A program made the translations under genes and the position numbers. Positions 1 to 64,000 of a stretch of DNA of 64,000 nucleotides are shown here, piece after piece. The stretch is from assembly GCA_951406725.2 (NCBI GenBank), contig OX597825.1, positions 88,040,001-88,104,000 of the forward strand, given 5' to 3'. The notes below the pieces were generated by a model. That model ran no database searches, had not been told where the DNA came from, and worked only from the letters and a program-made list of their open reading frames with translations. Positions within the stretch are counted from its first letter, which is position 1, and every line of letters starts with the position of its first letter. The stretch comes from Octopus vulgaris (taxonomy: Eukaryota).

Positions 1-520
1 GGCCGAGTCTACTGTGGCAATTGCTCCACCACCTTCCCTCAACCGAGGAGGCAAGGCAGTCTTCATCGTACTGGTGGCCATGGAGAAAGAATGTGTGCGG
101 TGAACACGAGCCAAAGAATTAGAGACAAACACCTACCTCTCTGGCCAATCGCTCATCAGCTTTTTCAAGTACCACTTGAAAAGGGAGGTGAGAATGGAAA
201 GGCAGGTTTTGTCACGTGAAAGTTCCAAAAGAAGGTGGTTGAATGTAGCAAAGGTGGTGCGTATGAGTAACGAAACCCCTTTGAGAATGATCTTGTAAAT
301 CGAAAAAAGACAGGGAGAGAGCACTTAGCTCTCATGTGTATATTTCCTCCCTGCCTGAGGTTACCGTGGTCTTTTCTGTAGTCTTTTCTTTCCACGGATG
401 AACCTAATCTTGCTTCTTACATTTAAACAATATCTCCTGCGATACAATCCCTTTTGATCGCCTTGTTTCTTTCTTTTCCCCGCCCCTTTTGATCGGAATT
501 TTTCTTTTTTGTTTTTCCTT
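1..520 (+). mobile_element. 3' end of an L1/Tx1-type LINE (ORF2 C-terminus plus pyrimidine-rich 3' UTR), pseudogenised
   Basis: Frame from base 2 reads AESTVAIAPPPSLNRGGKAVFIVLVAMEKECVR*TRAKELETNTYLSGQSLISFFKYHLKREVRMERQVLSRESSKRRWLNVAK...MIL* (stop at ~298). This resembles the AKxxIWxxR...FxxRW C-terminus of L1/Tx1 ORF2, with one in-frame stop. Confidence 0.55.
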
Positions 521-525
521 TTGCA

Positions 526-898
526 TGCCGGAACACCGCCTTTAGTCGGGCAAATCGACCCCAGGGCTTATTCTTTGTAAGCCTAGTACTTATTCTATCG
601 TCACTTTTGCCGAACCGCTTAGTTACGGGGACGTAAACACACCACCATCGGTTGTCAAGCGATGTTGGGGTGACAAACACACACAGGCACATACATACAT
701 GCATACATACATATATACATATATACATATATATATATATACATATGTACGACGTGCTTCTTTCATTTTCCGTCTACCAAATCCACTCACAAGGTTTTGG
801 TCAGCCTGAGGCTACAGAAGAAAGCGCTTGCCCAAGGTGCCACGCAGTGGGACTGAACACAGAACCATGTGGTTTGTAAGCAAGCTACTTCCCATACA
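526..898 (-). mobile_element. tRNA-derived SINE, family A
   Basis: Homologous to copies at 4716, 16600, 57117 and 58664/62887 (caccgcctttagtc...gccgaaccgct..gttacggggacgtaaacacacc...(CA/TA)n...gtctaccaaatccactcacaagg...ccatgtggtt). A- and B-box-like head lies on the minus strand. Confidence 0.85.
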
Positions 899-1069
899 AT
901 TAAGGATTATAAAACCCGTCTAAGGGATATTTATAACCAATGAATTACTGGTATCTTACCTATATGTGATTACGAGTATTAGTATTAATACTCATAAATG
1001 ATAGATAATGAAAGGAATAAACCGACGTTTATCTATGTTTAAGGTAAAATAACAAAATGTAAATAACAT

Positions 1070-2820
1070 TTATAATTGATCAACATCAATATTTTTTTTA
1101 TTGATTACAAAGAATAAGACAATGTCTCACCTAACAGCTGTTTCTGTTTGTGCTACTTTAGGCATAATGAAGCTTAATTAATACAATATTAGTTATTATC
1201 CCATATCCCTGTTAATAATTATACCAACTTCATCAGTGCGGAAGAATAACGAGAAATAGAAAAAAGAGAAATAGAAAAAAATACGGATATATCTATTGAA
1301 AATACTTGGTATCTCCTAGAGGAATGGGGCATAAACAAACATATATTCTCTAAATATAATTGAAACTATTTTATAATTACCCTGTATCTTCCACAATAGA
1401 ATTCATAGATTTTTACCCCTAACCAGAGATGACTATAACCTTAATTAATTTCTACCCCCTACTATTTTTATAATAACATATAAGTAAGTGTGTATATATC
1501 TGTATATATGGTTGTGTGTGTATATGTAAATATACACCTATGTATGCATATAGATATACAAGTATTGATATGTGTGTGACGAGACGTGCTCGTGTGTGAG
1601 TTCGATCATGGTGTACATATATATACACACTTATACACAATATTTTTCTCGGTTTTATCTTGTTTCATATTACGACCCCTCTTTTATGTCAACTGAAAAA
1701 CTATATAACCGATTCTAAATTATTATTTACATAAAAATATATTATGTAATAAAATTACACATACACATTAAGTGTTATTATTGTAGCTACGGATACATAA
1801 ATATAGATATAGCCCGTCCAACAACGCAAACATTTTAGATAATATAACACATAAAGAATACTTGTTAAATATTCTTAACCACTTGAAAAATACATAAATA
1901 AGCTTTAAATATTATTTGAAAATCAATAATTGCCTCCCCTTAAAGATTGATGATTTCTCCTCTGTTTTCTACTATTTATCTGAGTGGATATAAGCGACCA
2001 TATTACCCCTTACAACAAATATTACTTATTTAGCTATTTCTGCTCCATTGATTAAAAGTTTTTACTTTAAAGGACCATCCTTTTGTTTTTAAAATTAACT
2101 GATCAGACTCTTCCTAATTCGGAATTGGGGTAGCACAGCATGTTTTTCATCTTCAATACGAAGTAAAAATATAAAAGTTATTGATATTTTCGGTAATCTT
2201 GTTACGTAGGTATGTCGGGCAGTAAATTATACCAATTTTTATGTAAATGTTTAGCAGAATTGTATGACAAATCTTGACTGCTCCTATTAACACGTGCGCA
2301 AAATAGAAATATGTTGCCTCTCAGTTTCATTAATTTATTTTTACAGTTTTGAATGAAATGCTCCTCATTTAATTATGTTAAGCGATTAGGAAATTATCAA
2401 TAAATAACATATCGTTAACTGTTATCATATTAAGTTCTGTAACTCCTTGTATTTTAAATTTTCACTTCTTACTTTACTACCTAACCAAAATACCTCAACA
2501 GTATTATATACTACGCCGGGAGTATCCTCCCTCCATAGATAAGTATGTACCACTAATTATTATAACTATTCAAATTGTATAATTAAATTTTTCAGTCGGT
2601 CGAAAAGTGCTTTTAGGGGAATAGCATGTAACATCAATTGGTATATCTTTATTTTCTCTTTTTCTCTTGTTTTTCTTTTTCTTTATCGCTCTGATAAAGT
2701 TCCACTGCCCAAAATAGCGCGAAGAGAAAAACGTTGTTAAATTAGATATTGTTTTTGTCTTGTAATCAATAAATAATAATGGTCGTTTATCAATGTTATC
2801 GCCATTTGCTTATTTTAACT
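1070..2820. mobile_element. Decayed Penelope-like element region with diverged inverted terminal segments
   Basis: The reverse complement of 1070-1330 aligns to 2610-2800 (ctgatgaagtt/ctgataaagtt...ttgtaatcaataaa). The minus copy has GAAACAGCTGTT. Bases ~2040-2110 translate with a frameshift to KVFTLKDHPFVFKIN*S, reminiscent of a PLE GIY-YIG C-terminus. Confidence 0.4.
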
Positions 2821-2821
2821 T

Positions 2822-2860
<39 letters not shown>

Positions 2861-3383
2861 CATATATATATGTATATATATATATATGTTTGTGTATGTA
2901 TATATATTTATATGTATACATTAGGAGTGTGTTCATGTGCGAGGTAATGTCTCTTTGTATGTATTTGTGTGCCTTTGTGTGAGCTAATTCGTGTCTTAAA
3001 ATAATACTATCGTGTTAACTATTTAATATATCTAGTAGAGAACGGCGACATCAAAGTAATTTCTAACTTTTACAAGAAGTTGTAGCTATGTTTTTCCTAT
3101 ACTTCATTCCTTTTATTATTTTATCTAATTAAGTATAATTAAACTCTTTAAATTCAATTATAGATATATGAATATATCAACAATTTTATGAATATTTATG
3201 AAGGTGCATAATTGCACGTATACCAAAATATGCCGCTGTGTATGCGCCATATTTCTTTTTATTTATTTGAAATCTGCATATAATATTTAGGTCATTGGGG
3301 AGTGTAATGTATTTGCTTTGTTTAGATGCAATGTTTTTTTTTTTGCCGCATAAATAACATGTTAATAGTATAATGTGTATAAC

Positions 3384-3590
3384 AGCGAGTTGACAAAATC
3401 GTTTGCACGCCGGGCAACATGCTTAGCAACATTTCGTACGTCTTTACGTCCTTGGTTCAAATTATGTGGAGGTCGAACTTTCTTTACATCCGTTCGGGGA
3501 CGATTAAACAGTAACACTTGAACACTGGGATCGATGTAATCGACTTATCTCCTCCTGAAAATTGCTGGGCTTGTGCCAAAATTTGAAACC
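3384..3590 (+). mobile_element. tRNA-derived SINE, family B (diverged)
   Basis: Matches the 56534 copy: gcgag.tg.ca.aa.cgtt.gcacgccggg...gttcaaatt....gaggtcga...ggggtcgat..aatcgact. Confidence 0.75.
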
Positions 3591-4511
3591 AACACAATAT
3601 GATTATTGTTTAAACTATTGCGATTTATATTATTTCTTAGTGGTAAACCAACCGAATCCATACAAGGTTAGTCATCACATCAACTATTACACATGACTAA
3701 ACTTTAAGCTGTGCAATAATACGACAATCTATTAATACATATTGGTTTGTGTATGTTCACCATTTATATTTCCGTTCTTAAGTGTCGCGTGTGCTACCAT
3801 TAATACCACATCTTCATAATTCCTGAAAGACTTTTGAAGAGTAAGTCAGTTTAATTGGGCTTCCAATAAGAGCTAAACAGATGGACATTTGACAGAAAGT
3901 AAAATCCGGTGAATAAATTATTTTAATTATCTTTAGCTTCAACTGATTACCCGTTTCCTGAAAGGTTTAGCTGCTTGTATACATAAATACTTAAAGGATA
4001 AAATCCTTAATTTTTCCATTACCATAAGCATTAATTTTTCTTACTATAACAGTAGAATTAACCGATCTACTTTAAATTTCACTTACAATTTGCACGGCCT
4101 TAGGCAAAGGCCTTAATCTCATATCAGATTGATTATTGATTTCTTTGCCAACGACACTTCCGAATTGATCTCAATTAAATTTGTGTTACTCGAAATATTA
4201 TTTACAATGGGATTGTCATAATAATCTCCACCCGACACGCACACACACAAAAACACGCGCACACAGATATGTATAATAAAAGAAAGGCTTGAAAATTTGA
4301 TACAATGTTTGCGATATTCCAAACTTACCAAATTTTCCAGTCTGCTGATAACAAGAGTCACCAAGACTTTCTACTATGTATGAATTTTTGGCTCCTTTTG
4401 AACAAAATATCCACCTCCATGCATTTACTTACTGAAGGGTATTGATGTGCTTCACCGCTTGAATTATAATCCTTTCTATACGTTATACACATACATGCAT
4501 GCATAGATACA

Positions 4512-4702
4512 TATCTAGGTTAGAAACCAGTTCTTTTTCTATTGGCAAGAAATCTTGAAATAAGCTGAATGATGACATACATATATACATTCATACCCTT
4601 TGCTGATGTTGAAAGTCCAATAAAGAAGCCATGGATCTAGGCTAGAAACCAGCTCTTTCTCTATTGGCAGGAGATCTTGAAATAAAACTGAATGATGACT
4701 TA
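4512..4702 (+). repeat. Partial tandem duplication of a short repeat tail
   Basis: atctagg(t/c)tagaaaccag.tcttt.tctattggca.ga.atcttgaaataa..ctgaatgatgac occurs at ~4512-4580 and again at ~4634-4702. Confidence 0.8.
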
Positions 4703-4715
4703 CGCTTTTTTTAAC

Positions 4716-4953
4716 CTGTTTCAGTCATTTGACTGCGGCCGTGCTGGAGCAGTGTTTAAAGTGGTTTAGTCGAAGAAATCGACCCCACGACTTACTCTTT
4801 GTAAGCCTAATACTTATTGTGTCGGTCTCTAGGTTACGGGGACATAAATATGCCAGCATAGGTTGTCAAACGTTGGTGACGAGAACAACGCTGACACACA
4901 CGCACACATAAACACACGCATACACTCACATACACGCACACACACGCAAAGAA

Positions 4954-5011
<58 letters not shown>

Positions 5012-5141
5012 GGCTTGTTTCAGTTCCCGTCTACCAAATCCACTGAGTCGTTTCGAAGCTATAGAAGAAGACACGCAGTGAGACTATACTCTGAACCATG
5101 TGGTTGGAAGCAAGATTGTTACTACACGATGAAGCCTGCGC
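4716..5141 (-). mobile_element. tRNA-derived SINE, family A
   Basis: Starts tttcagtcatttgactgcggccgtgctggagca, has an internal CA/TA microsatellite, and ends with the ccatgtggttggaagcaag head. Confidence 0.85.
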
Positions 5142-5189
5142 ATAAATATATATATATTTTTATATACACATATGTATATATATATACAC

Positions 5190-5287
<98 letters not shown>

Positions 5288-8200
5288 GCATATATATATA
5301 ATCACATGGGAGCAAAAGCATGCCTGCATTGCATTTAAGGATAATAAAAAGTCATTTACTTCGTGTTTCCCCATGTATTTTTTTTTTTTTACATTTAACC
5401 TTCTGGTATTTAATATATCAAAAGTTAATATACTTTCTTTCTATGAGCGAAATCAATCTTCCAAATACCAGTTTTACTTAAGACCAACTGTCTGACAGAG
5501 CGAGTGGTATAATTCTCGTGTATAATGTCAATATCATTACTAGTTATAAAAGGAAGAATGTACAATTTGATTTTACAACGCCATAATAACTCTAGCGTCA
5601 CAAAATCGTTGTGATATTGAATTCAGTTTGTCAGTTTTGCCCGACATAATGTAATATAATCGAATATTATATCTCATTCAATGAATGCTACTCTATATGT
5701 TCATTCCTAAATTTTGAAGCCGCCGAATCCGGGCTGAAAATAGATGCAACTCTCTTCACGGTTTCGTTATTCCACATATTTTAAAGTTGATACTGATTTC
5801 CCTAACCCACGCCAGATTACATTTCAGAAAGTATATAACTCAATTCTTAATTCAATTGTCATGTACAAAGCTGGGAAATTCACATTTTCATCGTGGCTGA
5901 GTTAATCTACTCTAGTACATATTTTAGAAACTTCTAAAGGACGAAAGGCAAGATTTGAACAGAGAAAATAAAAAAAGAAAATCAAATAAACCAGTGAAAC
6001 ATTGTTGCCATTTCACGATCGTCTTGAGGAGATTCAGTTATTCCACAAAACCGGTTCTGATTTGGATGTAAACAGAGAAACATTACACACGCTAAGTTGT
6101 AATTACTTTTAGTTAAAAATATATCGACATCGATCTTTATTATCTATATAAGAGACTCAATAAAATATACACCCCGTCCATTATTTGTGGTACTTTTTCA
6201 AAACACTGGATACATCCCTAATAAATTCCTCTTCTTGTTGCACTCTCACACGCATTTCGTATTTCATGAAGAGTGCATCTGGCTGCAACTTAAGTTTGTG
6301 TATTCAGTAGTGTTAATTGACATGCTAATATGGAACCGCGTTGGTGTTTAATGCCTCAATTAAATAGAAATTCATTAATTAAGTGTATTAGCTTAATATA
6401 TACAGAGTTGCCGAAATCTGTGATTTCGGTCCAACAAGTGTCTTGTTTTCATTAAGAAGAGTCTGATTTTAGGTTAGTTAGGTAATTCTTTCTCATTGCT
6501 TTGCTCTGCGAATTTTACTCAACTTTATGTGTCATTTTTTATCTGGTGGTGTTGAAATTTTATAAGGTCATTGAAATTTTATATTGTTCAAATGCAAACG
6601 GTCACTTTTTGCCCCCACGACATTTGTAGCATTGGAAATCCTTTCTTAATAAGAGCTGATAATATAGAAGTGAATATACGGTGTTATTAAATCTGAAGTT
6701 AATTCTTTTTAGAGACACATGAGATCTCATCTTCTAAATTCAGACGTAGTTTATAGCTCATCATGGAAACGAATATTTCATGAGAAATTATGTGAGTGTT
6801 TGGCCAATTAACGATGTCTGCAGGTTAGGTAATCTACTATTTCTTCAGTTAACACTTAAACCATCATTTTTTCTTTTAGTATGAAATACTCATAGGCGAG
6901 ACTTAAAGGACATAAATAATTTTAATAGTTTAGCATTTTTACTCAAAGAATTTTGCGTAATTTTTTTGAAAGGTAGACTGAATTAGCAAACAAATTATTA
7001 ATAGTAAAGAAACCTGAAATGTTAGACAGATTGCTGATTTAATTGCAGTTATTTTATTAACACTGATTACAGACATTTTTAATGAGGATGGGATTACAAG
7101 TGATTTCAACAGAACTGCATAATCTAAGGTTAATGATAATACAACAATATATGTTCAGTATGTAAATTTGATTTCTCATTTTGGCACAAATCCAAATCAA
7201 TGGCTGTTTATTTGATATATAATCAATATAATGAGCACTAGTAGGTGTTTTCTTCTGAATTTTCTATTCACAGACAGATGAAAGTAAAATCAATCTAAAC
7301 AAATTTAAAATAAAACAGCAAAAAAAAAATCTATGAAGAATTTCATATAAAGCACTATTGATTGTACGACATTTGTCACAGTAATAAACATTGATTTCTA
7401 ATATCATTGCACTATTACAATTTTACTGGTGTAAAAACTGCAAGTGCAATCGAATCCTGGCACATAACTGTTACTTAGTTTGTTGACCCAAAGAGGCGAA
7501 AGCCAGATTTGTATCGATAATATATTAAACGCGGGATGAATGGAGAATGTTAAGAGTGTAAACACACGAGAGGTGCAAAATAAACAATTTAATTCTACCA
7601 ATTAACGGACGATTCGGGTTGACAGGAAAGAGATTGTTATTTTATAGTCTATATTGCAATCGTGAACAAAATCGTGAACTTACAGTGCATCTGAGTATGA
7701 AAATACAATGAAGTTTACTGAACTTACGATTTCATGGAAAGGAAATATTGTATGGATTGCGCCGGTAAAAGTCACAAAAAAAATCCACTTGAAAGAACTA
7801 CGAGGTCGTTGGTCGTTCGTTAAATGGGATGGGTTTTATAACAGTTTATTGGATATGTTTATAATATTTCTTATTTATAGTGACATATTAAAATTAGTAA
7901 TATTTCAGAAATATTTTTAAAGCGTTTCAATTATGAGCCACCTGACATGCAGGGGTTTTGTAAAAACGTTATGAATGTGTATTTAGTTTATTTTGTCTTA
8001 AATTGGGATAATTAATTATGAATTATTATCAATTGTTTTTATGTTAATCATAATTTATTGCTTAGGTTTTAGGATTTTAAAGAATATATTTGTGATATTT
8101 ATTTATATATTCATGGTTTGGTAATAATTTATGACTTTAGCTGGTGTTAATCAGGTTATGCCGTCAATACATTATGATTAAATATTGCTAATTATGCGGG

Positions 8201-10699
8201 AAGGAATGGGAGAAACATTAGACAAATATTATTGCAGGTGGGTGTATTATATGAATGCTGAATTTTAACGATTACCACATGAAACTTTAATTATATATAT
8301 ACAGGTAAGATTAATTCTCTGTCTAGCAATTTTATGTTATTAAGTGAATAATTGGGAACGTTATCTTCAATGGACGATTGTATTTAATGATAAAGTTATT
8401 TAATACGACGAGTGTTTCAAGGACTTGACAAGTTTTTAACTCTCGCGACTCTTGCTAATAATAATTAGTAGTAATTTTATTGGCGCACTATATTCTTGTT
8501 TAACTATCATAATCACATATTTTATATTCAATATGAGATTTAATTAAATGTTGTTCTGTTAGGTCATTATTTAAGAACATAATGTTGTTATAGCATTGAA
8601 TTTGGTAGGAAGTGAATGTTTAACTGTATAATGCAATGTGTTTCTTCAGAAGAGGGAATTATTGATGAGAGATAACAAAACCAATTACTTATAGATACGA
8701 TAGAACCTGATTTCAACTTCCTTCTTATTCGCTGCTGTATTGGTTTCCACACGAACCTTGTACATTAATAAATTAATATATTTACTACACAATATTTCTT
8801 GATTCATTCCAACATGTAGACATCGATACTCAATCGATGAACATATTATTGGTTCATATATTAGCAGTTGCAAGAGAAACATTTACAAATTCACATATGC
8901 AAACACGTACATACTCCTGCAAGTACACAATGCGGATGTACACATTTAGATATAAAAGAAGATCTAACTGAGAACATTAGAAGATTGTCTCAAGTCACAT
9001 ACCAATAAACCTTAGACATTTATATAAACTGACAATGTTTATCTAGATGTCTATTTGAGTTATAAATATTCCTAACAAGTATACCCCAAAATACCGCCAG
9101 ATATTTTTAGGTACACAAATATGGTCATTAAATATACATTTTCTTAAACATTAAAAGATACATAAAAGATATCTTTTAATGTATATAAATACTAACATAA
9201 CGGTCAATGTTCAGATATTTCACGTTTAGTATATTGGATATGATTGTTCAAACTAAAATAAACTACGTCTGTAACCAGTATTTTCTAAATGCTACTGGTT
9301 GACACAGAAACAAAAAAAAAACCTGTAAAGTCCTTATAAACGTCGATAGAGAATAATTTCAATTGTAACCTGGACGAGCTATTTGAAAGAAGTACTTCAA
9401 GAATTGAATGAATAATATCAAACATTAAATACCGAATTTCCCTTTCTTTTGTATAATCAAATATTGTACGCTCGAGCAGGTGGGTGATAACCTACAGAAC
9501 GTAAAGAATTTATACCATTTTATTTACATGTATTCACCCACATCATACACACACACACACACACATATATATATACACACTCACACACACATATATGTAT
9601 TTATTTATATAGAGATGTATATATCCGCATAAAACAACGTGTCTCTATAAACCGTATGTCACTGTGAGAATCAACGTAAAATCGACTTTTCTGTACTAAT
9701 TGCTATGAAATAATCTCCTCCCATACGCATCAGTGCCACCTCATGAATTAAGCATAAACATGTTTAATCAGCAATAAACAATTAGCAACAATACAAACAT
9801 GACTGAATCTTAACAGTTCAAATTTCAAAACAAAATAACAGTTGTATCAGGTTTCTGAAGCTGAACAAGTTTATCAGAAACACGTAGTGTGAAGGCGGTC
9901 AAAATAAAACGTATGGCAAATATTAATACAAGGAAATAACACCAAATTGTACAAAAATTATACTTCTCCTATAGAAGAGCTGTCTGCTCTCAGCTACATG
10001 ATGGAACCCCATAAGATCTAGATCAATCTGACCCTACAAATGGCAAATATCCCCGCCATGGTCTCGCTTACCCACCTGAACAAGTGCACACAAATTAAGC
10101 TTGTTCGTTAAAACTATGTTTGTCATTTTCTGTCTCCATTCGAGGAATTTATTTGAGGCAGAAAATTCGTCGTCCTTCGTGTAACTTTCCAAACGGAAAC
10201 CGGTCACCTTGCGCAAACAGGAAAGGAATGTAAAATGATAATGATTTCCCTAATGCCAATTACTCAGTCTTGACCTCATCAAAGAAACATGGTGGGGCAA
10301 TATAGGGATCAGAAAAGGCGAGCACGTCTTTCTCGCTATCTAGGCACATTTGTAGATATCACCGCATTAATGTTTGTCTGCGCATCAACACACAACAGCC
10401 TGAACCCAAAATGCAGAGGGCACTTTTGCAGATAGACAGCCTGATTGTGTGAAAGCGTCCCGTCCACAACAAGTAAAAGTGCGCTAATATTATAGACGGG
10501 TGAACTCACTGTTTACATTGGTTAATAGTGTACAGATATATTTAGTGAGTCACTTTGACCTAGGTGTCGGAAAGACACTCCTCAAGAAATGGACACAAAA
10601 TTGAAAGAAGATGTAAAATATAACTACAACATCAATAGTAATGATAAAACTGCAACTAATAGCAACAACAACAATAACAGTAGCAGCAACAATAGTAAC

Positions 10700-10751
<52 letters not shown>

Positions 10752-10930
10752 TGGATCTGAACAGATGGATGGAGGTGATAGACATAAAACCCAGTTTAGT
10801 AGAGCTGCAGAAAACAGTGTCATTAGGGAGAGCTAGGATACTTAGGAGGGTTCTTGGCATTTAAGCTTACTTGTTGTAGCCTGATGTTAAGATTCTTTTC
10901 TTTTCCAACAGTCTAATCTGTTGAGTGCAT
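10752..10930 (+). mobile_element. R4/Dong-clade non-LTR retrotransposon 3' fragment in an (AAT)n array
   Basis: DLNRWMEVIDIKPSLVELQKTVSLGRARILRRVLGI* matches the LQKxxxLGTARILRxVL C-terminus typical of R4/Dong elements. It directly follows (AAT)n at 10700-10750. Confidence 0.7.
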
Positions 10931-10961
10931 ATAATTAATATATAATTAATAATAACAATGA

Positions 10962-11200
10962 TAAGCCAGACATAGTGTTGAGAAAGAAAGCAAACGATGC
11001 TGGATCACAGAAATCTTAAGAAGTACATGGGAAAAGGGGGGGGGCTGCAATAAGGGTGGAGCACCAGCAGAAAACAGCACAGCTTGGAACCACTCGAATA
11101 CTCCGGACGGTGCTCGAAAAATAAGGGGTGCTACCTTAGTTCACTGGTAGCGAACAGCTAACTCCGTAGTACATCTACAGCGTTGAAGCTGTGCGAAGGT
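10962..11200 (+). mobile_element. Second R4/Dong-clade 3' fragment (different family, internally deleted)
   Basis: KPDIVL (restriction-like endonuclease motif) followed by AAIRVEHQQKTAQLGTTRILRTVLEK*. Ends in (TAA/TGA)n at 11200-11240. Confidence 0.65.
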
Positions 11201-11249
11201 AATAATAATGATAATAATGATAATAATAATGATAATAATAATTTTTCGA

Positions 11250-11512
11250 CCACTATCCGGAGTATTCAATGATGTACAGTACGATTATAAAATGTTTGAG
11301 ATTCGTTGTGCATGTGTGCTATATATCTCTTTTCACTTAGTTAGTATTCAATGCCTGATCCTGGGCAGCGATGATGAGTCTTTCAGTATTCTTCTTTTGT
11401 GGTTACTATTGCTGACCCACCTTCTTGATACTTCCTGGTCTTTCACATGTTTAGTTTCCTGGTGGAACTGACCATTTAATTTCATGCAGAATAGAGTCTT
11501 TCCTCTCCATCA
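11250..11512 (-). mobile_element. Third R4/Dong-clade internal fragment
   Basis: Minus strand reads MKLNGQFHQETKHVKDQEVSRRWVSNSN...TERLIIAAQDQALNT, the characteristic LHGQF...ETEGLIxAAQDQALNT block. Flanked by (TAA)-type repeats. Confidence 0.7.
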
Positions 11513-11584
11513 TTATTATTAAGATTTATATTTGTTATGGCGAAATACTTGAGATTGTTTCAGCTACCCTAACAGATATACGTA

Positions 11585-11633
<49 letters not shown>

Positions 11634-12559
11634 CTATCTATCTATCCATCTATCTATCTATCTATCTATCTATCCATCTGTATACATACAATATATTTAT
11701 AAATCGTGTTTTCATTCAGTTTGTTCTCTATGCAAAGTAACCTTATTCACGGGTGGATTTATTCATGAGTATAAGTATCTACGTATTCACTGATTACAAA
11801 CAGAGCGGACAGACAGACACACCAAAGATACGCACACACACACACACACACACACATACTCACATACACACATACAATAAACGCTCAACACACAATACAA
11901 ACAAATCACTCACACAATCACCCACATACATATATACATTTAAAAATACCTGTATACAAACATATATGTTTATATATTATTCCGTATGCATACACTTCAG
12001 CGTATACTTGTGTGTGTGTGTGTGTGTGTGTGTGCGATACAAACTAAAATATTATAGATTAGACTGTTTCCTACGCATACCTAATAATGCATACCAATCA
12101 TCCGTAAATATATATGTGCGTGTGTGCTTGTACATCCATACATATACACATACATACATATATATATATATAAATTTGCTTCCACGCACATATATGTATG
12201 TATATATGGATATTATATTTTATATTATGTAAGGATATTGATATATACTATATGTAAATATTTGATATTTTACGAAATATATCAAATTTATTGCCCCATT
12301 TCCCTGAGCACGCGAAAGATTCCTACGTAAAACCAATGAATTAATAAATAAGATTTTCTCGTATAACAAAAAAAAGTCCGATAACAAAATATTACAAAAA
12401 CATTATAAAACAGGAGATATCTTTTATAGAAATATACATCTATTCACGGTTTTCATTTTTTTCGTCACGACATCATATGCATATTCTTAGGAATAAAAGC
12501 GTAAGATTTATATATATATGTAATATTATGGTTGTATATCAATTGACAGATGGAAATTC

Positions 12560-13270
12560 ATATAAGATGAGCTAATTTTGGGGGTTTGAAGTTATGTTCG
12601 TATAATCTAGATGTAGCGTAACCCACAACTATATGGCAGTCAATCCATCCATCCTTATAATACGTAGGTTTTTATGCTTCTTCTATAAGTCGAATACATT
12701 TGGCCAAACTTTAGTTCATTTTTTCACAATTGGCTACCAAGCGTTTTTAGATTGTTCTTTATTTCTGACACTAATTTTCTATTAAAGAAATGCAAACTGA
12801 TCGGCTTTAACCAGTTGTTTTCCAGTTCTTCAAATTGCGATAATATGAAATGACAGTAACATAACAGAGATGCTATACGTGTAGGTGATTGTAGTAATGG
12901 TCGATGCAAGATAGTTTACCATTGAATAGCATTCCTTTCATCATGAAAGCTGTCTCCAGAAAGTTCTAGCTATTGTTTGCTTTCTCCTCTTTTCTCCTCT
13001 TTCGGAAATACACTGGGGGAGAAAACATTTTTTTTTCTAATTATTGCTTTCGTTTTCGGATGTTTGTTTTGCATGGTTTTACAGTAATTTATCTGATTGC
13101 TTGATTCTATGTAAGAGGTAAAGATCAGATCTCAGCTGCTTCCAGTTGTGCAATGCTATTATCATTGTTTAAATACTGTTATGATATTCTGATCTTTTTA
13201 TCATAATGGCCATTTTTTGCGATGGCTTTTGTCAGAATATACAGGCAACGATTGAAATTGCCTTGAATTA
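12560..13270 (-). pseudogene. Possible heavily decayed Penelope-like RT N-terminal region
   Basis: Minus-strand fragments MAIMIKRSEYHNSI...KQLRSD and VVGYATSRLY echo PLE VIMDRxEYxxK...YxxLxxDP and LVSFDVxSLY. Many stops and frameshifts. Confidence 0.3.
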
Positions 13271-15019
13271 ATGTCATAATAACCCTGCACTTTCAAGGAT
13301 CTGAATTATCAGTGGTGCTCTCAGAAATCCTATAAAAAAACTCCTGGAATGTATTCAAGACACACACACACGCACGCACACATATATGTTGTATTTGTTT
13401 GGCATACAAGTAATTAATTTTAATTTTGATGAAGGATATATGGAGAACATTCCATAAAAGTAATAAACGCCTTAAAGACAAAACCGATATTGATCGAGTG
13501 AGTAACCTGATCAATATCGATTTTGGCCAAGAACTGATATGGATAAAACATAAAACTGAACGTTCAGCCGCTAAGAGCTAGTAATAATGAACGCACACAC
13601 AACCACACAGATACATAAACACACACGAACTACACTACTAACATAAAAAAAGCACACACACACACACACACACAACATTATGGCGGCTTTGCAAATCCTA
13701 TGAATAAGATGCGGAAGAAAACGACATCCCCCTATTTCACGCTCACTAACGCCATCATCATAAAGTTTGCAGTGCAAAACATCCATTCCTTATTCCAACC
13801 CAAAATACGCACACACCCACACGCGCGCGCGCTCACACACACACATAGGCAGTTACACACATCAATCACTCGCACACACAGGAAAGGTTACACACACACA
13901 GGCAAACACGCAAAAATTAATTTGGGTATTAACCGATGTCTCCCTGGTAGTGGTATCTTCGTACTTTAACTCGACCGAAGTTAATAACTGCCATCTAGGC
14001 CGAGATCAATGTTCTCTCTGGGGTTTATAACTCCTAATTATTGGTATTTGCAAATTAAATCTGATGTTTGCACACTGGAATTTGTTTTTGGAGAATCGTT
14101 GGGATTTGAATTATTGTGTTTGCTTTTTCGATCGAATATTCAAATCCATTATAATCGTTTAGATAATTCACTGCTATAAATTACCAAACTGAAAGAAGTC
14201 GAACTATTTATAGTAGGGTCTTTTACAGAGAGAATTGTTCCATGCACTGAAAGTAATGGGATCCATTCACTCATCCTGACCACTTCAAAACTGAGAACAG
14301 AAATTTGAAACATGCAAGGAATCTTCTTGGATGCTCTACCGATTTGGCTAGTCCTCACAAATTAATACCTCAATACACATATTAATAGATCTTACACAAA
14401 TTAATATCTCAATAGATTTAGGCCGATGTCCTTTAGTCCTTATAAATTCTTCAATGAAATTACAGTAACTGTTCTAGGTTCTGTAAAATACCCTCGCCCT
14501 TCTAGCCAGGCTGGTTGAATTTCTTTAGAACGTTTTAATGCTCGTAGTTTCATATTTGCTAAAATATAGGTTGCATGCAACTGCTTGTACATTTAGTAAG
14601 TTCGTGACATGTTTAGAAATCAATTATCAGGAATATAGCATATTTTTGTGACACTACATTGACTCCTTTAAATACGTTTCTGCATTCCAATCGTATAATT
14701 GTGACACTACAACTGTTGGTTGTATATTACAGAAGTGAAATCTAGGAGAGGATTTATTTCTATGGTTGTATTCGATATATAAAGATCTGTGCTCAACAGC
14801 CCGAGATATTATAAACGAATTACAAATGCTGGGATGGTGAACACACAGGGAAAATAGCAGCTAAGCGTTCGGAATCATATTTGGCGTATACTAGGATACA
14901 GTATCTTACGAGCAACGTTCTTGTGCGTATCATTTTCGAAGAAGCTACTTCTCTGTCGAGCTTTGCCGTATGTTGCGTAACTCTTCCAAGCGTTTTGATA
15001 AGTACGACACCAGAATAAA

Positions 15020-15085
15020 GGCGGTGCTCCAGCATGTCCGAAGTCGAATGACTGAAAAAAGTAAAAAAATGAAAGGATAAAAGAA
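15020..15085 (+). mobile_element. SINE/LINE-type 3' tail (family A tail) attached to an unrelated body
   Basis: ggcggtgctccagcatgtccgaagtcgaatgactgaaa followed by A-rich repeats. The upstream 200 bp do not resemble the family A body. Confidence 0.6.
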
Positions 15086-15188
15086 TATATATGTAAATAT
15101 ACATATATGTATGTATACACACTACATGTATATACATGTATGTATATATATAAATATATTTATCTATCTATATATGTATATATATATA

Positions 15189-15282
<94 letters not shown>

Positions 15283-15283
<1 letters not shown>

Positions 15284-15593
15284 GAAGTGCAATGGCCCAG
15301 TAGTTAGACGCAGCGAACTCGCGGTTTTAGGATCACGGTTTTGATTCTCAGACCGGACATTGTGGGTGTTTACCGAACGAAAAAACCTAAAGCTCCACGA
15401 GGCTTCGGCAGAGGGTGGTAGCGATCCCTGCTGTACTCTTTCGCCACACCTTTCTCTCACTCTTTATTCTGTTGGTCTGCTCGCTTAGCTAACGGGATGA
15501 CGTCATTTGAAGACTAAAACAATGCGAAGCGCATGGTGACCAGCGATATGCAGCAACCTCTGATAGCACGGTCGGTAACAGCGATCACGGTGA
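15283..15593 (+). mobile_element. tRNA-derived SINE, family C
   Basis: A-box-like tggcccagtagtta and degenerate B-box ggttttgattc, GC-richer body, flanked by (TG)n and (TA)n. Confidence 0.65.
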
Positions 15594-15668
15594 TATATAT
15601 ATATATATATATATACACTTAAGAATTTTTTGCGTAATAAGATAAGGCTGTATAGATATTAGAGCATT

Positions 15669-15703
<35 letters not shown>

Positions 15704-16212
15704 ATTTATACGTACATATGCATACATAGACATATATACATACATATTCACTAGCATTATCTTTTTTATTATTATTCCATTTGTTATTCTGTTTGCGGAA
15801 CTATTCTGATTTGATACTTACTGGCCAGTACGTTTGTATCCATCATACAATGAAATCGATGAAATTTATCAGTTTTGACAAGCAGAGTAGAATCTATAAC
15901 GTAGAAAATTAAACATTTGTCTTTTTTTTTGTGTGTGTCTAGCTTAATTAAATATTAAATATAAATACGACATATTCTAAAATGCCTGAGATGTATCACA
16001 GAATTGTTTTAAGCTATCAGTATTTGCAAATGTTCATGTAGATCTAACCGAAATCTATTTACATATGCGGATTTTACATGCATGTGTACAATTCCAAGCA
16101 ACTGTACATAGGTAAAATAATCTGAAAGGAATGGTTTTCGAAAGAAATATAATGGCAATTACCGAAATTTATATATGAAATAGGCACAAGGAAAATATTA
16201 CAAAACAGAGTT

Positions 16213-16267
<55 letters not shown>

Positions 16268-16273
<6 letters not shown>

Positions 16274-16470
16274 TGATAAATATTAGGGAATAAATCCAAA
16301 CTTACAGGGAAAAATCAGATTTAGGATTGAATCCAATTTATAGTAAAATATTATATTATACAAATTAGACACAAAACCACTATTATGCAAATCAAACAAA
16401 GAAAGACTTAATCCAATACATAAATTAATTTATATAATTTAAAAAGTTAACAATTATTAATTATTAATAT
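16268..16470. repeat. AT-rich interspersed repeat embedded in (TA)n; inverted partial copy at 40609-40722
   Basis: caaaaccactatt.tgcaaatcaaacaa.gaaagacttaatc.aatacataaa is shared in opposite orientation, and both copies are bounded by TA arrays. Confidence 0.75.
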
Positions 16471-16547
16471 ATATATATATATAAGTAAATAAAATGAGTT
16501 GAACGGAGGCGTTATTCAGTGGATAATTCATTCATCCATTTAGACAC

Positions 16548-16583
<36 letters not shown>

Positions 16584-16599
16584 TCATTTATTCTTTACA

Positions 16600-16952
16600 C
16601 ATTTCAATCATTTGACTGCGGCTATGCTGGAGCATCGCCTATAGTCAAGCAAACCGCCCCCAGGACTTATACCTTCTAAGCCTAATTCTATCGTTTTGTT
16701 TTGCCGAACAGCCAAGTTTCGGGAACGTAAATACACCAGCATCGTTTGCCAAGCAATGTTGGGGGCCAAACACACGCACACACACACACGATGGTTTTCT
16801 TTCAGTTTACGTCTACCAAATGCACTCACAAGACTTTGATTGGTCCGGAGCTATAGTAGAAGTCACTTGCCCAAGGTGCCGCACGGTAGGACTGAACCCG
16901 GAACCATGTGGTTGTTAAGCCAGCTACTTAGCACACAACCACTCCTGCGCCT
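16600..16952 (-). mobile_element. tRNA-derived SINE, family A (near full length)
   Basis: Runs from catttgactgcggctatgctggagcatcgcc to ggactgaacccggaaccatgtgg...ccactcctgcgcct. Confidence 0.88.
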
Positions 16953-17074
16953 ATATTACTATAATTACATATCATAAACATCTAGATACAAAGACATTCG
17001 GATTATTGTCCACAAGAATTACGTCTGACCATCGATTTCCACAGGAAACAAAATATACTTTAGCAGTGTTCTCT

Positions 17075-17460
17075 ACAGTGTTATCAAAGAAGCTTGAGAG
17101 GCGGTTGGATGGAACCTACACTCGCCTCCTTATGAGAGCTCAAAATCTCTCGTGGAAGCGCCATCCAACCAAAATGCAAATATATGGGAAACTACCACTT
17201 GTGTCATCTCTTGTGAAAGGTAAGAGAGTCCAGTTTGCTGGACATTGTTGTAGAGCTGAAAAAGAAGTAATTTCTACTCTTCTCCTCTGGAAGCCATCTA
17301 CTCGCAATACCAGAGGGCGCACACTCTCCAACCCTGATGTAATCTCCAGGGATACAGGCATCCAGCAACAGGACCTCCGTAATGCTATGATGGACCGTGA
17401 AGTCTGGCGTAGCATAGTAAATTCCATTGTCTCGACCACGGTCGAACAACAATAATGTTC
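17075..17460 (+). mobile_element. RTE-group LINE 3' fragment
   Basis: LSKKLERRLDGTYTRLLMRAQNLSWKRHPTKMQIYGKLP...RVQFAGHCCRA...LLLWKP...GR...AMMDREVWR is the typical RTE ORF C-terminus. Confidence 0.8.
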
Positions 17461-18394
17461 TCTACTGGAGTTTACAAAATAAATATACACAGAAAAAGAC
17501 TTAGACGTTGAAGCCCCCAAATGTGTGTTGCAAACTGAAAAATGATATCATGAAAATTAAACACCTTTTCAAATAATTTAATCAAGGTTATTAAGATATT
17601 TTCAAACGCGGTGGTTTCAAGATGAAGCTTCACGCGATAGAAAGTCTCCTTTATATATCAATCATCTCTATATTAACCACTTTTAGATTATTATTTAAAC
17701 TACATCACTCTAATGCGCCTATACAAACATTAATCTATATATATGCACATGTACATCCATATTTATGTGTACACTCAAGAAGGCGCACTGCATATGTGTG
17801 TGCAATTGTATATGGTTCTCGATACAATTTTTCCGATCGATTCGATCTAAAATTCATTTTCTGTGTGCATTGATAAATATCATCTTATCGATAATATCAA
17901 TTGATTTCATGCTTTCACTTTTCCAATTTCATCTGATTGCAACCTGCAATACCTGACCAGTATGGCAAATAATTCAATATAACGATAACAATGAAGCGAT
18001 GTTACGCAGCATTTCAAAATTCATCTGTTGTATTGTACACAACTTTGATCATTATTTTTCATTACGTAATATCTGAGCGACATCGTAGTTAAAATTAAAT
18101 TTTATACAGCCTTCACATGATTTTGTCACAATGGTTCCTCTTTAATACGTCAAAGAAATCAACTATCAAAGAAATGTCATTAAATACCAGCAGACATATA
18201 CGCTCAAATGTTTACAGTTCTACTATATTTTGTTAATATTTGTTTCTAACCTACGCATAGAGCTTGTGTTTGGGAAAAGAGACGTTGCTTTTAAAATTAT
18301 CCGTATTATTTGGTGATACATATTGTCTTTCTTGAAACGCTTAACATTATGCGAAATGATCACAAAATACAATTCCTTACAAGCACCATGAATT

Positions 18395-19444
18395 TAAAAA
18401 GAGAGGGCGAGAATTTGAGACTGCAATAATTAAGTTTAAACACAGATGAAAAATTAAACCGGAAGACTGGAAGATTATTCGAAAATTGAATTATTTAAGA
18501 GTTTCTACAGGCTGTACAGTCAGGTAGATTTACAACTCACGACGGAAACACGTGACAAAGCATCACAAGACATAGTTTTTTGTAATCCACCGCTTTTGTT
18601 TTTCTGCTACTCTCACGTGTCACAAACTGCATCAGTTTTCCATAGCAATTTTATTACTAGTGTACGCTTAGCATCTGTGAAGAGGCGAATCTAAGCGTCT
18701 AGGTCATAAAATCATGGTTTCAATTCCGAGACAGGCTGGAACATTATGGACTTGCACAAAAGCTTCGTTTTCCGTTGCTTAAACCTAGTCTAGTGGAATG
18801 CACGATGGCGGAGAGTGTTTCAATCTCTGTTCACAGCTTCACAGGCTTTTGCTTAAGCGTGTTACTGGCTGTGTCACATTCACTTGCGAGTGGCGGCTAA
18901 ACTATTCACCATATGTAGGAAATATATAGCTATGTGTAATGTATGTATCAAATTTGCACGCATTTCTAACACCTCTAATGTAATGGAAGAGTCTACAAAC
19001 AATGTTGTTCTTCAGCAGGTCCCCTTGTTCATGACAATACTGGTCTTCCATTTATTCCTATTCTCATCACCCGTATCCCATCTTTCACGTAGCGTTACTA
19101 TCAGCAACAGGTACTTCTGCCTCATTAATTTTTATTACCTTCTTCTCAGATGAAAAAAAAAATCATTTTAACTGGCATACGGCAAAAATCTATGGACGTT
19201 TATGTGAGTCAATTAATTAAAGGCTAAATGTTTTATATATTTTTAGGTGTATATTTAAACATATTTGCGAGAAAAATTGATTTAAAGGGGCTTAAAATTT
19301 CGTATGCAATTCATAATTTATATTTATTAGATATAAGAGTATGGACTATAAATTAAATATAAAACGCTGCATTTAACCGTTCCTTAATACAATTTACTCA
19401 TAGAAAATAAGGTGATAAATATTGCCTAATAGACAGATAAGTCG

Positions 19445-19486
<42 letters not shown>

Positions 19487-19784
19487 GCAATTTAAAGCTA
19501 GATGTGAAATTAACCAGCAAATTACATCCAATGTATTTCTTTATTATACTTAAAAATATCGATTTCGAAATATATAGTTTTATTATACATAAGAATATCG
19601 ATTGTAAACGTCAATGATTTTACCTCTTCGTCTTGAAAAAGTTAATTATACAAACGGCACAAATAGTGTTTGACAGCTTAAGAAAGATAAGGAAAATACT
19701 TCCAAATAACGAATGATATTTCTCAATATTAGTACTAAAATATGGAAACTATGACGAAAATATACATACATATGCATACATACT

Positions 19785-19820
<36 letters not shown>

Positions 19821-20617
19821 GTTATATGTATCTATACTGTCATAATTTCCTTATTATATATATATATGTGTGTGTATGTGTGTGTGTGTGTGTGTGTGTA
19901 TTATGCATGGACCCAGAGAAGGTTAAGACGGTGAACTTCATATATCAAATTTAGCTGACCAACCATTGCTCACACGTTTCCTGCAGAATGTTATCAGCGA
20001 AACAGTCTTTCCATTTTACATTTCTCACAAAAGACTTGTGCTCTACTAATGTTCGTTTTCGATCAGTCATATTACATTTTTACTATACCACCAAGTTTCT
20101 AGTAACCCTGGTTTCTCATTCATGCCAGAGTATCCCTGTTGCTAATACAGCAGCCCGTAATAACCTCCAAATAATATCTGGGTTTCAAATGACCTAACCT
20201 GTTTGATACCCCCGCTGCATATTCTGGGCTAGTGTACGTAATTCATCACGGAATATAATGTCAAAGGATATAACGTTCTAATGAAGATTACAACTTCGCT
20301 CTTTTTGCTTTTCTTAAAGCTATTTCAGTAGCCAGAGATTATCATTTTTATCATTTATATATTCTGTAACATATCACATTATAATACAATTGTCCTGGTT
20401 TTTCCACTTTAGGATAAATTTGCAGAAATCCTTAACATTTTGCAAAATGACCACAAAACACATTTCTGACCCAAACTAGTGGAAAGCTGGGATAAATCAC
20501 CTTAGAGTTATTAAGAAATTGAAAAGAGACGTCAAGAATTTGAGACAGCAATAATTGAGTTTAAACACAGATGAAAGATTAAACGGTAAAACTAGACGAA
20601 TATTTGAAAATTCAATT
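18395..20617 (+). repeat. Two diverged ~100-bp direct copies (18395-18490 and 20521-20617)
   Basis: aaaagaga...agaatttgagac.gcaataatt.agtttaaacacagatgaaa.attaaac.g.aa.act.ga.ga.tatt.gaaaatt.aatt is present twice. Confidence 0.8.
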
Positions 20618-20921
20618 GCTATGGAATGGAAATTATATCCGGAAAATTTGAAGTTTTTAAAGTAAATTTATTTTGTGCAAAAGATGTGAATACAAAACTT
20701 AATTTCATCAAACATTGACATTTCGTGGTGAAGGTGGAACTTCCTATCGTAGAAACAGAGAAGTTCAAATCAAAGACCAGGCACTCAGGACGAATGGTTT
20801 GATAATTCAGTTGCGGATTTAAGGTTGATAAATCCTTCTGTAAAGTCATGTTACTAGTAAAGCATAACGAGAAATTTACAATAATTTATGAAAGTCCTAA
20901 GTGTTTCACCTGTAATTCAAA

Positions 20922-21120
20922 AGAGAGAGAAAAGCTGTTATTTACCTCTGAATCCGCTACGATTTTGAATCTGGTTGGACTTAGCATTACACGACACACA
21001 CACACACACACACACGCCCATACACGCACCCCGTCCCACATATATATGTCGTATAATGTCAAGTACAATCACTTTCCAAATCGTGGCGGATTCAGGGGTG
21101 AATAACAGCTTTTTCTCTCT
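20922..21120. repeat. ~72-bp imperfect inverted repeat around a CA/TA spacer
   Basis: agagagaaaagctgttatttacctctgaatccgctacgattt...cattacacgac versus the reverse complement of 21048-21120, agagagaaaaagctgttattcacccctgaatccgccacgattt...cattatacgac. Confidence 0.85.
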
Positions 21121-21163
21121 TTATACACACATATACGCATATATACATATATATACACACACA

Positions 21164-21218
<55 letters not shown>

Positions 21219-23112
21219 TTATATACACACACACTCACACACACAGACATATATATATATATATAAAACAAAAATAATAGTTGTTAACAAACATATTATT
21301 ACCATAACAAGTAATTTATCTGAGCGTTGTAAATTCCCGACTATCTCGGGGCAAAAACAGGATGTCCATAGAGGTCCTGTGTTATGGAGATATTTAGACT
21401 CAAGAATCTAAATGAAAATCATTGTGAACAGCGATATACTGTGGAGTCTGGGAGGGACAGGATGTCTGCTTCAGAAACAGAAAATTAATGTCTGTTTTTC
21501 TGATTGAACTAAGGATTTACAATATTTAAGTGCAACAATACAAAAACACTAAACTTTATTCAAGGATTACAGAACCATTATGTCACCATGGATCTTACAG
21601 TATTCCGCTATGGAGACGAATTCAGCACAAGCACGTATTCTTTGATGTTCTAAATAGATTTAAACTCTGGCTATTAAGCATCAATGTGTCGCGATCCAAC
21701 TGTAATAAATGTTTTAGTTTAGTATTCACAAGAAACTATTAAGAAAGCGTTTGAGAAATATCAACAATGTGTTGTGAAACAGCCAAGATATGAGTAAGAA
21801 TCTGATATCACGTGGAATAATAAACTGATATACTAGGGGTCGTGGATATAAAAGATATGAAAGAGGAAAAGACCAACCTAAAACATTCAAAACTGCCGGC
21901 AAATTTTGTTCCTTTTAAAGGAATCACTGTAAATAAATGAAAAAATTCAGCCAGAGAAAGTAGCAGCAATTTCTCTGTGCCTACGTATCAAAGAAACTAA
22001 ATAGCACAACATAGAACACTGCACTGAAGGGTTCGGAACAGAGGGGAGAGAGAGGAGCGGGGTAGAGAAGGAAAAAAAGAGGAAGAAGTGGAGAGAGACG
22101 ACGTAATGGGATTCAGATAGAAATGAGAGAAGATTGAGACTGGAAGTTCACGCGGAAATTTTGTTGAAGTACATTGTAGAAAAAGCGTGAGTATGGGTGA
22201 CGATTCGATCTGCTAGAAATCAGGACCAGATGTTGTTAAATCATGCCAAGAAGTTTCGAAAATCTTTGAAATTTCTTTCGGTATGTTCCTTCATTGTTGA
22301 TCCAGAACAAGACGGCTACAACATCAGTTTACAAAACTCTACTCTTTTCTCTCTAATATGAATATTTAACGGGTTACAGAAGGGGATAATCAAAGGATTC
22401 CAATACCTTGTCCCTTGAATAAATGTATCTTAGAGCCTTCTGTTGCCTAAAAAGTTGAACGTTCATAGTGAGTCCTGAATGGACATCGGTGGAGTCGAAC
22501 ATCCCTATTCTTTGTTCGGAGATTTAATATTGTTCGGCTTAATAAAAACATCTGACCCTTAGATGATTGTAACATGATTCACGCTGTTTGAGGTACATTA
22601 CCCGAAATTAATTTTGTCGCTTTTTTACATACCTCTACACAGCCATCCCCACCCGCTTTCGCTGTTGGTAGAACACAATTTTAAGCAATGCTGTAGAAAC
22701 TAACTGTTACTTTACAACCCTTTAATTTCATGAATCTGACTTTGTTGCAAATATAATATGCTTACGTTTCGTGAGATACACGTCGTTTGAATCAGCGGAG
22801 ACTGACCTCATTATGATCTCATCATGAGCAGAAGAGAAATTTTAGTTCGTTCGCAGAAACTGTGATGAATGTATCCTTGAATAAACAGATGACTGTTCAA
22901 TGCTGGTGTGGGAAAATAAAATTGATTGGATAATCAATTATTTCGAGATGTGCCGGTACTGAGTTGAAAAAGAACCTACAAACGAGTAGACGCACGAATT
23001 ATACATAAAATGTTATCAATATAGATAATGTAAAATTACATCCATGGCGACGAGAATTAATTAAAGGACAAATATGCATTTTACGCACACAAAGACATAC
23101 GTTTTATGTTAT

Positions 23113-23186
<74 letters not shown>

Positions 23187-23249
23187 TGCAGTATTCTTGC
23201 CACCTAATTGTGGCTAACCCTGTAGCTTGTAGCCCCAGAGATTTATTAT

Positions 23250-23312
<63 letters not shown>

Positions 23313-24692
23313 CAGAGAGAGAGAGAGAGGCAGATAGACAAGCCGAGAGTCTGACTGTACTACTGTTGATAGGAAAACGGCCTTGTGCTGAGAGATGAGA
23401 GGCTTAAAGTATAACACAACGAACCGGAACAGAACATATTTTGAATATTCTCGCACTGACTTCTTTGTAATGTGTGGATTCGTTTTGGAGAAAAATAGGT
23501 GGGAATGGCCAGGGTGGAGCTGGAGATAGATAAGTGATGCTGAGTCGTCAGCTTGAGCAGATGCGAGGGGTAAGTGGGAAAGGAGGAGTGTGTGTGTGGA
23601 GAGGGATTGGGAGAGTGTAATGGTAAAAGATGGCGAATGGTTTAACGAGGTATAAGGATTAAGAGGACTTTTGGGATTAATAGGTGATAAGTAGGAATTG
23701 CATAGGGTTGAGGTGTAAGTGGATGGGGGATAGGAGGTGGAAGGCCCGATGAGGATGTTTCGGGAGCAGAAAATCTATGTCAGTGCAGAAAAAAGAACGT
23801 TAAAGAGCAACTTTAAGGATGTAAGCGGGTGAATGATGTAAATGAGGACATATAGTTGATGGTTAAACAATGTAAACAGCGGGTGGAGAGATCAGTATTA
23901 AGCATTAATGTTGGATGGTAACTGAAACGATTCCCTGTAATAAGAGAAAGCTGTATCAAGGGAAATAGTGAATTATGTTGTACTGCTTACATTTGATTAC
24001 GGCCGAGCAATACTGCAATTAGGGAGGTGATATGTGGTAGAATACCTTAATAAGAAAACTGCTTGCGAGAGCCAGTTGCGTGTGTATATACGCAAGTTGT
24101 ATTGACAGGACGGCAGTTTTGCTGATGTTGGTGGGTCTCCTGGTGGACTGCATATAACCGGTGATCTCAACGTTTTGTAATCTCCTTCGTGATGTTCCAG
24201 TTCATGAGAACAACATTCACCACTTCGTTTTATGTGGTCTTGCATCTCCCACTTCTGCAAGCTCCTTGCAGATTAAATAATCATCACTTCATTATACACC
24301 TGTCATCATCAGATGTCAACATCAGCGCAATCTTATTTCTTGCACGCAACATTTAATTGCAATCTTCTGCCCATATTCTCTCCGAATATATTTGTACTTT
24401 GTCTTTCTAGTTAACATACATTATCCGTCCAAAAGAGCATGGTAGCTCCAATTCTTCCCACTTCCTCAAGACTTCTGCATTCAAATTATCCACGTTACTT
24501 GCCTTGACAAAGATACGTACTTATATTCTCCCCTGAAAGCCGTTTCATACTGTCCATTCCGCTTTCTTCGTTCTGAGTCCGTCGGTCTGAGGAGAGGATG
24601 TATACATGTTCACTGCTGAGCCAAACTGTTCCTGAATACTTGTAACTCCATCTGAATGTGTGAAGAGCAACTCGTTCTTTTGTTCTTTTATT

Positions 24693-24771
<79 letters not shown>

Positions 24772-25309
24772 GTCTGTACGTCTAGGGTTGGTTTGTTGTA
24801 TGTGTGAATACTGTTTTGATTTCGATATCATTAATATCAACATAGAAGAAATCGTTAATAGCGACTTATATTGCAAACAAATTTCATGTGTTGAAATGAT
24901 CCATTAACACCTATTATAATTCACAAAGGGAGGAATAATAAGCTGATATTAAATAGTTTTTGTTAAGCTTCTTCTAATTCTCAGATTTATGTATAAACTT
25001 TGGAATTGCGTTCGTATTCACCGTAGAAATGTATTAACACTTTTAACTGTTTGTATGCACATAAACCGTTACAAATAATCTTGTATGGCTTGAGTTTCGT
25101 AGTAGTCACGGAGTCTCTCAGCGTGCGTTATTGCTGAGAGGCCGTTGGCAAACTGGTTGGAATGAGTAGATGTAATGGGATGATGATTCTGCTGCGGTTA
25201 AAGCGGATGCCGTTTTAAAGGTAATGGCATGTGATTTCCTTGTGTTGTTGAGTTGTTGCTCATGATTGTTTTGACATGTGACTATCCTTAGCTGAACTTT
25301 AAGGTTAGA

Positions 25310-25419
25310 GCCGAAATTGCGAGGAGGATCCGGGTCTTTACTGAAAATTAAAGGCTTCGAATGACCCGTCCGTGTTTTTTGTATCGTCTATTTGGATGTT
25401 TTGCGTTCTTGTACCATTT

Positions 25420-25421
<2 letters not shown>
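25310..25421 (+). repeat. Short PLE-tail-like repeat ending at a TA array; inverted homolog at 33860-33996
   Basis: gccgaaattgc.agga.gatccgg...aaaggcttcgaatgacc...tttttgtat.gtctat.tggatgttttg is shared in opposite orientation. Confidence 0.75.
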
Positions 25422-26180
<759 letters not shown>

Positions 26181-29100
26181 GATTGATTGATTGATTGATT
26201 GATTGATTCTAGTTTCAGCTTATGAGCTGTGGCCATGCTGGGGCACCGCCATTTTGTGTTGCTACTTGGTTTCACTTCATGGAGGCTTTCTAGCAGCTGC
26301 TATTTGGTGCATGAGAGAGTTCGATGCAGCTGCCCTCATCTGCCCCTCCTGCCGTGAAGTTGGTTCATCTGGGACACCTGACAGGAAGAGATCCAGCTTC
26401 ATTTTAAAGACATCTGTATCCACCCCATGCAGGTCTCTCAGGTTCTTCGGGAGGATATTGAAGAGCTGTGGGCCTCGGAAGCCCAGGCTATCATAGTATC
26501 TTGTCCTACATCTTGATGGCAGGTTTGGAGTCCTAGGCACCACGCAGTGGCGCCCAGTTCTGGCATTTGCGTAACTCTCGATGCCAAAGTTCAGGACACT
26601 TCCCTCCAGGATCTTCCAGATGTATATTATGGTATATCTTTCCCGCCTACGCTCCAGGGAATATAATTTTAATCTCTTGAGTCTTTCCCAGTAGCTTACA
26701 TTCTGCATAGAGGCTATCTTCTTTGTGTAGCTTCGTTGGATCGCCTCAAGTTCTGTGATCAACTTGACACTGGATGGTGACCATAGCTGAGAGTAATAGT
26801 CAAAGTGGCTTAGGACAAGTGTCTTCCAGAGGACCATCATGGTTTCTTGTTCTCTTGTTCTAAAGGTTCTAAGAATCCATCCAGCCAGCCGTCTACATTT
26901 CATTGTCAGTTTAGCAACATGTACATGAAAGGTCGCGTCATCACTCATGTGAATACCCAGGTCACGCACTGATTGTGCCTCTGGGATTGCAATCCCTCCG
27001 GGTCCAGTGTATTCATTGGGTATTGCATTCAGTTTTGCATGCTGATAGTATAAAGCTTGAAACTTCCCAGCATTGAACTGCATGCTATTCTTTTCAGCCC
27101 ACTTGTATATTTCGTCCAGCTCACATTGCAGGTGTTTAGTGTCCTCAGGGTTCTGTATTGCCTGTGAAACTTTTGTATCATCTGCATAACTTGTGATCGT
27201 GGCTCTCTGCGTGGCTGAGGGCATGTCTGAGAGGGCCATTATGAACAGTAGTGGTCCCAGAACAGTGCCCTGCGGAACACCACTCACTATTTGTGTGTTA
27301 ATGGAGGAGGCCCCATTGGCTACTACCACCTGACTTCTATCCTTCAGAAAGTCATGAAGCCATTCTCCCAGTTTTCCAACTATGTTGAGATCACGCAGTT
27401 TGTGACATATCATTCCATGATCGACTTTATCAAAGGCCTTTGCAAAGTCGAGATATATCACTTCCACATTTGAGTGGTTGAGCAGCCGTTTCAGCACCCA
27501 GTCATAGTGTTGTAGGAGCTGAGTTAAACAGCTTCTCCCTGGTCGGAAACCATGTTGGGTGTCGGGCAGCAAGTCATTCTCTTCAAGGAAGGTGATCAGC
27601 TTCCTTCTGACTATTCGTTCCATGACCTTGCTGATGTGTGAGGTCAGAGAGATAGGTCTATAGTTCTTGGCTTCCGCTCTGCTACCTCCTTTATGAATGG
27701 GGCATATTTTACCTTCCTTCAGTTTTCCTGGAAGTTTGCCAGCTGCAAGGAAGCTCTGAAAGAGGAACTGCAGTGGTCTTGCTAGGACTCTCTTACATGC
27801 TTTTAGGAGGATTGCCGGGAATCCATCGGGGCCAGTAGCTGAGTCTGTTTTCATTTCATCTATAGCCTTGGTTACATCGTCTTCCTTTATATCGATGTAA
27901 TCTATCGTCGCCGCCTCTGATTTTATATCTGCAGCGGTAAAAAAGGCAGTTGGATTGGTGATTTGGAGATGCCCAAGGGGTGGAGTGAAAACACTCTTGA
28001 ATTGCTCATTCAGTATTTCACTTACCCTCATTGGTTTTCCTGTAAGTGTGCCATCCTTTTCGAGGAGTGGCCCTATTCTACAGTGCACTGTAGCTGTTTC
28101 TTTGGCATACCTGTAGAAAGCTCTGGGGTTAGATTTTATGTTTTCTATAGCCCAGGCTTCTTTGTCTGCTCTTTCTTTTTCATGGGAGAGTTGCAGACAT
28201 TTTTCGATTTCCAACAGTTTTATTTTTAGGCGGGACTTTTCACTGCTTTCAATCTGTTTGTTTAGGCGATTTGAAAATTTCGTACGCCGTCTCATTAAAA
28301 TTTTGCTCTCTCTGGGGATTTTGTTCTTGTGTACAGTGGCCTTTCTCTCTGGGACACATTTGTAGCATATGGCTTGCATTACATACATGAATTGTTGAAG
28401 TTTCACGTCGATGTCTGGCGAGGAGAGACATTTAGGCCAGTTTTGTTTGAGGATCTCTTTCTCAATTTGTTCCCAGTTTGCCTTATGGTAGTTCAAGCTG
28501 GAAAGATTTTGAGGGTTTCTTGTAGGCTGCATGTCCGTGCTCTCTTTTGGCCCGTACATGGTCAGCTCTATCATGTTGTGATCCGAGAGTAGTGTCGGTG
28601 TCACTTTCACATTATGGATGAGATCCATGTCATTTGTGAAGGAGAGATCCAGTGTGTTACCTGCCCTGGTTGGTTGGAGTATTACCTGCTCCATGTACAG
28701 GGTGTTGGTGAGGTTCAGGAGGGACCTCGCCTGTCCTCGTTCACATCTTGTCATTCCTGGGAGAGAAAGGCCCTCGGGCCATCTGACATTGGGCAGATTG
28801 AAGTCTCCCATAAGAAGCACACCTATGTGTTGTTCTAATGTGGTTAGAATTTCTTCTATTTTTATAAGGCAGTCTTCAAACTTGCCCACATGGCTTGGGG
28901 CATCTGGAGGGCGATATGTAGCACACACAACTACATCAAGTTGCCTAATATGTACAATTAGTGTGTCACACACCGAGTTTGAGTATGACAAGAGGACCTG
29001 GGGTGTGAGGTCCTCACGGATGTACATAGCAACACCTCCATGACTCCTTTCTTTCCTGTCGGTCCGTAGTACAGCATACTGTGGTATGTGTAACTCCGCA

Positions 29101-29640
29101 TCTGCTATGTCCGGTTTCAGGTGCGTTTCTGTAAGTGCTATGCATATGGCTTGATTGCATGCAACAAAGTCTCTCAGGAACGGGATCTTTGTCCTGTTAC
29201 TGAGTGTTTGCAGTCCTCTGATGTTCAGTAGGAGTATCGAGGTGAGGAGTACGTTGTTGCCGGCGGTGTCCATCATGTGTCTGTTTGCTGTGGTGGTCTG
29301 GTATATAGTGGGTAGTCTCACCTGCGGGCTTGGGTTTGATGAAGCCAGGTCAGCTGCTGTACAATCTTTTGTGCCATGCACAAAAAAGATTGTTGCTCAG
29401 CAGCTGCTCTTTCGACAACATCATGTTGGCTGTTTGTGGCGCGCACAACATCTGCGTACCTCCGCTTTGGGGCAGGTGGTGCGTGGTCCATCCCTTTTCT
29501 TTGTGTTGATGGTTTGTCCATCTGCCTCGTGTCTCTGTGGCAGGGTCCCCGATGTGCAAAGCGGCAGCCTGCACCTTCCTTTCCATGCCAGCAGGAACCA
29601 CTCAGGTAGAACATACACACCCGTGTGCGCTGTTTGGTTC
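26181..29640 (-). mobile_element. CR1-group LINE family 1, copy 1 (ORF1 3' half, uninterrupted ORF2, 3' UTR, (AATC)n tail)
   Basis: Collinear with copy 5 (58882-62886). (GATT)7 on the + strand at 26181-26208. Both ends lie in TA arrays. Confidence 0.95.
26277..29381 (-). CDS. LINE ORF2: apurinic-like endonuclease plus reverse transcriptase (1034 aa; true start probably the MMDT at codon ~36)
   Basis: APE motifs [48 protein letters not shown] motifs [52 protein letters not shown]-terminal SLERRRERY. Confidence 0.95.
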
Positions 29641-30663
<1,023 letters not shown>

Positions 30664-30664
<1 letters not shown>

Positions 30665-32920
30665 AAATCCTTAAATCCTTAAAAATGTTTTAGCCCGAAG
30701 GCCGCGGCCATGCTGGGGCACCACCGCTGAATGAGCCACACTAGTTTGTGAATCCACCTCTGATACGTGGCACTTGATCAACAAGGGAGTTCGATGCTGC
30801 TGCCCGCATCCGTGTCTCCTGTCGTGAGGTAGGTTCATCTGGGACTCCCAACAAGAAGAGATCCAGTTTAGTTTTAAAGAAACCCACATCCACACCATGT
30901 AAGTCTCTCAGGCATTTAGGGAGGATGTTGAAAAGCTGTGGTCCTCTGAAACCCAAGCTGTTGCAGTATCTGGACCTGTATTTTGATGGTGATGTTGGAA
31001 TCCTTGGCACCACGCAGCGGCGCCCGTTCTGCGGTTGGAGTAACTTTGAATGCCAAAGTTTGGGACAAGACCCTCCAGGATTTTCCAGATGTATATTACT
31101 GCATATCTCTCCCGCCTCCGCTCCAGGGAGAAGAGGTTTAATACCTTCAGTCTTTCCCAGTAGCTGACATTTTGCATTGAGACGATTTTCTTTGTGTAGC
31201 TTCTCTGAGTTGCTTCGAGTTCTGCTGTTTGTTTTATATTGTGTGGTGACCAAAGTTGGGAGCAGTAGTCCAAGCGGCTGAGGACAAATGTTTTCCATAG
31301 GACCATCAGTGTCTCCTTCTCTCTTGTTCTGAAAGTTCGGAGAATCCATCCAGCTAGCCGTCTGCATTTTATCACCAGATTAGCAATATGCATTTGGAAA
31401 GATGCATCATTGCTCATGTCAATGCCCAGGTCACGCACTGATTTTGACTCAGGGATTGCAATTCTTCCTGGGCCAGTGTATCCAGTCTTCACGTCATTTA
31501 CCTTTGTGTGCCAGTAGCGCAGGGCCTGGAACTTACCTGCATTAAACTGCATGTTGTTGTCCTCAGCCCACCTGTATATTGTGTCCAGCTCATGTTGCAG
31601 ATGCGCAATATTTTCAGGGTTCTGTATTGCGTGGGAGACCTTTGTGTCATCTGCATAGCTAGCAAGGGTGGTCATCGTAGCAACTGAAGGCATGTCTGAA
31701 AGGGCCACTATGAACATCAGTGGCCCCAAGACAGTGCCCTGTGGGACACCGCTTGTTATTTGCGTTTCCCTGGAGGTGGCTCCATTGCTCACAACTGCCT
31801 GTTTTCTGTCTTTTAGGAAGTTGTGCAGCCACTCTCCAAGTTTCCCGCCTATGCCGAGACCACGCAGTTTGTGACAGATCATACCATGGTCGACTTTATC
31901 AAAGGCTTTTGCAAAGTCAAGATATATTACATCCACATTTGAGCCATTTAGTAGCTGTTTCAACACCCAGTCATAGTGTTGCAGGAGCTGTGTTAGGCAG
32001 CCTCTACCTGGTCGAAATCCATGCTGGGTGTCAGACAGTAAGTCATTTTCTTCAAGGAACATGATTAGTTTCTTACGGACTATTCGTTCCATGACTTTGC
32101 TGATGTGTGAGGTCAGAGAGATAGGCCTATAATTTTTAGCATCTGCTCTGCTACCTCCCTTATGGATAGGGCATATTACCCCCTCTTTCAGTTTGACTGG
32201 GAGCTTACCACTTGCAAGAAAGCTCTGAAAAAGAAGCTGTAGCGGTTTTGCAAGGGCTCGTTTGCACGATTTGAGAAGGATCGCTGGGAATCCATCAGGT
32301 CCAGCAGCTGAGTTTGTGTCAATCTCATCAATGGCTAGTGTGATATCATCTTCTTCGATGTTGATGTACTCAATTTTTGTCTCTTTGGCCGCTGGTAAAG
32401 TGGCAAAGAATTCTTCTGGGTTGTTTACTTGCCTGTGTCCTAGAGGTGTAGTGAATACACTTTGGAACTGTTCGTTCAGTATTTCACTTATCCTCGTGGG
32501 ATTTCCTGTGAGAGAGCCATCTTTTTGGAAGAGAGGTCCTATTCTCTGGTGCACTGTGGCTGTCTCTTTGGCAAACTTAAAGAAAGCTTTAGGGTTTGAT
32601 TTTATATTTTCTATTACCCAAGCTTCTTTATCTGCTCTCTCCTTTTCATGGGACTGATGTAGACTTTTCTCAGTTTCCATTAGCATTCTTTCGAGCCGAG
32701 ACTTCTCACCACTTTTGGTGTGCTTGCTCAGGCGGTTTGCAATCCTTGTCCGTCGTCTCATAAGAATCCTCCTTTCTCTAGGGATCCTGTTTTTATTCTT
32801 GTGTGTGCTGGCCCTGCACATTGGGACATATTTGTCACATATGGCTTGTATTATGGACATGAAGTGTTTGTGTTTCATGTTTATGTCCGGTGTGGAGAGA
32901 CATTCAGGCCAATCTCTCTG
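30664..32920 (-). mobile_element. CR1-group LINE family 2 (sister family), 5'-truncated, one frameshift near the C-terminus
   Basis: From RDWPECLSTPD onward it aligns with family 1 ORF2 ([28 protein letters not shown]) but is clearly diverged. Frameshift at ~31030, stop at 30741, different tail (AGGATTTA)2. Confidence 0.92.
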
Positions 32921-33219
32921 TGTATATATATATACACACATCACACACACACACACACACACACGAGTTGGCTTTATGAAAAGCTCCTGAAGTTGGAGAG
33001 CATGGTTGGAGTGCTTCGTATAGGCTGTGTGTTTACAGGGCTTAGAAAAACTGAAGGACCGCTCTATTATGTTGTGAATATGAGAAGGGGAATCATTGTT
33101 GAATAAAATCATAATTAACTGACTCTACAGTATTTTCTTTGACCCAAAACCAGTATATGTATATACTTTCTCAGCACCTCCTTGTACACACCCTCCACAC
33201 ACACGTATATATGTATATG

Positions 33220-33251
<32 letters not shown>

Positions 33252-33433
33252 TACATAAAGTCATATGTATATATATATATATGTATATGTGATGGCTTAT
33301 ATGTGTGTATGTGTGAGTGTACTTGTGTGTGATATATTTATGTATAGAAATAGGAATGACAAATTCCCCAACCTCTGTTATATATCTACTACATAACACT
33401 CGACCTAACAATATAATGATAGTAGTAGTAGTT

Positions 33434-33483
<50 letters not shown>

Positions 33484-34005
33484 TGTTGTTGTTGTTGTTG
33501 TGGTTATTGTTGTCATTCTGTGCTACTGCTGCTGTGTGTGTGTGGTGATGGCAATGGTTTTTTGTCACAGGCGCATAAATGCGGGGGACATCATCACAAA
33601 GACAGTCAATAATTTGTGTGTGTGGGGGTGAAAGGATATGTAAACGACGATATATATATGACAAAAGCATTCATAGTATGCAAAGTATGTGATAACTTGG
33701 GCGATGTAATCCTCTTTATGTGAAAAAAATCCATCCATCTCAAGTGTGAACCCTGTGTATTACTTTGTACACCAGGTATATAGTACATAGATAGTATATA
33801 GTATATATAGACAGACAGATATATATAAATACATATATATAATAAAATATAATATGTATAAGAACGCAAAACATCCGGATATATATATATACAAAAGGGG
33901 AAAACAAAACATCCAGATAGACCATACAAAAAGTGGTCATTCGAAGCCTTTTATATATCAGTCAGTCAATAACCGGATCATCCTAGCAATTTCGGCGTTA
34001 GTTAA

Positions 34006-34100
<95 letters not shown>

Positions 34101-34353
34101 TATAGATAGATATATATGTACATATATATATGGTGCTGGGTAATGACATTTTAGGACGAACCAACGAGAGACGTTCTATATAGTCACTATATCTAGAAAT
34201 AGCAGCCAGCCTTCTCCTTAAAATCACCTCCTCCTATATTCGAAAACGGACACGTTAGAGACTTGATGGATGGGACCAGTAGTGGTCACATATGTATGCC
34301 TTAGCAACAATTAAAGCCGAGCAAATATATATTGTCATATATATTTGGCACAA

Positions 34354-34991
<638 letters not shown>

Positions 34992-36252
34992 AATGTGGAA
35001 GAAATATATCTCGACTTTGCAAAGGCCTTTGATAAAGTCGATCATGGAATGATATGTCACAAACTGCGTGATCTCAACATAGTTGGAAAACTGGGAGAAT
35101 GGCTTCATGACTTTCTGAAGGATAGAAGTCAGGTGGTAGTAGCCAATGGGGCCACCTCCATTAACACACAAATAGTGAGCGGTGTTCCGCAGGGCACTGT
35201 TCTGGGACCACTACTGTTCATAATGGCCCTCTCAGACATGCCCTCAGTCACGCAGAGAGCCACGATCACAAGTTATGCAGATGATACAAAAGTTTCACAG
35301 GCAATACAGAACCCTGAGGACATTAAACACCTGCAATGTGAGCTGGACGAAATATACAAGTGGGCTGAAAAGAATAGCATGCAGTTCAATGCTGGAAAGT
35401 TTCAAGCTTTATACTATCAGCATGCAAAACTGAATGCAATACCCAATGAATACACTGGACCCGGAGGGATTGCAATCCCAGAGGCACAATCAGTGCGTGA
35501 CCTGGTTATTCACATGAGTGATGACGCGACCTTTCATGTACATGTTGCTAAACTGACAATGAAATGTAGACGGCTGGCTGGATGGATTCTTAGAACCTAT
35601 AGAACAAGAGAACAAGAAACCATGATGGTCCTCTGGAAGACACTTGTCCTAAGCCACTTTGACTATTACTCTCAGCTATGGTCACCATCCAGTGTCAAGT
35701 TGATCACAGAACTTGAGGCGATCAACGAAGCTACACACAGAAGATAGCCTCTATGCAGAATGTAAGCTACTGGGAAAGACTCAAGAGATTAAAATTATAT
35801 TCCCTGGAGCGTAGGCGGGAAAGATATGCCATAATATACATCTGGAAGATCCTGGAGGGAAGTGTCCTGAACTTTGGCATCGAGAGTTACGCAAATGCCA
35901 GAACTGGGCGCCACTGCGTGGTGCCTAGGACTCCAAACCTGCCATCAAGATGTAGGACAAGATTCTGTGATAGCCTGGGCTTCCGAGGCCCACGGCTCTT
36001 AAATATACTCCCGAAGAACCTGAGAGACCTGCATGGGGTGGATACAGATGTCTTTAAAATAAAGCTGGATCTCTTCCTGTCAGGTGTCCCAGATGAACCA
36101 ACTTCACGGCAGGAGGGGCAGATGAGGGCAGCTGCATCGAACTCTCTCATGCACCAAATAGCAGTTGCTAGAAAGCCTCCATGAAGTGAAAGCAAGTAGC
36201 AACACCAAATGGCGGTGCCCCAGCATGGCCACAGCTCATAAGCTGAAACTAG

Positions 36253-36284
<32 letters not shown>
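34992..36284 (+). mobile_element. CR1-group LINE family 1, copy 3 (5'-truncated within RT, frameshift at ~35723)
   Basis: ORFs 34995-35747 and 35753-36184 reproduce the ORF2 3' third. (AATC)8 tail. TA arrays on both sides. Confidence 0.95.
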
Positions 36285-37703
<1,419 letters not shown>

Positions 37704-37803
37704 NNNNNNNNNNNNNNNNNNNNNNNNNNNNNNNNNNNNNNNNNNNNNNNNNNNNNNNNNNNNNNNNNNNNNNNNNNNNNNNNNNNNNNNNNNNNNNNNN
37801 NNN
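37704..37803. other. Assembly gap (100 N)
   Basis: Exactly 100 n, typical of an unknown-size scaffold join. Confidence 0.99.
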
Positions 37804-38245
37804 TCACCGGGTTCTCCGTCTCCATGGCCCTTGCTGCCGGTTGGAGAACTTGCACCTGGGTTCACTTCCCGGGCAGGTTTCTCATTCAAAACCTCCTCCC
37901 GGGCGTCCACCAGGTGGGGGTGACTTCTTTCATCGTCTCCATTCTTGCCATCTTTGCCCCGCTCGTTCTCAAAGATGGCATCAAGTGCGCCAATGTGCGA
38001 CCGTACAAGAGCATATGAGCGCACGAATTCCTGTCTCTTTCGCTCCATCTGAGCCGCTGTCCTCTTGTAGCCTCTGCTCTTCAGCGCAGCCGCAATCACC
38101 TCCCTAGGGCTATCTCCGCCGGCGCACTCCCATGCTCGTACGAATAAATCCAGCTCGTCACGTCTCCATGCTCTGGACATGCTGGATAATCCGTCTATCC
38201 GTTTATCTATCTAATTATGTTCGAGAGAAGACAGGAAGATATTAA
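37804..38245 (-). mobile_element. CR1-group LINE family 1, copy 4: ORF1 codons 1-125 (37804-38180) and proximal 5' UTR, cut by the gap
   Basis: MSRAWRRDELDLFVRAWECAGG...GDGEPG is nearly identical to ORF1 at 58946. The UTR matches 58882-58945. Confidence 0.93.
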
Positions 38246-39570
38246 GACTAATTAGAAGATAGAGTACTTGAAAAAGAAATATTAACAATATTAAAGTTTG
38301 TGTAAAAACGTTATTTAATCTTAAGGCTAATTAGGGGATAGAGTATCTGAAAATGTATTAGCAATATTAATATTATATTAGAGTGTGGATAAAAACGTTG
38401 TTTAATCTTAAGGCTAATTAGGAGATAGAGTATCTGAAAATATATTAGCAATATTAATATTATATTAGAGTGTGGGTAAAAAAAAAAACGTTATTTAATC
38501 TTAAGGCTAATTTGGAGATAGAGTATCTGAAAATATATTAGCAATATTAATATTATATTAGAGTGTGGGTAATATTAAACGTTATTTAATTTAATCTTAA
38601 GGCTAATTAGAAGACAGAGTATCTGAAAAATTATATATACAATATTAAGCAATATTAACCGTTATTTAATTTAATCTTAAGGCTAATTAGAAGATAGAGT
38701 ATCTGAAAATATATTAGCAATATTAATATTATATTAGAGTGTGGATAAAAACGTTATTTAATCTTAAGGCTAATCAGGAGATAGAGTATCTGAAAATATA
38801 TTAGCAATGTAAATATTATATTAGAGTGTGGGTAATATTAAACGTTATTTAATTTAATCTTAAGGCTAATTAGAAGATAGAGTATCTGAAGAATTATTAA
38901 CAATATTAAACGTTATTTAATTTAATCTTAAGGCTAATTAACAATAATTATTAACAATATTAAACAATATTAAACGTTATTTAATTTAATCCTAAGGCTA
39001 ATTAACAATAATTATTAACAATATTAAACAATATTAAACGTTATTTAATTTAATCTTAAGGCTAATTAACAGTAATTATTAACAATATTAAACAATATTA
39101 AACGTTATTTAATTTAATTAAGGCTAATTAACAATAATTATTAACAATATTAAACGTTATTTAATTTAATCCTAAGTATCTAAAGATTATTAACAATATT
39201 AAAACAATATTAAACGTTATTTAATTTAATCTTAAGGCTAATTAACAATAATTATTAACAATATTAAACAATATTAAACGTTATTTAATTTAATCCTAAG
39301 GCTAATTTGACGGTATCAATATTAAACGTTATTTAATTTAATCTTAAGGCTAATTAGAAGATAGAGTATCTGAAAGATTATTAACAATATTAAAACAATA
39401 TTAAACGTTATTTAATTTAATCTTAAGGCTAATTAACAATAATTATTAACAATATTAAACAATATTAAACGTTATTTAATTTAATCCTAAGGCTAATTTG
39501 ACGGTATCAATATTAAACGTTATTTAATTTAATCTTAAGGCTAATTAGAAGATAGAGTATCTGGAAAATT
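38241..39570. repeat. AT-rich tandem array of variable ~35-75 bp units, directly upstream of LINE ORF1
   Basis: Recurring core aaacgttatttaat(ttaat)cttaaggctaatt, with alternative modules agaagatagagtatctgaaa / aacaataattattaacaatatt / tgacggtatc. Confidence 0.92.
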
Positions 39571-40018
39571 ATTATATCGAGAACAGATATTGAAAATGTA
39601 AACAAACAAAATGACGATCGCAACTTTAACTAAGATGTGGGCCTAAGTGAAAGATAAAATAGAATAATAAATAAAATATGAAATAGATGAAATTGATACT
39701 TAATCCAACAATGTGGTCTGGATTATTTTTCTTGGTTTACGGGATTTTTTTCAGGAGAGATACATCTTTTTCTTTCTTGCAGGAGATAACTTGATTCAGT
39801 TATTTTTGCACCATGTGCGTTTCGGCGAAAATGAAAATTACTGTGTATATGTATATATTTATATATATATTTTTAAAAATATTTTTAACCAAAGTGTTGT
39901 AGTGATCTCTATGACTTAGAGTTTTACGTTTTGCAACTACAGTGGGTTATTTCGCCGTTCTATGCAAACTTTTTCACAGAGCAAAGGCAATCACGTCTTT
40001 CTCTGCGGAAAACGGAAC

Positions 40019-41115
<1,097 letters not shown>

Positions 41116-41474
41116 TTATCGTTCTGAGTTTATTGTTAAATTTTAGACAATCGGAAGGCTTCATTTGAAACATAAATTATGTTTCTTAGATTACACTGCA
41201 ATAAAATGGATATTTATTAAACTATAGAACTTTTTTAATGGCACCCCTACGATAATGGCTTCTGAAATTAATTAGTTCAACATATTTCCTCTTCTATCTT
41301 TCTGTAGCTATTACTCCCCAGATATCTTGAGTTTCTTCTGTGGAATATTGTTATAATTATTATATAATTGTCCTATTCCGAAGTTCCATTACGTAAATTA
41401 AAGATGTAAAATGATTAGTTGTCGTTTAATTCGTTATTGTATCCGAGGCAAAGATTAAAACGTTATGACCTGCA

Positions 41475-41542
41475 AATCTATTCGCTCAGACAATCTATTC
41501 GCTCAGACAATCTATTCGCTCAGACAATCTATTCGCTCAGAC
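41475..41542 (+). repeat. Perfect 17-bp minisatellite x4
   Basis: (aatctattcgctcagac)4. Confidence 0.97.
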
Positions 41543-41734
41543 GAATATAAATATTTCTAAAAAATATCGTCGTGCGTTCGTTTAATCACCCATAGTAATT
41601 TACTAAAATCAAAACAAATGCCATATATGCAAACCATTATATACCCTCTTAGTTTCAGTATCGTCCATACCCACTATAAGTGTGCGTATAAATATTAGAA
41701 ACAGATTGAAACATGAAATCCATCACAATCCATT

Positions 41735-42489
41735 TCAACAATGCAAAAATTGTGGTCGAGCTTTGTCATAAAGGATGATTGGCCCCTTTCTGTTGACCGG
41801 TCTGCGACGGATGTGTAGCAGGTTTTCGTTCATATTGGCAGTTTCATGGCTATAGGTTTCTGCCGTAATGGTTTTCTCGGGTTTGAATAGGTTATAGTGG
41901 ATCAGTCCAGCAGTACACCACCAAACACTCACCATAACCTTCTTTTTCAAGAACTCAGGTTTAGGGGAAGTTTTCGGTGCTTCATCTTGGTCCAACCACT
42001 GCTAAGAAAGTTTTTTCTTGTACAGAATCCACTTTTCATCGCAAGTTACAATATAGTCGACAAATGGATCTGTATGGTTACGGAGAAGAAGCGACGAGCA
42101 AATTTTATATCTGCGCATTTTCTTATTTTCATTCAAATCGCTTGGTGCCCATTCATCGAGCTTTTTTCCGGTCGCATGTAAATGGTTGCAGGCCGTTTTC
42201 TGGACGACTAGAAGTTCTTTTGCCAGTTCTCCGATGATTTTACGTGGATCTTCCTCAATGACAGTCTTCAATTAACCGTCATCAATGACAGAAGGCGGCC
42301 GTTACGTTCACCATCTTGAAGACTCAGCTCTCCACTGCGGAATCGTTTAAATCAGTTTCAAGCTGACCACTCACCGCTCATTTTCCCATTAAGTGTTTCG
42401 TTGATATTGCGAGCAGTTTCAGATGCTTTACGTTCCTTTATGAAGTTGAATAGCAAAATTGCTCGAACATCGCGCTTTCAAAGTTCCAT
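41735..42489 (-). pseudogene. Decayed mariner (Hsmar1/SETMAR-like) transposase
   Basis: MEL*KRDVRAILLFNF..RKASETARNIN...FKRFRSG..SLQD..R.GR; EEDPR...ELAKEL; WAPSDL (WVPHEL motif); IVTCDEKWILY; KKVMVSVWW...GLIHY; IILYDKARP. Stops and frameshifts present. Confidence 0.9.
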
Positions 42490-42635
42490 TTTAGCTGATT
42501 GTAACAGCGGTGAAAAAAAATCAATATATATATATATAACGTGGAAGACCGTAGGCTCGAAACGAGCGTTGTACTAACACATCTGTTTGTTGTCTACACC
42601 ACCTGTCTTCGTCTCTTATTTTTTGTGTGAATTCT

Positions 42636-42687
<52 letters not shown>

Positions 42688-42734
42688 GTGTGTGTGTGTG
42701 TGTGTGTACTTGTGTACCAAGTTTGATATTTACC

Positions 42735-42790
42735 TTATATTATTCCGACCTAACGAGGTGTCACAATTTAATTACCTAATTCAACTGAAT
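42735..42790 (-). repeat. Probable mariner terminal sequence; inverted homolog at 44020-44078
   Basis: tatattattccgacctaacgaggtgtcacaatttaattacctaattcaac versus the reverse complement tatattattctgacataacaaggtgccttaatttatgtacctaattcaac. Confidence 0.5.
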
Positions 42791-43191
42791 CTTAGTAAGA
42801 AACACACAATTATATAGTGACGTTTTTTCTTACCATAATAACATGTTCTACAATGAAGTATGTTACTCTGTGTTTATCTGTGATTGTTAAGCTGGAGGGG
42901 AGTGAATCTCTCCCTTAATCATAATATATCGGACACCGTTTGCGTGTCATTGACCTGCTGCAAAATACGTTATCCTGTGGTTGAAACGTAGTATTTCTTT
43001 ATAGAATAACCTTATTATAGTGCCCCCCCCCAATAAAATCGTTAACGTCTGGCACTTTTACTACTTATATCTCGTTTAGAGATATTACAACTGGCTACTT
43101 TGTTCGTTGCAGGATGAGCGGCTGTCTGCCGCTTCTGTCTTTATATATTGGGAGTAGGAACGATTGGCTGCCATCTCTTGCAGACAGGTGT

Positions 43192-43236
43192 CCAGTACCG
43201 ATGAAGGATAAAGACCCAGAAACCATGGTTTACTGG
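43192..43236 (+). ncRNA. Type I hammerhead ribozyme-like motif (PLE type), one core substitution
   Basis: ccagta-CCGATGA-a-gg.ataaagac.cc-a-GAAA-C-catg-G-TT-tactgg: 6-bp stem I, palindromic stem III ACCATGGT, GUU site. Confidence 0.6.
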
Positions 43237-43433
43237 TCTGGCCAAGAAACTTGGCAGGAAGTTTCTTGTCGATGCCTCCAGTGGAAGCAATATTATCGAT
43301 AGTGGTTGATTTTGCGTTTGACTCCTCTGGTCGACAACTGACGAAGAATCGGTGACCGATGTTTTCTCTCCACCTGTGTCCGTTCGTTTATTTGAACTAT
43401 ACTTTCCGTTTGTTATCTTCTTATTTAATCCTG

Positions 43434-43465
<32 letters not shown>

Positions 43466-43469
<4 letters not shown>

Positions 43470-43672
43470 ACCCAAACAAGAAAACACAAAGAGAAAACAC
43501 AACAACGCGAGGACGTGGAACAAGGATAGTATTATTGGACGCTCGGGAAAGGAAAGAAAGAAGGAGGATTTAACGTTTCGAGCGGAGCTCTTCGTCAGAA
43601 ACACAGGAAAAGGAAGGATCCAAGGAAGGGAAGACGGAGGCAAAAAATCGCCAACGATACAGACGCGGTCAC
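43466..43672 (-). mobile_element. Penelope-like terminal-repeat fragment between TA tracts
   Basis: Carries an intact minimal hammerhead and is bounded by (TA)n on both sides. Confidence 0.6.
43568..43602 (-). ncRNA. Minimal type I hammerhead ribozyme motif
   Basis: Minus strand gttt-CTGACGA-a-GAGC-tcc-GCTC-GAAA-C-GTT-aaat: intact core, 4-bp stem II, AACGTT palindrome, 4-bp stem I. Confidence 0.75.
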
Positions 43673-43872
43673 ATTATATATATATATATATAAAATCAAT
43701 GAACAGGTCGCGGTCTCAAAGCGACGAAAATATTTTGGCAAATTAAATTTAAATCTTGGAGTGTATACAACTGGTTTTTGTTTGGGTGTTTCTTAAATGG
43801 CCTATAAACACCATCCACGCTGCATTGTTTTCGTTCCAGTACACGATCTCAGATCAGGTCACTTGCTACGCA

Positions 43873-43978
<106 letters not shown>

Positions 43979-44386
43979 CACACTCACATCTCTCTCTCTA
44001 TTTATATACAGTATATAAGTAAAATTGGGTTGAATTAGGTACATAAATTAAGGCACCTTGTTATGTCAGAATAATATACACACATTATCTTAATTCTGGT
44101 ACGTAAGTATCGGCCGAAAGAATAACGAAATCATTGAAAATGTTCTGCTCTGTGAAACTTATACTATGTTAAATCATTTCGAATACCTATATTTGTGAAG
44201 TTCACGAATTCCTCTGTCGAAAACGGTTCCACTGATGTGGCCTGGATGGTATACCATCAGACGTAGCCTCGGGTGCCACCTTGGCAAAGGGCGAGCAGCA
44301 CCTTACACAAACACACACGCACACATACGTATACAAAGACTCACACAAACACAAACATGCATGAAAATACTCACACACACACGTGA

Positions 44387-44428
<42 letters not shown>

Positions 44429-45988
44429 TCAGAAGTGTGTGTTAGTGTGTTCCTCTGTATGTATAATGCATGTAGATACATGTGTGTGTGTGTGTGTGTG
44501 TGTGTGCAGAAAAGTATAGGTCAGCGGAAATATATTTAAGAACTTCATTGACCTGATATATGGGTAATCAGTCAGCGTATAAAATTTCTTTTGATATTGT
44601 CTCAGCTTCTATTTTAAATTGACTCACATAACTCGATATATCAATTATACTTATAAAATGCTTACCATTAATGCATCATCGAGTTTTCGAGATCATAAGC
44701 TCATTTACATTGCATTGCTGCTAAAATGCATCTACACGGGATTCGTTACAGATATTCCTCTATAAATTTCTATTCCGACACATTTACACAAACAATAAAA
44801 ATTGTGTAGATGCACAGAGTTTTTATACTTTATATACTTGAAATTCTTTTATTCTTGAACTTGTCTCAGTCATTAGAGTGCGACCATGCTTATGCACTTA
44901 TGTGAAGTGTTTATTCGAACAAATCGCAGCAGTATTGACATATGTATGTATGTATGTATGTATCTGTCTATAATTACACACACACACACACACACAGACA
45001 CACACAAATACGTACATATCATTCTGCCCCTGTCACTCTCGTACAAGGGGGAGAAACATTTTCATATATAATCTTAATAGCAGATAATTATTAATCTTTT
45101 AATTGGAGCTAACATTTGACTTCTACAGAACATAATTATTTTGTATGAAAATACCAACTCTCGCATAAATGTAAGCAAGTTGTTCCATTGCTTGTGAGTG
45201 TCATCTAATTGTCGACATTTTTGATGCATTATTTACAGAATATCTTTCTTCTGGCCTTCATTTGAGTTCTTTATATTTTATTAAATTAAAATTACTGTCG
45301 CCAATTTCTTTTTCACTATCCAAATTTGGTTTAAGACTTCACAATATTTTATGTGAATCTTTTGCCGGGGTTAGTTGAAGTCTAGCCGTGCGTGTTTTAT
45401 GCGGGTATGTCAAAAGTTATTATCTTCATACGAAACTAGCCGGAATAATTGTAGTGATATATCATTGTAGCTCACTTATTCCATTATTAAGGTCGGCATT
45501 GATGGGAACATTCTACAAAATTCCAAATTGTTCTTGCTTGGTGTGGTATGCAGACAATTATTTTAATTTCTGTATTCAGCTAAATTCCTAGCAATTTCCG
45601 AAATGTGAATATTTGAATTATTAATTCAGGTAATTGATCTTGCTGAGACTGGTTTTCGATTTCCCAAGTGTAAGTGATATTCTGATATCAGCAGAGAAAT
45701 TTGAAGCTTTATCTGACCCCATGGCATTTTCTTACAACTGAATGTGACAATTTATACACGCCAAGAGATGTTTAGTTTATTGTCACGTCATCATAACAAC
45801 CCTTACAATCAACCATATTAGTCCGATGTTGTTTGCAATTAAGTATCACCCTGAAATCATTAACCCCATAATCATTACTGCGAACCTAGAATATTTTGTC
45901 TATTTTTCTAGTGCCTTAAATGGTTTTCATTTAGCCCAGTTTGTTGTTTGTAAACTTTAATGGTCAACCTATATATCTTTTACGCGTC

Positions 45989-46140
45989 CCAGTCATTTGA
46001 CTTCGGCCCAGCTTGGACACTAACTTGAAGGATTTCAGTCAAACGAATCGGCCTTTATATTTATTTATTTTTAAAGCCTGGTACTAATTATATCTGACAC
46101 TGTTGCCGAACCGCTACGTTACGGCAATGCAAACACAGAC
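45989..46140 (-). mobile_element. SINE family A 3' part (diverged), abutting the hammerhead SINE
   Basis: cagtcatttgacttcggcc...tgccgaaccgctacgttacgg...aaacacagac. Confidence 0.7.
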
Positions 46141-46147
46141 ATAGAGA

Positions 46148-46308
46148 TCTGTATTTAAGAGATGAGGAATTATTTACATTATTTACATTCGACAGATATT
46201 TGTCCTCATCTCCATTGTTAACACAACGATTCAGCTGATATACCCAGCCTTCATCGGGTGTCTGGGAAAATTTCGAACCTGGGTTCTCATTCCTAAGGTA
46301 TTTTTCAA

Positions 46309-46387
<79 letters not shown>

Positions 46388-46463
46388 CCCACGGGCCTAA
46401 GGCATAGTGGTTAAGAGCGCGGGCTACTAATCCCAAGATTCCGAGTTCGATTCGAGGCAGTGA

Positions 46464-46506
<43 letters not shown>

Positions 46507-46656
46507 TTCGAAAACATACCTTAGGAATGTGAACCCTGGTTCGAGATTTCCTCAAGATACCTGATGAATGTTGGAGGGTATATCAGCCGAAACGTTGTGT
46601 TAACAACAAACAAAATGAGGACAAATATCCGTCGAATGTAAATAATAAACATAAAT
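46148..46656 (+). mobile_element. tRNA-Arg-derived SINE (head 46392-46467, (AAT)n, tail 46506-46656) with an upstream inverted copy of its tail (46148-46386)
   Basis: A-box ggcatagtgg and B-box gttcgattc. ctac..atc..aagattcc..gttcga resembles tRNA-Arg(ACG). The reverse complement of 46170-46306 aligns with 46510-46650. Confidence 0.8.
46556..46601 (+). ncRNA. Minimal type I hammerhead motif in the SINE tail
   Basis: gatac-CTGATGA-a-tgttg-gagggtatat-cagcc-GAAA-C-GTT-gtgtt. The inverted copy (46220-46262) supplies gacac and ggctg, giving better stems I and II. Confidence 0.65.
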
Positions 46657-49600
46657 AGGTAAACACACACACACATAGACACATACACACACACACACAT
46701 TAAACATATAAAAAATAATGCATTGTAATAACAGATAAAGAGAACATTTTGAAATTCGACATCATTGATTGAAAATTGTTTCGAGTACTTGTGCTGTTTG
46801 ATAGGAAGTTAGATTTGAAGTAAGCATGGTAGTTTCTATAAGTTTTCAGGGGTTGAAGAATCGTCGTTCTCATAAGAAAGAGACAGGTTTCCTACACGTG
46901 CTGTACTACTGAGTAATTAGATGATCTTGATTGAGTATTTAGAGGATCTTGATGTGGTTTTCCCATGTCTAAAAAGTTAAAAAAACATCGAGACAAATTA
47001 AAAAAAACTTGTGAAGCATTGTTGAATAAAAAACGTAAAGGAAATCGATAGCTGCCACAGCTAAGTAGCAAGCGCTAATTACGTTAATAAGCAACACTAA
47101 GTAAATATATGAAAGAATACTGTTTTGGATTCCCATGTTTAATTCTTAAGGGTGATAACAACAAAAGAGAGTTCATTGAGTGACCAACGGAAATATTGGT
47201 GCCCGACCGCTGAGAATTTCTTGAGATGAGCACAAACAAATCTAAGGGCATTCTTTTAAATGTCCCCTTCTTCAATTGTTATTATCGTAATCATAAATAT
47301 AAAGGCACAATGTATGGAAAGGAATTCTTAATAATGTTCTGTTAACGGACAACTTGTTGCTCCTTAATATTATTCTGGAAAGGAAATATAAATGCATTAA
47401 ATTTACTGCTTTAAACTTATTTTCGTAAAATGTTAGAAACGTTAGGATGTAACCTTAACCAATTATTTCTATTTTCATTCAATACAATTTGAGATTGCCA
47501 ATGGAAAATTAAACACCAACATCCTGTATAGTATGTCAACTAACAAATTACGGTAGACATGTTTAATTTATTCATGTATGTTACTAAATATGACCAAGAA
47601 ATCGATTTCAACCTATCGCTGTATCGGTGGTCTCATCGTCTTTAACAATAAAAATAGTATTTACATACATACATAGTTATTTATATACATACATACATAC
47701 ATACAGATATATTGTATGGGTGTCTGTGTGTGCGTGTGTATACTTATGCGTTGATGTGTGTACTTTTGCTCACCTGTGTATGTGTGTGTGTGTATGCATC
47801 AGCTGTCACCTATGAATAACAAACCCTTGTTGTATTTCACGCGGACCACAATGTTTAGGTAAATCCTAACTCATTGTTCTATTAAACGTGTGTCATATGG
47901 AATAGCGGTATGCAAATCATCCTAATTGTTTTCGTTTCTCTAAGTATAAATCAGCAATTTTATTTCCCATCATAAACCCATTCCTTCAAACATGAAACGA
48001 TATACATGATTGAATATTCCGCATGCATGACAATATCAAAATATTTAGTGATGTAAATGAATTGATGTCTGACAATTGAACGTGGAACCACGTCATGGCT
48101 AGCTAGCTGCCTTTCTATTGTTTAACATTAATTAATTTAAGTGGAATTTCTAATATCACAGTTTTACAGTTTATGGGAAGATTCATTCGTTGTAGTATCC
48201 TTCTCAAAATCATTACGATTCAAGCAGGAGCTGCGAAGTCAACCTCAGCAAACAGAAGTCATTTTAGAAGGCTCTACCGTTATTATGATGCACATATGTA
48301 TAGGCATAAAGTATCATTTCGGTGAAGCCATACACTTGCACAGGCAATATATATATCGTCGACACTCGTTCTGGATTACATTAAATATCTAAGGAAGTGA
48401 AATAGAAGCGGAACTTGGAGGACTGTCATTCGGCATAATTAAAGGCTTTGGATATGAGACTCAAACATATTCAAGTGTGCAAAGGTTTGGCTTTGAAGAA
48501 TAGTCTCGTCTTTCATTTTCCTCTCACTATTCTTTCCCACGACATTTGGAGAGTTGCCATATCTAAGTAATCCAGTAAAAAATGTTACTGAATTCTATAT
48601 TATTTATCACAAGAAGAGCGAAACTGGTATTTGTTTATTTGAATCAGAAATTCATTCCATTCGGGTTGGTCTTTTCTGGACTTCACTATGCAATTCGTCT
48701 TTTCCACCTTAGGGGCGTAGCTTAGGATTAAAGAAAATCAGTCTGATATCACTAATGATACAATCGACAATATACACATCCATTATTGGTTTGTCTGATG
48801 CTGTATAACTGGTTCACCATTCTAGATGCATTATTTACAAAACAATCTTACTTATACACTTCAAAACAGTCTTGTGCATTTTGAGTCACACTTTCAATAT
48901 ATAAGAATAATAGGATTACACTAAAACATCGTTTTCTGTCGCGAAATCTCCTGACATAGAATTCTTGGTACACGTTTCGAAAAATTGTAAAAGGAAAAGG
49001 TGTATTTGTTAATGAATAGGTAATTATGCAAAAAAAAATTTAATGTGGAATCTATGACAAAAAAAACAGAAGGCAGGGTCGTATCCGGTGGAATATTTGT
49101 ACAGTTTATTTGTGTTTTTAAAGACGTGGTTTAAATATTAAGATTCCGTTGCTATTTCTAGCAAGCAACAAACTTGCACAGAGGCTACTGCATCCGAGTT
49201 AGAAAGATCTAGTATACAGTTGTTTGTTTGATACTTTCTGATATATTTAAAAATGTCAAACATGAGTTAGGTGGGACTATTATACATTTCTATATACAAT
49301 TCTATAAACGATATCTATAAATACATGAACTGCTGGTCATATTTGAGTTTGGTCAATGGGTTTTTGGAAATCAGCCGAATTACCTTTTTAGTGGATGTGT
49401 TTAGGATGTTTATATAGCAGCGTCAGCATCAGCATCCCACATATCTATGCATTACTAGAATGTGGGTTGCATAAATAGTTGTCAGTCAATATTTATTGAT
49501 AAAATGAAATCGATAATGAACACTGGCCTGGAAAGGACAAAGTCAAATTGATGGAAAAAAACTGAAAAGAAAAATATTATATAAATAATCCGATTTTGTA

Positions 49601-52600
49601 GTGTGTACACTTGCCATAGCAGATATTTGGTGAACTATTTATATTATTTGGAAAATGTAGATGGATGATAAAACATACACTGGTATACTACTAAGTTAGT
49701 TATGACGTTAAGGAACAGGTTAATGAGTATAAGAGATCGAAGCAAATACTCAGTCATCCGAGGCAACTTAGTAAAATATTGCCTGAGCATAACTATTTGT
49801 GAAGTCTTAGCGATGGCCACCTCTGAGAGAACGCTAGATTTAAATATATGTAAAAGCTATCTCTACTAAATACTCACCAATGATACCGTAATACATATAT
49901 TAAGCCTTCAAGACATATTCAGCCATAATAATAATAATTAGTATGTCTTCTTTTAGAATCTCAGGGATAGGCGATCTTTGGCCCCACCAAAAATATTACT
50001 GTACTCACTAGAAATAGCTTCAGTGAGAAGCTACTTGATGCCACAAAACCCAACATTTCATTCGAAAGGACTCGAGATTGCTCGCCACTATCAAGTATAT
50101 CAGAACCGTATAGAAAAGAGAAGAACAACATCTTCGTTCTACAGTTTCTGGATGATTCATCTATTTTTAATCAGGCATTATAGCACGATAAGGAATATGT
50201 ATTTAATTCAGTCGATCAAACATCTGAAGCACAAATTGCCAAATTCAACGGATGATTCTACTGATACACTCAATCAAACATGTATTTAATGGACATATTT
50301 GAGTGTAGAGTTACATAAATAAAGGCAAATATTCAATGATACATCTTACAATTAATTCTATAGTTCAACTACTTATTTAGAAAAGTAAATTAATGTACGT
50401 GTATATAATATTATTTGTCTATATACATTCATATAAATGAGTGTATGTATAAATACCTGTATGCGGGGGTGTATAGTTGGATGTACATTCGTACGGATAC
50501 ATATGTTTCTCTTCGCGTGTGTTGTTTGTGATTATGTGTTTGAGGGAAAATTTACTTTTGAAAGAAAATCTGCTGTTCGATACAATATATTCTGAAACGA
50601 TGATGCAAGAATGGTTCTAATAGCTATAATATCGATTTCTAATATAAAATTAATATCGCTTTCTAACGTTTAATAGCTTTATTATTAATATTTCCTCCCA
50701 CTGGAAAGCATGTTTGTATCTTGTGTGTATAAATACATCACCGCGTAATGTAGCAAATAGATGAATTAGAGATAATTTGGCCCATTCTGACCTGTATCTT
50801 ATCAAGCAGTCACACACATACATTGAGTATCATGGATATTTAATAATTTAATTATCTAAAGATATACAATACCAGGCAAAAACTATATCTGACTGGATTA
50901 CGTTTCATTGATTAGACGTTTCCAATCTTATTGCTAACACTGTTTTGATTTCTAGCATATAATATATTACAGTTACATACGGGTGACAACAGCTCAATTG
51001 GCCTGTGAGGCATTTCGGATTTTCAAAACTACCTCACAATCCAACAATGCGTACTCTAGTTTGTACAATTGACTCCCAGGAAGAGATGTGAATATTTTGT
51101 CTTAACTTTAGGACAAGTAGCTTCGGCACTTGCATGGGCCCTAGTAATTGTCTGGTACTTTAATTTACTAAAGTCACAGAGAAGATAGTGAAAGTCAAAT
51201 TCGGAAGAATTTGAACTTAGCTGGGAACAAATATTACAAGACATTATTCTGATATTCAAAATCATTCTGACAGCTAACATCAAAACCACAACTTTCAGCA
51301 TCACCTCAGTAATCATTGATATATTCAGAATCGCCATCCACCATCGCATTAACTTGGTGCAAAAACATTTCTTGGAATTTGAGAGCAAATGTTGTAGCAG
51401 TTACATGAAATATAAATTTGAAGTAAAAATCTGAAACAAACTGAAACAGAAAAGGTGCTCAGAAATTGGCACATCAAACTATAAATGAATTCTAATGAGG
51501 TTTGGCACTTTTTGTCAGGAGGTAATCTTTAATTCCTGACATTTGTGATCAGCATAATTGTGGAGATAGAGACACCATTAGAGCGATTATCGTTTCAATG
51601 AAATTGCTGTTTTTATTTCGAAAAGTCATTGAATTAAACTCGCAAGTAAAAGATCGGTGTATGACTTCTTTTTATCGTCTTGGTGAATGTTGTTATGATG
51701 TGTATGTGGAAAAGACATTTAATTCCTTGCAACTATATTTACCGTTAAGTAAACAAATGCTGCGAGATGGAGCTTCTCCCCCGTTGTTACAGCAAATAAA
51801 CAATAATATTCAAGGAGATTTTCGTTGTATTTAAATCTCAATTCAAATTCTCAAGCAGGGAAGTGGAACTTACAATGATGAGTTGCCATAGATACATAGC
51901 TGGAAGACAAATTCTTTACAAGACAATTTATTATGATTCTTCTAGAATGAATGATATTGCCAAGGACAATGTTTGAAGTGATTCTGTAAGAATAATAATT
52001 GATTTAAATATTTATATTGAAGCTGAAAATTACTAAATGTCCAGAAGTAGGAATTGATATTTAAAACGAGTTCAGTTTATGCCGATACAAAGATGATACT
52101 CAACGTTGATCCAGGCGAAATTACAAGGTGATCTTATACGTAGATATGCAAATTAAGGCGAACACCTTGATTCCGATAATTGAATAGTTTTCTTGGAATT
52201 TATTATGCTTGGTGAGCACAAAACTACTAGATTAGTTGCAAGATTAGTCTTCTTGGTAAATTTGTATTTTAACACAAAATAACAACATAAATCCTATACA
52301 GGTTGCTAATATTTTCTAATTAAATACGTTCAATTAAATGAAGGACCTTCAGGTGTCTCTGCTTTGCTCTGAACTGCATTATGTTGCATAACATACGCTG
52401 AGTATACACACGTATACACTGATTATATATGTCTAATCTTCATTATATACATGTCTTTATTGAATGTATGCATATAATATAAACACTGACAGTATAGGTG
52501 TAATTATAAGATTTTCTTTTGACTACGAATACCACTTATCTATAGAAAATATCGACGTATTACGGTTTACGAGTTACATTTCGATGATATAGTGCGTGAT

Positions 52601-54229
52601 GTAGTATTTACGTTACTGGGCTCTAGACCGAGTTCCGGTCATGGGTTCGAACTGTAATATTGGGCCAGGCATTTTGCGGAGCTCAAATCTACTCAATTTG
52701 AAAAAAAAAACCCAGTGTGAAGACAAACGGAGCAACCAAATGAGTCTCACGTTGTTCGTGCAACGACCCACTGGTGCTAACAAAGTCTTTTCAGGACCAA
52801 AAAAGGAATACGTTCTGCAGAGAACGGCTATAGGCTTCCTTGAATCAGGCACCTCTAAATGTTTATTTTTAAACTCTTTTCTAACATTGTTACAAATCTG
52901 TACCACTTGCCATTTCGTGTCGCTCTCGAAATTATCTATATTGAAGATTAAGTCGGATTTTATTGACAAATTTATGAAAGTCTAATGTTCGATTATATCA
53001 GACTAATATTCTCTTTATTTACCATGCATATGATTATTCATGACTAGCCTTTAATTCTAAAATCAATAATATGAATATCGATTAAGTTTTTATGAAATGT
53101 ATCTTTACGTATGACTAGCAGATCACCCATCTGCCTAAATGTGTAAGTGAAATACTTTAATAACCTTTAAGTTTAAAAAAAAAATTATTGTCAATGGCTT
53201 TGTTTTCATTACAGAATTATCTCTACTGCAAATTAGCACGTCTACTTGCAGAAATGTTTTTCGTAATTTAAACTATGAATTATCATTTAAGACATTTACA
53301 ACATAATTAATATTTCCATTATTGAAGATCAAATATATTTAGCGATTTTGTTCAGCCATTATGCTAGAATACCATTATTCTCTATGTTCTTATCTCTTCT
53401 ACATACGCCACAATCTATTGTTCATTGTGTTTTGTTCTTTCTTGTGAAACCATATATAGCGAAAACTACTATATGAGGGTGGGGAAGAAGGTTAGCATTT
53501 CCTCTGCACTTTTATTCTTTAAATGGTCTTAGTATTCTTACTACAAGAATTATCTATGCATTTAGAGATTTATATGATTCTTAGCAGATACACGTCAATA
53601 GGTTTTGATCTTATAATTGCAAACGTATTTCCGTTTTCTGTTGCTAGTCCAAATCTAACAGAATCTTTATGCACTTTTTAAAGCGATACATGAAATACAT
53701 TTTATGAATGTCGGCGGTAGTTCTACGTTGCTTTCAGTTGTTTATTTGATTCTATATCTACTTGTACTTATTTGATCGATTTATATCTGATGGACAACTA
53801 ACTTTTTGGACAGATATACTCATAAAAGTAAAACACACAAACACACATATAATATTGTCGTGTTTTTTTCATTTTTCCTTTCGATATAAAAAAAAAACAC
53901 GAACCTATACATTCGATTGTCTTGTTTTGGTTTTCAATTTGTGATATCATTCTTCTATATTTGTTCCCTTTATTGCATGTGGAACCATGTCTTGTTCGCT
54001 GTTGTTATCGTTTACGTCCAAAGAGTATATGTTCAGCTTGATTTTGCTTTTATATAGATTTAATACTTTATCAGTCTCCTACCTTCCCATAACCACTTCT
54101 TCGCCTAATTTTCTTGGCTCCAACTTTCGATTGCTATGGTATCCATGACGCTTGCATTACTGGAATGATAGTTATTCACGGGAGGTCTCAAAGCTGCAGC
54201 GATGATCAGTCTAGTGTTAACTTAAAAGA

Positions 54230-54900
54230 GAAAGACAAAAAGCTCTCAGCTGAGGAGAGGACTTGTATTATAGAAGGAGGCGTTATAATGCCAAGTATTG
54301 GGAAGCTAAAGTTTGTTGATAGGGACAAGCAGAAATGCCTTGCTATTGAAGCGATACATCGCTGCCTCTACATTATATAAAGGTTTGTTTGAGTGACTGG
54401 AAAGACAAAGAAGTTGGTGGTGACAGTGCCAATAAGAGTGAACAGGGACAGATGCCGTGTAAGTGTGAGACGAGAGTGACAAATGGTTAGAGATGGTATT
54501 ATTGGGAATTTAGTGAATGAGAAAGAATTCATTAAATTCGATTGCATTTATCTGTGTGGAAAAGTGGAAGAAGTAAGAGGAGGTACTGAAAAAACGGGTG
54601 GGATACAATGGCTGAATGAACCTGTAGCTAGATTAGAAGATAGGTTAACGCTGGGCAGAGATACGTGGGAATGGATGAGAGGCTGAGTGAGAGACGAAGA
54701 ATGAGGTCGATACGAGAGGCTGTTTTGAATGAGAGCAGCTATGAAAGAGTGTTGAATAATGGGGAATGTCAGTTGTAAATTGTGAGCGGGAAGAAGAGAG
54801 AAAGCAATAACTAGAAGCAGAAGAATAAGTGACCAGTGTAAGAGAAAGTGGTAGATGGAGATGTTGAGAATAATGGAGGGAAAAATAGTCTTCAATTTCT
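54230..54900 (-). pseudogene. Possible decayed Penelope-like RT-EN linker region
   Basis: Strong purine skew on the + strand. Minus fragments SLSYRPHSSSLTQPLIHS...GSFSHC and SIARHF echo PLE xSYRRxxNLxxxLVHS...GSFPC and VARHF. Confidence 0.3.
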
Positions 54901-55569
54901 GTCTCGCTTATGGGATTATGAGGAGCAGGAAATTACTAAGACCGAGCCCTGATGAATTCCTACCTCTATACAAACACACATGCACTAACAAACGTCTAGA
55001 ACGCTTTAGTATCCACAGAGTATAATATTATAATAAGAGTCAATGTATCACGCTCGCGGACCTTGATTAGAAAGCAAAAGCGAAAGGGTAAATTTCGTAG
55101 CAATGTGTTCGGTATGGAGAAAGGCAAAAAACCATAGGATGGATGCACAGTCCAGAATATGCAACTAAGACCTGGAAGAATCTCCAGAGATAACTTTATG
55201 TAAGGACAAATTAAATAATAAGCGTTTTGAGGTCATCCTTACGTGTGAGCAGATATTAAAAAGCTATTACATAGGTTCAACAACATTAGAGTTTCTTGAT
55301 AATATTGACACTGTTTTTATCGAAACACTCATTAAAACGAATAGCTAAGTTGTGTGGGCAGATTAGAATTGTTGTTTGTGTGCATGTTAGAGGAATGGTA
55401 ATAAGAAGTATAAGTTGCTTTTTATCCCATAAAAGATAACTCGTAATAACGATTTGACATTATTGGTTGCATGTCCATCAAAGTTATTAAAGAAATTACA
55501 AAAGCATAAAAGTCGTGTACACAGAATTGTAATAATATATGTCGTATGCCTCGGAACAATGAGTCAACA

Positions 55570-55969
55570 TTTATTTCTTTGTTGCCCGCAAGGGGCTGAA
55601 CATTGAGGGGACAAACAAGGACAGACAAAGGGATTCAGTCGATTACATCGACCCCAATGCGTAACTGGTACTTATTTAATCGACCCCGAAAGGATGAAAG
55701 GCAAAGTCGACCTCGGCGGAATTTGAACTCAGAACGTAGTGGCAGACGAAATACCTATTTCTTTACTACCCACAAGGGGCCAAACACAGAGAGGACAAAC
55801 AAGGACAGACAAACTGATTAAGTCGATTGCATCGACCCCAGTGCGTAACTGGTACTTATTTAATCGACCTCGAAAGGATGAAAGGCAAAGTTGACCTCGG
55901 TGGAATTTGAACTTGTAGCGGCAGACGACATACCGCTCAGCATGTCGCCTGGCATGCTAACCGTTCTGC
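55570..55969 (-). mobile_element. SINE family B, internally duplicated
   Basis: Two successive gacaaacaaggacagacaaa...gtcgatt.catcgacccca.tgcgtaactggtacttatttaatcgacc.cgaaaggatgaaaggcaaagt.gacctcgg units. Confidence 0.88.
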
Positions 55970-56533
55970 AATATTGTTTACAAGGATATCGACAGAATTA
56001 TGTATATTACAATACGTAGTAGGTGTTAATAGATAATAGATAAAAATAATTTTTAGAAGTAGATTAAAATGAAACATTCGGATGATGGGTTAAAAGCGAA
56101 AGATCATTCTTCGTTATATGATTTTCGAAATGATTATAAAAAATTGTATATGTCGCCTATAATCATCCACCAATTGTAACAGTGGCCAGGGCCTAATTAT
56201 AAACAATTACAGCATTAGAATCTTCGATGGTAAGTTACGAGAAAGATCTTCTATGCAAAATCCCAGATATTATTATAAAAGTCTCAGAAATATGATTAAA
56301 TATATTTTTCTTAAAACAAAAATTATAATGTATCGAGTAATCGTTACAAAATTTAAGATCGACCAGTGGAATGGTTAACAGGAAGTTAATTGTAATGATT
56401 TTGTAGAAAACTGAAATGAATCAGTGCTAGTTTTAAAGTATTGAATATAAAGTGCTTTTATGAAAATTATATATATTGATGACAAAAGAAAAAATATATA
56501 CGGACATGAATAGTTCAATATTTATTATATCGT

Positions 56534-56880
56534 AAGGCGGCGAGCAGGCAGAAACGTTAGCACGCCGGGTGAAATGCGTAGCCGTATTTCGTCTGCCGTT
56601 ACGTTCTGAGTTCAAATTCCGCCGAGGTGACTTTGCCTTTCATCCTTTCGGGGTCGATAAATTAAGTACCAGTTACGCACTGGTGTCGATATAATCGACT
56701 TAATCCGTTTGTCTGGCCTTGTTTGTCCCATCTGTGGGTAGTAAAGAAATAGGTATTTCGTCTGTCACCGAGGTCAACTTTACATTTAATCCTTTCGAGG
56801 TCGAGTACTAGGATCGATCTAATCGACTGGCCCCCTCCCTCAAAATTTCGGGTCTTGTGCCTAGAGTAGAAAAGAATATT
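56534..56880 (+). mobile_element. SINE family B, near full length
   Basis: aaggcggcgagcaggcagaaacgttagcacgccggg...gagttcaaattccgccgagg...cctttcatcctttcggggtcgataaattaagtaccag. Confidence 0.9.
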
Positions 56881-57116
56881 TATTATATCGCAATGTAATA
56901 TAAGATAAGAAGATGTATATGGATAGCGCATTAAAGTTGCCTTTCGAATGTGAATTAAAATGAGTAGAAAAATATGGAAAGACAAAATAAATAAAAAATC
57001 TAGGAAGAAAATAATTTAAAGAAAAATGTATTTGTTGCAGCTAAAAGGAAAGGCAGTGAATTGTTAGTAATGGATACTTTTTGATGGTGGGGAAAGAGGG
57101 GAGGGGACATTCTAGT

Positions 57117-57327
57117 ACTTGTTTCAGTCATTTGACTGAGGCCATGCTGGAGCAACACACTAAAGGGTTTAAGTCGAAGATTTCAACCCCGAGGCTCATA
57201 CTTTGTAAGCCGAGTACTTACTTTATCGGTCTCTTCTACCGAACTGTTAAAGCACAGCGACGTAAACCCACCAACATCGGTTGTCAAGTGCCGGCAGGTG
57301 AAGAAACACAGACAAAAATATATACAT
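57117..57327 (-). mobile_element. SINE family A 3' half
   Basis: tttcagtcatttgactgaggccatgctggagca...catcggttgtcaag. Confidence 0.8.
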
Positions 57328-58563
57328 CAGTGGCGAAGGGTGTCTAGGAAGATAGGGCATGCAGTCCATCCCCCCCACCACTACTGAGGTTGGGGTTGGT
57401 GATTTCCGAGTGTTTCCACCCTCACCCGTTTTCCGTGAAAAGTGTAGTATTATATGCTTTGAGATATGAGTAATCGGAAACTGAAAATGGTTTCCTGTCT
57501 ACGATGCACCTTTTTGAAGCAGTAAGAGACGAGAAACGCACATACAAACATTTCTAAAAGATATGCGGCAATCCCGCGATTAGTGCGCAACATTTTTTGA
57601 CTGTCCCTTAATATAAGCAGGGTTGCATTTGATTGGATCGTTTCAGTAAGGGTTCGTTTCTGTTTGTTCGTTTGTTTTCTTAGCCTTCTCTCTGTTCTTG
57701 TTGTTTGGGGATAGTATAGTCATATTACGTTTGTATTAGTTCTTCCGTCCCCAGAGATTAGTAGTTTAATTAGTGGAAATTAATGGAGGTCCCATGGCTA
57801 GAGAATTCAGAAAAATCCATCAGTGTTCGACCGTATCCCACCGAATGAAGTATTCAAACATGGCTGTTGCCGACAAATGTGCAACTATATAGTAATTATG
57901 AAGAATACTTTTAATAATGGTATATGAATATAAGTTCAGCAGCTGAAAGTTGGTTGTGCGGTGCAGAAACGAATGTTGTGTTCTACCATAAATACCTAAT
58001 ATCCACCATCATCCCGTTATATCATTCTGCTATATATGTATGTATATATATATATGTGTGTGTGTTAGGGATAATTGTAAAAATCTCCGACTGTTAAAAT
58101 TCATCTGTTGAATGAGGTAAATGCCAACAGAGGTGCATTGAAATTGTCTGTAAAATGATTAAGTAATTATCCAGAGACATACGTATTCATAATGTAATTC
58201 TCAAGTGAATATGACGGAACAACAGTCTGATTACATTACTTCTTTGAATTATACGTTTTCCATCCGTTGGTCTTCTGGTTACAATTTCCCAAATTTCACT
58301 CTTAATTCTTTAAAACAAGCATACAAAAATGACCCTTGTTTATAATTCCTTGCAAAGCAATCGAAACCGAGATAGGCTGATTACGATACCAAATTCACCA
58401 TTATGCATAATTGAAGAAGGGTTGTATCAGGCTGGGCATATTAGTTCACATTCGATCCCCGATGGTTAGCACCACCCAACCTAGTCATTATTTGTGTGGT
58501 TGACCAGTGGGGAATGTAAGAGCTGAGAACATGCGCGTGTGTATGTGTGTGTGCACGGGCGCA

Positions 58564-58648
<85 letters not shown>

Positions 58649-58663
58649 TCTTTAAATCTTTAA

Positions 58664-58881
58664 CTTGTTTCTGTCATTTGACTACGGTCATGCTGGAGCA
58701 CCGCCTTTAGTCGAGCAAATTGACCCCAGGAATTATTCTTTGTAAGCGTAGTACTTATTCTATCGGTAATTTTGCCGAACCGCTAAATTACGGGGATGTA
58801 AACACACCAGCATCGGTTAGCAAGCGATGTTGGGGGACAAACACAGACATACAAACACACATACACATATATATATATACA
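58664..58881 (-). mobile_element. SINE family A, 3' half (split by LINE copy 5)
   Basis: gtcatttgactacggtcatgctggagcaccgcctttagtcgagc...gacaaacacagac(CA/TA)n, then the LINE begins. Confidence 0.92.
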
Positions 58882-58945
58882 TAATATCTTTTTGTCTTCT
58901 CTCGAACATAGTTAGATAGATAAACAAATAGACAGATCATCCAGC

Positions 58946-59851
58946 ATGTCCAGAGCATGGAGACCTGACGAACTAGATTTATTCGTACGAGCCTGGAAGT
59001 GCGCCGACGGAGATAGCCCTAACGAGGTGACTGCGGCTGCGCTGAAGAGCAAAGGCTACAAGAGGACAGCGGCTCAGATGGAGCGAAAGAGACGGGAATT
59101 CGTGCGCTCATATGCGCTTATACGGTCGCACATTGGCGCACTTGATGCCATCTTTGAGAACGAGCGGGGCAAAGATGGCAAGAATGGAGACGATGAAAGA
59201 AGTCACCCCCACCTGGTGGACGCCCGGGAGGAGGTTTTGAATGAGAAACCTGCCCGGGAAGTGAACCCAGGTGAAAGTTCTCCAACCGGCAGCAAAGGCC
59301 ATGGAGACGGAGAACCCGGTGAAGGGGTAGAGGGAGGAGGAAAAACTAAAAGAAGGGCTGGAAGAGCTAAAGGAAAAGCTCAAGCAGGACCAAAGGGTGA
59401 AAAAACCAGGAATAGAAGTGGAACCGCAAAAGATGGAAACAAACAGCGCACACGGGTGTGTAGGTTCTACCTGAGAGGTTCCTGCTGGCATGGAAAGGAA
59501 GGTGCAGGCTGCCGCTTTGCACATCGGGGACCCTGCCACAGAGACACGAGGCAAATGGACAAACCATCAACACAAGGAAAAGGGATGGACCACGCACCAC
59601 TTGCCCCAAAGCGGAGGTACGCAGATGTTGTGCGTGCCACAAACCACCAACATGATGTTGTCGAAAGGGCAGCTGCTGAGCAACAATCTTTTTTGTGCAT
59701 GGCACAAAAGATTGTACAGCAGCTGACCTGGCTTCATCAAACCCAAGCCCGCAGGTGGGACTACCCACTATATACCAGACCACCACAGCAAACAGACCCA
59801 GGATGGACACCACCGGCAACAACGTACACCTCACCTCGATGCTCCTACTGA
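58946..59851 (+). CDS. LINE ORF1 protein (301 aa): Myb/SANT-like N-terminal domain, basic Gly/Lys linker, CCCH zinc finger
   Basis: WRPDELDLFVRAW...AAALKSKGYKRTAAQMERKRREFVRSY...LDAIF; [22 protein letters not shown] (C-x7-C-x8-C-x3-H). The frame is conserved in copies 1 and 4. Confidence 0.88.
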   Translation: MSRAWRPDELDLFVRAWKCADGDSPNEVTAAALKSKGYKRTAAQMERKRREFVRSYALIRSHIGALDAIFENERGKDGKNGDDERSHPHLVDAREEVLNEKPAREVNPGESSPTGSKGHGDGEPGEGVEGGGKTKRRAGRAKGKAQAGPKGEKTRNRSGTAKDGNKQRTRVCRFYLRGSCWHGKEGAGCRFAHRGPCHRDTRQMDKPSTQGKGMDHAPLAPKRRYADVVRATNHQHDVVERAAAEQQSFLCMAQKIVQQLTWLHQTQARRWDYPLYTRPPQQTDPGWTPPATTYTSPRCSY

Positions 59852-62794
59852 ACATCAGAGGACTGCAAACACTCAGTAACAGGACAAAAATCCCGTTCCT
59901 GAGAGATTTTGTTGCATGCAATCAAGCCTTATGCATAGCACTAACGGAAACGCACCTGAAACCGGATATAGCAGATGCGGAGTTACACATACCACAGTAT
60001 GCTGTACTACGGACCGACAGGAAAGAAAGGAGTCATGGAGGTGTTGCTATGTACATCCGTGAGGACCTCACACCCCAGGTCCTCTTGTCATACTCAAACT
60101 CGGTGTGTGACACACTAATTGTACATATTAGGCAACTTGATGTAGTTGTGTGTGCTACATATCGCCCTCCAGATGCCCCAAGCCATGTGGGCAAGTTTGA
60201 AGACTGCCTTATAAAAATAGAAGAAGTTCTAACCACGTTAGGACAACACATAAGTGTACTTCTTATGGGAGACTTCAATCTGCCCAATGTCAGATGACCC
60301 GAGGGCCTTTCTCTCCGAGAAATGACAAGATGTGAACGAGGACAGGCGAGGTCCCTCCTGAATCTCATCAACACCCTGTACATGGAGCAGGTAATACTCC
60401 AACCAACCAGGGCAGGTGACACACTGGATCTCTGCTTCACAAATGACATGGATCTCATCCATAATGTGAAAGTGACACCGACACTACTCTCGGATCACAA
60501 CATGGTAGAGCTGACAATGTACGGGCCAAAAGAGAGCACGGACATGCAGCCTACAAGAAACCCTCAGAATCTTTCCAGCTTGAACTACCATAAGGCAAAC
60601 TGGAAACAAATTGAGAAAGAGATCCTCAAACAAAACTGGACTAAATGTCTCTCCTCGCCAGACATCGACGTGAAACTTCAACAATTCATGTCTGTAATGC
60701 AAGTCATATGCTACAAATGTGTCCCAGAGAGAAAGGCCACTGTACACAAGAACAAAATCCCCAGAGAGAGGAAAATTTTAATGAGACGACGTACAAAATT
60801 TTCAAATCGCCTAAACAAACAGATTGAAAGCAGTGAAAAGTCCCGCCTAAAAATAAAACTGTTGGAAATCGAAGAATGTCTGCAACTCTCCCATGAAAAG
60901 GAAAGAGCAGACAAAGAAGCCTGGGCTATAGACAACATAAAATTTAACCCCAGAGCTTTCTACAGGTATGCCAAAGAAACAGCTACGGTGCACTGTAGAA
61001 TAGGGCCACTCCTCGAAAAGGATGGCACACTTACAGGAAAACCAATGAGGGTAAGTGAAATACTGAATGAGCAATTCAAGAGTGTTTTCACTCCACCCCT
61101 TGGGCATCTCCAAATCACCAATCCAACTGATTTTTTACCACTGCAGATATAAAATCAGAGGCGGCGACGATAGATTACATCGATATAAAGGAAGACGATG
61201 TAATCAAGGCTATAGATGAAATGAAAACAGACTCAGCTACTGGCCCCGATGGATTCCCGGCAATCCTCCTAAAAGCATGTAAGAGAGTCTTAGCAAGACC
61301 ACTGCAGTTCCTCTTTCAGAGCTTCCTTGCAGCTGGCAAACTTCCAAAAAAACTGAAGGAAGGTAAAATATGCCCCATTCATAAAGGAGGTAGCAGAGCG
61401 GAATCCAAGAACTATAGACCTCTCTCTCTGACCTCACACATCAGCAAGGTCATGGAACAAATAGTTAGAAGGAAGCTGATCACCTTCCTTGAAGAGAATG
61501 ACTTGCTGCCCGACACCCAACATGGTTTCCGACCAGGGAGAAGCTGTTTAACTCAGCTCCTACAACACTATGACTGGGTGCTGAAACGGCTGCTCAACCA
61601 CTCAAATGTGGAAGTGATATATCTCGACTTTGCAAAGGCCTTTGATAATTCGATCATGGAATGATATGTCACAAACTGCGTGATCTCAACATAGTTGGAA
61701 AACTGGGAGAATGGCTTCATGACTTTCTGAAAGATAGAAGTCAGGTGGTAGTGGCCAATGGGGCCACTTCCATTAACACGCAAATAGTGAGCGGTGTTCC
61801 GCAGGGCACTGTTCTGGGACCTCTGCTGTTCATAATGGCCCTCTCAGACATGCCCTCAGCCACGCAGAGAGCCACGATCACAAGTTATGCAGATGATACA
61901 AAAGTTTCACAGGCAATACAGAACCCTGAGGACACTAAACACCTGCAATGTGAGCTGGACGAAATATACAAGTGGGCTGAAAAGAATAGCATGCAGTTCA
62001 ATGCTGGAAAGTTTCAAGCTTTATACTATCAGCATGCAAAACTGAATGCAATACCCAATGAATACACTGGACCCGGAGGGATTGCAATCCCAGAGGCACA
62101 ATCAGTGCGTGACCTGGTTATTCACATGAGTGATGACGCGACCTTTCATGTACATGTTGCTAAATTGGCAATGAAATGTAGACGACTGGCCGGATGGATC
62201 CTCAGAACCTTTAGAACAAGAGAACAAGAAACCATGATGGTCCTCTGGAGGACACTTGTCCTAAGCCACTTTGACTACTGCTCTCAGTTATGGTCACCAT
62301 CCAGTGTCAAGTTGATCACAGAGCTCGAGGCGATCCAACGTAGCTACACGAAGATAGCCTCTATGCAGAATGTAAGCTACTGGGAAAGACTCAAGAGATT
62401 AAAATTATATTCCCTGGAGCGTAGGCGGGAAAGATATGCCATAATATACATCTGGAAGATCCTGGAGGGAAGTGTCCTGAACTTTGGCATCGAGAGTTAC
62501 GCAAATGCCAGAACTGGGCGCCACTGCGTGGTGCCTAGGACTCCAAACTTGCCATCAAGATGTAGGACAAGATTCTGTGATAGCCTGGGCTTCCGAGGCC
62601 CACAGCTCTTCAATGTCCTCCCGAAGAACCTGAGAGACCTGCATGGGGTGGATGCAGATGTCTTTAAAATGAAGCTGGATCTCTTCCTGGCAGGTGTCCC
62701 AGATGAACCAACTTCACGGCAGGAGGGGCAGATGAGGGCAGCTGCATCGAACTCTCTCATGCACCAAATGGCAGTTGCTAGAAAGCTTTCGTGA
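59695..62794 (+). pseudogene. LINE ORF2 (APE-RT), disrupted
   Basis: Same protein as 26277-29381, but with a TGG->TGA stop at 60295-60297 and frameshifts near 61135 and 61650. Confidence 0.93.
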
Positions 62795-62886
62795 AGTGAA
62801 ACCAAGTAGCAACACCAAATGGCGGTGCCCCAGCATGGCCACAGCTCATAAGCTGAAACTAGAATCAATCAATCAATCAATCAATC

Positions 62887-63026
62887 ATATATACGACGGA
62901 CTTCTTTCAGTTTCCTTTTACCAAATCCACTTACAAGGCTTTTGTCGGCCCGGGGCTATAGTAGAAGATGCCCGGAACCATGTGGTTGGTAAGCAAGCTA
63001 CTTACCACACAGCCACTCCTGCGCCT
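62887..63026 (-). mobile_element. SINE family A, 5' half with tRNA-like head
   Basis: atatatacgacggacttctttcagtttcc...ccatgtggttggtaagcaagctacttaccacacagccactcctgcgcct continues the SINE interrupted at 58881. Confidence 0.92.
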
Positions 63027-63354
63027 ATATACATATATATATATACGCATACACACACACCCTTATATGTGTGTGCATTTGTGTGTGTATACACATGTGT
63101 CAGTCAGCATTAGCCATTCTCTGCTTTTGTTATTTTCGTGAAAGACCCCGGTTTTCTGGTGATACAAAACCGAATCTCTTGTTTTACATCCGTTCTCTCC
63201 ACTTTTGCTCATTTCAGACAAAACAATAACGCCCCAGATTTTATATTCTAGGAAAATTGAATATTGTATTGTTCATGTTTTCCATTTAATATCGAAATGT
63301 AACTAAGTGCCAGCTCTACACTTTATTGGAATAAATACAGAACTCTAATTTGCA

Positions 63355-63401
<47 letters not shown>

Positions 63402-63662
63402 CAATTTAAGGGAAATTACTATTTATATGAAAGTGGTGCCTTATTGCATTGTAAAATTGCGTTTATGAATTCGGGCTACAAATCATTTTCCTCCGGAGTG
63501 TTGTTCTGAAGTTTTGTAAAATATATGTTTTAGGCTAATGGAATAAAACATAGATTCTACTAACAGACAATTTAAGCACTTATACATATATTTATTTGAT
63601 GATACATATACATGTCACGCGCATGTATGTAAGTATATATATATATATATATATATATATGA

Positions 63663-63701
<39 letters not shown>

Positions 63702-63824
63702 TGTATATATATGTAATTACATATACATAAATGTACGTATATATACACATACATACACACATATCTATCTATCTATCTATCTATGCATATATGTATGCAC
63801 ACTCACACACACACACACACACAC

Positions 63825-63872
<48 letters not shown>

Positions 63873-64000
63873 GTGGGAGAGTGAACTTACAGATTCTTCA
63901 AAAATATATCGTTTCAAATGATATACTGCAGTAGAAAATATTTTTCATTCACCAACGCTGTATGCATCGATAAGTGCAAACAGTTTCCCAGGATGTGGCC

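Follow-up and report, generated by a model that had tools for sequence, protein, structure and literature searches.

Structure of the insertion

The window analysed here is a 64,000-nt stretch of the Octopus vulgaris genome (contig OX597825.1, positions 88,040,001 to 88,104,000), and it contains an insertion composed of two arms in opposite orientation. The left boundary lies at about 46142, which corrects the earlier value of 46148. The forward arm, on the plus strand, begins at position 1-2 of a tRNA-Arg-like head (46387..46468) with an A box (46400..46410) and a B box (46444..46454), which is followed by an (AAT)n spacer (46468..46505) and a tail (46506..46654). The tail corresponds to the 5' end of the reading frame of a Penelope-like element (PLE), with an ATG at 46527 and then a stop codon in the window copy. 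The head, boxes, spacer and tail, including the CTGATGA motif, had been named in a sequence-only reading of the window, and all of them can be read directly in its letters. Relative to 51 aligned heads, the first T of the A box is replaced by an A and the last C of the B box by a G. ARAGORN did not call the head of the window copy, and Rfam did not call its hammerhead.

The forward tail contains a minimal type I hammerhead (46556..46601), identified by sequence, pattern and family alignments, with the layout given in PMC4209133. Stem I is formed by 46556-46560/46597-46601, the core CTGATGA spans 46561-46567, stem II is formed by 46569-46573/46584-46588, and GAAA (46589-46592) is followed by a palindromic ACGT. 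The sequence at 46589-46596 is GAAACGTT, and the predicted cut falls after 46596. The hammerhead pattern has one match in the window, versus none in 100 shuffles.

An inverted spacer and tail are located directly 5' of the head (46142-46386, minus strand), as had been claimed, and match the forward tail at 81% of 143 aligned columns. The inverted tail (46142..46306) matches tail positions 3-174 on the minus strand in BLAST and is equivalent to the opening codons of the PLE frame. It includes an extension of about 30 nt at its end, which in the window pair is present in the inverted arm only. The arm is 5'-truncated within its (AAT/AAC)n spacer (46308..46386, minus strand). Towards the 3' end of the inverted tail, a 10-bp stem (46159..46212, with 46159-46168 paired to 46203-46212) is present as described, with a fold z of -2.25. 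The inverted hammerhead (46220..46262, minus strand) is recognised from its sequence and from the alignment of the arms, and is decayed. The two arms do carry different lesions: in the forward arm all 11 core letters are intact but the closing pair of stem II is gone, whereas in the inverted arm two core letters are altered and 3 nt of the loop are deleted.

The insertion is flanked by a tentative 12-nt target-site duplication (46130..46141 and 46660..46671, plus strand), in which 10 of 12 letters match; duplications in the family are mostly 10-15 nt, and the one in the window is only tentative because its letters are of low complexity. The left copy adjoins the end of an older and different short host repeat with a CA-rich tail (46074-46141), further copies of which lie near 579-720 and 58744-58885 of the window. 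The insertion is almost certainly a worn head-to-head pair of 5'-truncated PLE end repeats, that is, a stub.

Abundance and conservation of head, tail and hammerhead

Genome-wide, a 34-nt hammerhead pattern is matched exactly 2,270 times and its reversed control never, which at roughly 7% decay would correspond, as a rough estimate, to the order of 20,000 arms. The genome candidates number at least 2,744 for the tail and at least 919 for the head. The tRNA-Arg assignment of the head held up in a comparison restricted to tRNA-Arg genes: it matches the O. vulgaris tRNA-Arg(ACG) at about 68-70%, and its score against tRNA-Arg(TCG) is also far above shuffles. Both boxes are conserved across the aligned heads (n=51). 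Tandem clusters of tRNA-Arg genes lie at about 211.89-211.91 Mb on C2 and at about 5.23-5.24 Mb on C20.

The head and the hammerhead both adjoin simple repeats, which attract insertions, and an unrelated tRNA pseudogene and a hammerhead repeat might thus have become nested by chance within AAT microsatellites. However, a tail follows downstream on the same strand in 25 of 29 loci selected by their heads, and the order and junctions are fixed across hundreds of copies. Chance nesting is refuted by this linkage and by that of the head to a reading frame (see below), and we regard it as extremely improbable.

The family majority has a hammerhead with a 5-bp stem I, CUGANGA, one extra base, a stem II closed by G-C, GAAA and a palindromic ACGU at stem III. 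The same layout is described for metazoan PLEs in PMC4209133 and is found behind 19 related frames. The composite hammerhead that had been assembled from the two damaged arms of the window is identical to the commonest letters of the family (76 tails; 221 arms). The majority sequence thus holds an intact minimal hammerhead. All 11 core letters are kept in 140 of the 221 arms. Conservation among copies is 0.947 in the core versus 0.935 in other columns, which gives no signal of selection on the hammerhead, as expected for dead copies, and folding of monomers did not yield the active form, as expected for a dimer-type motif.

The suggestion that the tail is neither a poly-A nor a LINE-type tail agrees with its identity as the start of a PLE frame with two fixed classes of 3' ends. 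These lie at about 140-147 and 172-174, within and just after the 10-bp stem. By analogy with PAc, the Poseidon element of Anolis carolinensis, as described in PMC11167929, the stem region is a candidate start site for reverse transcription.

A Penelope-type reading frame linked to the head and tail

A protein search of the family loci identified reverse transcriptase (RT) fragments just 5' of the heads, and the autonomous PLE that the sequence-only reading had proposed to look for was found: a Penelope/Poseidon-type frame with RT and GIY-YIG domains that runs into the tRNA head. Among 30 RT-selected loci, including the query locus, 23 hold the end of the frame, and in 22 of these it continues straight into the head. 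The frame-head junction has 483 exact matches genome-wide, and in long copies the head begins about 25 nt after the PLE stop codon. A junction query, which itself included 41 nt of the tail, recovered 30 loci, and the tail is continuous with the frame in 29 of them. The tail is in frame with the N-terminus in L219 and L213, where it matches residues 19-104 of the homologue P0003. The hammerhead and the extension are therefore the first codons of the frame, as in PAc. In P0003 (55% identity), the starting peptide at residues 19-32 fits a hammerhead-coding stretch.

The unit consists of the frame (RT, GIY-YIG), 25 nt, the tRNA head, (AAT)n and the opening ~52 codons of that frame; both the hammerhead and the one-sided extension lie within these codons. 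Because the head lies behind the frame and the tail is the start of the frame, the two constitute the end repeat of the element and not a separate parasite. The head and the microsatellite are the sole sequence that separates tandem frames.

The commonest letters contain an open frame of 571 codons that starts inside the tail. The longest natural open frame, in L171, has 569 open codons of RT and GIY-YIG out of about 840, and full-length homologues are 780-855 aa long. The RVT_1 match of L171 is just below the cut-off, and GIY-YIG was assigned by its motif and by homologues with 55-68% identity, PF01541 giving no score on the L171 frame. A CX2-5CxxC zinc finger between the RT and the endonuclease is absent from L171 and P0003 and present in the Neptune-type frames L091 and L101. 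In a quick tree, which included no named Penelope/Poseidon reference, the element was split from the Neptune-type frames with full support. With a single frame of RT and C-terminal GIY-YIG, no zinc-finger linker, a minimal hammerhead, and an inverted arm with a one-sided extension, the element structurally belongs to the Penelope/Poseidon kind.

One natural copy, L449, is nearly complete but decayed, and no intact full-length copy with a head at both ends was found among the loci examined. The arms differ by 5-7% from the commonest letters, and this divergence together with an open frame of at most 569 codons makes the family look inactive or nearly so. At the rate given in PMC13282606 the age would be roughly 14-19 million years, in samples biased to well-kept copies, which is close to a burst of SINEs and LINEs reported in the same source.

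A search with PF01541 found mostly Neptune-type PLEs. Their flanks lack a match to the tail, except for one unrelated insertion close by in L104, and they are therefore rejected as the partner. They include a young family (L091-L100) with many intact 781-aa RT and GIY-YIG frames, in which the hammerhead pattern was not found. The family (see L094:1268-4971) also has an upstream overlapping frame of 479 aa with no clear Pfam family, as well as tandem repeats in the 3' UTR.

Several copies are internally deleted (L423, L432, L433, L436-L438 and L446), such that the tail and 119 or about 231 nt of the frame are joined to another head or tail. Some of these are in tandem on C29, and the breaks recur at the same frame positions. 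They are possibly non-autonomous sub-lineages or products of a third priming site. A homologue with 53% identity (the cluster of P0006) groups with barnacle proteins, closer than the distance between the hosts predicts, which hints at horizontal transfer. Public runs under six organism labels contain part of the family (L173:4900-5740); four of these runs were aligned, and the spread is a lead.

The insertion footprint

To describe the footprint of the insertions we used 88 loci, taken in chromosome order by exact hammerhead pattern, and the window, 89 loci in total; 90 had been fetched, of which one overlapping locus and one without a scorable arm were dropped. The samples were chosen by similarity or exact pattern and come mostly from chromosome C1. 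The count of inverted insertions and target duplications that had been called for gave 148 arms, which form 52 head-to-head pairs. The ~30-nt extension is located on exactly one arm in 49 of the 52 pairs, on neither arm in three, and on both arms in none. Target duplications, mostly of 10-15 nt, flank 31 of the pairs, versus 0-1 in 20 shuffles of the flanks.

An inverted 5'-truncated copy with an extension at one end is presented as a PLE signature in PMC8557442, and two internal priming sites with nicking of two strands are described for PAc in PMC11167929. The footprint fits the PAc-type priming and nicking. Mobilisation by Penelope-type machinery, as postulated from the window, is thus supported both by the footprint and by the linked RT and GIY-YIG frame. 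In a set of 34 pairs that were not chosen by tail likeness, arms from the same locus have 1.29 rare variants in common versus 0.58 for arms from different loci, and a distance of 0.076 versus 0.085. The excess of common rare variants within loci suggests that both arms likely go back to a single template or source copy and have decayed independently since.

Short copies and their 5' ends

Among 75 arms, 23 stop within 71 nt inside the head. The remaining 52 comprise 39 that stop within 23 nt at the start of the head, 20 of them within five positions, and 13 that run past the head into the frame, over 1.4 kb, three of which (L127-L129) are near-identical. The peak of 5' ends lies about 13 nt upstream of the A box, which is where Pol III would be expected to start. 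Of 27 pairs, 22 have a single arm that stops at the start of the head and a partner that ends anywhere; in the other five the joints are symmetric. Three raw RNA runs from one study, for which library strandedness is not given, also have a boundary at the head-start base (395, 311 and 322 reads), and the reads at this boundary mostly continue into an inverted head. In the three runs the reads map equally to both strands, with no pile of starts or ends. An imperfect hairpin is located at head positions of about -10 to +15 (L173 sequence), and this, together with the reads that continue into the inverted head, indicates that fold-back can explain part of the boundary peak.

The hairpin is one reason to consider that the copies are ordinary truncated PLE stubs, in which the tRNA is a passenger in the 3' UTR, transcription is by Pol II or by read-through, and the joints arise by hairpin-favoured fold-back or by annealing of two cDNAs. 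The symmetric joints, which also appear in the consensus of the RNA-read boundary, would agree with such an origin, as would smaller pile-ups at other near-palindromes, for example at head 23, and the lack of diagnostic letters between short and long copies. Penelope moreover has an internal promoter and an intron in its pLTR, according to PMC8557442. However, the pairs are predominantly asymmetric, the 5'-end peak is situated where a Pol III start is expected, and the unit contains no run of four T (see below). The stretch between tandem frames, head and spacer only, also leaves little room for another promoter. We therefore consider ordinary stubs unlikely.

The sequence-only reading described the window copy as a tRNA SINE that parasitises Penelope-like machinery. 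The mobilisation by a PLE is supported, while the separate SINE is not, as the head lies behind the PLE stop codon, the tail is the start of the PLE frame, and no diagnostic letters were found. At every compared column of head and tail, 75 arms that stop at the head start have the same commonest letter as 41 frame-linked arms, which rejects a separate SINE lineage as far as these columns go, and divergence is similar (5-7%) in all classes of copies. The family meets the description of SINEs in PMC3531059 in its length of about 300 nt (below 700 bp) and its tRNA-derived head. It differs from that description in that head and tail are both part of the coding element, not of a family distinct from its partner, and in that the tail is the start of a PLE frame, not a simple-repeat 3' tail with a partner LINE. 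The family is SINE-like at its 5' end yet outside this definition of a separate LINE-dependent family.

Could there nevertheless be a distinct non-autonomous tRNA SINE that has its own master copies and uses the PLE protein, the head-bearing frames being its parent or a later fusion? Short copies at the head start are about three times as numerous as long ones among the sampled arms, exact matches to patterns of similar length number 938 for short versus 483 for long copies, solo copies carry both promoter boxes and the priming region, and internally deleted tandem units exist (L432, L433, L436-L438). A weak difference is also seen at one loop position, which is an A in 29 of 75 head-start arms versus 6 of 41 frame-linked arms (p 0.04, uncorrected). 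Against this, no column is diagnostic, all classes are similarly diverged, and the head is integral to the autonomous element, and we judge a distinct SINE to be quite improbable. It overlaps with our preferred explanation insofar as short copies may be re-copied in trans. The location of the tRNA segment within the PLE end repeat suggests that a single protein-coding element likely generates the SINE-like copies as by-products.

The head as a putative Pol III promoter

We consider it probable that the family represents an abundant PLE with a tRNA-Arg head in its end repeat, in which the head likely serves as a Pol III promoter and the element's own enzyme likely produces the SINE-like copies. 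With slightly less confidence, we also favour the view that the head, as a predicted Pol III promoter, sets the 5' end of the RNA. The RNA would start at the captured tRNA-Arg head. As described for PAc in PMC11167929, the PLE protein would nick both strands, and reverse transcription would begin inside the RNA at two neighbouring sites, so that an arm with and an arm without the extension would meet 5' end to 5' end. If priming takes place at the tail closest to the 5' end of the RNA, the product would be a copy of ~300 nt that ends at the transcription start, the SINE-like class; priming at a downstream copy of the tail would give long copies with the frame. Because priming is internal, short copies with intact boxes could also be templates in trans.

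Runs of four or more T are established terminators of Pol III transcription, as also stated in PMC4758252. No such run occurs in the commonest letters of frame and head (2,580 nt), nor in those of the tail start or the spacer. The significance of this absence varies with the null model, from P 0.001 to 0.08: with 32 relatives of comparable T content as the reference, 6.7 runs are expected (P 0.001), composition predicts 4.5 (P 0.009), and a null model that preserves dinucleotides predicts 2.4 (P 0.08); P is 0.03 given the 12 TTT runs of the unit. Decayed copies contain 26 runs versus 153 expected, and 62 relatives contain 534 versus 356 expected. Three Neptune-type frames of the same genome have 9, 8 and 4 runs, and all 19 relatives with a downstream hammerhead have one in the frame or spacer.

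The relatives come from an alignment scan of metagenomes. From its 80 loci we kept the 62 that matched over about 1.2 kb; for the comparison with downstream-hammerhead relatives one duplicate was dropped, leaving 61 loci. A metagenome scan with a single protein found no related loci. Runs of four G are likewise absent from the 2,580-nt unit, and the relative L338 lacks both a tRNA head and, over 1.9 kb of frame, any run of four T. No pair of A and B boxes was found beside the 62 related metagenome frames, many of which have short flanks. As a sign of Pol III transcription over the whole unit, the absence of T runs is suggestive, not decisive.

Taken together, the arms that stop at the head start and the absence of T runs from the unit suggest that Pol III may transcribe from the head, and perhaps through the entire element. 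A bolder version, which we hold only tentatively and think somewhat less likely to be right than wrong, is that the captured tRNA gene replaced a Pol II promoter, that Pol III reads the coding element from end to end, and that terminators were purged from 2.6 kb. Through internal priming, that RNA would then give rise to SINE-like copies by the tens of thousands, and, if true, this would show how a SINE can be born directly out of its own autonomous element. Two further points count against our preferred explanation: an uncapped Pol III RNA would be a poor message, and the predicted hammerhead cut lies inside the reading frame. If Pol III reads the whole unit, the question is how an uncapped RNA with an in-frame ribozyme is translated.

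Comparison with known repeat families

OR1 and OR2 are of tRNA-Arg origin and, together with OK, are octopus SINEs reportedly described by Ohshima and Okada in 1994. The family studied here resembles all three in being a tRNA-derived octopus repeat. OR1 and OR2 are cited as CORE SINEs in PMC4758252 and PMC4824008, while every segment of our unit is assigned to the head, the microsatellite or the PLE frame, with none left for a CORE domain. On these descriptions, identity with OR1 or OR2 looks unlikely. Our literature search found no description of a PLE with a tRNA head, or of a tRNA SINE mobilised by a PLE in octopus; the family may be named in repeat databases or in the 1994 paper on octopus SINEs, which lay outside the search.

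Like PAc and other endonuclease-positive PLEs of the Penelope/Poseidon group, as described in PMC11167929, PMC8557442 and PMC4209133, the octopus element has one frame of RT and C-terminal GIY-YIG with no zinc-finger linker, a minimal hammerhead that overlaps the start of the frame, an inverted 5'-truncated arm and an extension of 30-40 nt at one end only. It differs from their descriptions in that the stretch between frames consists of a tRNA-derived head and a microsatellite throughout, in the sharp 5' end of its copies at the head, and in a unit without runs of four T. The TRIMp3 elements Cassandra, Helenus and Ajax (PMC10886601) similarly have a Pol III promoter derived from a small RNA within the terminal repeat, the octopus promoter being putative. 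However, these are described as non-coding LTR elements, whereas the octopus head is part of a protein-coding PLE. The same source expects the autonomous partners of TRIMp3 elements to need Pol II, given the weak processivity of Pol III.

Non-LTR retrozymes (bioRxiv 10.64898/2026.07.22.740005) and non-autonomous Chlamys elements such as MRC1 (PMC8557442) resemble our short copies in that they too are short, derive from the end repeats of PLEs and need PLE enzymes. Retrozymes are described as head-to-tail tandem arrays with no described tRNA promoter, while the octopus copies are mostly dispersed inverted pairs, and unlike retrozymes and MRC1 the short octopus copies form no separate lineage. 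The head-to-tail tandem hammerhead units that characterise retrozymes are limited to short tandems in L123, L436-L438 and L446, and most octopus copies are single or inverted arms.

The schistosome repeats SM-alpha and Sj-alpha are tRNA-related. As described in PMC8490949, they resemble the octopus family as SINE-like repeats with a type I hammerhead, but their hammerhead is canonical and they are non-coding units, in tandem or dispersed. No autonomous element with the SM-alpha or Sj-alpha head is mentioned in the available text of that source.

Implications and a neighbouring hammerhead repeat

SINEs are defined as separate Pol III parasites of LINEs, and Pol II is the polymerase that autonomous retrotransposons are expected to need (PMC3531059; PMC10886601). 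A single Penelope-type element that holds both the enzyme and a SINE-type head blurs the split between SINEs and autonomous elements, and suggests a way for SINE-like repeats to originate that can be tested. In addition, its inverted pairs, which run into the thousands, provide statistics on the integration step of Penelope elements, including the one-sided extension and the common template. Octopus repeat annotations probably split the family between "SINE" and "Penelope".

The window contains a second, unrelated repeat of ~215 nt within (TA)n (43462-43676, minus strand), with a minimal hammerhead that ends in the palindromic GAAACGTT. Apart from a chance neighbour, no frame is linked to it in 25 loci. 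The repeat has 1,357 candidates in the genome, 40 of which were scored at 92-95%.
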